Source: Octopus vulgaris
Lineage: Eukaryota
Assembly (NCBI GenBank): GCA_951406725.2
Contig: OX597832.1
Span: forward strand, 49,662,001 to 49,726,000
Direction: 5' to 3'
Length of the DNA: 64,000 nucleotides
Shown: in pieces, positions 1-64,000 of the stretch
Layout: each line of letters starts with the position of its first letter
How positions within the stretch are numbered: position 1 is the stretch's first letter
Notes under the pieces: generated by a model
What the model saw: the letters and a program-made list of their open reading frames with translations, nothing else
What the model was told of the DNA's origin: nothing
The model's database searches: none
Position numbers and translations under genes: made by a program

Positions 1-275
1 GAGTTCAAATTTCGCCGAGGTCGACTTTGCCTTTCATCCTTTCGGAGTCGATAAATTAAGTACCAGTTACGCACTGGGGTCGCTGTAATCGACTTAATTC
101 CTTTGTCTGTCCTTGTTTGTCCCCCTCTGTATTTAGCCCCTTGTGGGTAGTAAAGAAATAGGTATTTCGTCTGCGGTTACGTTTTGAGTTCAAATTCCGC
201 CGAGGTCGACTTTGCCTTTCATCCTTTCGGGGTCGATAAATTAAGTACCAGTTACGCACTGGGGTCGATATAATC
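1..275 (+). mobile_element. SINE family A (tRNA-derived), two tandem internal units, truncated by window start
   Basis: gagttcaaattccgccgaggtcgactttgcctttcatcctttcggggtcgataaattaagtaccag present twice. Confidence 0.85.
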
Positions 276-432
276 GACCCCAGGACTTATTTTTTGTAAG
301 CCTAGTACTTATTCCATCGGTCACTTTTGCCGAACCGCTAAGTGACGGGGACGTAAACACACCAGCATCGGTTGTCAAGCGATGTTGGGGGGAACACACA
401 AACATATACATACACACACACACACACACACA

Positions 433-490
<58 letters not shown>

Positions 491-638
491 GTATATGTGT
501 GTACAACGGGCTTTTTCAGTTTCCGTCTACCAAATCCGCCCGAGGCTATAGCGGAAGACACTTGCCCAAAGTTCCACAAAGTGGGACTGAACCCGGAACC
601 ATGTGGCTGGTAAGCCAGCTACTTACCACACAGCCACC
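276..638 (-). mobile_element. SINE family B (tRNA-like head, internal TA/TG microsatellite)
   Basis: Matches the many other family B copies in the window. Confidence 0.85.
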
Positions 639-667
639 ACTTTTTCAGATAATTATATTTATATATA

Positions 668-1020
668 ATGAAACGTCTGATCTTACTGATTTTCAATGAG
701 GGAAAATTGTCGGAGCTTGGATGACTGGAATCTTAGCTACCAAAACTGCAGAACTACTCTGTGTTTCAAGAAGTGCTGTCTCTAAAATTGTGACAGCATT
801 CCAGAAACAAAGGAAAATGAGCTCTGAAAACTCAGGACTCTCTGAAAGGGATTGCAGAACACTAAAACGTATAGTTTCCAAAAATCATAGAACTACTGCA
901 ACGAAAGTGACTGCAGAGTTAAACCAACGCCTTACAAATCCTGTGTCAACCAAAACCGTTCGACATGGGCTTCATCGTGCTAGATATCATAAAGGGAGCT
1001 GCAATCGCAAAACCTTTCTT
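668..1020 (+). mobile_element. Degenerate Tc1-like transposase N-terminal (HTH) fragment
   Basis: DLTDFQ*GKIVGA...KTAELLCVSRSAVSKIV...LSERDCRTLKRIVSKNHRTTATKVTAELN...VSTKTVR; stop and frameshift. Confidence 0.85.
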
Positions 1021-1060
1021 TTCTGCCATCATTGTGGCGGGGGCAATTAACATGGTGTCA

Positions 1061-1548
<488 letters not shown>

Positions 1549-1578
1549 GATAATCAGAAGTGGGCAATGGATCAATGG

Positions 1579-1758
<180 letters not shown>

Positions 1759-1892
1759 CTACTGTTACTACAGCCATCAATAACTACGACTACTACCCCT
1801 ACCCAAATTACTAAATGCTATTACTACTACTAGCACTGCTGTTGCTGCTGCTGCTGCTGCTGCTAATCCTACTCCGACAATTATAACTGTTG

Positions 1893-2265
1893 GAAGCACT
1901 CCGTTGGTTACGACGACGAGGGTTCCGGTTGATCCGATCAACGGAACAGCCTGCTCGTGAAATTAACGTGTAAGTGGCTGAGCACTCCACAGACACGTGC
2001 ACCCTTAACGCAGTTCTCAGGGATATTCAGCGTGACACAGAGAGTGACAAGGCCGGCCCCTTGAAATACAGGTACAACAGAAACAGGAAGAAAGAGTGAG
2101 AGAAAGTTGTGGTGAAAGAGTACAGCAGGGATCACCACCATCCCCTGCCGGAACCTCGTGGAGCTTTAGGTGTTTTCGCTCAATAAACACTCACAACGCC
2201 CGGTCTGGGAATCGAAACCGCGATCCTACGACCGCGAGTCCGCTGCCCTAACCATTGCGCCTCCA
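1893..2265 (-). mobile_element. SINE family C (tRNA-derived)
   Basis: Near-identical inverse copy of 16699-17072; head with gtttcgattcc B-box. Confidence 0.88.
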
Positions 2266-2774
2266 CAATTATAACTACTACTACTTTCACTGCAGTAGGG
2301 ATAAAACGTAATAAACAAATGTTTCGGGGTTGGGGGGCAAATATAAAAAGTATGAGGCACTATAAATTTATCTCCCACCCAGGGGTAGTTTGAAAATGAA
2401 TTAATCCAATCTCCCGATCATTTAACATAATATCGAATTACCGGGCGGTACGGTGAAGCGGGGGATAATCACTAGCCGAGTTTTGCTAAATCCATTCCGT
2501 AGTCCTCCCCGATGAGAGGGTAACGTGATCTTGTGGTTCGCTGCTTCCCTCTGCAGCAGTCCATGGAGTTTCGTGGTTTCGTCTTCGTTTTTAGCTGCAG
2601 CGCTCTTGGAGGTTCAGACCGCACCAAAAAAAAATTAGAACGATAATTCTCCATTATCTGAATAGGCTATACACAGAGAGACAGACAGACAGAGAGGCAG
2701 AGAAAGAGAGAGAGGAAGATAAAGTGAGTGAGTGAGTGAGTGAGTTATGAAGTTGAGTGAGTTATGAGGACAAC

Positions 2775-3070
2775 GTCGAAGTCGACGACGACGCCGATGA
2801 TGATACGGCGACGACGACGACAATAGTAATGATGATGATGATGATGATGATGACGACGACGAAGACGGCAACGATGACGACGTTGACGATAATGATGGTG
2901 ATGATGTTGATGATGACGACAACGACGATGACGATGACAACGACGGCGGCGATGACACGACGACGACGGCGACGACGATGATGATGATCATGATGATGAT
3001 GATGGTGATGAGGATGATAACAGCGACAGTCATGATGATGATGATGAGGAGGAGGAGGAGGAGGAGGAGT
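2775..3070 (+). repeat. Compound (GAT/GAC/GAG)n trinucleotide repeat
   Basis: Direct inspection. Confidence 0.95.
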
Positions 3071-4055
3071 ATGTGATGTCGATGAAATCGAAGAAACACT
3101 CTTAAAAGAAAAATGGACAACGTAAAAATTTTACTCACATAGATTGTTCCGGGTTCAGAACCCGGCACCTTGGGCAAGTGTCTTCTACTATAACCTAGGG
3201 CCGACCAAAGCCATGTGAATGGATTTAGTAAACGGAAACTGAAAGAAGCCCGTCGTATATATATATGTGTATGTGTACGTGTGTGCGTGTGTGCTTGTCC
3301 CACCACCACCATCGCTTGATGTCGGTGTGCTTACGTCCTCGTAACGTAGCGGTTCGGTAAAAGAGACCGATAGAATAAGTACTTAGCTTACAAAGAATAA
3401 GTCCTGGGGTCGATTTGTTCGACTGATGGCGTTGCTCTAGCATGGGCGCTGTAAGTAAAAAGAGTAAAAAAAAGAGGTAACAGGACATGTTATTTAGTCC
3501 CAAGCTAAAGAAGATCCCTGAATAGATGAAAAACTTTCCAGCCGTGACCATACCGCCTATTTCGTATATGCAGAGCTCCAGAAACCACCCAACGTGCCTT
3601 TTTCTTTTCTTTTTTTTCTTTTTTTAGACGGTATGGTGTGATTTAAGAGATATTTCGCTGCTGTTTTTAGCAGGTCGATTATACATGTAGGTGCTACAAC
3701 TTTTTTTCAGGCCCACTGAGCTCGCAGAAGATACAATTTATAGCAGGTCGTGAGAAGGCTGCTATTTTAAGTAAATCGGTTAACCACTTAGAGGCTGTTG
3801 TTTTTAGCAGGCCAGCTGACCACGTAGAGGCTGCTGTATTTAAAGCAGGTCGGCTGACCACATAGATAGCGCAACATCTCACGTTGGCTTACAAAGAATT
3901 CTCTATTTAAACGCTTATAAATAGAATAATGATGTTTGTTCTAAATTGATCGGCAGGTTTTGCTCACTTCGTCTCTTTTATAAAACTGCTTATTTCCTTT
4001 CTGTAGTAATGAAATAAATACATACATACATACATACATATATATATATATACAC

Positions 4056-4134
<79 letters not shown>

Positions 4135-4157
4135 TATATACATATATATAATATATC

Positions 4158-4218
<61 letters not shown>

Positions 4219-4657
4219 AAATATATGTATAAATATATGTATATATATGTATATATATATATACATATATACACACATACACACACATATATATATGTAT
4301 GTATATACATATATATATATTGTCTGTCTGTACGTAATGTCACTCACTCCCTTCCCAAATACACACACGTACACACACGCACATGCACCCACGCACATGC
4401 ACACACACGCACACACACACGCGCGCGCACACGCACGCACGCACGTAGAGACGTAGGCACAAGATAGCGACAGTAGCGACACCAGATGCATCAAAGCATC
4501 AAACAAGACTGGAAAAAAAATTAATGAATTCGTTGCTTCTTTTCTAAAATCTCCTTTCGCTTCCTCCTCCACCTTCTCCTCCTCCTCCTCCTCCTCCTCC
4601 TCCTCCTCCTCCTCCTCATGCTTCTTTCTCCCGACCTTATTACTATTATTATTATTA

Positions 4658-4731
<74 letters not shown>

Positions 4732-4734
4732 GTT

Positions 4735-4956
4735 ATTGAGAGAGCAAGTGCATGCCATCAAAGTACGAAACCCAGTATACCTACCCATCATGACTACCCG
4801 TCTGATAAGGGGTACACCGTGCACATGCATCACACACCCAAATGTGCGCGACATGGTGATCTCATATCAAGATAAGCAGCGCATGACCTCGCAGGTGGGT
4901 CCCAGTTAGAATTTTCTTCTGGTCGAGTAGCCCATCCGGCGCAAAAAGATCCCTGA

Positions 4957-4958
<2 letters not shown>
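4735..4958 (+). mobile_element. Non-coding repeat family G inserted in (TAT)n
   Basis: Inverse homology to 42080-42304; flanked both sides by (TAT)n. Confidence 0.75.
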
Positions 4959-5017
<59 letters not shown>

Positions 5018-5079
5018 GTTATTACTTTTGACTGACTGATGTGAAAGAATTCCGTCCGATACAAAATATAATTGAATAT

Positions 5080-5460
5080 ACTTTTCTACTCTAGGCACAA
5101 GGCTCGAAATTTTGGGGGAGGAGACCAGTCGATTATATCGACCCCAGTGCGTAACTGGTACTTATTTAATCGACCCCGAAAGGATAAAAGGCAAAGTCGA
5201 CCTCGGCGGAATTTGAACTCAGAACGTAAAGACAGACGAAATACCTATTTCTTTAATACCCACAAGGGGCAAAACACAGAGAGGACAAACAAGGACAGAC
5301 AAACGGATTAAGTCGATTATATCGACCCTAGTGCGTAACTGGTATTTATCTAATCAACCCCGAAAGGATGAAAGGCAAAGTCGACCTCGGCGGAATTTTA
5401 ACTCAGAACGTAACGGCAGACGAAATACCGCTACGCATTTCGCCCAGCGTGCTAATGTTT
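5080..5460 (-). mobile_element. SINE family A, two tandem units
   Basis: Reverse complement of the family A consensus. Confidence 0.85.
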
Positions 5461-5742
5461 CTACCTTTGTTGTGTATTTTTACTAATAAAAGTTCTCGCC
5501 TTCGTTCTTTGTATCTGGTTTGCAAGATTCTTTATGCGAATTCGTTGGGTCTTGGAGAGTGTAGGATGAGTCACAACACCAATATTGTTAACACACGCGC
5601 TGGTTCAGTTCCACTCCTTTATTATTAGTCAATTAGTTAAATATCCAACAGGTGAATCGATTGTTTGTTTAATTTGGTTAAACATCTGATCAAAGCTCTT
5701 TCGTTGCTACTTGAAACCCTTTCAACGACTTTGCAAGTAGCA

Positions 5743-5793
<51 letters not shown>

Positions 5794-6810
5794 GTGTCTG
5801 TGTTTGTCCCCCTACCACCGCCACCATCGCTTGATGTCGGTGTGCTTACGTCCTCGTAACTTAGCTGTTCGGTAAAAGAGACCGATAGAATAAGTACTTG
5901 GCTTACAAAGAATAAAGTCCTGGGGTCGATTTGTTCGACTAATGGGCGCTGTGAAATGACTCAAACAAGTAAAAAGAGTAAAAGGAGTAAAAAAAAACAG
6001 AGGTAAAAAGGACATGTTATTTAGTCCCAAGCTAAAGGAGATCCCTGAACAGATGAAAAACTTTCCAGCCGTGACCATACCGCCTATTTCGTATATGCAG
6101 TGCTCAAAGGGCTTTGACAAACAAAACCAAACAAATGACTTACTGTTTAACCAAGTTAAACTAACAATCGATTAGTTAGCAGGATATTTAACCAATTGAC
6201 TAACAAGAAAGAAGTGGAATTGAACCAGCGCGTGTGTTAATAATATTGGCATAATGACCCTCCCAGGACACAACAAAGCTGTAACTTTGCACGTTTCAAG
6301 TTACAACAGATTTTATGCCTCGTGGTATGTGCCGAATAAATGTACTCTATCTTTTGTCATAGGAATTTTTCATTACCTCTGTTTCATGGCTTCTTCATTT
6401 AGCATCGTTCACTCACTTTCGTTAGGGATTAGAATTAATGCTTCAACGACAGTGTGGGCTTTCATTGCCTTGACAATTATAAGAGATAAGAGCCCTCTTA
6501 GAAACAGTTTCAATTTTAATTATTCTTGTCATCTCATTTGTTACTTTCGAGCGGTCGATTAAAGTATTCAATATTCTTGCTATTCAATATTCCTGCCCCT
6601 CCTCGTCACAGAAATTAACGATTAAGTAACTAATGATAAGGCGCAGGAGAGGCTGTGTGGTAAGTAGCCTGCTTACCAACCACATGGTTCCGGGTTCAGT
6701 CCCACTGCGTGACACTTTTGGCAAGTGTCTTCTACTATAGCCTCGGGCCGACCAAAGCCATGTGAGTGGATTTGCGATGATGAAAGAAGCCTGTCGTATA
6801 TATGTATATG

Positions 6811-6862
<52 letters not shown>

Positions 6863-6940
6863 TGTGTGCGTACGCATGTATGAATGTACGTATGTATGTA
6901 TTCATTTACGCATATAAGTACGCATGTATGTATACATACA

Positions 6941-7620
6941 TTATTATAGCTGCCCCCTCGTTATTGAGTATGGCCATTGCACGAAGCTTAACCGTTACTG
7001 GTGCTGTGATCGAATGTGACTTTTTAGCCCAGCTAAATATCTACAATGTCTTGTACAAAATTGGCAAGTAAAACCTTTACTGGTAATAGCCGGTTGTAGT
7101 TGTAACTGGGCTTCATGTACCCTTGCATGTCGTTTAAGTCCTCCTGCCGAATTACACTCTCTTCCACATGCCCGACAGATATGATTAGTATGGTGTGTTA
7201 CACCACCACCAGTGGCCAGGTTGTCACTCATCTGTCTCGTTTTGTGACTACGAAGATGACTCATGAGTCCAGCTTTACTGAGGCAGGGTCTTGTACAGAC
7301 ATTGCATGTCAGAATCAAAGGAAAACTCTTCCCTTCTGGAAGTGTAACAGCGATGCCCTTCCTGACATCCCTCCTTACTTTCTCATGTGCAACTCAAGAT
7401 TTCTCTAACGTGGCTGTCCCCTCATGCACAATCCTTCTCCACCTGCTACGATCAATAGCTATGCCTTCCCACGTGTCAGGAGAGATGCAAGCATCTCTTA
7501 AGGAAGCCTTCAGCAAGTCCTTATACCTCTTTTTTGGTTTATGTGGAGGTCGTTCTCCTTTAGCTAACTCTCCATAAAAGAGTTGTTTTGGCATCCTTGA
7601 ATCCTTCATTCTGACCAGAT
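6941..7620 (-). mobile_element. RTE-clade LINE 3' fragment with C-terminal C2H2 zinc fingers
   Basis: HLVRMKDSRMPKQLFYGEL..G.R...PKKRYKD.LK..L....I...WE..A.DRS.WR (RTE C-terminus), then three CxxC-x12-H-x3/4-H motifs; internal stop; (TAA) tail. Confidence 0.9.
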
Positions 7621-8265
7621 GTATACATACATACATACATACATACATACATACATACATACATACATACATACATACATACCTACATACATACATACAC
7701 ATACATACTTCCACACAGTTCATGTCAATCAAATCCACTCACAAGCCATTGGTCGATCCACAGTCGAAGCAGAAGACACTTGCCCAAGGGTGCCGCACAG
7801 TAAAAGCAAATACAAAACCACGTGATTACAGCCTTGCCTAAACCTATTTAAATATTCCGTTATATTTCTAATAACTTATCTGTATCTGATGTACAACCAT
7901 TTAACTGCTTCACAGAATTTGTTCTTGCACAAGAGACAAATTTCATCATAAATAAACAACAAACTGCACCGTATATTTCTAGTTTCGTTTTGTTATTTTC
8001 CACTAATAGCATTTTCTGTTTCTTTGCTTTCATTTTTCTAACCATTTTCTTCTTATTGTATATTTTCTCTATTCTTGGCTGTCAATAGCTTGCAGTCTGC
8101 AAGCGTATTTAAGTCTTTCAAGATATCATTTGCTTCGTGGCTTGCTCTTCTCGTGTGTACGCGTGCGTGTGTGTGTGTGTGTGTGTTGGTGTGTTGGTGT
8201 ATTTGAGAATGTATGTGTATGTGTTTATGGGTATGTGTGTGTGTGTGTGCATATGTGTGTATGTA

Positions 8266-8308
<43 letters not shown>

Positions 8309-8370
8309 TACACATGCATAATAACTACATATATGAATATATAATCTATATATATGTATATAAACATAGG

Positions 8371-8430
<60 letters not shown>

Positions 8431-8449
8431 TCTATGACGATATATATGC

Positions 8450-8498
<49 letters not shown>

Positions 8499-9119
8499 CA
8501 TATACGTATGTATATGTATATATATATATATATGTATACGTATGTATACATGCATATATACGTAAGTATATATATATTTATGCTTATGTATGAATGTAGG
8601 TATGAATGTAGGTACGTATGTATGCTTATACACACATATGCATATATAAACATGCATGTACAAACACAGAAAAGTATTATTTATTGTCTAAGACAAGATT
8701 TTCTTTTCCTTTTTCTTTCTTCCTTTTTATTTTTTGTTTTTTTTTTTTTCTTTTCTTCAGCTCAATATCTGCCTGTTCTATTATAATATCTATTGTGACA
8801 GTTTTCTGTCTACAAATATTGGCATTATCACTGATGACTTCTCTTTCTTGAAACGAAATAACCAAATAAATTAGTTATTTCGCCACCAACGAATAGATTA
8901 AAAAAGTTAATATGGTTGCCAGACCTTTGCTGTATTTCCTAGTCGAAACTTCATGTTTATTGCTGTTGTTTAACCACCCTACCTAACAACCAGGTCAGAT
9001 GTATTTGAGTAGGCCTGTGATTTAAAGCGCCCCAGCTTTGACCGGCCCACGTTTTTTCATGCATAGTCTGCTCTAGGATACATTATCCAGTCTGACTATT
9101 TCATTTTAACTCAGTAAGG

Positions 9120-9346
9120 TCTCTCTCTCTCTTTTACTCTCTCTCTCTTTTACTTGTTGCAGTCATTTGACTGCGGCCATGCTGGAGTACCGCCTTTTAG
9201 TCGAGCAAATCGACCCCGGGACTTATTCTTTGTAAGCCCAGTACTTATTCTATCGGTCTCTTTTGCCGAACCGCTAAGTTACGGGGACGTAAACACACCA
9301 GCATCGGTTGTCAAGCAATGCTAGGGGGACAAACACAGACACACAA

Positions 9347-9437
<91 letters not shown>

Positions 9438-9603
9438 TACGACGGGCTTCTTTCAGTTTCCGTCTACCAAATCCACTCACAAGGCATTGGTCGGCCCGGG
9501 GCTATAGTAGAAGACACTTGCCCAAGATGTCACGCAGTGGGACTGAACCCGGAACCATGTGGTTGGCAAGCAAGCTACTTACCACACAGCCACTCCTGCG
9601 CCT
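9120..9603 (-). mobile_element. SINE family B, full length
   Basis: Reverse complement of the 1061-1548 type. Confidence 0.9.
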
Positions 9604-10221
9604 ATACGGTCTGTGTCCTTATTTTACTTGTTTCAGTCGTTGGACTGAAACTGCCATGCTGGAGCACCAACATGGAGAGATTATTCGAACAAATAGACAG
9701 CAGTACTTTTTCTTTTCTATGTCTGGTGCTTATTGTGCTTATTCTATCGATGTCTCGAGCTGAACCGCAGCAAAAGTAACGGGAACATGAACAAGCCAAC
9801 ACCGGTTATGAAGCGGTAGTAGGGATTCGAACACAAAGTCGCACATTCATAAGATGTGCTTCCACACGGCCAACGTCTACGAAATTCATTCATTAGGTAT
9901 TGTTCTATCAAAGAAATAGCAGAAGATACTCGCCCAGTGTGCCGCTGCAGGATTGAACCTGAAACCAGGTGGTTGCAAAGAGAATTATATAACCACACAA
10001 CTATACCTGCATATATATATATTCTTTTATTTGTTACAGTCATTTAACTGCAGCCATGCTGGAGCATTGACTTTAGTCGAGCAAGTCGACCCCATGACTT
10101 ATTCTAGTATTTATTCTATCACTCTCTTTTGTCGAACCGCTAATTACGTGGACGTAAACACACCAGCATCGGTTGTCAAGCGAAATTAGGGGCACAAACA
10201 CAGACACACAAGCATATACAT

Positions 10222-10290
<69 letters not shown>

Positions 10291-10507
10291 GAAAAAAACA
10301 CCTTTTATCAAATCAAAATGAACAATTAAATTACACCATCTAGAAAATTACATATAATAGAAAAATTGAAATTAAAATAACAATAAAATGTCAAAGATTA
10401 ATTGTTCATTTTGAATTGATAAAAGGTGGTCTTTTCTAATTTTATATATATATTATATTGTGTGAAATTTAATTTAGTATTTTTAAATTGAATTTTTCCC
10501 TGTATAT

Positions 10508-10715
10508 AGTTAATCCAAACATGAAAACACAAAGAGAAAACACAACAACGCGAGGACGTGGAACAAATATAGTATTATTGGACGCTCAAGAAGGAAGGGA
10601 AGAAGGAGGGTTTAACGTTTCGAGCGGAGCTCTTCGTCGGAAACATAGGAGAAGGAAAGATCCAGAGAAGGGAAGACAGAGGGAAAAAAATCGCCAACGG
10701 TACACACGAGGTCAT
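10508..10715 (-). mobile_element. Hammerhead-bearing ~210 bp repeat family F (Penelope pLTR-like); other copies 56646-56850 and 58357-58547
   Basis: Three highly similar copies abutting (TA)n; each carries the minimal hammerhead. Confidence 0.75.
10610..10646 (-). ncRNA. Minimal type I hammerhead motif (Penelope-associated type)
   Basis: GTTT-CCGACGA-A-GAGC-TCC-GCTC-GAAA-CG-TT-AAAC; palindromic helix III region. Confidence 0.7.
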
Positions 10716-10960
10716 ATATATATGTGTGTGTGTACGACGGGCTTCTTTCAGTTTCCGTCCACCAAATCCACTCACAAGGCTTTGGTCGGCCCAAGGCTAT
10801 AGACGAAGTCACTTACCCAAGGTGCCACGTAATGGAACTGAACCCGGAACCAAGTGGTTGGTAATCAACCTACTTACCACACAGCCACATATAATATAAT
10901 ATATACATATATAAGAGAGCAAAAGTGTACGTACGCCGCTATATATATATATAAAAAAAA

Positions 10961-11086
10961 TACAATTTGGACAAGAACGCAAAACATCCAAATAGACGAT
11001 ACAAAAAAATTATAAAGGTTTCGAATGACCCGTCCGTGTTTTTTGTATCGTCTATTTGGATGTTTTGCGTTCTTGTCCCAATTGTA
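10961..11086. repeat. Inverted repeat (48 bp arms, 30 bp spacer) of the family E terminus
   Basis: tacaatttggacaagaacgcaaaacatccaaatagacgatacaaaaaa and its reverse complement with 1 mismatch. Confidence 0.92.
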
Positions 11087-11089
11087 TTC

Positions 11090-11170
<81 letters not shown>

Positions 11171-11654
11171 CATATTGTTTACTGTAACAGGCAGGTGTAG
11201 TGTTATTAGCGTTGATGGTAGAGGATGTTAAGTTTCCCCAGCAGCCATGTTTGTTTGCAACCCGTCTTGTAATTCTTCTAATATCTTATTCCACTTTTCA
11301 CTTAATTACCATTTTGGTAAAAGTTGAATGAGCGTCAAAGTTTCACTTCTAACTTTTTGAGTTTTTGGGGGGTTTTTTTCCATTTTGCAATACGTAAATA
11401 TTTATCCTTCAAAACATACGTTTATCAATATCTGCATATCAGACTTGCTTGCTATCCGTTGCAAGTAAAGCAACAATCTGCTTTGACGTGAATGTTCTTT
11501 GCTTGTATCGTTGCTTGCAGTAACGTAACTTTCTCCGGATTAGGAGTATTAAGTTCTGAAAGACGGAACCGTAACAACCGCTCTGTTTGTATCAGAGAAG
11601 GCAGCCAAGGAGTACTTAATTTCCTCTGTAGCATTTGTAATTATATTCCTGAAA

Positions 11655-12385
<731 letters not shown>

Positions 12386-12628
12386 GTAGAGGACACGATG
12401 GCAATGACGGCGATTAAAAACAACCATGGCCCACCGCTGTGATGTTTTCTAACAAATATAATTTGATAATTTCGTTAGTTTTTGTATCGATTTTTCTCTC
12501 TTCTTATTTTGATTTTTACCCAGAGTTTCTCCTAAATTAATTTTCTTCTTCAAAAAGTTTTCCCAAAAAATACTTTTAAAGGAAACTTCAAAGGAAACTT
12601 TATTTTTGTAATTTCGTTCTCCTGCACA

Positions 12629-12661
<33 letters not shown>

Positions 12662-12689
12662 TCTCTCTCTCTCTCTTTCTCACTCTCTG

Positions 12690-12743
<54 letters not shown>

Positions 12744-13535
12744 ACCCTTTCTCTCTCTCTTTTCTCTCGCTTTTCTTCTGTGTTTTTCTGGAGTCTTTTA
12801 TTTTTCTCCTTTTGTGTGTGTCAACGAGGTGCAAGAGTGTAAATCGAAGTGAATAAATAATAATGACTAAACTGATATTGAACAAAATAGAAGCAAACAC
12901 ATAAGACAAGCTTACACACACACACACACACACACAATCACTCATATATAATTGTATATATACATACGAAAGCACACACACAAACGTACAATCACAAATG
13001 CATAATCGTATATACAAATACTAAAGCACACATGCACACACGCCGATGCGAACACATACATATACACACACAAAGGTACATATACAAAAGTACAAACACA
13101 CAGATATATGTGTGTGTGTGTATGTGTGTATGTGTGTATGCATATATATACACACATATACATACACACACACATACATACACACACATACACACATACA
13201 TACATATATTCACACAAACGCATACTTGCAGACGATGATTGATGTTTTAGCAGAAGATGGCGTCGGAAAGCAGACGACACAAAAATAATAAAGAAAACTA
13301 ACAAAATGATTGTCTAGGCACAGGGCCAATCTTTGTCGTAGAAAAGGTCTGATCGATTGTATTGACCTAAGTGTGTTGCTGGTAAATGTTTTAACCCGTT
13401 ATTGTTGTTGTGTCTGAGGGAAGTTGATTTGATAAAACCTACCATTTTCTCACCTAATTGAAACTGAACATAGAACTAGCACGCGGGGAAATACCTCACG
13501 TAATTTATTCGGCCTCTCCACGCTCTGAGATCAGA

Positions 13536-13852
13536 TCCCACCGAAGATATCTTAGCATTGTGTTTTTTTCCAGCTTGGTAGAAAAAAAGCACTAATCTGA
13601 GGCGGCGGATTAACGGAACTGTAAGAAAGTGGGAAGATCGAATGCCTTACGGTATTTGCTCCGGCTCTTTGCGTTCTAAGTTCAAATCCTACCGGGGTCC
13701 CACCGAAGATAACTTAGCATTTTATTTTTTTCCAGCGTGATAGAAAAAAAGCACTAATCTGAGGCGGTGGATTAACGGAACTGTAAGAAAGTGGGAAGAT
13801 CGAATGCCTTACGGTATTTGCTCCGGCTCTTTGCGTTCTAAGTTCAAATCCT
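13536..13852 (+). repeat. Tandem duplication of a ~160 bp old SINE-A-related unit
   Basis: tcccaccgaagata...gcgttctaagttcaaatcct repeated at ~13537 and ~13698. Confidence 0.85.
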
Positions 13853-14648
13853 CCTGGGGTCAACTTTGCATTTTAATCTTTTGTGCTCAATATATAAAAA
13901 AAAAAGTACTCGCCAGGGTGATGGATTTGCGAGACTGTATGAACGTCGGATTGGATATTGCGTTGAGTTCAATTCGTGCTATCGCAGGCTTAGTGGTGGA
14001 TTTAATCCATCACCCTGTTTAACACTTCAATCCTTGATTACATTTACCGTGCCTCAAACTGTTGCAAGCATTAAGGCCAGTTCGCCAGCTTAAGAACATC
14101 TTCCTTCCTCCTTGCGTTCCTTTCTTCCTTCCTTCTCTCCACCAGACTTAGAAGTCCTATAAAGGGCCATAAGCACCTTCTCTCTTCTTGTGATTAAGTC
14201 AATAAACAAAGGTCACACACACATATATACATGGGCGCCAGAGATTCGGCAGAGAGATCGGTGACTTCATCGGTTTGTACCTCCTAGAAAAAGAAACCGT
14301 AGCCTACTGAAATATTGATGGGCGAATGTGAATTCAAAATGAACGAACTGCAAGGTATTGCTTTTGAAATGCGATAGACTGACAGAATCAATAGATTTCC
14401 AACAAAATAACTTGTTCGAATTCTTTATGTTATAAGTTTAAGTCCTGCTAAGATCAACTTCGGCTTTCATTCTTCTGGATTCAACAAAATAAATTCCTTG
14501 GTTCAGAGCAAAGAATTGGCTGGATTGTAAGAGCTTTGAGTAAAATGGTTTACAATGATTGTTCCGGGATGCATAGGTTCTGAGTTCCCTTACAAAGGCA
14601 CTGACGCCAAGCTGTAGTGACCGTTATCTAAACACACACACACACGCG

Positions 14649-14715
<67 letters not shown>

Positions 14716-14894
14716 CCTAACTGCAGATCTCGGTTGCATTCCAACATAGGTTGCATATCCGATTTGGACATGTAACCAATGTAGGTGTCTTTTCAAAACA
14801 TTGTCTGGTTTAAAAAGTCACATTAGACGCCATGATGAATCTAAGGTGTAGGTACAAGAGGTGATCAGACTCTGCATAAGGAGTAGGCAATCAC

Positions 14895-14969
<75 letters not shown>

Positions 14970-15473
14970 GGGTTAAGCAACAAGTTGCTTCACCACATAC
15001 CGAAAATTTAGAAATAGCAGCCAAAGACAGCTCATTCCTTTTTACTACAGATATGACACCACAGATAACAATATTTGTAACTCACATAGGCAAAAAGAAG
15101 AAAAAATAACGAAATGAAACATTCTTCGATTAATTATGGACGCGTTTCTGGATTAGAATTATACAAATTCATTTCCGTCCTCAACATAATTTTTCGAGAA
15201 TTTATAAATCTGAAAATGCTAGGAACCTATACCCTCTGCATCCCGATCAAGCGTGTATATATATATATAAAGTACAAGGTATAAAAATGTTTTTTATATA
15301 ATCTTTTATTCTTGACAATTCGATTTGCAGCTGCTTCTGATGTGAATTATAGGTTCGTTCATCGATCTGTTTTCTCAATCAGCCGATCGACTGAGGAAAG
15401 TTGAACGACCTTAAAAAATTAATATTGCCTTCGTCAGAGCCGGCGCTTCCAAATATACATGTGGGTGTGGGTG

Positions 15474-15542
<69 letters not shown>

Positions 15543-15548
<6 letters not shown>

Positions 15549-15754
15549 TGTAAAGTTCCCGGCTTTAGGTAAAAGAAAATATAGGAGGATCAGTTAATTA
15601 TGATTTTATTCAACATATTCCCCTCTCAGATTCACACATTATTGCAGTCTTCCTTCAGTTTTTCTAAATCCTGTAAAAGACCTCGGAAGGCTGGGCTTCC
15701 ACCCAGGCCTTACACGATACCCTTAAAACCAGGGACTTTTCAGCACCCTCTCGT
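15543..15754. mobile_element. Mariner-like MITE remnant
   Basis: Imperfect TIRs tgctgtaaagttcccggctttagg / ccttaaaaccagggacttttcagca within (TA)n. Confidence 0.6.
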
Positions 15755-15757
15755 GTG

Positions 15758-15797
<40 letters not shown>

Positions 15798-15958
15798 TAA
15801 GAAAGTTGGTTTGTGAAAGCACGTGGTTGAATATATAGAAAATAGTAAAAAGTGAAAGAACTACAGAAGGCTTGTTTTAGAAGGTTAAAAAATATATATT
15901 TGAGTCATTATGTCTGAAGAATGTTATAAATTTTTTTCATACAATGCCATAGTTTTTG

Positions 15959-15998
15959 AAGAAATGACCGGTTTCGCGTTCAGCTTTTCAAATATCTT
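15959..15998 (-). ncRNA. Minimal hammerhead variant with U3-A8 core
   Basis: AAGATAT-TTGAAAA-GC-TGAAC-GC-GAAA-CCGG-TC-ATTTCTT. Confidence 0.58.
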
Positions 15999-16162
15999 AC
16001 ATCGTTATGTTTACGTTGAGAAGTGTGAAGAGAGTTCCAGATAAGGGGAGGTAATAAGTGATTTCTTCCGGTGTAAGAATTAGACTAAACAAGGAAACAT
16101 ATATTAGCATGTGTAACAACATCCGTAGCGTCGAAAATCTTGACTAGCTGCATGAGTAATTG

Positions 16163-16281
16163 CTAGTCTGCAATTTTAATAAAAAAAAGTTTTTCAAAAC
16201 TTATCAAATCCTTCACCCTGAAGAAGACCTGTCCATTTCTGTCCCTAAAGGAATTTGGATTCGTGGCTTTCTTCCTTAGTC
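16163..16281 (-). CDS. Candidate exon phase-compatible with 17232-17107 (GLRKKATNPNSFRDRNGQVFFRVKDLISFEKLFFIKIAD*)
   Basis: ttgttttgttgtag acceptor, phase 1, open to TAG. Confidence 0.25.
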
Positions 16282-16353
16282 CTACAACAAAACAAGATAT
16301 ATAATTGGATAATTTAGCAGGACAAAGAATATGTGTATGCATATATGTATGCG

Positions 16354-16387
<34 letters not shown>

Positions 16388-16698
16388 CATACATATATAC
16401 ATATACATATATAACATATATATATATATACACTATATTAGGTGTGTGTACATAAGTGTATCTGAATATGTATGTGTGTATATGTCTGTGTCTGCGGGTA
16501 TGGGGGTGTTAGTATGCGTATGTGTTTGATTGAGAATATGTTGGGTTTTTTTCCCCCAGAATTAAAATTTTGGCCAGATCGATTTTAAAGTTTTAATCTC
16601 GAAGAAACCAAAATTAAAATGGGGTAATTTCTGAAATTTTTTACGTCGTTATCACCTATGGCGTCATTTTTTTCTCTTTCTTTGCCTCCCTTCCTCAG

Positions 16699-17072
16699 AT
16701 GGCCCAGTGGTTAGGGCAGCGGACTCGCGGTCGTAGGATCGCGGTTTCGATTCCCAGACCGGGCATTGTGAGTGTTTATTGAGCGAAAACACCTAAAGCT
16801 CCACGAGGCTCCGGCAGGGGATGGTGGTGATCCCTGCTGTACTCTTTCACCACAACTTTCTCTCACTCTTACTTCCTGTTTCTGCTGTACCTGTATTTCA
16901 AAGGGCCGGCCTTGTCACTCTCTGTGTCACGCTGAATATCCCCGAGAACTACGTTAAGGGTACACGTGTCTGTGGAGTGCTCAGCCACTTACACGTTAAT
17001 TTCACGAGCAGGCTGTTCCGTTGATCGGATCAACCGGAACCCTCGTCGTCGTAACCGACGGAGTGCTTCCAA
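16699..17072 (+). mobile_element. SINE family C (tRNA-derived)
   Basis: tggcccagtggttagggcagcggactcgcggtcgtaggatcgcggtttcgattccc head; matches 1893-2265. Confidence 0.88.
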
Positions 17073-17106
17073 TCCAATATAAGTAGATTATACACATTTT
17101 TTTCAC

Positions 17107-17232
17107 CTGTAGTTTCTTTTCGTCGTAGCTCTAGCCTTGCCATTTGTGAGACTACTAACTGCTCGATAAACGATAGTTTTGTGGCCGAAGGATTATAGTA
17201 AAATTCAAGATCGGAATCCTTTGTTTCCAACT
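17107..17232 (-). CDS. Candidate internal exon of an unknown gene (ELETKDSDLEFYYNPSATKLSFIEQLVVSQMARLELRRKETT)
   Basis: tttattcctcag acceptor, CAG|gtgaaa donor, 126 nt, single open frame; no homology recognised. Confidence 0.3.
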
Positions 17233-17814
17233 CTGAGGAATAAAGGTTAATTTGTATTTCAGGCTGATGGTGGTGAAGGAAGCTAATATTACAGTTTATA
17301 GGTAGAATTAAATTGCAGTTCCAAGATAGATGTATCCAGTTGCAGCTTTGGGAAAGAAAGATTACGTTACAGTCAGTTCTGGAAACAATGGATTGAATTG
17401 CAGATTGTTACTTTGCAATTCTGTGAAAGAATGCTGGTATGCATTTCGTAAAATGGTGCGTAGGATAGGAGCGAGAAAAATTTGGGTCGAATTTCTGAAG
17501 GGCTGGAGGGGCATAAAGTAATTTAGTATGTTAATGTTACATATATTGGGAAATGAAATTAATAAATCTTCTTAGATTTTCATTTAATTTTTTCTACCTC
17601 CTCTTCAAGATGTGGGAAGAAACCTCTTGGCAACCATTCATTTCTTCAGCTTGGATTTCGTTTTGTTTTGGGGGGATTTTGTGGGCGGGGGATGTTTCTC
17701 TTGGAAATATAATATTTTTTATTAATGCTATATAAAATATATATATATATAAGATACATTTCAGTTAATGCTGGGTTTTATTTTTTCCTTTTTCCTTTTT
17801 AACTGGTGATCGAG

Positions 17815-18220
17815 TAGCTGTGTGGTAAGTAGCCTACTTACCAACCACATGGTTCCGGGTTCAGTCCCACTGCGTGGCACCTTGGGCAAGTGTCTTCTAC
17901 TATAGTCTCGGGCCGACCAAAGCCTTGTGAGTGGATTTGGTAGACGGAAACTGAAAGAAGCCCGTCGTATATATGTATATATATATATGCGTGTGTGTGT
18001 TTGTGTGTCTGTATTTGTCCTCCTAGCATTACTTGACAACCGATGCTGGTGTGTTTACGTCCCTGTCACTTAGCGGATCGGCAAAAGAGACCTATAGAAT
18101 AAGTACTGGGCTTACAAAGAATAAGTCTCGGGGTCGATTTGCTCGACTAAAGGCAGTGCTCCAGCATGGCCGCAGTCAAATGACTGAAACAAATAAAAGG
18201 GTAAAAGAGTAAAGAGTATA
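17815..18220 (+). mobile_element. SINE family B
   Basis: Family consensus match. Confidence 0.88.
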
Positions 18221-18592
18221 AGTAACTTCGACTAAAATTTGTTTATGCTCGGAGAGTATCGTCGTCGTCGTCGTCGTGCCGTCAACTCCGAAGAAAGAAA
18301 CCTACGGTTCTACACATAAGCTACAATAAATACGAATTGTTTCGTATCAATCCAATTGCTGAAAGAATGATCATACACACGAGTGTGTATGTATGTATGT
18401 GTGTGTATGTGTGTCTTTGTATTGTATATATATATGTGTGTGTGTGTGTGTGTGCGCGCGCGCGTATATATATACTCTTTTATTTTTTTACTTGTTTCAG
18501 TCATTTGACGGCGGCCATGCTAAATCACAACCTTCAAGGGTTTTAGTCGAAGAAACCGACCCCAGGACTTTGAAAGTGTAGTACTCATTCTG

Positions 18593-18677
<85 letters not shown>

Positions 18678-19366
18678 CTCTCCCTACTCACGTCTTTTCC
18701 TTCACATGTCAACTTGCAACAGTATACATGACTCATTGACAGCATCACATCTCACAAGTCTCGGACGTACTGCAAAAATGCTATGAGTACACTGCCCTCT
18801 TCCTCTAAACGCTGCAAATTTAAAACATAAAATACCATAATAAAAGTAGACTGAATGATAAATTTAAGATCAATCACGGGCAACCGAATACACCAAACGA
18901 ATTCGATCACCAGTTAAAAAGGAAAAGGAAAAAATAAAACAAAGCAGCAAAGCATTAACTGAAATGTATCTTATTCCTTATCTTCGTCTCGTAACTGCGT
19001 GATTTTGACACCTATGTAAGCGAGGTTTCAATCATCGCTCATTACTTATCGTCTGCTGACGAATTTTGGAAGAAGTAAGAAGAAAATTGTACAAAACTAA
19101 ATATTTTGCAACTCGAAACACGACGTTCCTTTTCTCTCAACATTTCTTTGCTTGCTTTCAAGAAACAAGAGTGCGAATATTTCACGCTGTCTGTTTTTGT
19201 ATCATTCTACAGTCGCTGCATTAACCTTGGGTGAATTATGAAAATAAACAAAATGTCATTCAGTGAGGCAAGCGTTTGTTTTTATTCGTTAAAACGATAG
19301 AGATGGGTCGGGAGGATAAGATAGATGGATAGATATGTAGATAGATAGTTAGCAAGATAGACAAAC

Positions 19367-19447
<81 letters not shown>

Positions 19448-19480
19448 CATATACGTAATTGAGACAAATATCAGGCAGGT

Positions 19481-19563
<83 letters not shown>

Positions 19564-19630
19564 ATGTGTGCATGTACGTATGTATGTATGTATTTATGTA
19601 TGTATATGTATATATATATATGTGTGTATG

Positions 19631-19699
<69 letters not shown>

Positions 19700-21092
19700 T
19701 ATATGCATATAAATATAAATATACATATATACATATATGGACAACCACACGGGCACACACACACATGTATTCATAGACACGTACGTGAGTGGCTGTGTGT
19801 GTATGCATGTGTGTGCGTGCGCGCATAGATATATGCATATGTTTATGTACCAACTTCTGTATACATGTGTATGTGTGTGTGTGTGTGTTTGTGTCTGTTT
19901 GTCTGTCTGTCTACACACACGGAACGCTAATATGGACATTGGATATGTTTGTAGGACGGTCTGATGAGGTCTGGTCGTTCAATTGTACGACGGAAGCGGA
20001 GGCGGGATAAGAGGCGAGAAAGATGGCAGGGAATAGGTCCTGGTCGACGGATAAAAATACGATACATCTGCAATATAATACATACACGACGGCTCACGTC
20101 GTCACATGCGTGCGTTTGTGGGTGTAGCTGCCTACGAGATAGTGCGTATGTGTTAGTATGTCTATCAAAGCTGGTAAGAGTTTCGCAAGGTAGACAACTT
20201 GTGTTAAACTACTTTCAAATCTATGAACAGAGAAGCGGCCATTTTAGCATTACTAAATATCGCATGCACACTCACTCACACATTCACACACCCACACACA
20301 CAGACATTGCCTTCTAAGTACATCAATAGTACATGCGTACTTAATCCCATTTTTTTCTTTTACAAGTATCCACTTTCCAGAATTATCGGTCTGTATAATG
20401 GTTTGTTTCTTCACTGGAAAATACAATTGCATCGTTGGTCTAAATGTACTTCTAAAACACTTGTCTGAGTTCGAGATTTTTCGTTTCTGGTTACCTTGAG
20501 CTTAATGAGTCCACCGGTCATAGCCTAGTAGAGTTTTCATCAGTGACCCCCACCACCCCTCTAGTTAGACACTATCCCTCACTGTACTCTTCCACCTCTC
20601 TCTTTCTCTCTCTCTCTCCCTCCACCCCTCTATCTCTTTAACTCTCTATTTATCTCTCACTCTCTCTCTCTCTTGCTCTCCTGACATATAACCTCTGTGC
20701 TACCCCCAAAAAGATAATCTGTCTAGACCTTTTCGATCTACCGACCTATCACCTCTCAACGAGAAACAACACTTCTCCTCCTCCTCCGCCTCCTCCTCTT
20801 TCTTCTTCTTCTCCTCTTCCTCAACCCCTTTCTTCTTTTTCTCCTCCTCCTCTTCTTCCTTCTCTTCCTTTTCTTCTCTTCCTCTCTTTCTTTCTTCTTT
20901 TCTTCCTCATCTTTTTCGTTTCTTCCTCCTCCTCCTCGATTCGTTTCGACTGGTTTTGAAGTATACAGTGATTTTAACACTGTATACCTCAAACAGACGT
21001 TTCACGGGACAAAATACCGCAGCTGAGAAGCGTCTAAACAAAACACATACATTGAGCATGTGACAATAATGTTTACATTATTAGAGTTGCTT

Positions 21093-21300
21093 CATCATTA
21101 TCATCATTTAACGTCCGTCTTGCTTGCATGGGTAGGACGGTTGACAGGAGCCGGCCAGGTAGAAGACTACCACTGGCTACTGTGTCTGTTTTGGCAGGGT
21201 TTTTACAGTTGGATGCCCTTCCTAACACCAACCACTCCGCAGAGTGATCTGTGTGCTTTTTATGTGGCACCAGCACAGGCGAGGTCAGTTTTGGCATGGT
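21093..21300 (-). mobile_element. SINE family D (gttaggaagggcatcc motif, (ATG)n tail)
   Basis: Homologous to 52593-52925 and 59690-60020. Confidence 0.75.
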
Positions 21301-21309
21301 ATTTACAAG

Positions 21310-21543
21310 GTGGCGAGCTGGCAGAACCATTAGCACGCCCGGCGAAATGCGTAGCCGTATTTCGTCTGCTTCTACGTTCTGAGTTCAAATTCCGCCGAGG
21401 TCGACTTTGTCTTTCATCCTTTCGGGGTCGATAAATTAAGTACCAGTTACGCTCTGGGGATCGATGTAATCGACTTAATCCGTTTGTCTGTCCTTGTTCG
21501 TCCCCTCTGTGTTTAGTCCCTTGTGGGTAGTAAAGAAATAGGT
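21310..21543 (+). mobile_element. SINE family A, single unit
   Basis: Head ggtggcgagctggcagaaccattagcacg plus consensus body. Confidence 0.87.
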
Positions 21544-22597
21544 GGATGCCCTTTCAAATGCCAACCACTTGCTTCGAACTCAAAATTTAATATATGAATA
21601 TATTTACATTTGATGTATTGAAATTTGGAAGTTTAAAAATCCAAACTTAACCCTTTGTCTGGTCCCAGGCGTTTTCGTAAGTTTTCATAGCTTGTGTTCA
21701 GACTTTTAGTGAACCCTTGTTTCATAGATTCTGGGGTAACATAAAACTTTCTTTTCATAGGTCCCAAGTAATTCTGGTGGTTGAAAAAAAAAGGGGGAAT
21801 GTGAATCATATACGATGCACAGAGGCCGGTGAAATATGCCCTTTGTATCACATGTAATACACAGGTAGATAAAAGGTTAACGAACGGAAACGTATGACAA
21901 GTAAATTATACGTAAATGTTGGCTCTCTGCTTGCAGCGCTTCGTGATTGAGTCGTCTGCTTGCAGAACCGGTTTCAAATCTCCCTATACATAACAGGAAA
22001 AAAATAATATGAAAGTTATTCAGAGTTGCTATCAAGACGAACCACATAAACGAAACTGTTAAATCCGTTTTTTCTAATAATAAAACGAGCAATCGATACA
22101 GCCGTAATAACGGCAAACGTTACGTGTATTTTTGTTTTCACCTTTTTTGAAGTCTCATCAGATTTCGTTAAGCTTAAACAAACAACACTAAGTAATATAC
22201 ATCAAAATTAGATACATCTCGTATTATTCATTTAATTACTGCAGGATAATGTTTTGAGCTGTGAGAGAATTTCCAACTCAAGAATGATTAAGTATAATCG
22301 TAATCCATAGATTTGCGCTTTTATCAAAGGTTTCGTTAATGTTTAATGCAGCAGGCTTAGTTTCTACTTATTATTCTGAATATGGAAGCTATTTCTTGTG
22401 CAATAAATGAGTAAACAAGATTAGCTGAAGACGTAGCTTTTTAAAAAGTGTATTAGTAGGAGCGTAGAAATGACAGAAGTTTAAAATATCGGCTGTATAA
22501 GAAGACCTGATATATATATATAAATCAATCGTTATTTCAATGTGTTTATATGTTGCTTTCGCTAAATCAACATACAGCATTAATAACAGCAGCCATT

Positions 22598-23372
22598 AAG
22601 GCGGCGAGCTGCCAGAAACGTTAGCACGCCGGGCGAAATGCGTAGCCGTATTTCGTCTGCCGCTACGTTCTGAGTTCAAATTCCGCCGAGGTCGACTTTG
22701 CCTTTCATCCTTTCGGGGTCGATAAATTAAGTACCAGTTACGCACTGGTGTCGATGTAATCGATTTAATCCGTTTGTCTGTCCTTGTTCGTCCTCTCTGT
22801 GTTTAGCCCCTTGTGGGTAGTAAAGAAATAGGTATTTCGTCTTCTTCTACGTTCTGAGTTCAAATTGTGCCGAGGTCGACTTTGCCTTTCATCCTTTCGG
22901 GGTCGATAAATTAGGTACCAGTTACGCACTGTGGTCGATATAATCGACTTAATCCGTTTGTCTGTCCTTGTTTGTTACCTCTGTGTTTAGCTCCTTGTGG
23001 GTAGTAAAAAAATAGGTATTTCGTCTATCTGCAACTTCTGGGTTCAAGTTCTGACGAGGTCGACTTTGCCTTTCATCCATTCGGGGTCGATTAAATAAGT
23101 ACCAGTTACGCAATGGGGTCGATGTAATCGACTTAATCCGTTTGTCTGTCCTTGTTTGTTCCCTCTGTGTTTAGCCCTTTGTGGGTAGTACAGAAATAGG
23201 TATTTCGTCTATCTGCACGTTGTGGGTTCAAATTCCGACGAGGTCGACTTTGCCTTTCAATCCTTTCGGTGGGGGGTCGATAAATTAAGTACCAGTTGAA
23301 CACTGGGGCCGATGTAATTGACTAGCACCCTCCCCCAAAATTCCTGGCTTTTTGCCAAAATTTGAAACCAAT
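22598..23372 (+). mobile_element. SINE family A with four tandem ~183 bp internal units
   Basis: One head at 22598; units begin ~22648, 22832, 23016 and 23200; terminal ...gccaaaatttgaaacc. Confidence 0.9.
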
Positions 23373-23627
23373 AACAGCAAACTATTTCAGTATTTTGTTA
23401 AAAACTAAGTAAAGGTATACCATCGATTTCCCGGCAACTTTTGTTGCAGAGTCTTCCCGGATTACCGATTTTTTCCGAAACAGGGTTGGTCACCATACTC
23501 AACACATTCTAAATTAAACAAGTATTAAATTTGTTTAAATAATCACATGAAATACAGACACCTGTACAATAGTGTAAATTAGTGCGGGTCGTAAGAGGTG
23601 CTGAGTGGAAGTGCATGGCTTAGCAGT

Positions 23628-23835
23628 GGTGGAGGCACGTGGTTTAGTGCTCAGGGTGTTGGATTCATGACTGTAAGATTGTGGTTTCGATTCCTGGACC
23701 GGGCGACGCATTGTGTTCTTGAGCAAAACACTTCATTTCACGTTGCTCTCCAGTCGAGTCAATTGGCAATAATGAGTAATCCTGCGACAGATCGTCGTCC
23801 CGTCCAAGGAGGAATGTATACGCCACAGAAGCCGT
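23628..23835 (+). mobile_element. tRNA-derived SINE related to the family C head, with a different body
   Basis: ggaggcacgtggtttagtg...gtggtttcgattcctggaccgggc...cctgcgacagatcgtcgtcccgtcca. Confidence 0.7.
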
Positions 23836-23940
23836 AACCATAACCAAAAGAGGCCACAAAGCAAAAGTGTCCTATCTGAAGCAACCGTTATTACACTTTC
23901 CATCTAGATTGGCAAACGTGGTCAACTGACACAATGACTA

Positions 23941-24532
23941 GTTAGTTAAGTTAATTTTTTTGGCTCAAAAAGCAAAAAGCAAGGCCACGTAGGGGGACAT
24001 GGAGTTATGTACAGGGTGGTGTTCATGCAAAGAGTTCAGGCCATTTCTGGTCAAGAGAGACTTTGAACCGAGCGGTCGTCGGCATCTTCACTATCTCGTC
24101 CGGCAGCTTATTCCACGGATCCGCAACCCGGACGGAGAAAGCCCCTCTCCTTCGATTGAGATGAAATCGTCGCAGGTAGAGCTTTTCGGGGTGACCCCGC
24201 AGCCGACGCTCTGGAGCAGGAGTGAAGAACAGCTCTTTCGAGAGGTTACACTTTCCGCTTATGATGTTGTGAGCGAGAATGAGATCACCACGGCGTCGTC
24301 CTTTTTCTAGAGAATAAAGGTCGAGCGTCTTCAGCCTTTCTTCATAAGACAAATGCTTGAGACCAATAACCATGCGGGTAGCCAGCTTCTGGACTCTTTC
24401 GAGATGATGTATGTATTTGAGGAGATAAGGAGAAGAGGCTTGAATCCCGTACTCCAATATGGGTCTCACCAGCGTGACATAGAGCGGTAGGAATATGGCT
24501 GATGTGAGCATTCCGAATGACCGTCGAATCAA
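23941..24532 (-). mobile_element. CR1-clade LINE 3' fragment with target-site duplication
   Basis: LYVTLVRPILEY...LERVQKLATRMV.GLKHLSYEERL..LDLYSLE..RRRGDLI...FSVRV...WNKLP; (TAAC)n tail; AATGACTA at 23933 and 24533. Confidence 0.93.
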
Positions 24533-24729
24533 AATGACTATCATACAACCATCTTATTCTTGGATCTACACCTAGGTTTCCTGGCGGTTGGCTCTGCTTG
24601 AAGAATCCGTCTTGTGACATTCTTATCACATGTTCGCAGTACCCGAGCTAAGAGCTCTCAATCTGTAAAACTATAAAAGAGTTAGAACATATAAATTCCA
24701 TTTAGCTACTTTATCAACAATCTATATCT

Positions 24730-25222
<493 letters not shown>

Positions 25223-25367
25223 CAGTACAATAAAGTCATATAACTGATCCATTATATAAAGATACGCAGCTGCCATAAAGCGGTGAGTTATGTCATGACA
25301 TGTCGGCCATGCAAACCATTAGTGATCTTCTATTATTTGACGATATTCCAACAGAATATTTTCTTAC

Positions 25368-25492
25368 CTAAAATAAACAGGAATTACAGAATCCTCCAGT
25401 TGATATTGAAACAATTCTAATATAGCATTATTTACAAGTTTCACCTTCTTCTCCTCGGAGAATTTAAACAGGATGTGAAAGATTTGTGTGAT
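25368..25492 (-). CDS. Candidate internal exon of an unknown gene (ITQIFHILFKFSEEKKVKLVNNAILELFQYQLEDSVIPVYFR)
   Basis: ggcttctag acceptor, AG|gtaaga donor, open frame in unique sequence; no homology recognised. Confidence 0.3.
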
Positions 25493-25615
25493 CTAGAAGC
25501 CATTGAAATAAACGTTGGTAAATTTCTTTTCCAAGCAATTCATATGTTCATACAAACACACAAAGACACGCATGCGCCGCTAATAGACTGTGACGTGTAT
25601 AAAGCTTCAGTCACC

Positions 25616-25648
<33 letters not shown>

Positions 25649-25756
25649 GTATGCTGGCATATATGCATACATGTATCAAAATGTGAATGTATATGCATAG
25701 GTATTGAGTATCTACACCTGTAAATGTGTAAGCATAAATTTCAAATGTATATGTTC

Positions 25757-25759
<3 letters not shown>

Positions 25760-25789
<30 letters not shown>

Positions 25790-27430
25790 TGTATGTGTGT
25801 ATGTATGTATGTATGCATGTATGTATGTATGTATGTATTTATGTATGTATGTATGTATGTTTGTATGTATGTTTGTATGTATGTATGTATGTATGTATGT
25901 ATGTATGTATGTATGTATGTATGTATGTATGTATGTATGTATGTATGTATGTATGTATGTATGTATGTATGTATGTATGTATGTATGTATGTATGTATGT
26001 ATGTATGTATGCATGTATGTATGTATGTATGTATGTATGTATGTATGTATGTATGTATGTATGTATGTATGTATGTATGTATGTATGTATGTATGTATGT
26101 ATGTATTTATGTATGTATGTATGTATGTATGTATGTATGTATGTATGTATGTATGTATGTATGTATGTATGTATGTATGTATGTATGTATGTATGTATGT
26201 ATGTATGCATGTATGTATGTATGTATGTATGTATGTATGTATGTATGTATGTATGTATGTATGTATGTATGTATGTATGCATGTATGTATGTATGTATGT
26301 ATGTATGTATGTATGTATGTATGTATGTTTGTATGTATGTATGTATGTATGTATGTATGTATGTATTTATGCATGTATGTATGTATGTATGTTTGTATGT
26401 ATGTATGTATGTATGTATGTATGTATGTATGTATGTATGTATGTATGTTTGTATGTATGTATGTATGTATGTATGTATGTATGTATGTATGTATGTATTT
26501 ATGTATGTATGTATGTATGTATGTTTGTATGTATGTATGTATGTTTGTATGTATGTATGTATGTATGTATGTATGTATGTATGTATGTATGTATGTATGT
26601 ATTTATGTATGTATGTATGTATGTATGTATGTATGTATGTATGTATGTATGTATGTATGTATGTATGTATGTATGTATGTATGTATGTATGTATGTATGT
26701 ATGTATGTATGTATGTATGTATGTATGTATGTATGTATGTATGTATGTATGTATGTATGTATGTATGTATGTATGTATGTATGTATGTATGTATGTATGT
26801 ATGTATGTATGTATGTATGTATGTATGTATGTATGTATGTATGTATGTATTTATGTATGTATGTATGTATGTATGTATGTATGTATGTATGTATGTATGT
26901 ATGTATGTATGTATGTATGTATGTATGTATGTATGTATGTTTGTATGTATGTATGTATGTATGTATGTATGTATGTATGTATGTATGTATGTATGTATGT
27001 ATGTATGTATGTATGTATGTATGTATGTATGTATGTTTGTATGTATGTATGTATGTATGTATGTATGTATGTATGTATGTATGTATTTATGCATGTATGT
27101 ATGTATGCATGTATGTATGTATTATGTATGTTTGTATGCATGTATGTATGTATGTATGTATGTATGTATGTATTATGTATGTTTGTATGTATGTATGTAT
27201 GTATGTATGTATGTATGCATGTATGTATGTATTATGTATGTTTGTATGCATGTATGTATGTATGTATGTATGTATGTATGTATGTATGTATTATGTATGT
27301 TTGTATGTATGTATGTATGTATGTATGTATGTATGTATGTATGCATGTATGTATGTATTATGTATGTTTGTATGCATATGTATGTATGTATGTATGTATG
27401 TATTTATGTACGTATATATGTATGTATCTA
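25760..27430 (+). repeat. ~1.67 kb (ATGT)n microsatellite
   Basis: Direct inspection; source of the 575-587 aa spurious ORFs. Confidence 0.99.
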
Positions 27431-27682
27431 AGTATGATGGAATTATGTATGCTTGTGTGCTTGGTCGTATACACGTATGTTCTGTAAGAGAGTAAATATT
27501 CCTTCGAATATATACATTTGTATGTGTGTGTGTGTGTGAGCATGTATATAAGTATATGTGTATATATGTACCTATGTAAATATATATATCTATTCATATG
27601 TGTATGAGTGTTGTCTTAGCTAGGTTAGCTGAACATACCTACATACATACGTTCCTTCACGCCTATATATATATATACATAG

Positions 27683-27783
<101 letters not shown>

Positions 27784-28056
27784 TACGCACATAACTTTCT
27801 ATAATCCGTCTCAATGCCTCTGGTGGCAACAGAATTTAAGAATATTCGAATATTCTATTCACATTCGAGTTTCTTATTACAAACTATTTCCAACTTTAAG
27901 AAATTATGTAAAGCGATAACAAAAAAGTAATCTGATGGATGAGGGATTAGAAGCACACAGAAATTTGATGTGCGAAATAAAAAAATATATATTCGTACAT
28001 TCACGTACATATGTATATATAAGTTGTTCGTGTGTGCTGTGTTTTTTTTTTCCATT

Positions 28057-28793
28057 AGGAGTGGCTGTGTGGTAAGTATAGACGTAGGAGTGGCTGTGTG
28101 GTGCCAGGGGTTGGTTAACTTTTTTAGTTACCACCTCGGTAGTAAGATCAGGCTGGAGAAGAGGTGTTTGTCACGAGATATGTTTGTGAAAAGATGGAAG
28201 TCTGTAACTTGCAAGCTGGGTATATTTGGCACCAGGTAAGTGTGGCCGGATCAAGAAGAAAAGGTTCTACCCAGATGGCTGGGTTCCTTGCCCTACTGTG
28301 TAATATTAATTTTGTAAACGTTATATTGTAAATACTGTACACATTATATTGTAAATACTAAAACAATTTAAGCTACTACACCCTATATGTTTGTCTGTAT
28401 TTGTATACCCCCTCTATGTAACGCCTTAATGGCGAATTTTCATGAAATAAAGTAGCTTGCTTACCAATCACATGGTTCCGGGTTCAGTCCCATTGCGTTG
28501 CACCTTGGGCAATGTCTTCTACTATAGTCTCGGGCTATATGTGTGTGTGTGTGTGCGTGCATGTATGTAAGTGTGTATGTTTGTGCGTCTATGTTTTTCC
28601 CCCCAACATCGCTTGACAACTGATGCTGGTGTGTTTACGTCCCCGTAACTTAGCGGTTCGGCAAAAGGGACCGATAGAATAAGTACTAGGTTTTACAATG
28701 AATAAGTCCTGGGGTCGATTTGCTCGACTAAAGGCGGTGCTCCAACATGGCCACAGTCAAATGACTGAAACAAGTAAAAGAGTAAATGAGAGT
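28057..28793 (+). mobile_element. SINE family B interrupted in its head by a LINE fragment
   Basis: aggagtggctgtgtggt at 28057 and 28087; SINE resumes at aagtagcttgcttacc ~28449. Confidence 0.85.
28105..28450 (+). mobile_element. Probable Tx1/L1-type LINE 3' end
   Basis: QGLVNFFSYHLGSKIRLEKRCLSRDMFVKRW..* then AT-rich 3'UTR ending AATAAA; clade assignment from memory. Confidence 0.55.
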
Positions 28794-29297
28794 ATTGAAA
28801 AGTTTAATTTTATTCTTGTAACGACATGTGGAGACTATCTCTGTTAACATTTTCATATTTCAAAGTTTTCCAAATACGAGATTGATAAAATGCTTGATGT
28901 TGTGGGCTAAAATATATAAAGAGAGTTGAAAATAAATATTTCTTCCTTTAATTCGATGCACAGCACGATAGAGCTTTTGTATTCTTATAAGTCGCAAATT
29001 CAATGGTGAATTTTTTTTTTTACTCGCATAACGGTTTTTAAAATGTCCCTTGCTCATTCCTACGTGCGATTTACTGCACTCAGAACTTTGATTTGAGAGA
29101 TATGATTACAGCTCGGCAAACGAAAGCTTCGGAATTACGAGTGAGATTCTACAATTACATACTTAGTTGAATTCGAAATAATCTCAAGTATAATTATTGG
29201 TGGATTGCCGCTGATTATCGGGTTATTATAGTTTGCTTAGATAACCGCTAATTACATTGCTAATTGCATACCGTACAATAATAATGTGTTGCTAACA

Positions 29298-29630
29298 AGG
29301 CGGCGAGCTAACAGAACCGTTAGCACGCCGGGCGAAATGCGTAACCGTATTTCGTATGCCGTTACGTTCTGAGTTCAAATTCCGCCGAGGTCGACTTTAC
29401 CTTTCATCCTTTCGGGGTCGATTAAATAAGTACCAGTTACACCCTGGGGTCGATATATTCGACTTAATCCGTTTTTCTGTCCTTGTTTGTCCTCTCTGTG
29501 TTTAGCCCCTTGTGGGTAGTAAAGAAATAGGTATTTCGTCTGCCGCTACGTTCTGAGTTCAAATTCCGCCGAGGTCGACTTTGCCCTTCATCCTTTCGGG
29601 GTCGATAAATTAAGCACTGTAATCGACTTA
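29298..29630 (+). mobile_element. SINE family A, two tandem units
   Basis: Family consensus match. Confidence 0.87.
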
Positions 29631-29749
29631 ATCGACTTGATGTACGCCTCTGTATTGAGTCTGAAGCCGTGTCGTAAGATGAATGGAGACATAACGTCAC
29701 TATGCCAAATTAAAAATATAAAATGGCGACAATTTACCCATCGTACCCT

Positions 29750-30150
29750 GTACATACATACATACATACATACATACATACATACATACATGCATGCATG
29801 CATGCATACATACATACATACATACAAACATACATACATACATTCATACATACATTCATTCATTCATACATACATACATACATACATACATACATACATA
29901 CATACATACATACACACATACATACATACATACATACATACATACATACATACATACATACATACATACATACACACACATACATACATACATTCATACA
30001 TACATTCATTCATTCATACATACATACATACATACACGCATACATACATACATACATAAATAAATAAATACATACATACATACATACATACATACATACA
30101 TACATACATACATACATACATACATACATACATACATACATACATACATA
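29750..30150 (+). repeat. (TACA)n microsatellite
   Basis: Direct inspection. Confidence 0.97.
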
Positions 30151-30380
30151 AACGTCCCACTCTTGGTCGTTCCTGTGCGTATTAGCTAACGAAGTTAAGC
30201 AAGCAGTAATGGTGAGTAGGCAGTAAACCATGCTGCGAATGGTTTACTTGTACGGACCAGTGTTGCGATTTCCGATTACTCTGGATTTAGCTTACCTCCC
30301 GATACTTTCTTCATAGCCGCTATTATTTCAGATTAGCCCATTCAAATCCTTCTTTAAATGATCGTCGCCCAGATGACAAA

Positions 30381-30440
<60 letters not shown>

Positions 30441-30442
<2 letters not shown>

Positions 30443-31396
30443 GTTTGACTTTTGCTTTTCATTTGTACAAGTTGGCTCCAAGTCTCACCCAGAGACCTCA
30501 AGAGACAACAAGTTGGAAGTTCATGTTAGTGTTATGCCTAGTGTGCCATATATTTGGTTTTGTATTTAGTGTTGTACTAGTGAATGTCTAAACAAAAACA
30601 TACGAAAATTATGTTTGTTTTAAAACTTGAGATTACATAGAAAGTATTTTGCGTAGGATATGAGCAGTTCCCATGAGCACTATCCTTTGAATTTCTGCCA
30701 TTTTGGGGTTTCCTGGTATCTGAGTTAAGTAGCAATCAGCCCCTTTTACTATCATTCCCAAGGCACCTATGACAACAGGTATTGTTTTAGTCTTCAGGTT
30801 CCACATTTTGCTGATTTCTATTTCAAGATCTTTATATTTGCTCAGTTTTTGGTAGGTCTTGACAGATACGTTTATATCGATTGGGACAGTCATATCAATG
30901 AGGAGGCATGTTCTTTGTCTGAAGTCTTTCAATATGATGCCTGGCCTATTTGCATCTATCTTTCTGTTAGTTTGAATGGTGAAGTTCCAGAGGAGTGAGA
31001 TGTGGTCATTTTCAAGCACTGGAGGTGGATTGTGTTCCCACCAGTTTTTTTCATGGGGCAACTCCAGGTTTTTGCAAATTACCCAGTGAATATATTGTGC
31101 AGCTCTATAGAGAGGTTTTTCTTGCCATTTATCATTCAGAATATCTAAGTCAGCAGTTTTAGCACGGGTTTTCATGCGCTTAGCTTTTTCTGTGCTTGTT
31201 TCTTGTATGTTTAATTCCGAAATTTGTTGTATTCAGAATTCACTTAGATATTCCTTTGCCTGTTTTGTTACTGAGTATGATGCTTTCTTGTTTTCATGTT
31301 TTGAGACAAGTTTTAACACCCAGTCCTCAGAGTTTTTCAGGTAGGTGTCTAGGCCAATTGTAGCAATCTTCATTGTTATTGCCAGTTGTAAAAGCA
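30441..31396 (-). mobile_element. R4/Dong-clade non-LTR retrotransposon 3' fragment (restriction-like endonuclease) inserted in (TAA)n
   Basis: YIHWVICK...WWEH.PPPVLEN...LWNFTIQTNRKIDANRPGII...LIDMTVP.D.NV..K...KLSKYKDL..EISKMW...PVVIGALG; (TAT)n on both flanks. Confidence 0.92.
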
Positions 31397-31419
31397 TTAT
31401 TATTATTATTATTATTATT

Positions 31420-31484
<65 letters not shown>

Positions 31485-31492
31485 CATCATCA

Positions 31493-31553
<61 letters not shown>

Positions 31554-31911
31554 GGCGGCGAGCTGACAGAATCGTTGGCACGCCGGGTAAAGTGCTTAGC
31601 GGCATTTTGTCCGTCCTTGCGTTCTGAGTTCAAATTCCGCCGAGGTCGAATCGATGAAAAAAGTACAATTCAAGTTCTGGGGTCGATGCAATCGACTATA
31701 CTCCTTCCCCCCCCACACACACACAATTTCAGGCCTTGTGCCTTTAGTAGAAAGGATCATTATTATTGTTGTTGCTCTTGCTGTCGTCGTCGTTGTTGTT
31801 GTTGTTGTTGTTGTTATAAATCAGTTTTAAAGGCGGCGAGCTGGCAAAATCCTTAGTATGCCGGGCGTGTTATTTTGTGTATGTGTCTCTGAGTATGTTT
31901 GAGTGTCTCTC

Positions 31912-31944
<33 letters not shown>

Positions 31945-31955
31945 TTACTTATCCA

Positions 31956-32170
31956 GGCGGCGAGCTGGCAGAAACGTTAGCACGCCGGGCGAAATGCGTA
32001 GCCGTATTTCGTCTGCAGTTACATTCTGGGTTCAAATTCCGCCGAGGTTGACTTTGCCTTTCATCCTTTCGGGGTCGATTAAGTAAAGTACCAGTTACGC
32101 ACTGGGGTCGATTTAATCGACTTAATCCGTTTGTCTGTCCCCTCTCTGTTTAGCCCCTTGTGGGTAGAAA
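31956..32170 (+). mobile_element. SINE family A
   Basis: Family consensus match. Confidence 0.87.
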
Positions 32171-32189
32171 AGAAAAATATATTTACTTA

Positions 32190-32638
<449 letters not shown>

Positions 32639-33015
32639 GTCTTGTTTGTTTCACGCATGCGTACATATGTATATTCAACGTTTTTACACACGTTTCATGG
32701 TCAGGTAGATTCAATAATCTATATATGTGTGTACGCCTGTGTGAAAGACTATATATACATATGTGTGTGTGTTTGTGTTTGTGCACTGTGTATATGTACA
32801 TGTGTGAGTGTATGTGCGTGTTCGTGCATAAGTGTGTGTGTTTGTGTGCTGTATATATGTATGTATATATATATATGTATGTGTGTGTGTGTGTGCGTGT
32901 GTGTGTATACTTGTATGCGTGTATATATATATATAAATATATATATATGTATATATATACATATATATTTATATATATGTATGCATATATATATGTATAT
33001 ATATGTGCGTATATA

Positions 33016-33064
<49 letters not shown>

Positions 33065-33150
33065 GTATGCCTGTGTGTGTGTGCGTGCATGTGTGTATGT
33101 ATGTTATACGTAAGTACGTACGTATGCACATATATATGTATGTATTATAC

Positions 33151-33194
<44 letters not shown>

Positions 33195-33288
33195 GTATGT
33201 ATATGTTTCAATGTATGTAGATATGTATGTATACATATATAAACACGTGCTTATCTCATTGTTTATTTGTTGCAGTACTCACACACAT

Positions 33289-33320
<32 letters not shown>

Positions 33321-33639
33321 CATAAAAATATACATCCATATAAACATACATGCGTACAAAAACAGATTAGTCTGGGAGAACATTTATGAAGAATTCCAAG
33401 AATTTTCTTCTAAAGTAGTTATCTGGATATGTAATTCCGAGCAATTTACTTTCGAATTGATTCACTTAAAGAATCTGTCATGAGAGAATATTCTGCGAAG
33501 AATTGAGTCAAAACAAATCCAAGACTAAATGGTTATTCGTCAAGAACTGATCTTTTGGAACCACTCGCAGAATACTGATTTTTGCATGAAGTTTCTTCTT
33601 CAACTTCGTGCGTGTGTGTGTGTGTATATGTAGGTATGT

Positions 33640-34285
<646 letters not shown>

Positions 34286-34350
34286 ATACGTGTGAATGTA
34301 TATTTATATATGTGTATGTATATATGTATTTATATATATACACATATACA

Positions 34351-34400
<50 letters not shown>

Positions 34401-34652
34401 CTGGAGTGACTGTGTGGTAAGAAATTTGCTACCCATTACCCATGCACATGGTTCCGGGTTCAGTCCCACTGCATGGCACCGTGGGTAAGTACCTTCCACT
34501 ATTGCCTTGGGCCAACCAAAGCCTTGTGAGTAGATTTGGTTGACGAAAACTGAAAGAAGCCCGTTGTATATATGTGTATGTGCGCCCGCGCGCGTGTGTG
34601 TGTATGTGTACATACGTATATATTTATATATATATATGTGTGTGCGTATGCG

Positions 34653-34721
<69 letters not shown>

Positions 34722-35881
34722 ATATATGAAGTAAAACTAAACAGGAAAGCTTATTTAATATTTACTTACAGTATCATTTTACGCGTATTTCATTAACAAT
34801 GGACAAATATCACTTATATAACGACAATCACTTATATAACGACAATTCAGTTTATTTCACGATTTGATTGCATTGGCAAAACTTCAGAAATTGTGTAACA
34901 CTCGTTAGTAATCTTTGCTGTTCATTCTAGGTGATAGTTTTGTCGTTTCTACTCCTACAACGTAGATGTTTAAGCTTAATCATCACATGTTTAGTAAATG
35001 TATTTTAGTCTTGCTGTGAAAATATACTCCGTAATTAAATTTTAGGTCACTGTAGATAGACAGAACAAAAAGTCGAGCAAGCTATTAGTTTCGCTTTACG
35101 TTTAAATCATCGACTTCTACTTAGTCTTCTCTGAGTGCCGAGAGAACCTGACAAGCACTGTAACTACATTGTGAAATATGTAGAGCTAGAAATAGCAAAG
35201 CAAAGGCATTTTAAGTAAAAACGTAAAACTTTGTTTACAAGTTTAGTTTCATTTATGCTGTTCCAGTGGAATCTATTCCATCTCAGTCACAGATTTTTTA
35301 GTTATTTTTTTTTAACTAAACAGTTTGAAACTTCGAATACTGGTAGAATTTCTCACGTAGAACACGGTTTACACTGAACGTTTTTTGACCAAAGTTCGTA
35401 TTTTAGAAGTAATTTCGAGGTAAAGTTGTCGTATTTGGACAATTTCAACCAATCAATGACGTGTATTCAATATATCTGTGTGTGTATCTGTGTGTGTCTG
35501 TGTGTTTGTGTGTGTCTGTGTGTTTGTGTGTGTCTGTCGCTGCGTTCTTGTGTGTGTATGAGTGCGTGTTTTTGTGTTTGTGTGTGTGAGTGTATGTGTG
35601 TGTCTGTGAGTGCGTGTTTTCTGTTGTGTCTGTGTATGTGTCTTCCACTTCTCTTCCGCCACTGCGGTCCCCGGTTTCTCATTTCCTTCTTACCAAAACC
35701 GGCATTGGCCGAAATATATTCCCTCCACCCCCTGAAAAATGTAGCTTAGCGGTTTGACTAAAAAGGCTTACAAAGAATGAGTCCTGAGGGGCGACTTCTT
35801 CGACTAAAAACTCTTTATGGTGGTGCTCCAGCATGGCTGCAATCAAATGACTGAAACAAATAAAAGAATATATATATAGAT

Positions 35882-36080
35882 AGATTCGAAGCTTTTTTCC
35901 AAGGAATCTAATGCGCTTAGCTTAGTTTTCCTTGGGGCTGGCCAGATTGGAGCAATCTCAAGATTAATCAGCCGAAATTGCGAGGATAATCCTGTTCTTG
36001 ACTGAAGATTAAAGGCTTCGAATGTCCCGTCCGTGTTTTTTGTATCGTCTTCTAAATGTTTTGCGTTCTTGTCCCAGTTC
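35882..36080 (+). mobile_element. Repeat family E (Penelope pLTR-like, hammerhead-bearing) inserted in (TA)n; relatives at 40715-40941, 10961-11086 and 43275-43342
   Basis: Shared cgaatgtcccgtc...gtatcgtc...gttttgcgttcttgtccca terminus; copies adjoin microsatellites. Confidence 0.7.
35884..36023 (+). ncRNA. Non-circularly permuted hammerhead ribozyme candidate, copy 1
   Basis: Helix II GGCTG/CAGCC, helix III GCAAT/ATTGC, C17 at 35957, helix I TCAAGA/TCTTGA, GAAA at 35974, CTGAAGA at 36002. Confidence 0.78.
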
Positions 36081-36102
36081 ATATATATATATATATACAT
36101 AC

Positions 36103-36156
<54 letters not shown>

Positions 36157-36549
36157 GCATACATATATATATATATATGTATGTATGTATGCACGTATAT
36201 GTATATATATATATATATATATACACAAACACACACAAGTACACACACACATATATGTGTGTGTGTGTGTGACTATATGTGTATGTGCATACGTGAAGCA
36301 TTGTGCATGCATGTATGCTAGTAGTGCACGAGTGTGTATGACAGAGTGTGTACGTATGTATGCGTGTCAGCATGTATTCGTGTATCTGTACACTAGCACT
36401 TACATGCACATCTTACATAAAGATGGAGGAAATTTTTGTGTTTCTAGCGTATCTATTTCGTTACGTCATTTACTTTCTCTCTCTGTTTCTCGCTCTCCCT
36501 CTTGCTTCCTTCTCTTCCCGCTCCCTCTTCCTCTCTCCCTCTGTCTTTC

Positions 36550-36582
<33 letters not shown>

Positions 36583-36809
36583 TTCTCTCGCATACACAAC
36601 GCACACACCAAAACAGACGAAAGCCGACTGCGAGTGATAAAATACGCCAGCCAATCGCTGTGATTTTTATCTCTGTAGAATGTGTGGGACGCCCGACTCA
36701 TTTTGTTAATCAGTTGTATTACAATACTGCACTCTTAAGAGGACAGATTAAAATCGCAGGGCAGCAGATGTGTGCAGGGGGGTGTTTGTGTGTGTGTTTG
36801 CGTGTCTGT

Positions 36810-36939
36810 TTGCATGTCATTATTCAGTTTATTTCACGATTTCTTGCCAATAGGGAAAACATCGGTTTCTAACCTAGATTCAAGGCTCCTTCATTGGAAT
36901 TTCAACATCAACAACAGGTTAATTTTGTATGTATGTATG

Positions 36940-36973
<34 letters not shown>

Positions 36974-37216
36974 TGTATGTATGTGTTTAGATATGTATGT
37001 TTTGTTTTATGCATGTATACTCATGCACATTGTTGCATAAACTTCTGGAATGTTTTACAGATTTTTACAGTTCCAATGATGGATTGGATCTGTAGTCTTC
37101 GAATTAGCTTTCTTCTTTGTGGTTTTGAGAAGCCTAATTTCTCAATATTGGTATTTAGGCAGTGTATTACATATCCCAGGGCCCCAATAATTAGAGGAAT
37201 ACACTTAAACTGCAAA
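36810..37216 (-). mobile_element. RLE-type non-LTR retrotransposon 3' end (second fragment 40095-40216, +)
   Basis: FKCIPLIIGALGYV...LNTNIEKLGF...LQIQSIIGTVKICKTF; IGALG motif as in R4/NeSL-type C-termini. Confidence 0.75.
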
Positions 37217-37225
37217 GATCACATC

Positions 37226-37560
37226 ACAGAAGATCGAAGAGCTTGGTTGGGAAGATATTCCTCATCCACCTTATTCTCCCAACCTTGCTCCTTCAGACTA
37301 CCATTTGTTTCGTAATTTACAGAATCATTTGTGGAGGACATAACTTTCGCAAGCCAGGAGGAGGTCGAAACTGATATTTCAGAGTTCTTCATTTTAAAAC
37401 CAAAAGAGTTTTACTTTGATGGGATTAAAAAGATTGTAAATAGATGGAAGGAAGTCATAGATAATCAGGGAAAGTACATTGATGATTAAATTTCAATTAA
37501 ATATCACATTTGATCGCTTGTTTTCTTTATTCAAAATTCGGACAGAACTTAATGGATGAC

Positions 37561-37565
<5 letters not shown>
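37226..37565 (+). mobile_element. Mariner transposase C-terminal fragment plus right TIR
   Basis: KIEELGWEDIPHPPYSPNLAPSDYHLFRNLQNHL (YSPDLAPSDY motif); ends cggacagaacttaatggatgacctgaTA. Confidence 0.9.
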
Positions 37566-37623
<58 letters not shown>

Positions 37624-38549
37624 CTTTTAAAAACTGTATTTGTATTATTATATTATTTATTGATTTATATATTATTTTGTATGCTTTTGATGTTCTCATT
37701 TGTAAAATGAATAAATAATCTAACATTATAATATCCTTAAGTTGATGAACAAACCAAATTTGTTTCTCCATTTTCTTATTTGTATTATAAATTTACGGTA
37801 AAAATATTTCTTTACCTTCACCCGTTTAATACAATAAATGACTTAATTGCATTGCAATTAAAAACATTTATGTATTAAGAATTTGGGTACTTTACCAACA
37901 GTATATTGGATAACTGACATCCCATAGTGGGTTACATATATGTATATATATATATATATATAATACGGTAGAATGTTATTTAGGGGAGCTTTGGCAGGTC
38001 GTGTGACATTGTAAAGCAAGCATAGCTGTGTGAGTTAGAAGCTCGCGTTGTGTCCTCGTATTTCCAAGTTCAATCCCAGTGCGCGGCACCTTCGGCATAT
38101 GACTTCTACTTAAGCCGTGGACTGTTCAGTGCTTTATGAGTGAATTCGGTGGACGGGAATATGTAGAAGCCTGTCGAGTATATATGTGTGTATGTTGAGC
38201 GTATATGTGAACTTGTGTGCGTGTGTGAGTGAGCGTGTGTGTGTGTGTGTGTGTGTGTCTTCACGTTTGTGTTTTCCCGCTTCCACTGCTTGACAACCGG
38301 TGTTGGTTTCTTTACGTCCCCGTAAGCTAGCAGTTCGATAAAAAAAAAAGATTGCGATATCATAAGTACCAAACTTAAAAGTTAACCACTAGGATCGCTT
38401 CGTTCGACTAAACCAATAGTTCTCGAATAGGATCTATATGGTCCCTGAGAACCCATATAAGATTTTAGTAGTATTTTAAGGGCCCCTGAAAAAATTTTGC
38501 TTTAGATGCATGTATCTGTGCATATCTGTGCATGTATATATAGTATATA

Positions 38550-38821
38550 CAGGGCGTCCATCAATTACCTTTACAATTTGAAAAATTCAGAAAAAGAAGT
38601 GATAAGGATATTAATCATTGGGGTGCATGCAACCAAGGAGCTCACGCTGAAGTGTTCTGATGTTTCTAATAAAACTATTTGTTTGCCTATGTTTTCCAAT
38701 AAACTCTGCTGAAATTATCCTGTTTTGTTTTGTTTTGCGTTTGTTTGTTTCTTTTTTTGTTTTTGTTTTTGTTTTTTTCACTGAATTTCTCAAATTGTAA
38801 AGGTAATTTATGGACAGCCTA
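38550..38821. mobile_element. Tc1/mariner-type MITE (copy at 46243-46497)
   Basis: ~40 bp TIR cagggcgtccatcaattacctttacaatttg / caaattgtaaaggtaatttatggacagcct; TA flanks. Confidence 0.85.
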
Positions 38822-40457
38822 TATATATATCTGTGTGTGGGCGAATGGGGGATTTCCGTTTTGAATAACATTTGTATTCCAGCGCAAAGTTATATACATG
38901 CACAGATACATATATCAAGAAACAGCCAGGTTTCTTTTTCGATCGTTTTACATAGTTCAACCTACAAAAGTGAACATGTGAAAAACAAAACAGGAATTTT
39001 GAAAGAAGTTTCTATAAAACTAGTTTTTAAGCATCGAATGGCTATGGGTGGGCCCACCAGAATAAAATAAGAATCAAAGAAGACGAGTTAAGTTCACGAT
39101 AAAAATTATTAGTCTAATTCGCAGAGAAAGAGTTATGACGCGGGGGAGGACAGAGCGAGAAGGAAAGATGGGGAAGATTTTAAAAATTAATGGATAATTT
39201 GTGGTAGATATGCTAACGTGAAACTTGTCACTTTAGTGGCCATTGACTGACCAGAAGTAGGAGGTAGCCGAGTTTGGTGCTCAGAGAAAAAATAGCGGAT
39301 TCAAAATAGGATGCGTGTACGTGCTTTTGCATGTTTTGTGTGTTTAAGTGTGCGTTTATACATGTCTGTTATTTTAGGGTATGGAGTAAGGTATTTTGTG
39401 TTGTGTGTATGTGTGTGCGCACGAAAACAAATGCGTCATAATAGATTTAAAAAAAAAGTGGTTGAGAACCTCTGGACTAAACCCTTCAAAGCGGTGCCCC
39501 AACATGGCCGCAGTCCAACGACTGAAGTAAGTAAACGACCAAAGGCCGAATAAAGCAGACGCAACGCGAAACCGATTCTCCGTGGAGCATTCGGGCTACG
39601 GAGAAATCACAATCTTACTAATAATCTACGTCAGCGTCTGATCTGACCCAATAATCTCTACCGAAAGACTAAACCAGTTTGCCTGCACCGAGCAGACAGT
39701 AAAATTGGCTCTGAAGAGCTTCCTAACGATTAATATAACTGTTTCTAAGTATATCTTCGTTTTCGCTTCGTTTCTTTCATTCATTCTTTCTTTCTTCTTC
39801 GCCTGATCATCAGCTTCTCGATGGTTTCAGCAAACACTGAGCTCATCCTCCTCTGCGTCATCGCACACGAGTTTGTCTCTATTTCTGTTCCTCCGAAATC
39901 CTGTACGCAGTAGTCTTTGTGAAAAGGCTGACGTCGTTGCAAACGTCTTCTGAGAATAACTTGAGTCCGTACACCGTTGCTAGCCGGCAGAACCGCACGC
40001 CTGCAACACGCGTAAGTACATGCCCACATACATACATTTATAGATGTACACATATGTGTGTGTTACATGGGATGTGTAACACACTGCCTAAATACCATTC
40101 TTGAGAAATTAGGCATACCAAAACCAGATAGGGGAAAGCTAATTCAAAGACTACAGATCCAATCCATCACTGGAACTGTAAAAATCTGTAAAACTTTCCA
40201 AAAGTTTATCATTTAAATATATATGAGCATGTCTAGATATGCAACTACATGCATGAGAATACATACATAAAAGCAAACATACAAATATGCACATATACAT
40301 ACATACATACATACATACATACATACATACGTACATATATGTATGTATATACATATATATGCATATTTATAAATTTTTTTACTATATTATTTCGTATATA
40401 TGTATCTATGTACATATATATATGTATGAGTATATATGTATATATATATATATATAC

Positions 40458-40496
<39 letters not shown>

Positions 40497-40550
40497 TATG
40501 TATATATACACACATATATATGTGTGTGTGTGTGTATATATATATATATG

Positions 40551-40717
<167 letters not shown>

Positions 40718-40821
40718 GGAACAAAAACGTAATAGAGGACATTAAAACATTCGGACAGATGGACGATACAAAGGCGGAGAAGGACAATTAGAAGGACAGG
40801 CAAAAGAAAAAAAGACGGGAC

Positions 40822-40941
40822 ATTCGTGGTTTTCTTTCCTCAGTCAAGTTCCAGAAGTCACAACCATTTCGGGCAGTTACACTTGAGATGGTTCGATCTG
40901 GTTGCCCCCAAAAAGTCTAAGATAAGAGCATTAGACCCTTT
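40822..40941 (-). ncRNA. Non-circularly permuted hammerhead ribozyme candidate, copy 2 (diverged relative of copy 1)
   Basis: Helix II GGGCA/TGCCC, helix III AACCAT/ATGGTT, C17 at 40887, helix I TCAAGT/ACTTGA, GAAA, CTGAGGA; 6 compensatory pairs versus copy 1. Confidence 0.75.
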
Positions 40942-40988
40942 ACATATACATACACATATATGCTCAAAAATACGTACGTCTATATATG

Positions 40989-41024
<36 letters not shown>

Positions 41025-41346
41025 TGTATGTATGTATGTATATACACAGATATAGTTATGTTTATATGCGTGTGCATTTATAAGCATACTCATGTCTACG
41101 CATGTGTGTGGATTTATGCATTATGTATGTAATTGGGTAAGTAAAGATATATATATATATATATACATGTAATAGTGAGAGAGAAAGGGGGACAGAGGGG
41201 AGAGAGAGAGAAAGAGACAGATACATACATATATATATATATACGTATATACATATATATATACACGTTTGTGTGCGTGTGTATGTGCGTATATATAGGT
41301 ATATATATATATATATGCATACAAATGCACATACATACATATACAT

Positions 41347-41393
<47 letters not shown>

Positions 41394-41761
41394 TACAGGT
41401 TTCTTTAAATACATGAGCGCTTGCACGTATAACAGGGAATTAAGTTAATTTTGTTGGCAGAGGATAATATCAATCAGTGAAGAACTGAGATTCCAGTCTT
41501 GTCACAATAATTGGTTAATTTTTAATAATTACCCGAACGAAAAATCTCGTTACCAACATTCGTAGCAACATTCAAGCTTTAACATAATAACAATAACAAT
41601 AATAACAATAATAATAATAATAATAACAATAATAATAATAATAATAATAATAAAACATATCTCATTCTCTAAGATAGGATCAATGAAGATAAGAATGAAC
41701 GTGGACGACTAAGATAGAGAATGTTAAATCCAGACTAGACTGCAACGGACCTCCTAATAAT

Positions 41762-42304
41762 AAATGCCCAGAAGCTCTCATGGCAGTGGCTCTCATGACT
41801 GGAAGTGTTATCATGTACAATGTTTTGTCTTGGTATAAAAGATGGGCTACAGCAAATATCCTGCTCTATGCCACAGATTTGCTTGTCAGTTGTTTGACCT
41901 TAACCAGTTGAGCATGTCCCTTAGTGGCTGACGATATGTGCATCTCTGATCACGAGCAGAAGTTGTGGGGGAGCATCATAGCCATGTGTTGAGAGGGATT
42001 CTTTGGGGTTTGAATAATTCACCTCTGGAAACATAGGTGTTTCGTCCAACATCCTAACACAACCCTTATTCAGAGACCTTTTGAGCGGGATGGGCTACTC
42101 GATCAGAAGAAAATTCTAATTGGGCATGACCTGCAAGGTCATGCGCTGTTTATCTTGATATGGGATCGCCATGTCGCGCACATATGGTTGTGATGCATGT
42201 GCCTGGTGTACCCTTAGCAGACAGGTAGTCATGATGGGTATACTGAGCTTCGTATATTTGTACCCCAGTGTCACTTTGATGGCATGCACTACTCTCTCAC
42301 TCAA

Positions 42305-42372
<68 letters not shown>

Positions 42373-42555
42373 GCCCTGATGCAATACCAGGCAGTGGCTC
42401 TCGTGGCTTCTGATCTTGGTATAAAAGATGGGCTACAGCAAATATTCTGCTCAATACACAGATTTGCTTGTCAGTTATTTGACCTTAACCAGTTGAGCAT
42501 GTCCCTTGGTGGCTGACGATATGTGCATCTCTGATCACGAACAGAAGTAGTGGGG
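41762..42555 (-). mobile_element. Repeat family G, two adjacent copies separated by (TAA)n
   Basis: 41828-41970 is repeated at 42414-42555; homologous to 4735-4958. Confidence 0.75.
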
Positions 42556-42952
42556 TGGGTAGTAACTCAGCAGTTCGGCAAACACAGTTCGATAAAACGA
42601 GTACTATACTTTAAAAAACAAATAATAAAACAGATAAAATCCTGAGTTTGATATGTGTCGAAAACCTTGGGAGTGAAGCTCCAGTATGGCCGCAGCTGAG
42701 TGACCGGAACCAGATAGAATAATAACCAACAAAGGTGTTATATACAGATATATTTAATAACAAAATATTGTATAAAATACACATGCAGAAATGAGTCCGA
42801 ATCATATTTAGTTTTGCTGTGAAGTTAGACAACACGGTCAGACATCAGAGCTGTTTTGCTAGTTGAGATAATTAAAAATAGCTCGCTTAAATTTGTGAAT
42901 TTATTCGTTATAATAATCCAACATGGAAATATCCTTTGTTTTTTTTTTTGTT

Positions 42953-42983
<31 letters not shown>

Positions 42984-43134
42984 AAGAAAACGTTTTGTTA
43001 TCGGACGAAATAAAAAAAAAATCGTGTTATAGAAAGATGAATGGATCAATGGACGGTCGGGTGATTGGCTGGATGGAGGGAATAAATAATTCCAATGATC
43101 TGGTCTTCCGTGACACATTACCAAAAATTGCCTT

Positions 43135-43207
<73 letters not shown>

Positions 43208-43218
43208 TCACATATATA

Positions 43219-43251
<33 letters not shown>

Positions 43252-43337
43252 GTAAACGTTAAAAAAAAAACACAAACTGGGACAAGAACGTGAAACATTT
43301 TGAAGACGACAAAAAAACAACACAGACGGGACTTTCG

Positions 43338-43443
<106 letters not shown>

Positions 43444-43448
43444 TATAT

Positions 43449-43491
<43 letters not shown>

Positions 43492-44339
43492 ACATATTTA
43501 CACACACGCACACATACATATGCACACGCATATATAGACACACATAGATAGATAGATAGATAGATATGATGAGAGGAAGAAGATTAAAAAGAAGACGAGA
43601 TAAATTCACAATAAAAATTATTAGTCTAATTCGCAGAGAAAGAGTTATGACGCGGGGGTGAAGAGCGAGAAGGAAAGATGGGGGAAGATTTTTTAAATTA
43701 AAGGATAATTTGTGGTAGATATGCTAACGTGAAACTTGTCGCTTTAGTGGCCATTGACTGACCAGAAGTAGGAGGTAGCCGAGTTTGGTGCTCAGAGAAA
43801 AAATAGCGGATTCAAAATAGGATACGTGTACGTACTTTTGCATTTTTCGTGTGTTTAAGTGTGCGTTTATACATGTCTGTTATTTTAGGATATGGAGTAA
43901 GGTATTTTGTGTTGCGTGTATGTGTGTGCGCACGAAAACAAATGCGTCATATTATGTTGTGGGAGTGTGTCTGTGTCTGTGTGTGTGTGTGTAGTTGTAC
44001 GTTCATGTATGATATATATATATGTTGCTTGACTACATGTGTTCGTTAGATAATCGCATGTGTGCGCGTGCGCATGGGCATGTGTGTATTAACTGTATTG
44101 TTGCTTTGTGGAGTGCGGATGTTAAAGTGTGTATGTAGGTATGTGTGAATGTAAGTTCGTGAGGTCATGTTTGAATATTTTGTTGCGCGTGCGAAATTTT
44201 AGCATGTATGTGTATATATGTGGTGTGTAGGAGCGGAGAATGCTGGAGGATATGCTAAGGTACATGTATATTTTGTTGTGTGTATATGTAATATGAAAGT
44301 GTTGCGTAAATAAGTGTGTATGCAGAGTGTGTGTTATGT

Positions 44340-45070
44340 TAGTAAGTGTGAGTCGGAGATGTCAGAGGAAATTAGACGGTGAATTGAGGATGAATGGAGC
44401 GTTGGTTTAGGAAGAAAATAAATCACTGCTCCCAGCAAAGCCTGGAGTTTGCAGACCATACTCGATGTGTAAAGCCATGATAAACATGGAAAGATAGAGT
44501 GTTGAGTGGTCTGCAAAGCGGAAAATGACAGAGACAAATGTCTGGTTGCTAAGCTAGATGTCGTGAAGATGATCCCTGAATCAGTCAGCCAGTTTGGCCA
44601 ATATATAAGTTACTGCAAAGAAAGCATTTGAGGTAATAGATATAATACTTGAGATAGCGGTACAGGCTGAATGAATCAGAAATATGGCAGTGGTGTTGGT
44701 AGGGAACGGATAGGTGTTACAACGAATCAAGAAGAAGGAGTGGGGCATGAACGGAGGAGGATGAACCGCATAAATTGCAAGAACGCTTGAATTAGGGAAG
44801 GAGTGGGTTAGGGAAAAGGTGAAAGTCGTACCATCAAACTGGAGGAGGTAGAATGCGTGTAAGGGATCTTGAAACAGGCCGACTGAGTTGAAGAATGGTG
44901 AAAAGAAAAGGGTAGCAGCTGGGAATGGAGCGTGCGTGGGTAGAGAGCCGGGCGCGAGTGAGGGTGGCTTGGACAAGAGGGGGAGTTTTTCCACATCTAG
45001 TGAAGAGACAGATCATGTAGTGTGTGTGACTGGGTCTCAAAATTGTGGTCACATTCACATAGATGGCGAA
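44340..45070 (-). mobile_element. Degenerate Penelope-like element C-terminus (GIY-YIG endonuclease)
   Basis: Frameshifted translation RCNT.PF...YYLKCFLCSNLYIGQTG*...FRDHLHDI; abuts a long (TA)n array. Confidence 0.8.
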
Positions 45071-45071
45071 A

Positions 45072-46237
<1,166 letters not shown>

Positions 46238-46880
46238 CATACCAGGGCGTCCATCAATTACCTTTACAATTTGAAAAATTCAAAAAAAAGAAGTGATAAG
46301 GGCAACTCATTGGGGTGCATGCAACCAAGGAGCTCACGCGGAAGTGTTCTGATGTTTCTAATAAAACTATTTGCTTGCCTTTGTTATCCAATAAACTCTG
46401 CTGAAATTATCCTGTTTTTGTTTTGTTTTTCGTTTGTTTTTTGTTTTTGTTTTTCACTGAATTTCTCAAATTGTAAAGGTAATTTATGGACAGCCTATAT
46501 ATCTGTGTGGGGGAGAATGGGGGATTTCCGTTTTGAATAGCATTTGTATTCCAGCGCAAAGTTAACAAAATCTAAAGTAGTTTGAAACAGCTGTAGAGAC
46601 GGCAAGAAAGCAATAAGCCCTAAACACACACACACAAACACGCACACACATAAATATACATACACGTGCACACAGGCATTTATCAACATCTACCATACAT
46701 GCAAATACACAAATACAAATACATGTGCACACACACATTCAGAATTGTTGTCACAGATCTAAGATTATCATTTAATTCGTCAGCAAATTGGTAGTATATG
46801 ATTCCTGGAGACAATGCGAATATATCTTGGAATTTCTGAAGTATTGAAGTATTGATTACCTGTAAAAAATAAATTAATTA

Positions 46881-46974
<94 letters not shown>

Positions 46975-46976
<2 letters not shown>

Positions 46977-47390
46977 TGAGATAGAGAATAAGAAGCCGAA
47001 TATAGTATTAATTGAGAAAGGAAAACTATGCTGGATCATAGATATAGCATTCCCAGCTAACAACAAAGTATGCGATAAGGAAGAAAGAAAAGTCGAAAGA
47101 TATGAGAGGTTAGCTTGGGAAGTTAAGCAGTTGTGGTTGATGAAAAAGGTAGCAGTAGTACCAATAATTGTCGGAGCCCTGAGAACAGTAAGCAAAAATC
47201 TCAAGAAGTATGTGGAACAAATAGGGGCCGCAATAAGGGTGGAGCATTTGCAGAAAACAGCACTGCTTGGAATTGCTCGAATACTCTGGAAGGTCCTCGA
47301 AAAATAAGGGGTGTTACCTTAGTTCCCTGGTAGTGAACAGCTGACACTGTAATACATTTCCAGCGTTAAAAGCTGTGCAAAGGCAATAAT
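46975..47390 (+). mobile_element. Second R4/Dong-like family 3' fragment inserted in (TAA)n
   Basis: IENKKPNIVLI...CWIIDIAFPAN..V.DKEERKVERYERLAWEVKQLW...VVPIIVGAL...LQKTALLGIARIL; TAA repeats on both sides. Confidence 0.88.
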
Positions 47391-47974
47391 ACTAATAATC
47401 ATCATTATTATTATCATTATTATTTACAAGTTAATTCGACCCAACCTGATGTCTATAATTTAAGTACCTGATTCAAATGAACCCTTAATATTGTGTGTGT
47501 GTGTGTGTGTGTATACTAACAAACGCACCAGTCCTTGGACATTTTAAGTTGCTTTGGTGGTATTTTTTTTCACCAAATAATTGAACTACCGAGAAGGTTT
47601 ATGAGTAGCTTAAGAAGGTTTATGAGTAGCACGGCGATCTATGTTTCCGATTAACCTAGGAACAGAAAACCAAATTGAAGGCTGGTTATTTTGGAGGTCG
47701 TTGCACTTTAATGATCATTTTCGTCCAGCTTTACGTTCTGAGTTCAAATTCCGCCGGGGTCGACTCCGCCTTTCATCCTGTTTCAGGGTCACTAAAATAA
47801 GTAGCAGTTGAGGACTAGGGGGTCAATGTAACCAACTTACCTCTTCCACCGAAATTTCTGGCCTTGTGCCAAAACTTTGAAACCGTTTCGTATTTGAAGA
47901 ATTGAAACCAGCAAAAAGAAAATAATAATAAAACGAAATAAAATACAACAAAAAACAAAATAAAGTAGTTACCA

Positions 47975-48118
47975 TCAATATTTTCTCAGCAGATCGATCA
48001 TCTGTTTGTACATGGTGTCCCATCCATCTACTGCCCAGACGAACTCCAGATGTGCCCACTTTGGGATGACCACGTGTGTCACTTTGGTCTTCAGCTTCTT
48101 TACCAATAGGGCGACGTC
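47975..48118 (-). CDS. Acid lipase terminal coding exon with catalytic His ([10 protein letters not shown]...[29 protein letters not shown])
   Basis: tttggttgcag acceptor, 144 nt ending in TGA. Confidence 0.96.
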   Translation of the reverse strand, partial: DVALLVKKLKTKVTHVVIPKWAHLEFVWAVDGWDTMYKQMIDLLRKY

Positions 48119-48281
48119 CTGCAACCAAAAAGACGGCACAAGTGAGATCAATTGAAAAGGTTATATGTTAGTCGAGTTGAGGAACTTAGGGGGAGAAAAA
48201 CGGGTCTCTCTAATTCACTGCCAATCAGTAGTAGTAGTGGTGGTGGTGGTGGTGGTGGTGGTGGTGGTGGTGGTGGTAGTG

Positions 48282-48340
<59 letters not shown>

Positions 48341-49368
48341 GGTAGTGGTGGTGGTGGTGGTGGTGGTGGTGGTGGTGGTGGGTGGTGGTGGTGGTGGTGG
48401 TGGTGGTGGTGGAAATGGCGCTTTTCCAGGTAGTAAAAATGGAATTAGGTATTGAAGGGAAAAAAGCAAAACGAAAGATGACAAGAGGAAGACGAGGACG
48501 AGGAGGAGAGGAAGAAGAAGAAAAAGAAGAAGAAAAAGAAGAAGAAGAAGAAGAAGAAGAAAGGTGGTGGAGGAGGAGGAGGAGGAAGAGGAGATGAGGC
48601 GAAAGAGGAGGAGGGGAGGAGCGAAGAAGAAGAAGAAGAAGAAGAAGAAGTGGTGCCAAACCTTAGGGTCAGCCAGGTTATCACGTCCACCAGAATATAG
48701 AGCCACAGGAATCTTCAATTTACTGACGTTATAGGCCGGAGGTGTCGGCTGCCAAGAGAGAGAAAATTAATATAGAAAGAAAAACGATGGGGTTTAATAC
48801 ATTTATATTTTTATAATATTTCGTTTTTGGATTTGGTTTGCAAGATTCTTTATATGAGTTCGTGTGTTGAAACATATTCTGTTGTGTCTGGGGAGAGTCA
48901 TTTTCTTTTTGTGCCTTATGATTTAACACACTCACAGGTAAAATTTTTATAATAATTTCATGTTTAAGGCGGCGAGTCGGCAAAATTGTTAGATGCCGGG
49001 CAGAATCGTTAGCGGCATTCTGAGTTAAAATTCCACAGAAAATGACTTTGCTTTTCAATCCTTTCAGGTTCGATAAAATAAGTATGTGTGTGTGTGTGTG
49101 TTAATGTGTGTGTATATGTTTGTGTGTCTGCAACCATGCTGGAGCACCGCCTTTTTAGTCGAGCAAATTGACCCCAGGACTTATTCTTTGTAAGCCCAGT
49201 ACTTATTCTATTGGTCTCTTTTACTGAACCACTAAGTTACGGGGACTTAAACACACCAGCATTGGCTGTCAAGCCTCGGGCCAACCAAAGCCTTGTGAGT
49301 GGATTCGGTAGACAGAAACTGAAAGAAGCCCATCGTATATGTGTGTGTATATATATATATATATATAA

Positions 49369-49421
<53 letters not shown>

Positions 49422-50898
49422 TTTATATGTTTGTGTGTCTGTGTTTGTCCCCCCCCCCAGCATCGCTTGACAGCCGATGCTGGTGTGTTTACGTCCCCGT
49501 AACTTAGCAGTTCGGCAAAAGAGACTGCTAGAATAAGTACTAGGCTTCCAAAGAATAAGTCCTGGGGTCGATTTGCTCGACTACAGGTGGTGCTCTAGCA
49601 TGGCCGCACTCAAATGACTGAAACAAGTCAAAGAGCAAAAGAGTATACACGTTAAACTACGGAATATTTCTGAGAGAAGAAATCGTGCAAGGGAGATAAT
49701 AACGGACACCGCTAAATATTTAACGACTTAAATATTTAGTTCCTAAAACTATTTAACTACTTCAATAGTAAACTCTAATGTGAAACTCTCTCCACATATT
49801 TGATATAAGGTAAAAAAAAAGAGAAAGCCATCCGAATTTGGGAGCGAAAAAGGCATTTTGTAAATTCATTAAATCCTTTAAACTTTTATTTAGCGTATTC
49901 GTGAAACGTTGTTAAATATGACGAGTTACTTCCCCTGGACCATATCCCTGCTCACCGCTTATCGGAGATGGTTACCCGCAAGTGCGGGCTACGTGAGTCA
50001 GAACATCTCCCAAGCCATGGGGCGGTCTTATTCTTTTATTCTTTTACTAGCTTCAGTCATTTGACTGCGGCCATGCTGGAGCACCGCCTTGAAGGGTTTT
50101 TAGTCAAATGAATTGACCCCAGGACCTTTTTTTAAACCTAGTATTTATTCTATCGATATCTTTTGCCAAACCGCTAAGTTACATGGACATAAACGCGCCA
50201 ACACCGGTTTCAGGTGGCCTCTCACACACACGCACACACACACACATACATATATATATATGTAACCCTAGGAGCCGTGGTTGACAACCGCTGGTCTAAC
50301 AACTCTGCCAACTGACCATCTTACAAATTTATAAAAGAGAATTAATGTGATTGCATGACATGCATGCATTTCCCAAAGATAAATGGCTCCAATTAAAAAT
50401 AAACTGTTCCAAAGTAACATCTTAATCTAGGGACATTTAACCTCAAGTTCACAAGGGAAGGAATAAGATTTTGAGACAAACGTACTTTTTCCAGAGCAAA
50501 TATGAAGTGTAAAAGGACTGAAATATTTGAAGCAACTAGAAAGGTAACTTATTAAAATAACCATTTTTTCATTTGGTCAGATTAACAGGAATTTATGAGA
50601 GAATAACACTTTGTAATAGACTTGTTTTTCTCGGGAGTTTTAGCAAGTCAGCTAACGTAGACTGACTTCCTTTTAATAAGAATACATTACTCTTTTACTT
50701 GTTTCAGTCATTTGACTGCGGCCATGCTGGAGCACCGCCTTTACTCGAGCAACTCGACCCCGGGACTTATTCTTTTGTAAGCCCAGTACTTATTCTATCG
50801 GTCTCTTGCCGAACTGCTAGGTAACGGGGACATAAACACACCAGCATCAGTTGTCAAGCAATGCTAGGTGAACAAACACAGACACACAAATACACACA

Positions 50899-50962
<64 letters not shown>

Positions 50963-53500
50963 TACGACGGGCTTCTTTTCGGCTTCCGTCTACCAAATCT
51001 ACTCACAAGGCTTTGGTCGGCCCGAGGCTATAGTAGAAGACACTTGTAGTTGTTTTTTTTTTTTATTTTAGTTTATATTCTTTAAAAACTTACGTGTCCA
51101 TAGTGTAAGAGGTTTTCTGCTTGGGTACCGTAATCGTATTTTTTGCAATCCTTTGAACGAACCAACTGAAATTTTAGAAAGAGTAAAATATACAAAATAG
51201 ACAAATTTTAAAATACATTTGGATCATAAGACAGAAGAGAAGCTTATTATGATTATTTATTTTAAAGTTTGAGGCTGGGTTGTAATATGTAATTTTTATA
51301 ATTTTTTAAATCGAAGTCAGATGTAGAGGATTCGTTGGACACAGTGTGAGACAACTGTTGTTATCGCTAGGCCTAACTCATCATAAAGTCAATACCACCA
51401 TGACTGATATCCAATCTACAGTGGAGAAGGCTAGCCACTGGATTTGGTTAAAAAGAGACGATGAGCGATGGCTAGAAGAATATTGAGTTTTATTTGATAA
51501 CCAGCTGATCTAGCAAGCGGGGCCTCATATCAGTGAGGGGGGCCGGTGCGCATTGATGCCGTCGAGAGGTAGGCCCCGAAACGGCACGCATTCTCTCCTG
51601 ATGACCCCATACACTAGCTAGCTTCCGGTATACGGAGCTTTTGACTGGTAGCACTTGCATGTGCAAGTTGTTTGCAAGACATCTAAAGTGGCGAGCTGGC
51701 AGAATCGTTAGCACACCGTCTACTGGACGCGGGGCATTTTGCTTGTATAGATATATTAGTCAACAAAGAAAATTGACTGCCCTCTTTGTAATATATTATG
51801 TATATTTGGGGGATGTCCATCATTCTGTACGAGTTGCTTTCATTTTGATTTGAAAATGATATTTTTTATTGAATATTTTGTCTTCCTTAGAAACTTGGAA
51901 ACGGACCTAAATTCTTTTGCTATTAAATTTCCGCAGAAATTCAATGCTTTCATTTCTAATTATTTTTGATAACATTGAAGGATTTAGTGAAATAACTTTG
52001 TCAATATTCCAAACTATATGCTTGGAATATATACATTAACATGAAACTGGAATCACCTTATTTTAATATAATATAATATAATGAAATTATTGTATACAGT
52101 GCTCAGGTGCACCACAACTTGTCAGAAAGTGCGTATAAAGTGTATGCAGTAATGTACAAATGTTTGGAAAGCAAACAATGTATGAGTCAGATACATGCTT
52201 GTGTGTGTATGGAGGGGAGAAAATCAGGTGTAGTGTTGGCGACTCTCAGGAAGCATGGAAGTTTTGAAGGATGCAGTGCTCCGACAAGAAGTTTATATCT
52301 TAAAACCAGAAGCAGTCTCAGACAGGTAGGGTATCAAGAAAAGGGCTGAGAGAATATTTTTCAAAAACAAACAAAAGAAACGTTTTATAATGAAAGAAAA
52401 CATGAGAATAAGAGAATGCTAATGATAAAGATGTATTTTCAGGCACTGGACTAAAATTTCATTGTAACCTTACCTGAGCAAAATGGGCCATATTTTGGGT
52501 AGAGGTACCGGCAGGTGAATGCGTTAAATAAACTGGTATACGAGACTGTAAAAGAAAAGAATTAAGCATCATTAAGAGGATATACCATTTATATCATCAT
52601 CATCATCATCATCATCGTTTAACATCCGTTCTCCATGCTAGCATGGGTTGGACAGTTCGACCGGGGATCTGGGAAGCCAGAAGGCTGCACCAGGCTCTGG
52701 TCTTATCTGGCAAAGTTTCTACAGCTGGATGCCCTTCCTAACGCCAACCACTCCGTGAGTGTAGTGGGTGCTTTTTACGTGCCACCTGCACTGGTGCCAG
52801 GCGAGGCTGGCATCGGCCACGGTCGGATTGGTGCATTTTATGGAAGCCAGTCGAGGCGGCACTGGCTTCGGCTACGATTCGGATGGTGCTTTTTATGTGC
52901 GAATCGTAGCCGAAGCCAGTGCAGTGCATCATAATCATAATTTTGTCACTCGTTAGAGATATGCGCCCTGACCTTTGCACCCTTTCCCTGCTCCCATCGC
53001 TTTAATTTTTGCAATCTTTATTCCCTGATTTCCCTGTTCTTTCTCTGTCTCGTTATTCCTGTCAAGGCTTGGAAAGGAACAGTCTGTCTGTCTGTCCCTT
53101 CTTATTCCCCACCACCACCACCACCACCACCACCACCATCTACACTGAAATCTCTCCCCTGCCAGCCATACCAGAGAGATTTCTGGTTTTTTGCTTTTGC
53201 TCTTACTAGTCTGTATGAGAAAGTGATGGTTATGCTGTGTCTGTTTATGTCCCGTAACTTAACAGTTCAACAAATAGAGAACAATAAAAAGAGTACTCTT
53301 TTACTTGTTTCAGTCATTTGACTGCGGCCATGCTGGAGCACTGCCTTTAGTCGAGCAAATCGACCCCAGGACTTATTCTTTGTAAACCCAGTACTTATTC
53401 TATCGGTCTCTTTTGCCGAACCGCTAAGTGACGGGGACGTAAACACACCAGCATCGGTTGTCAAGCAATGCTAGGGGGACAAACACAGACACACAAACAC

Positions 53501-53531
<31 letters not shown>

Positions 53532-56094
53532 CATATATACGACAGGCTTCTTTCAGTTTCCGTCTACCAAATCCACTCACAAGGCATTGGTCGTCCCGGG
53601 GCTATAGCAGAAGACACTTGCCCAAGATGCCACGCAGTGAGACTGAACCCGCAACCATGTGGTTGGTTAGCAAGCTACTTACCACACAGCCACTCCTGCG
53701 CCTTATATATTTGTTGTGCAAGATTTTTTTATGTGAAGTCGTGTGTTGAAACAGATATTGTTATATTTCGGAATGGTCATTTTGCCAGTTTAGCCAATAA
53801 GAAAGAAGAAAACAAAGGACCACTGATGCGGTCACAGGAGTGTGACGAAAGAACTCTGGCCGAAATAAGATTAAGATTAATGTAAAAAATAAATAACACT
53901 GAAGCAAAATAACACCAAATATATAGTGCGTGTGTTTTTATTGGCTAAACTGGCAAAATGACCATTCCGAAATATAACAATAAAAAGAGTATCAAACAGG
54001 GAAAAAAAATGTACTAGGTACTAATATGACCAACAAAACTTTTGAAGCTGATGTCCATTTATGACCACAATGCCCGACTGTATACACGGGGCCAAGCGCT
54101 ACCATTATTTTTATCTAGAAATAAAGATATAAATCTTTAGGTAAATATATTCAATAAGAATATTATATACTGAATTTATATTGAGTGCTCCATTGTATAA
54201 AAATATTAATACTATTAAAGTATTTTTATATTTCGGAATGGTCATTTTGCCAGTTTAGCCAATAAAAACACACGCACTATATATTACAGGCATCCCCCAC
54301 ACACACACACACTAAATAAACATAGACGCACATAGAGATATAAGCATACGCAAATGAAGACATACAATAGAAATACAAAATGGCTGACATTTAGTAAAGA
54401 GAGACACAAATAAGAAAGAAGAAAACAAAGGACCACTGATGCGGTCACAGGAGTGTGACAAAAGAACTCTGGCCGAAATAAGATTAAGATTAATGTAAAA
54501 AATACATAACACTGAAGCAAAGTAACACCAAATATATAGTGCGTGTGTATTTTTATTGGCTAAACTGGCAAAATGACCATTCCTAAATACAACAATATCT
54601 GTTTCAACACACGTCTTCACATAAAAAATCTTGCACAACAAATATATAAACGTACTATTAAAGTATTTATATATTTAATATGAGCGATATATAGATATAT
54701 TTTTTAATAATATACTATTATTATTAATGAAGAAAATCAATATCCAAAATCATAATAACGATATATATCGTTATGATGATCATCATCATCATTTAACGTC
54801 CGTTCTCCATGCTAGCATGGGTTGGACGGTTCGACTGGGGGAATATTAATTTTCTTTATTAATAATAATAATATATTATTAAAAAATATATGTAGAAATA
54901 AAAATATAAATATAAGTTAGTTTTGCCTGAAGTCTCAAGACACATCATATCAGTTACGCAGTTCCCATGGTGCATAAGTAACCATGATCCTAATGAGAAA
55001 CTGGTCCATCACAGCAGAGTTACTCATTTACAGGTGAGAATGGACAGGTGTGACATGAGATGAGGCACCTTGCTCAAGATTGAAAAACCAGTAAAAGAAT
55101 GCAAGGTGAGAATACTTACCGAATTCATGTACTGATTATCAAAGTTTGCAACAATCCTAATGGCTTCTTTGCACAAAAAGTTGAGCCTTCGAGCTCTGCA
55201 AACTGTTTTGGCAACTGTTGAGATGATTAGGTTCTCAGGTAAGAAAGACTTCCTTCCAAATATATTGAATAATACCTGCAGGTAAAAATTAAACAATACA
55301 GAAAGGATTAGCTCATGTTTGATAGCTTGAGGATGAAGCAGAGTAAATTCACACATGCATGTACACACACACATGCACACACACATGCACACATATATAC
55401 ATGCATACATGCATGCATGCATATATGCACACATATATACATGCACACATATATACATGCACACATATATACATGTATACATGCACACATATATACATGC
55501 ACACATATATACATGCATACATATATACATGTATACATGCACACATATATACATGCACACATATATACATGTATACATGCACACATATATACATGCACAC
55601 ATATATACATATATACATGCACACATATATACATGCACATATATATACATGCACACATATATACATGTATACATATATACATGTATACATGCACACATAT
55701 ATACATGCACACATATATACATGCACACATATATACATGCACACATATATACATGTATACATGCACACATATATACATGCACACATATATACATGCACAC
55801 ATATATACATGTATACATGCACACATATATACATGCATGTGCATATTCACATGCATATGCATGTACACACATGTATGCACACACATTCATGAATGCATGT
55901 GCACATGCCTGCTCACTCACACATGTGTGCATGCACACATGCACATACACATGCACACACATACGTACATGCACACACACACACACACACATATGTGCAT
56001 GCACATACACATACATGCACGAATGCATGTGCACATGCACATATACATACACATCTGCACACGTCTGCACACGCACGTGTGCATGCACATACAT

Positions 56095-56137
<43 letters not shown>

Positions 56138-57539
56138 TGCACACACACAAAGCACATACTGTGTGGGAAATTTAATTATCTTACCTTGTCATCAATTATT
56201 GTAGCAAATCTGACACTGCTGGTAATATGCCCGACTGTATACACGGGTCCAAGCGCTACCATTAATTTTATCTACAAGTAAAAATATAAATATAAGTTAG
56301 TTTTGTCTTCTACTATAGCCTTCGGCCGACCAAAGCCTTGTGAGTGGATCTGGTAGACAGAAACTGAAAGAAGCCCGTCTATATATGTATATGTGTATAT
56401 ATGTGTGTGTGTGTTTGTGTGTCTATGTTTGTCCCCACCAGCATTGCTTGACAACCGATGCTGTTGTGTTTACGTCCCCGTAACTTAGCGGTTCGGCAAA
56501 AGAGACCGATAGAATAAGTACTAGGCTTACAAAGAATAAGTCCTGGGGTCGATTTGCTCGACCAAAGGCGGTGCTCCAGCATGGCCGCAGTCAAATGACT
56601 GAAACAAGTAAAAGAAATTATTTTCATCTGAAAACAATTCAAAATGTGACCTCGTGTGTACCGTTGGCGATTTTTTTTCCTCCATCTTCCCTTCTCTGGA
56701 TCTTTCCTTCTCCTATGTTTCCGACGAAGAGTTCCGCTCGAAACGTTAAACCTTCCTTCTTTCCTTCTTTCCTGAGCGTCCAATAATACTTTATTTGTTC
56801 CACGTCCTCGCGTTGTTGTGTTTTTTGTGCTTTCTTGTTTGGATTAACTATATATATATATATATGTGTGTGCGTGCGTGTAAGTATATTTCAGTGTGTG
56901 TGTGTGGGTGTGTAGATAGATAGATACAATGATGATGATGATGTAAAAAGATTAGTTAAGTGATTGTGGTGAAATGCTGTCTGTTAGTCTCTAGCATAGA
57001 TACAGCTTGTGTCACTCAGTTTTTGCATTCTTTTCTGCAACAAATTATTTTCAACTGAAAAACAAGCCACATCTAGCAGATGTGGAAACACACCAGACAT
57101 GTTACAGGACATTTCTAAATTCATGATGTTACGTAAGACAGCCATGCCTGCACCTGTGTGGTTATTTGAGTTTTCGGAACTGAACTTAAGAAAACAGCAC
57201 AGCTCCCATGACTTCAGGAAACATTTTTTCACGCTGAGAGACTTTCTGACAAGTTGTGGTGCACCTGAGCACTGTATACAATAATTTCATTATTATTATA
57301 AGAAACATTCCAGAATACAAACCTTCTTGGCCAATGTTTGATTCTCAGAGAAAGCTAAAAAGCCTATAAGTGATCCTTGTGAATGCGCCACATAATACAG
57401 CTTCTCCTGGCCTGTTACGTTGGTAACATAGTCCAAAGATGCTGGTAAGTCAAATGCAGCCATATGGTCAAAACTGGAGGAGAAAAAGAAAAAAAAAACA
57501 CAAGCAAAGGTAAATAAATAAATAAAAATAGATAAATAA

Positions 57540-57604
<65 letters not shown>

Positions 57605-58324
57605 TACATACATACATCATACATACATCATACATACACATGCATGCTGATTGAAAAATATTAATAAATCATTTATTAATCATAATTTTTTTTCTCAAAT
57701 TTTCTGTTCGTTTTTTGTAGTTAGTTAGTTAGTTAATTTGGCTCAAAAGCAAATAGCAAGGCCATGTAGGGGGACATGGAGTTAAGTACAGGGTGGTGTT
57801 CATGTAAAGAGTTCAGGCCACTTGAGGTCCAGGGAGGCTTTGAACAAAGCGGTCATCGGCATCTTTACCATCTCGTCTGGCAGCTTGTTCCACGGATCCG
57901 CAACCCGGACGGAGAAAGCTCCTCTCCTTCGATTGAGATGAAATCGTCGCAGGTAGAGCTTTTCGGATTGACCCCGCAGCCGACGAGGCAAGTAACGGAA
58001 TACAGATGCTAAAAGTGTAGAGTCGTTAACAATGGGAGAGAAAGAAAAATAGTCGTTATTTCCAATGACTCACCTCCATCTCCAAAACATGGCACTGGAA
58101 GTTGGATACAAAATGTGGCGGCGCCCATATGTATTTCCACGGGAATTGCCAAGCCAGACATCATAACCAGCATCAGCTAAAATGAAGGCTGCATATAGAA
58201 AGGAAGAAGTATACCTGGGTAAAATATCAGTATGCATGCATGTATGTATGCAAGTTAGTGTATATACATATTATGCAAAAATATAATATATAAATATGTA
58301 CAAATATATATATATATATACAGT

Positions 58325-58358
<34 letters not shown>

Positions 58359-58545
58359 GTTAATCCAAACATGAAAGCACAAAAAACACAACGCGAGGAC
58401 GTGGAACAAATATAGTATTATTGGACGCTCAGGAAAGAAGGAGGGTTTAACGTTTTGAGCAGAGCTCTTCGTCAGAAACATAGGAGAAGGAAAGATCCAG
58501 AGAAGGGAAGACAGAGGGAAAAAAATCGCCAACAGTACACATGCG

Positions 58546-58584
<39 letters not shown>

Positions 58585-58913
58585 CACACACATATATATA
58601 TATATATACACATTTATATACATATACACATTTATACATATACAAATATATTTACATTTATGCATATATATACAGGGTGGGCCAATAGTCACCTGACAGT
58701 AAATCAAAAGCATTTAATTTCAAGATTAAAACAAAAAAATGATTTGATATGAGGACTTCGCTAATAAATAGAGAAATGTTGAAAAAAAAAACGGTGATTT
58801 TTAACTCACAGCATTTAATTATTAAACATTCATAATTGGAATGAATAAATAAAATTGAATATTAAGTAATTATGGAATTTTGATTTACTGCCAGGTGACT
58901 TTGTCTTACCTGG

Positions 58914-58946
<33 letters not shown>

Positions 58947-60596
58947 ATACATATATGTGTGTGTGTGTGTATATCATTTAATGAATTAAATGATGACATA
59001 TGCACACACACACACATATATATACAATCATATATGGCGTATCTGTGTGTGTGTGTGTGTATAGATTATATAATTTCAGGACAATACACTACTAATATTC
59101 TTTTCTACTCTAAGCACAAAGACCGAAATTTTTGGGGAGCGGGCCAGTCGATTAGATCGACCCTAGTACACAACTGGTACTTAATTTATCGACCCCGAAA
59201 GGATGAAAGGCAAAGCCTTCTTCAGCGGAATTTGAACTCAGAATGTAAAGACAGACGAAATTGCACTAAGCATTTTGCCCAGCATGCTAACGTTTCTTAT
59301 TTCTTTATTGCCCTCAAGGGGCTACACACAGAGGGGACAAACAAGGACAGACAAAGGGATTTCCTGTTTTCCTCACATACTGTTTTTCTCTGTTATCTTG
59401 GTACGGTACGGTGGATAAATTTAAGACTTTAGCTCTTATTTCTAGCAGATGGATGCTTGTTAAGCAGCCTTACGCTTCGTACAAATTTATAATTCATAGC
59501 TATTTAATGCTATTGCGCCTGCGATCCACCTATGTCACTGTTGGTGATATCATAAATTTTAAAATTTATTCACAGATGATATGAACAGTAGTGACATCTG
59601 ATTTCAAATCTCAGTGTTTGATTGTTTTGCTTATATATATATAAGTACATAAACATCGAAATAAATATCAAATGGGATAGCAATTGTGATACCTGTGCCG
59701 GTGGCACGTAAAAAGCACCATCTGAACGTGGCTGACGCCAGCGCCGCCTTGACTGGCTTCTGTGCCGGTGGCACGTAAAAAGCACCAACCGATCGTGGCT
59801 GCTGCCAGCCTCAAGGCACCTGTGTCAGTGGCACGTAAAAAGCACCCACTACATTCTCGGAGTGGTTGGCGTTAGGAAGGGCATCCAGCTGTAGAAACTC
59901 TGCCAGATCAGATTGGAGCCTGGTGCAGCCTTCTGGCTTCCCAGACCCCAGTTGAACTGTCGAACCCATGCTAGCATGGAGAGCGGACGCTAAATGATGA
60001 TGATGATGATGATGATGATGATATAAATAGATACCCATCATCATCATCATCATCATCATTTTAACATTCACTTTTCAAGGCTTGCACAGGTTAGATGGAA
60101 TTCATTGAAGCAGATTTTCTAAAGCTGGTTGCCCTTCCTGCTACCAACCTGCACTTATTTTGAAACAAGGTAAAATTTTTGTCCCTTGACCAGATATGGT
60201 TGCAAAGAAAATTGAACACAAATGGCACTGTTTGTATGGATTATGATTCTCAATTACAACTACTATAAGATGTATACTAGTTTACTATGTTACTGTTTGT
60301 GTGTGTATCTATGTATGTATATGTATCAGTGTGTGTGTGTGTGTATGTGTGTGTGCATGTATATATATATATGTGTGTGATTAAAGAACCATACCTAGAG
60401 ATTCATTTGCGAGATTTGTTAAGAAATTGGTCGAAGATCCCAGAACTCCATGTTGCAAGAATACGACTGGCCTGACTTTTTTCGTGTCCTGGTTTTTGAT
60501 TCCATGAGGAATTCTTTGCATTTCCAAATAGAAGCCATCTTCGGTGAGAACTGTGTGATCTTCACATGGATAACCTTTGCTTGTAATGAGCTGGCT
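47975..60596 (-). CDS. Acid lipase family gene (lysosomal acid lipase / gastric triacylglycerol lipase-like, alpha/beta hydrolase); 9 coding exons in window, N-terminal signal-peptide exon not found
   Basis: Exons 60596-60395, 58188-58074, 57473-57323, 56271-56185, 55275-55120, 52545-52474, 51165-51094, 48748-48662 and 48118-47975 are all flanked by AG/GT, phases are compatible, and they total 1086 nt = 361 aa + TGA. Motifs: [58 protein letters not shown]. Confidence 0.96.
48225..48652 (+). repeat. Trinucleotide repeats (GGT/AGT, GAA/GGA) filling the last lipase intron
   Basis: Direct inspection. Confidence 0.95.
48662..48748 (-). CDS. Acid lipase exon with catalytic Asp ([29 protein letters not shown])
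   Basis: ctcttggcag acceptor, AAG|gtttgg donor, 87 nt. Confidence 0.95.
49130..49645. mobile_element. Two SINE family B pieces fused in opposite orientation
   Basis: Minus 3' piece 49130-49272 joined to plus piece 49272-49645. Confidence 0.8.
50688..51047 (-). mobile_element. SINE family B, 5'-truncated
   Basis: Family consensus match. Confidence 0.87.
51094..51165 (-). CDS. Acid lipase exon ([24 protein letters not shown])
   Basis: aatttcag acceptor, CAC|gtaagt donor, 72 nt. Confidence 0.95.
51510..51617 (+). ncRNA. Non-circularly permuted hammerhead ribozyme candidate, copy 3 (unrelated primary sequence, in a lipase intron, antisense)
   Basis: Helix II GGGGCC/GGCCCC, helix III TGCCGT/ACGGCA, GTC triplet (C17 at 51563), helix I GAGAG/CTCTC, GAAA at 51578, CTGATGA at 51598. 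Confidence 0.8.
52474..52545 (-). CDS. Acid lipase exon ([24 protein letters not shown])
   Basis: cttttacag acceptor, CAG|gtaagg donor, 72 nt. Confidence 0.96.
52593..52925 (-). mobile_element. SINE family D
   Basis: (CAT)n tail, ggatgcccttcctaacgccaaccactcc. Confidence 0.8.
53292..53702 (-). mobile_element. SINE family B, full length
   Basis: Family consensus match. Confidence 0.9.
53817..53861 (+). ncRNA. Hammerhead-like motif with A9C (second copy 54430-54474 also has G12A)
   Basis: GGACCA-CTGATGC-G-GTCAC-AGGAGT-GTGAC-GAAA-GAAC-TC-TGGCC. Confidence 0.5.
54070..54114 (-). pseudogene. Partial duplicate (pseudo-exon) of lipase exon 56271-56185
   Basis: 43/45 nt identical to the exon 5' half ([15 protein letters not shown]); retains a ttctag acceptor, then diverges. 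Confidence 0.85.
55120..55275 (-). CDS. Acid lipase exon, cap/lid region ([13 protein letters not shown]...[13 protein letters not shown]...NQYMNS)
   Basis: ttacctgcag acceptor, TCG|gtaagt donor, 156 nt; C-x8-C pair typical of acid lipases. Confidence 0.94.
55350..56150 (+). repeat. 14-bp-unit minisatellite (CACACATATATACATG-like) and CA/TG-rich repeat in a lipase intron
   Basis: Direct inspection. Confidence 0.93.
56185..56271 (-). CDS. Acid lipase exon ([29 protein letters not shown])
   Basis: tacttgtag acceptor, AAG|gtaaga donor, 87 nt; ALGPV motif. Confidence 0.93.
56305..56615 (+). mobile_element. SINE family B, 5'-truncated
   Basis: Family consensus match. Confidence 0.87.
56715..56751 (+). 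ncRNA. Minimal type I hammerhead motif, same family as 10610
   Basis: GTTT-CCGACGA-A-GAGT-TCC-GCTC-GAAA-CG-TT-AAAC. Confidence 0.68.
57323..57473 (-). CDS. Acid lipase exon with catalytic Ser ([50 protein letters not shown])
   Basis: ctcctccag acceptor, AAG|gtttgt donor, 151 nt; visible in ORF 57296..57613. Confidence 0.96.
57717..57987 (-). mobile_element. CR1-clade LINE 3' end, same family as 23941-24532
   Basis: [36 protein letters not shown]; (TAAC)n tail. Confidence 0.9.
58074..58188 (-). CDS. Acid lipase exon ([39 protein letters not shown])
   Basis: tatatgcag acceptor, AG|gtgagt donor, 115 nt, phase 1 to 2. Confidence 0.96.
58445..58481 (-). ncRNA. Minimal hammerhead motif, probably inactive (G12A)
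   Basis: GTTT-CTGACGA-A-GAGC-TCT-GCTC-AAAA-CG-TT-AAAC. Confidence 0.6.
58673..58913. mobile_element. Tc1/mariner-type MITE
   Basis: Imperfect TIRs agtcacctgacagtaaatcaaaa / ttttgatttactgccaggtgact; TA flanks. Confidence 0.7.
59690..60020 (+). mobile_element. SINE family D with three tandem gtggcacgtaaaaagcacc modules
   Basis: Modules at ~59693, 59762 and 59822, then gttggcgttaggaagggcatcc and an (ATG)n tail. Confidence 0.82.
60395..60596 (-). CDS. Acid lipase exon ([32 protein letters not shown]...[23 protein letters not shown])
   Basis: ttattctcag acceptor, G|gtatgg donor, 202 nt; abhydro-lipase N-terminal region and oxyanion-hole HG. Confidence 0.95.
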
Positions 60597-60794
60597 CTGA
60601 GAATAAAAGAATAAAATATAACCTTCAATAAAAAGGAATTTTTGAGGACAATGTATGATGGCAGTAAGGGCAGAACACTAATTCACCTCCTCCACAAGTC
60701 TTGGAGTTATTGGCATGGCAAAAAGAAGGGACATAAATGCCATTATACCAGCTGTGGAGATGGCCACTAGGTGACTTTGGGCAGAAAGGGCAAA

Positions 60795-61027
60795 CCTATT
60801 TCTTTACTACCCATAAGGGGCTAAACACAGAGAGGACAAACAAGGACAGACAAACGGATTAAGTCGATTATATCAACCCCAGTGCGTAAATGGTACTTAA
60901 TTTATCGACCCCGAAAGGATGAAAGGCAAAGTCGACCTCGGCGGAATTTGAACTCAGAACGTAGCGGCAGACGAAATACCGCTAAGCATTTCGCCCGGCG
61001 TGCTAACATTTCTGCCAGCTTGCCACC
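60795..61027 (-). mobile_element. SINE family A
   Basis: Family consensus match (another copy at 59090-59357). Confidence 0.87.
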
Positions 61028-61992
61028 GCAGAAAGAGCAAACCAGTGGTTTGATGCAAGCTGGGATGCAAGCTGGGACTTGGTCTCAACCCTGGCTAGAT
61101 CAACTAGGTGAGAGAGGGAGGGAGAGAGATGGGGATTTGATGTTAAAAGAACCGCTGGATGGATTCAGATGAAACTTTCAGGGATGTTGGGCCTCATTAC
61201 TGCCACGAACTGATTAGATTTTGGGATCGATCCAGTACCGGACAAGGATTTGACCCTGTGGACCCAATCAGCCATGAATCTGGTGTTTCCAGATTTTCTG
61301 AGAATGGGCCGTTGTAGGTATCCAGGGATTCTTGAGGGACGCCCCCCCCTGCCCCATCTCAAGACTCCAGAAATTATCAATGCTGATGTATCTGCAGAGC
61401 ATCGGTGAGATGTATCTTGGAACTAAGTCAGTTGTTTTAATATTAAACAGAATCAGCTGTTTTGCATCATAGTCTAAGACCCTTTAGCATTTGAACCAAG
61501 CCATATCCAGACCAAATGTTCTACCTCGTTTTATGTTCAAACTGGCTGGATCCGGCCTCTCACACCTACCCTACAACATCATTCTAAAAAATAACAATTA
61601 CACCATCAAAATCTCGAAACTACAAATTGGTGGTGGTGGTGGTGGTGGTGGTGACGGAATCAAGAGGCCTAAGAGTGACAGAGAGATCAACCAACACTTG
61701 ACTTAGCCTTCACTTTATCGAGTCTATTCCACCTTCTGTGCCCTGCTGCCCTTAACAAGATCATAAAGCATGGCACAGATGCCGCAGACTAACCTTCGAC
61801 CCAGCGGGGCTAGACCGAACGGTCAGTAAAAGGCCGGACAGTATGATAATTTTCCTGTTCCTTGACAGTAGGCCCCCTCCACAGGGATGTCACATGTTGT
61901 GACAACTTCTTCAATGCCGACTTGATGTTGTCAGCTACCAGCCCCAAGCTTTGCTACTCGTCAGGCTGAGAAAAAAAAAAACTGTGCAGGTA

Positions 61993-62400
61993 TGCAGGAG
62001 TGGCTGTGTGGTAAGTAGCTTGCTTACCAACCACATAGTTCCGGGTTCAGTCCCACTGCGTGGCATCTTGGGCAAGTGTCTTCTGCTATAGTCTTGGGCC
62101 GACCAATGCCTTGTGAGTGGATTTGGTAGATGGAAACTGAAAGAAGCCTGTCATATATATGTATATATATATGTATGTGTGTGTATATGTTTGTGTGTCT
62201 GTGTTTGTCCCCCCCCTCCAACATCGCTTGACAACCGATGCTGGTGTGTTTACGTCCCCGTAACTTAGCGGTTCGGCAACAGAGATCGATAGAATAAGTA
62301 CTGGGCTTACAAAGAATAAGTCCCGGGGTCGATTTGCTCGAGTGAAGGTGGTGCTCCAGCATGGCCACAGTCAAATGACTGAAACAAGTAAATAGAGAAA
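61993..62400 (+). mobile_element. SINE family B, full length
   Basis: Family consensus match. Confidence 0.9.
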
Positions 62401-62615
62401 GAGTATCGGTCGCTTTCTGCCAGGTTTATGCTCGAACCTGTGGCGATTGAGAGACCTCCAGCACCCTTGGTCCCCAGACCATATCCCTGCTCAACACTAT
62501 CAGAGCAGAGATGGGTGTCAGAGTGGTTGTTCCAGTGCATCTCCCTCGCCATCCTCCTTTCCAGTTTCTCTGCTGGCGCCATGACAAATGTTTCTATATT
62601 ATGGGAGGCAATACT

Positions 62616-62910
62616 CTTACTCTCTCTTTTACTTGTTTCAGTCATTTGACGGCGGCCATGCTGGAGCACCGCTTTTAGTCGAATCATATCGACCCCAGGA
62701 CTTATTCTTTGTAAGCCTAGTACTTATTCTATTGGTCTCTTTTGCCGAACCGCTAAGGTACGGGGACGTAAACACACCAGCATCGGTTGTCAAGCGATGT
62801 TGGGGGGACAAACACAGATACACAACATATACACACACACATACACACACTCATATATATATATACATACATATATATATGAGACAAAAAGGATACCAAC
62901 AACAACAACA

Positions 62911-62991
<81 letters not shown>

Positions 62992-63155
62992 TATATACAT
63001 ATATACGACGGACTTCTTTCAGTTTCCGTCTTCCAAATCCACTCACAAGGCTTTGGTCGGCCCGAGGCTATAGTAGAAGACACTTGCCCAAGGGTGCCAC
63101 GCAGTGGGACTGAACCCGGAACCATGTGGTTGGTAAGCAAGCTACTTACCACACA
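62616..63155 (-). mobile_element. SINE family B
   Basis: Family consensus match. Confidence 0.9.
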
Positions 63156-63607
63156 TATTGCACGTCAAATTCTTCGTATCTGAGTAACGAGGGAATTCAA
63201 TTCAACCGCTGGAAACATTTCGGAAACATTTCATTAAACTTCATCGAACGGTGGAATTTACCGAGTTACCTCGCTTCCACGCTGTTAACTGAGTTATTTC
63301 CCCTTGTAATTCGGTAAAATCCTGAAACATTTATTCCAGTAAAAAGTGCGAGAATCCGAATAAAAGCGTTTCTATTCCTTCTTCAAAACGTCTGGCAGAT
63401 TTGAGTGTGAATGTCTGATCGTTGTTATTTTCCATCATTGGATAACATCGGTGAAAGGATGAATCACTTGTGTTATTGGACACACATCGTATACAGAAAA
63501 GCTTTCTCCCATGACAGAAAAAAAATCAGATATTAACAGTCGACTCTACTTAATTTGGAATTAATATTTTCAAGTGTGACTAAATAGATATTTTTTCGGG
63601 TGTTTTC

Positions 63608-64000
63608 GGTTTGAACGGCAGTTTTTAACATAATTTCTAGGTAACTAAAAAAATTTTAAACTTCGTATACTGGTGGAATGTGTTTATAAAACATCTTTTT
63701 CTCTTGGCTTTATTGAGAAAATTCTATACGTTTGTAAGATATTTGTTTTTTTCTTCAATTTCTGCAATTTCAACCAATCAATGACGTCTATTGAGGTGAA
63801 AATATTCTGTGCCGTATGAATATGTCCCTCGTTTAAGAAACAGATTGGGTTTATTTACATTTCTAAAGAAAAAAATATACCATTCCCCCACCCCTAACCC
63901 TAACCCTAAAACAGATTGAAATGCAATAGATCGATACTAGGGTTATAATTATGGGTGACAATTTCATATGACACCGCTAGAAAAAACTGCCGTTCAAACC
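63608..64000. mobile_element. MITE-like element with terminal inverted repeats
   Basis: ggtttgaacggcagttttt / aaaaactgccgttcaaacc; related internal fragment at ~35315-35468. Confidence 0.8.

Follow-up and report, generated by a model that had tools for sequence, protein, structure and literature searches.

A predicted hammerhead ribozyme with a divided core in the 3′ tails of octopus retrotransposons

Introduction

Which RNA structure has been kept in a short, diverged repeat copy near 40.9 kb of the window, and can that structure be a ribozyme? The window is the whole 64,000-nt stretch of the Octopus vulgaris genome analysed here (OX597832.1, positions 49,662,001 to 49,726,000), which lies on contig C19 of our numbering in a 2.8-Gb genome that is rich in microsatellites. 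A sequence-only reading of the window had pointed out that the minus-strand copy at 40.9 kb and a plus-strand copy at 35.9 kb are separated by six compensatory base-pair changes in three helices, and had concluded that selection acted on the RNA fold while the family diverged. Absent from that reading is the unusual part of the structure, namely a non-circular order of its blocks and a core strand, CUGAnGA, that lies apart from helix II.

The chemistry of hammerhead ribozymes and the crossover of strands in four-way junctions are both established. The hammerhead core is described in PMC3088659 as C3 U4 G5 A6 N7 G8 A9, G12 A13 A14 A15.1 and U16.1 H17. Eckert et al. (2023; PMC10085705) reported in their article text hammerheads with the non-circular block order S-G-C, including a helix that bridges stems I and II, and the contiguous SGC and CSG forms cleave in vitro. 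That text assumes that no interruption can occur within CUGAnGA and the strands next to it, and states that no known alignment has more than 1–2 nt between CUGAnGA and its stems. According to the same text, SGC and CSG hammerheads come almost only from metatranscriptomes and metagenomes and from no known eukaryote genome, with type CSG represented by two metagenome sequences only.

Predicted fold of the 40.9-kb copy

The copy at 40715–40941 (minus strand) is a 5′-truncated member of subfamily B of an ORF-less, Penelope-like repeat and ends at a (TA)n tract. Read 5′ to 3′, what is left of its motif begins with hairpin V (40941–40910; 11 bp including two G-U pairs), an accessory hairpin that was rightly said to persist in this copy and that forms one arm of a predicted four-way junction. 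Next come the 5′ strand of helix II (40907–40903, with G10.1 at 40907), displaced to the 5′ side of the motif and away from CUGAnGA, the 5′ strand of a putative helix that would bridge stems I and II (40901–40897), which is the equivalent of the "I" stem in SGC hammerheads, and block S (40892–40881), made up of the 3′ strand of helix III, the AUC triplet at 40889–40887 and the 3′ strand of helix I. A linker of 5 nt leads to block G (40875–40863), which holds the 3′ strand of helix II, GAAA at 40870–40867 and the 5′ strand of helix III, and this is followed by the 3′ strand of the bridging helix (40855–40851) and by a split block C (40849–40837), in which the 5′ strand of helix I runs into CUGAGGA at 40843–40837. 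After CUGAnGA comes helix IV and not helix II: the 3′ strand of this closing helix (40836–40829) begins right after A9, and hairpin V finishes right before G10.1. The 5′ strand of helix IV, which would stand at the head of the motif, is lost with the truncation at about 40941, as had been observed, and is carried by other copies of subfamily B. Because it is truncated and lacks this strand, the 40.9-kb genomic copy is probably inactive. The comparison copy of subfamily A (35884–36080, plus strand) has helix IV (35884–35895 with 36011–36023), hairpin V (35899–35935), a core at 36002–36008 and a predicted cut between 35957 and 35958.

Compared with the hammerhead definition, all core positions are present in the 40.9-kb copy, in agreement with the earlier statement that the core motifs are retained, and stems I–III pair adjoining the core, with the pairs G10.1–C11.1 and A15.1–U16.1. 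The blocks stand in the order S-G-C with a short linker between helices I and II. A9 is not joined directly (within 1–2 nt) to the 5′ strand of helix II, which lies upstream, and the uninterrupted block C that characterizes type SGC is not found. Because this contiguous block is missing, the motif is filed as a new variant, split SGC, and not as type SGC. By analogy with known hammerheads, the cut is predicted between 40887 and 40886, a position that the 5′ ends of copies support.

We put the probability at roughly 0.8 that the tail is a self-cleaving hammerhead of order S-G-C whose CUGAnGA strand is joined to helix II by the predicted four-way junction. In such a fold, helix IV would stack on hairpin V and A9 would still stack on G10.1, like the crossover strands of a four-way junction; since A9 would be stacked on G10.1, the normal active site would form and would cut after the NUH triplet. 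The split form would correspond to a CSG hammerhead cut between A9 and G10.1, with the new ends closed by helix IV. Against catalysis, natural hammerheads can be impaired by insertions at other places of the core, as described in PMC3088659.

Standard searches are of little help with such a structure. Rfam gave no match at gathering scores in the window and nothing relevant at E values up to 5 in seven loci; its hammerhead models do not match the motif, and nested models cannot score this order. With nested folding, four sense-strand motifs had z-scores between −0.6 and +1.0, and the 35.9-kb copy alone reached −3.7; the method is uninformative here, as the pseudoknots lie outside its model. 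HDV-like, twister and pistol folds were weighed by eye as alternatives and discarded. A reading of the opposite strand was also rejected: just one strand holds the core, and in the LINE and Naiad elements described below this is the strand of the ORF.

Covariation between copies

The 40.9-kb and 35.9-kb copies share 67% identity over 155 nt. In an alignment of 40 copies made with MAFFT, unforced and without manual shifting, their helices fall in homologous columns. The core regions of the two copies differ in 27 columns, 12 of them within helices I–III, and these 12 differences among 32 helix positions are exactly the six compensatory changes that had been named, with no pair broken. Three double changes lie in helix II (G-C to C-G, C-G to U-A and A-U to G-C), two in helix III (A-U to G-C and C-G to A-U) and one in helix I (U-A to A-U). 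Under random placement, the chance of such a distribution alone is 3.5e-5 to 1e-4. In a simulation, post hoc in that the helices had been named ahead of the test, six double changes were reached in 5 of 200,000 runs and the absence of a broken pair in 3 of 200,000.

Across the 40 copies, 93.2% of cells are paired, compared to 18–45% with slid partners, and nine pairs show double changes, a number not above that of a shuffle control, which ignores relatedness. The six changes are subfamily differences common to most copies and are not private to the 40.9-kb copy. Among 58 site-spanning copies, helix III is GCAAU/AUUGC in 30 and GUAAU/AUUAC in 10. In a subfamily of A with an AUA triplet (L395, L421, L466, L486 and L460), UCAGGA in helix I faces UCCUGA or UCCCGA, an additional compensatory change in some copies.

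The extra helix of the sequence-only reading, which corresponds to the helix bridging stems I and II, is intact (5 bp) at 40.9 kb, but only four of the six homologous pairs hold at 35.9 kb; it is often mismatched in subfamily A, where 82.9% of its cells are paired, and it shows one double-change pair in the 40 copies. In young A subfamilies, helix IV is opened by two mismatches adjoining A9.

The proposal that selection acted on the RNA fold during divergence is supported by the further compensatory swaps and by the recurrence of the fold with unrelated helix sequences in other elements. It would be the source elements of the subfamilies, and not the truncated 40.9-kb copy, on which this selection worked.

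The repeat and its copies in the genome

Genome-wide, the number of exact matches is 4,681 for a strict core pattern and at least 6,383 for a shorter subfamily-A pattern; neither reversed control gave a match. CUGAnGA is kept in 56 of 58 unselected A copies that span the site. The copies have a 3′ end fixed at (TA)n and a variable 5′ end, form head-to-tail units of 757, 807 and 843 nt, have an inverted partner in 3 of 30 cases and show no ORF of their own. Such features are given as hallmarks of Penelope-like elements in PMC8557442, and by its 3′ end, 5′ truncation, tandems, inverted partners, (TA)n bias and lack of an ORF the repeat qualifies as a non-autonomous Penelope-like element. In a loose test in this TA-rich genome, TA or TACA stood in the 3′ flank of 63 of 80 A copies, 11 of 12 B copies, 13 of 14 Naiad copies and 27 of 49 LINE copies. 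No blastn match longer than 18 nt links the repeat to the Naiad, LINE or Neptune-like copies examined as autonomous partners.

The Neptune-like family, found by a GIY-YIG search, was rejected as a demonstrated partner, having no similarity to the repeat. It is a young Penelope family (L093–L097, on contigs C16, C17, C6 and C3) with many intact 781-codon frames encoding a reverse transcriptase and GIY-YIG, a 479-codon frame upstream and, by eye, a variant of the nested type I hammerhead in which the core reads UUGAUAA.

Within the window, 3′-tail fragments of subfamily A without the core occur at 10969–11083, where they form an inverted pair, and at 43275–43341. Other repeats stand in tandem at 22648–23323 (184 nt, 3.6 copies) and 13536–13861 (162 nt, 2 copies). 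The repeat is also covered by contigs of four runs (organisms A–D), which bear neither on expression nor on RNA ends.

The same wiring in an RLE-type LINE

A descriptor of the wiring was run over 895 kb of genome sequence, mostly chosen for containing the motif. It gave 103 split-SGC matches, one of which (L101) is regarded as chance, and no contiguous SGC or CSG match; the reversed control gave none. This run brought up a new family at 51.5 kb of the window, where 51474–51683 (plus strand) is a fragment of an RLE-type LINE, here called family C, that consists of stop codon and 3′ UTR. Its motif at 51519–51608, with a predicted cut between 51563 and 51564 and a flush four-way junction, has the same split-SGC wiring as the 40.9-kb copy in an unrelated sequence.

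A pattern for family C has 661 matches in this genome. A full element (L254:936–4460) contains an intact 1,175-codon frame with an RVT_1 match (E 7e-19), and a C-terminal CCHC finger and PD...E motifs can be read in its translation. Its VELTVP motif suggests that the family may be HERO-like. RLE-type LINEs of the R2 superfamily are defined by a single ORF with reverse transcriptase, a C-terminal CCHC finger and a PD-(D/E)xK endonuclease (PMC4640811), and family C, as judged from its translation, belongs to them. The element forms direct partial tandems with a period of 3,734–3,738 nt, in which each intact 1,175-codon copy is directly preceded by the truncated 3′ end of another copy.

Relatives of this LINE are encoded by 168 metagenome loci, the best 80 of which were analysed. 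These 80 loci gave 38 plus-strand split-SGC matches and, when reversed, no SGC match. Of the 38, about three seem false or duplicated (L338, within the ORF; the second L369 row; the choice of core in L346). Among the 35 ORF ends with at least 250 nt downstream, a count that includes near-duplicates, the motif lies 3′ of 29, in 28 cases within 52–213 nt. The six ORF ends without it comprise two with mismatched versions seen by eye, two with a motif elsewhere on the contig and two with none.

The 27 distinct motifs from these 80 loci have a median identity of 56%, and yet share features that the search did not demand: G10.1 is present in 27, C11.1 in 26 and G16.2 in 25. Their triplets are GUC (9), GUU (9), GUA (7), AUA (1) and CUA (1), and the linker between helices I and II is 1–7 nt long. 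Helices IV and V were likewise not part of the motif search, and in 24 of the 27 motifs the four-way junction is flush, A9, IV, V and G10.1 having no unpaired bases between them, compared to a mean of 0.63 and a maximum of 4 in 500 shuffled runs. Of the 27, 26 can form a bridging helix of at least 4 bp, compared to a mean of 21.7 in shuffles. A contiguous helix II after CUGAnGA (at least 3 bp with the strand before GAAA) is possible in one.

In some of the metagenome contigs (L332, L355, L359, L372 and L384), the LINE is circularly permuted, with the ORF end and ribozyme motif in mid-contig, as expected of tandem arrays or circles. Split-SGC motifs at L327:5018–5090 and near position 586 of L328 lie about 1.6 kb from the ORF end and not in the 3′ UTR close to it.

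The same wiring in Naiad elements

Craig et al. (2021; PMC8557442) marked several Naiad elements as "HHR_core" or "HHR_half_core", for CUGAnGA and GAAA motifs at odd spacing that fitted no descriptor; in the parts of the article and supplement that describe them, Naiads are concluded to be without canonical hammerheads and no fold is given. By eye, the Naiad_Obim tail in that supplement has the same block order as the 40.9-kb copy. The consensus tails of Naiad_Ovul and Naiad_Obim match a motif present in this genome, and a pattern from the latter has 315 matches there, with none in the control. At one locus (L173), a reverse transcriptase frame ends about 880 nt upstream of the motif on the same strand; this locus consists of reverse transcriptase and 3′ UTR only, the part in which the N-terminal GIY-YIG of the Naiad clade would lie being outside it, and is assigned to Naiad by its match to the tail published as Naiad_Ovul. 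Directly upstream of this truncated Naiad, at L173:2956–3714, is the remnant of a second Penelope frame, Hydra-clade-like by resemblance. Helix IV is short in the octopus-type Naiad.

Among the published tails, split-SGC motifs can be read by eye in Naiad Ovul, Obim, 3_Chem and 2_Movir, among them tails from a hydrozoan and a box jellyfish, and more weakly in Esco and Bfor, from squid and ctenophore. A contiguous CSG motif is seen by eye in four nematode entries (Naiad_Parc, 2_Nbra, 3_Nbra and Hpol) and in the spider entry before Naiad_Lpol; these CSG-type tails in supplement S5 carry a long bridging helix. Several other published tails show no motif by eye or are incomplete. In this genome, the same wiring is seen at the ends of elements of two unrelated retrotransposon classes, Naiad and the RLE-type LINE.

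Copy ends at the predicted cut and alternative explanations

A cut in the RNA should often halt a reverse transcriptase that arrives from the 3′ end. The distance from the motif to the 3′ end is about 120–130 nt in repeat, Naiad and LINE copies. In subfamily A, the first 100 of 6,383 matches, selected by a pattern downstream of the site, were analysed: 28 copies start in a 13-nt bin that reaches from the site to +11, and 21 start in the adjoining 104 nt on the upstream side, which gives densities of 2.15 and 0.20 per nt, ten times the upstream rate (p 7e-15). One of the 28 starts (L422) is an internal deletion, and tandem neighbours are not independent. The starts are spread over 0 to +11 with no single spike, and four by script or seven by eye are exactly at the site; since this stretch is AT-rich, microhomology with (TA)n contributes to them. 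Among minus-strand copies with (TA)4 within 30 nt, 81 of 465 genome-wide keep the site intact. In subfamily B, 10 of 15 copies start at 0 to +7, two of them exactly at the site (p 0.0014). Only two of 67 LINE copies start at the site, with none in the 10 nt upstream or the 13 nt downstream, and by eye 2 of 30 Naiad copies have their start between 0 and +7. The majority of copies of both the LINE and Naiad read past the site.

This read-through, and the constant position of the motif where the reverse transcriptase would bind, fit an alternative in which the fold is real but non-catalytic or slowly catalytic, a structured 3′ handle for the element's reverse transcriptase with the core as its scaffold. 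Likewise, hammerhead mutants of an anole Penelope-like element had no effect on insertion in vitro in the experiments described in PMC11167929. We nevertheless regard a mere handle as unlikely: every catalytic position is kept at a median identity of 56%, while N7 and H17 vary as they do in active hammerheads, and the 5′ ends of copies fall tenfold across the predicted scissile bond, whereas structural stalling would be expected at the 3′ feet of helices, which would already be unwound when the enzyme arrives. Catalysis by the split-SGC motif is the reading that we consider probable.

Catalysis might instead come from an ordinary or contiguous hammerhead, formed in another register or between tandem copies, so that a split core would be unneeded. 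These elements are tandem, and minimal hammerheads associated with Penelope-like elements are described as cleaving as dimers. A dimer could not supply what is missing after A9, since a helix II strand stands at that place in none of the copies, and only in the one relative mentioned above is pairing possible between the bases that follow CUGAnGA and the strand ahead of GAAA, which leaves this explanation very improbable. That the six changes arose by chance in a neutrally decaying repeat, with coincidental core motifs, is hardly worth entertaining. Two copies do represent few events, the changes arose on one branch, Rfam is silent and the nested folding energy of the 40.9-kb copy is unremarkable, but the double changes, the pairing across 40 copies, the simulation and the independent families with their null controls speak against it, and it is already refuted as far as sequence can refute it.

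Comparison with known ribozymes

Compared to the type-SGC hammerheads in the article text of PMC10085705, the motif has the same S-G-C order, a short linker between stems I and II, a putative helix bridging them and a full core. In contrast to both type SGC and type CSG there, block C is broken at A9/G10.1 by the chain ends and a two-helix junction, and the motif occurs in animal retrotransposons in thousands of copies.

Penelope-like elements and non-LTR retrozymes carry minimal hammerheads of type I, as described in PMC4209133 and bioRxiv 10.64898/2026.07.22.740005, and these resemble it in their setting: they lie near the end of tandem, 5′-truncated retroelements, have ORF-less derivatives and are cut about 100 nt upstream of the 3′ end of the copy. 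However, they are nested three-way junctions, whereas split SGC is multiply pseudoknotted with six helices. The ordinary nested hammerhead of the Neptune-like elements of this genome, seen by eye, differs in the same way from split SGC. The "HHR_core" and "HHR_half_core" motifs of Naiads (PMC8557442) have the same odd spacing and, by eye and for the tails given there, can now be read as split SGC or CSG.

Hammerhead-type split SGC lies in 3′ UTRs, unlike the HDV-like ribozymes that occur in non-LTR elements, R2 and RTE among them; these are reportedly self-cleaving, process the retrotransposon transcript and sit at its 5′ end. Hammerhead variants with extra helices, for which Weinberg et al. 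(2015) are cited, are not known to have the split-SGC wiring. In the literature compared, which for PMC10085705 was the article text, neither such a wiring nor a hammerhead in the tails of these LINEs was found described.

Implications

As to the role of cleavage, it seems about an even chance that it releases unit-length RNAs with clasped ends and accounts for short as opposed to long or tandem copies. In head-to-tail arrays, cuts would release unit-length RNAs, both ends of which would rebuild one ribozyme and stay clasped. Reverse transcription would be primed about 120–130 nt downstream of the cut; in the anole Penelope-like element, it is reported in PMC11167929 to start about 90 nt downstream of the hammerhead cut. 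An enzyme that halts at the nick would leave short copies beginning at or just after the cut, and one that passes an uncut, religated or bridged site would leave long and tandem copies.

We lean, by a little, towards a broader proposal. A seventh natural hammerhead wiring, in which a four-way junction restores a core that is divided at A9/G10.1, would serve a widespread lineage of RLE-type LINEs and many Naiads as their standard 3′ ribozyme, with CSG filling in for it in nematode and spider Naiads, and a self-clasped nicked circle would explain the tandems of both classes. If this is true, a stated rule of hammerhead architecture, that block C is uninterruptible, would be broken, and non-circularly permuted ribozymes would move from metatranscriptome contigs to animal genomes, in thousands of copies. 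The open remark on Naiad "half cores" without a hammerhead would be answered, and a LINE lineage of the R2 superfamily would have a hammerhead in its 3′ UTR, for which we found no earlier report. Such a ribozyme would also bear on how these elements form tandem copies and on their use as gene-insertion tools.
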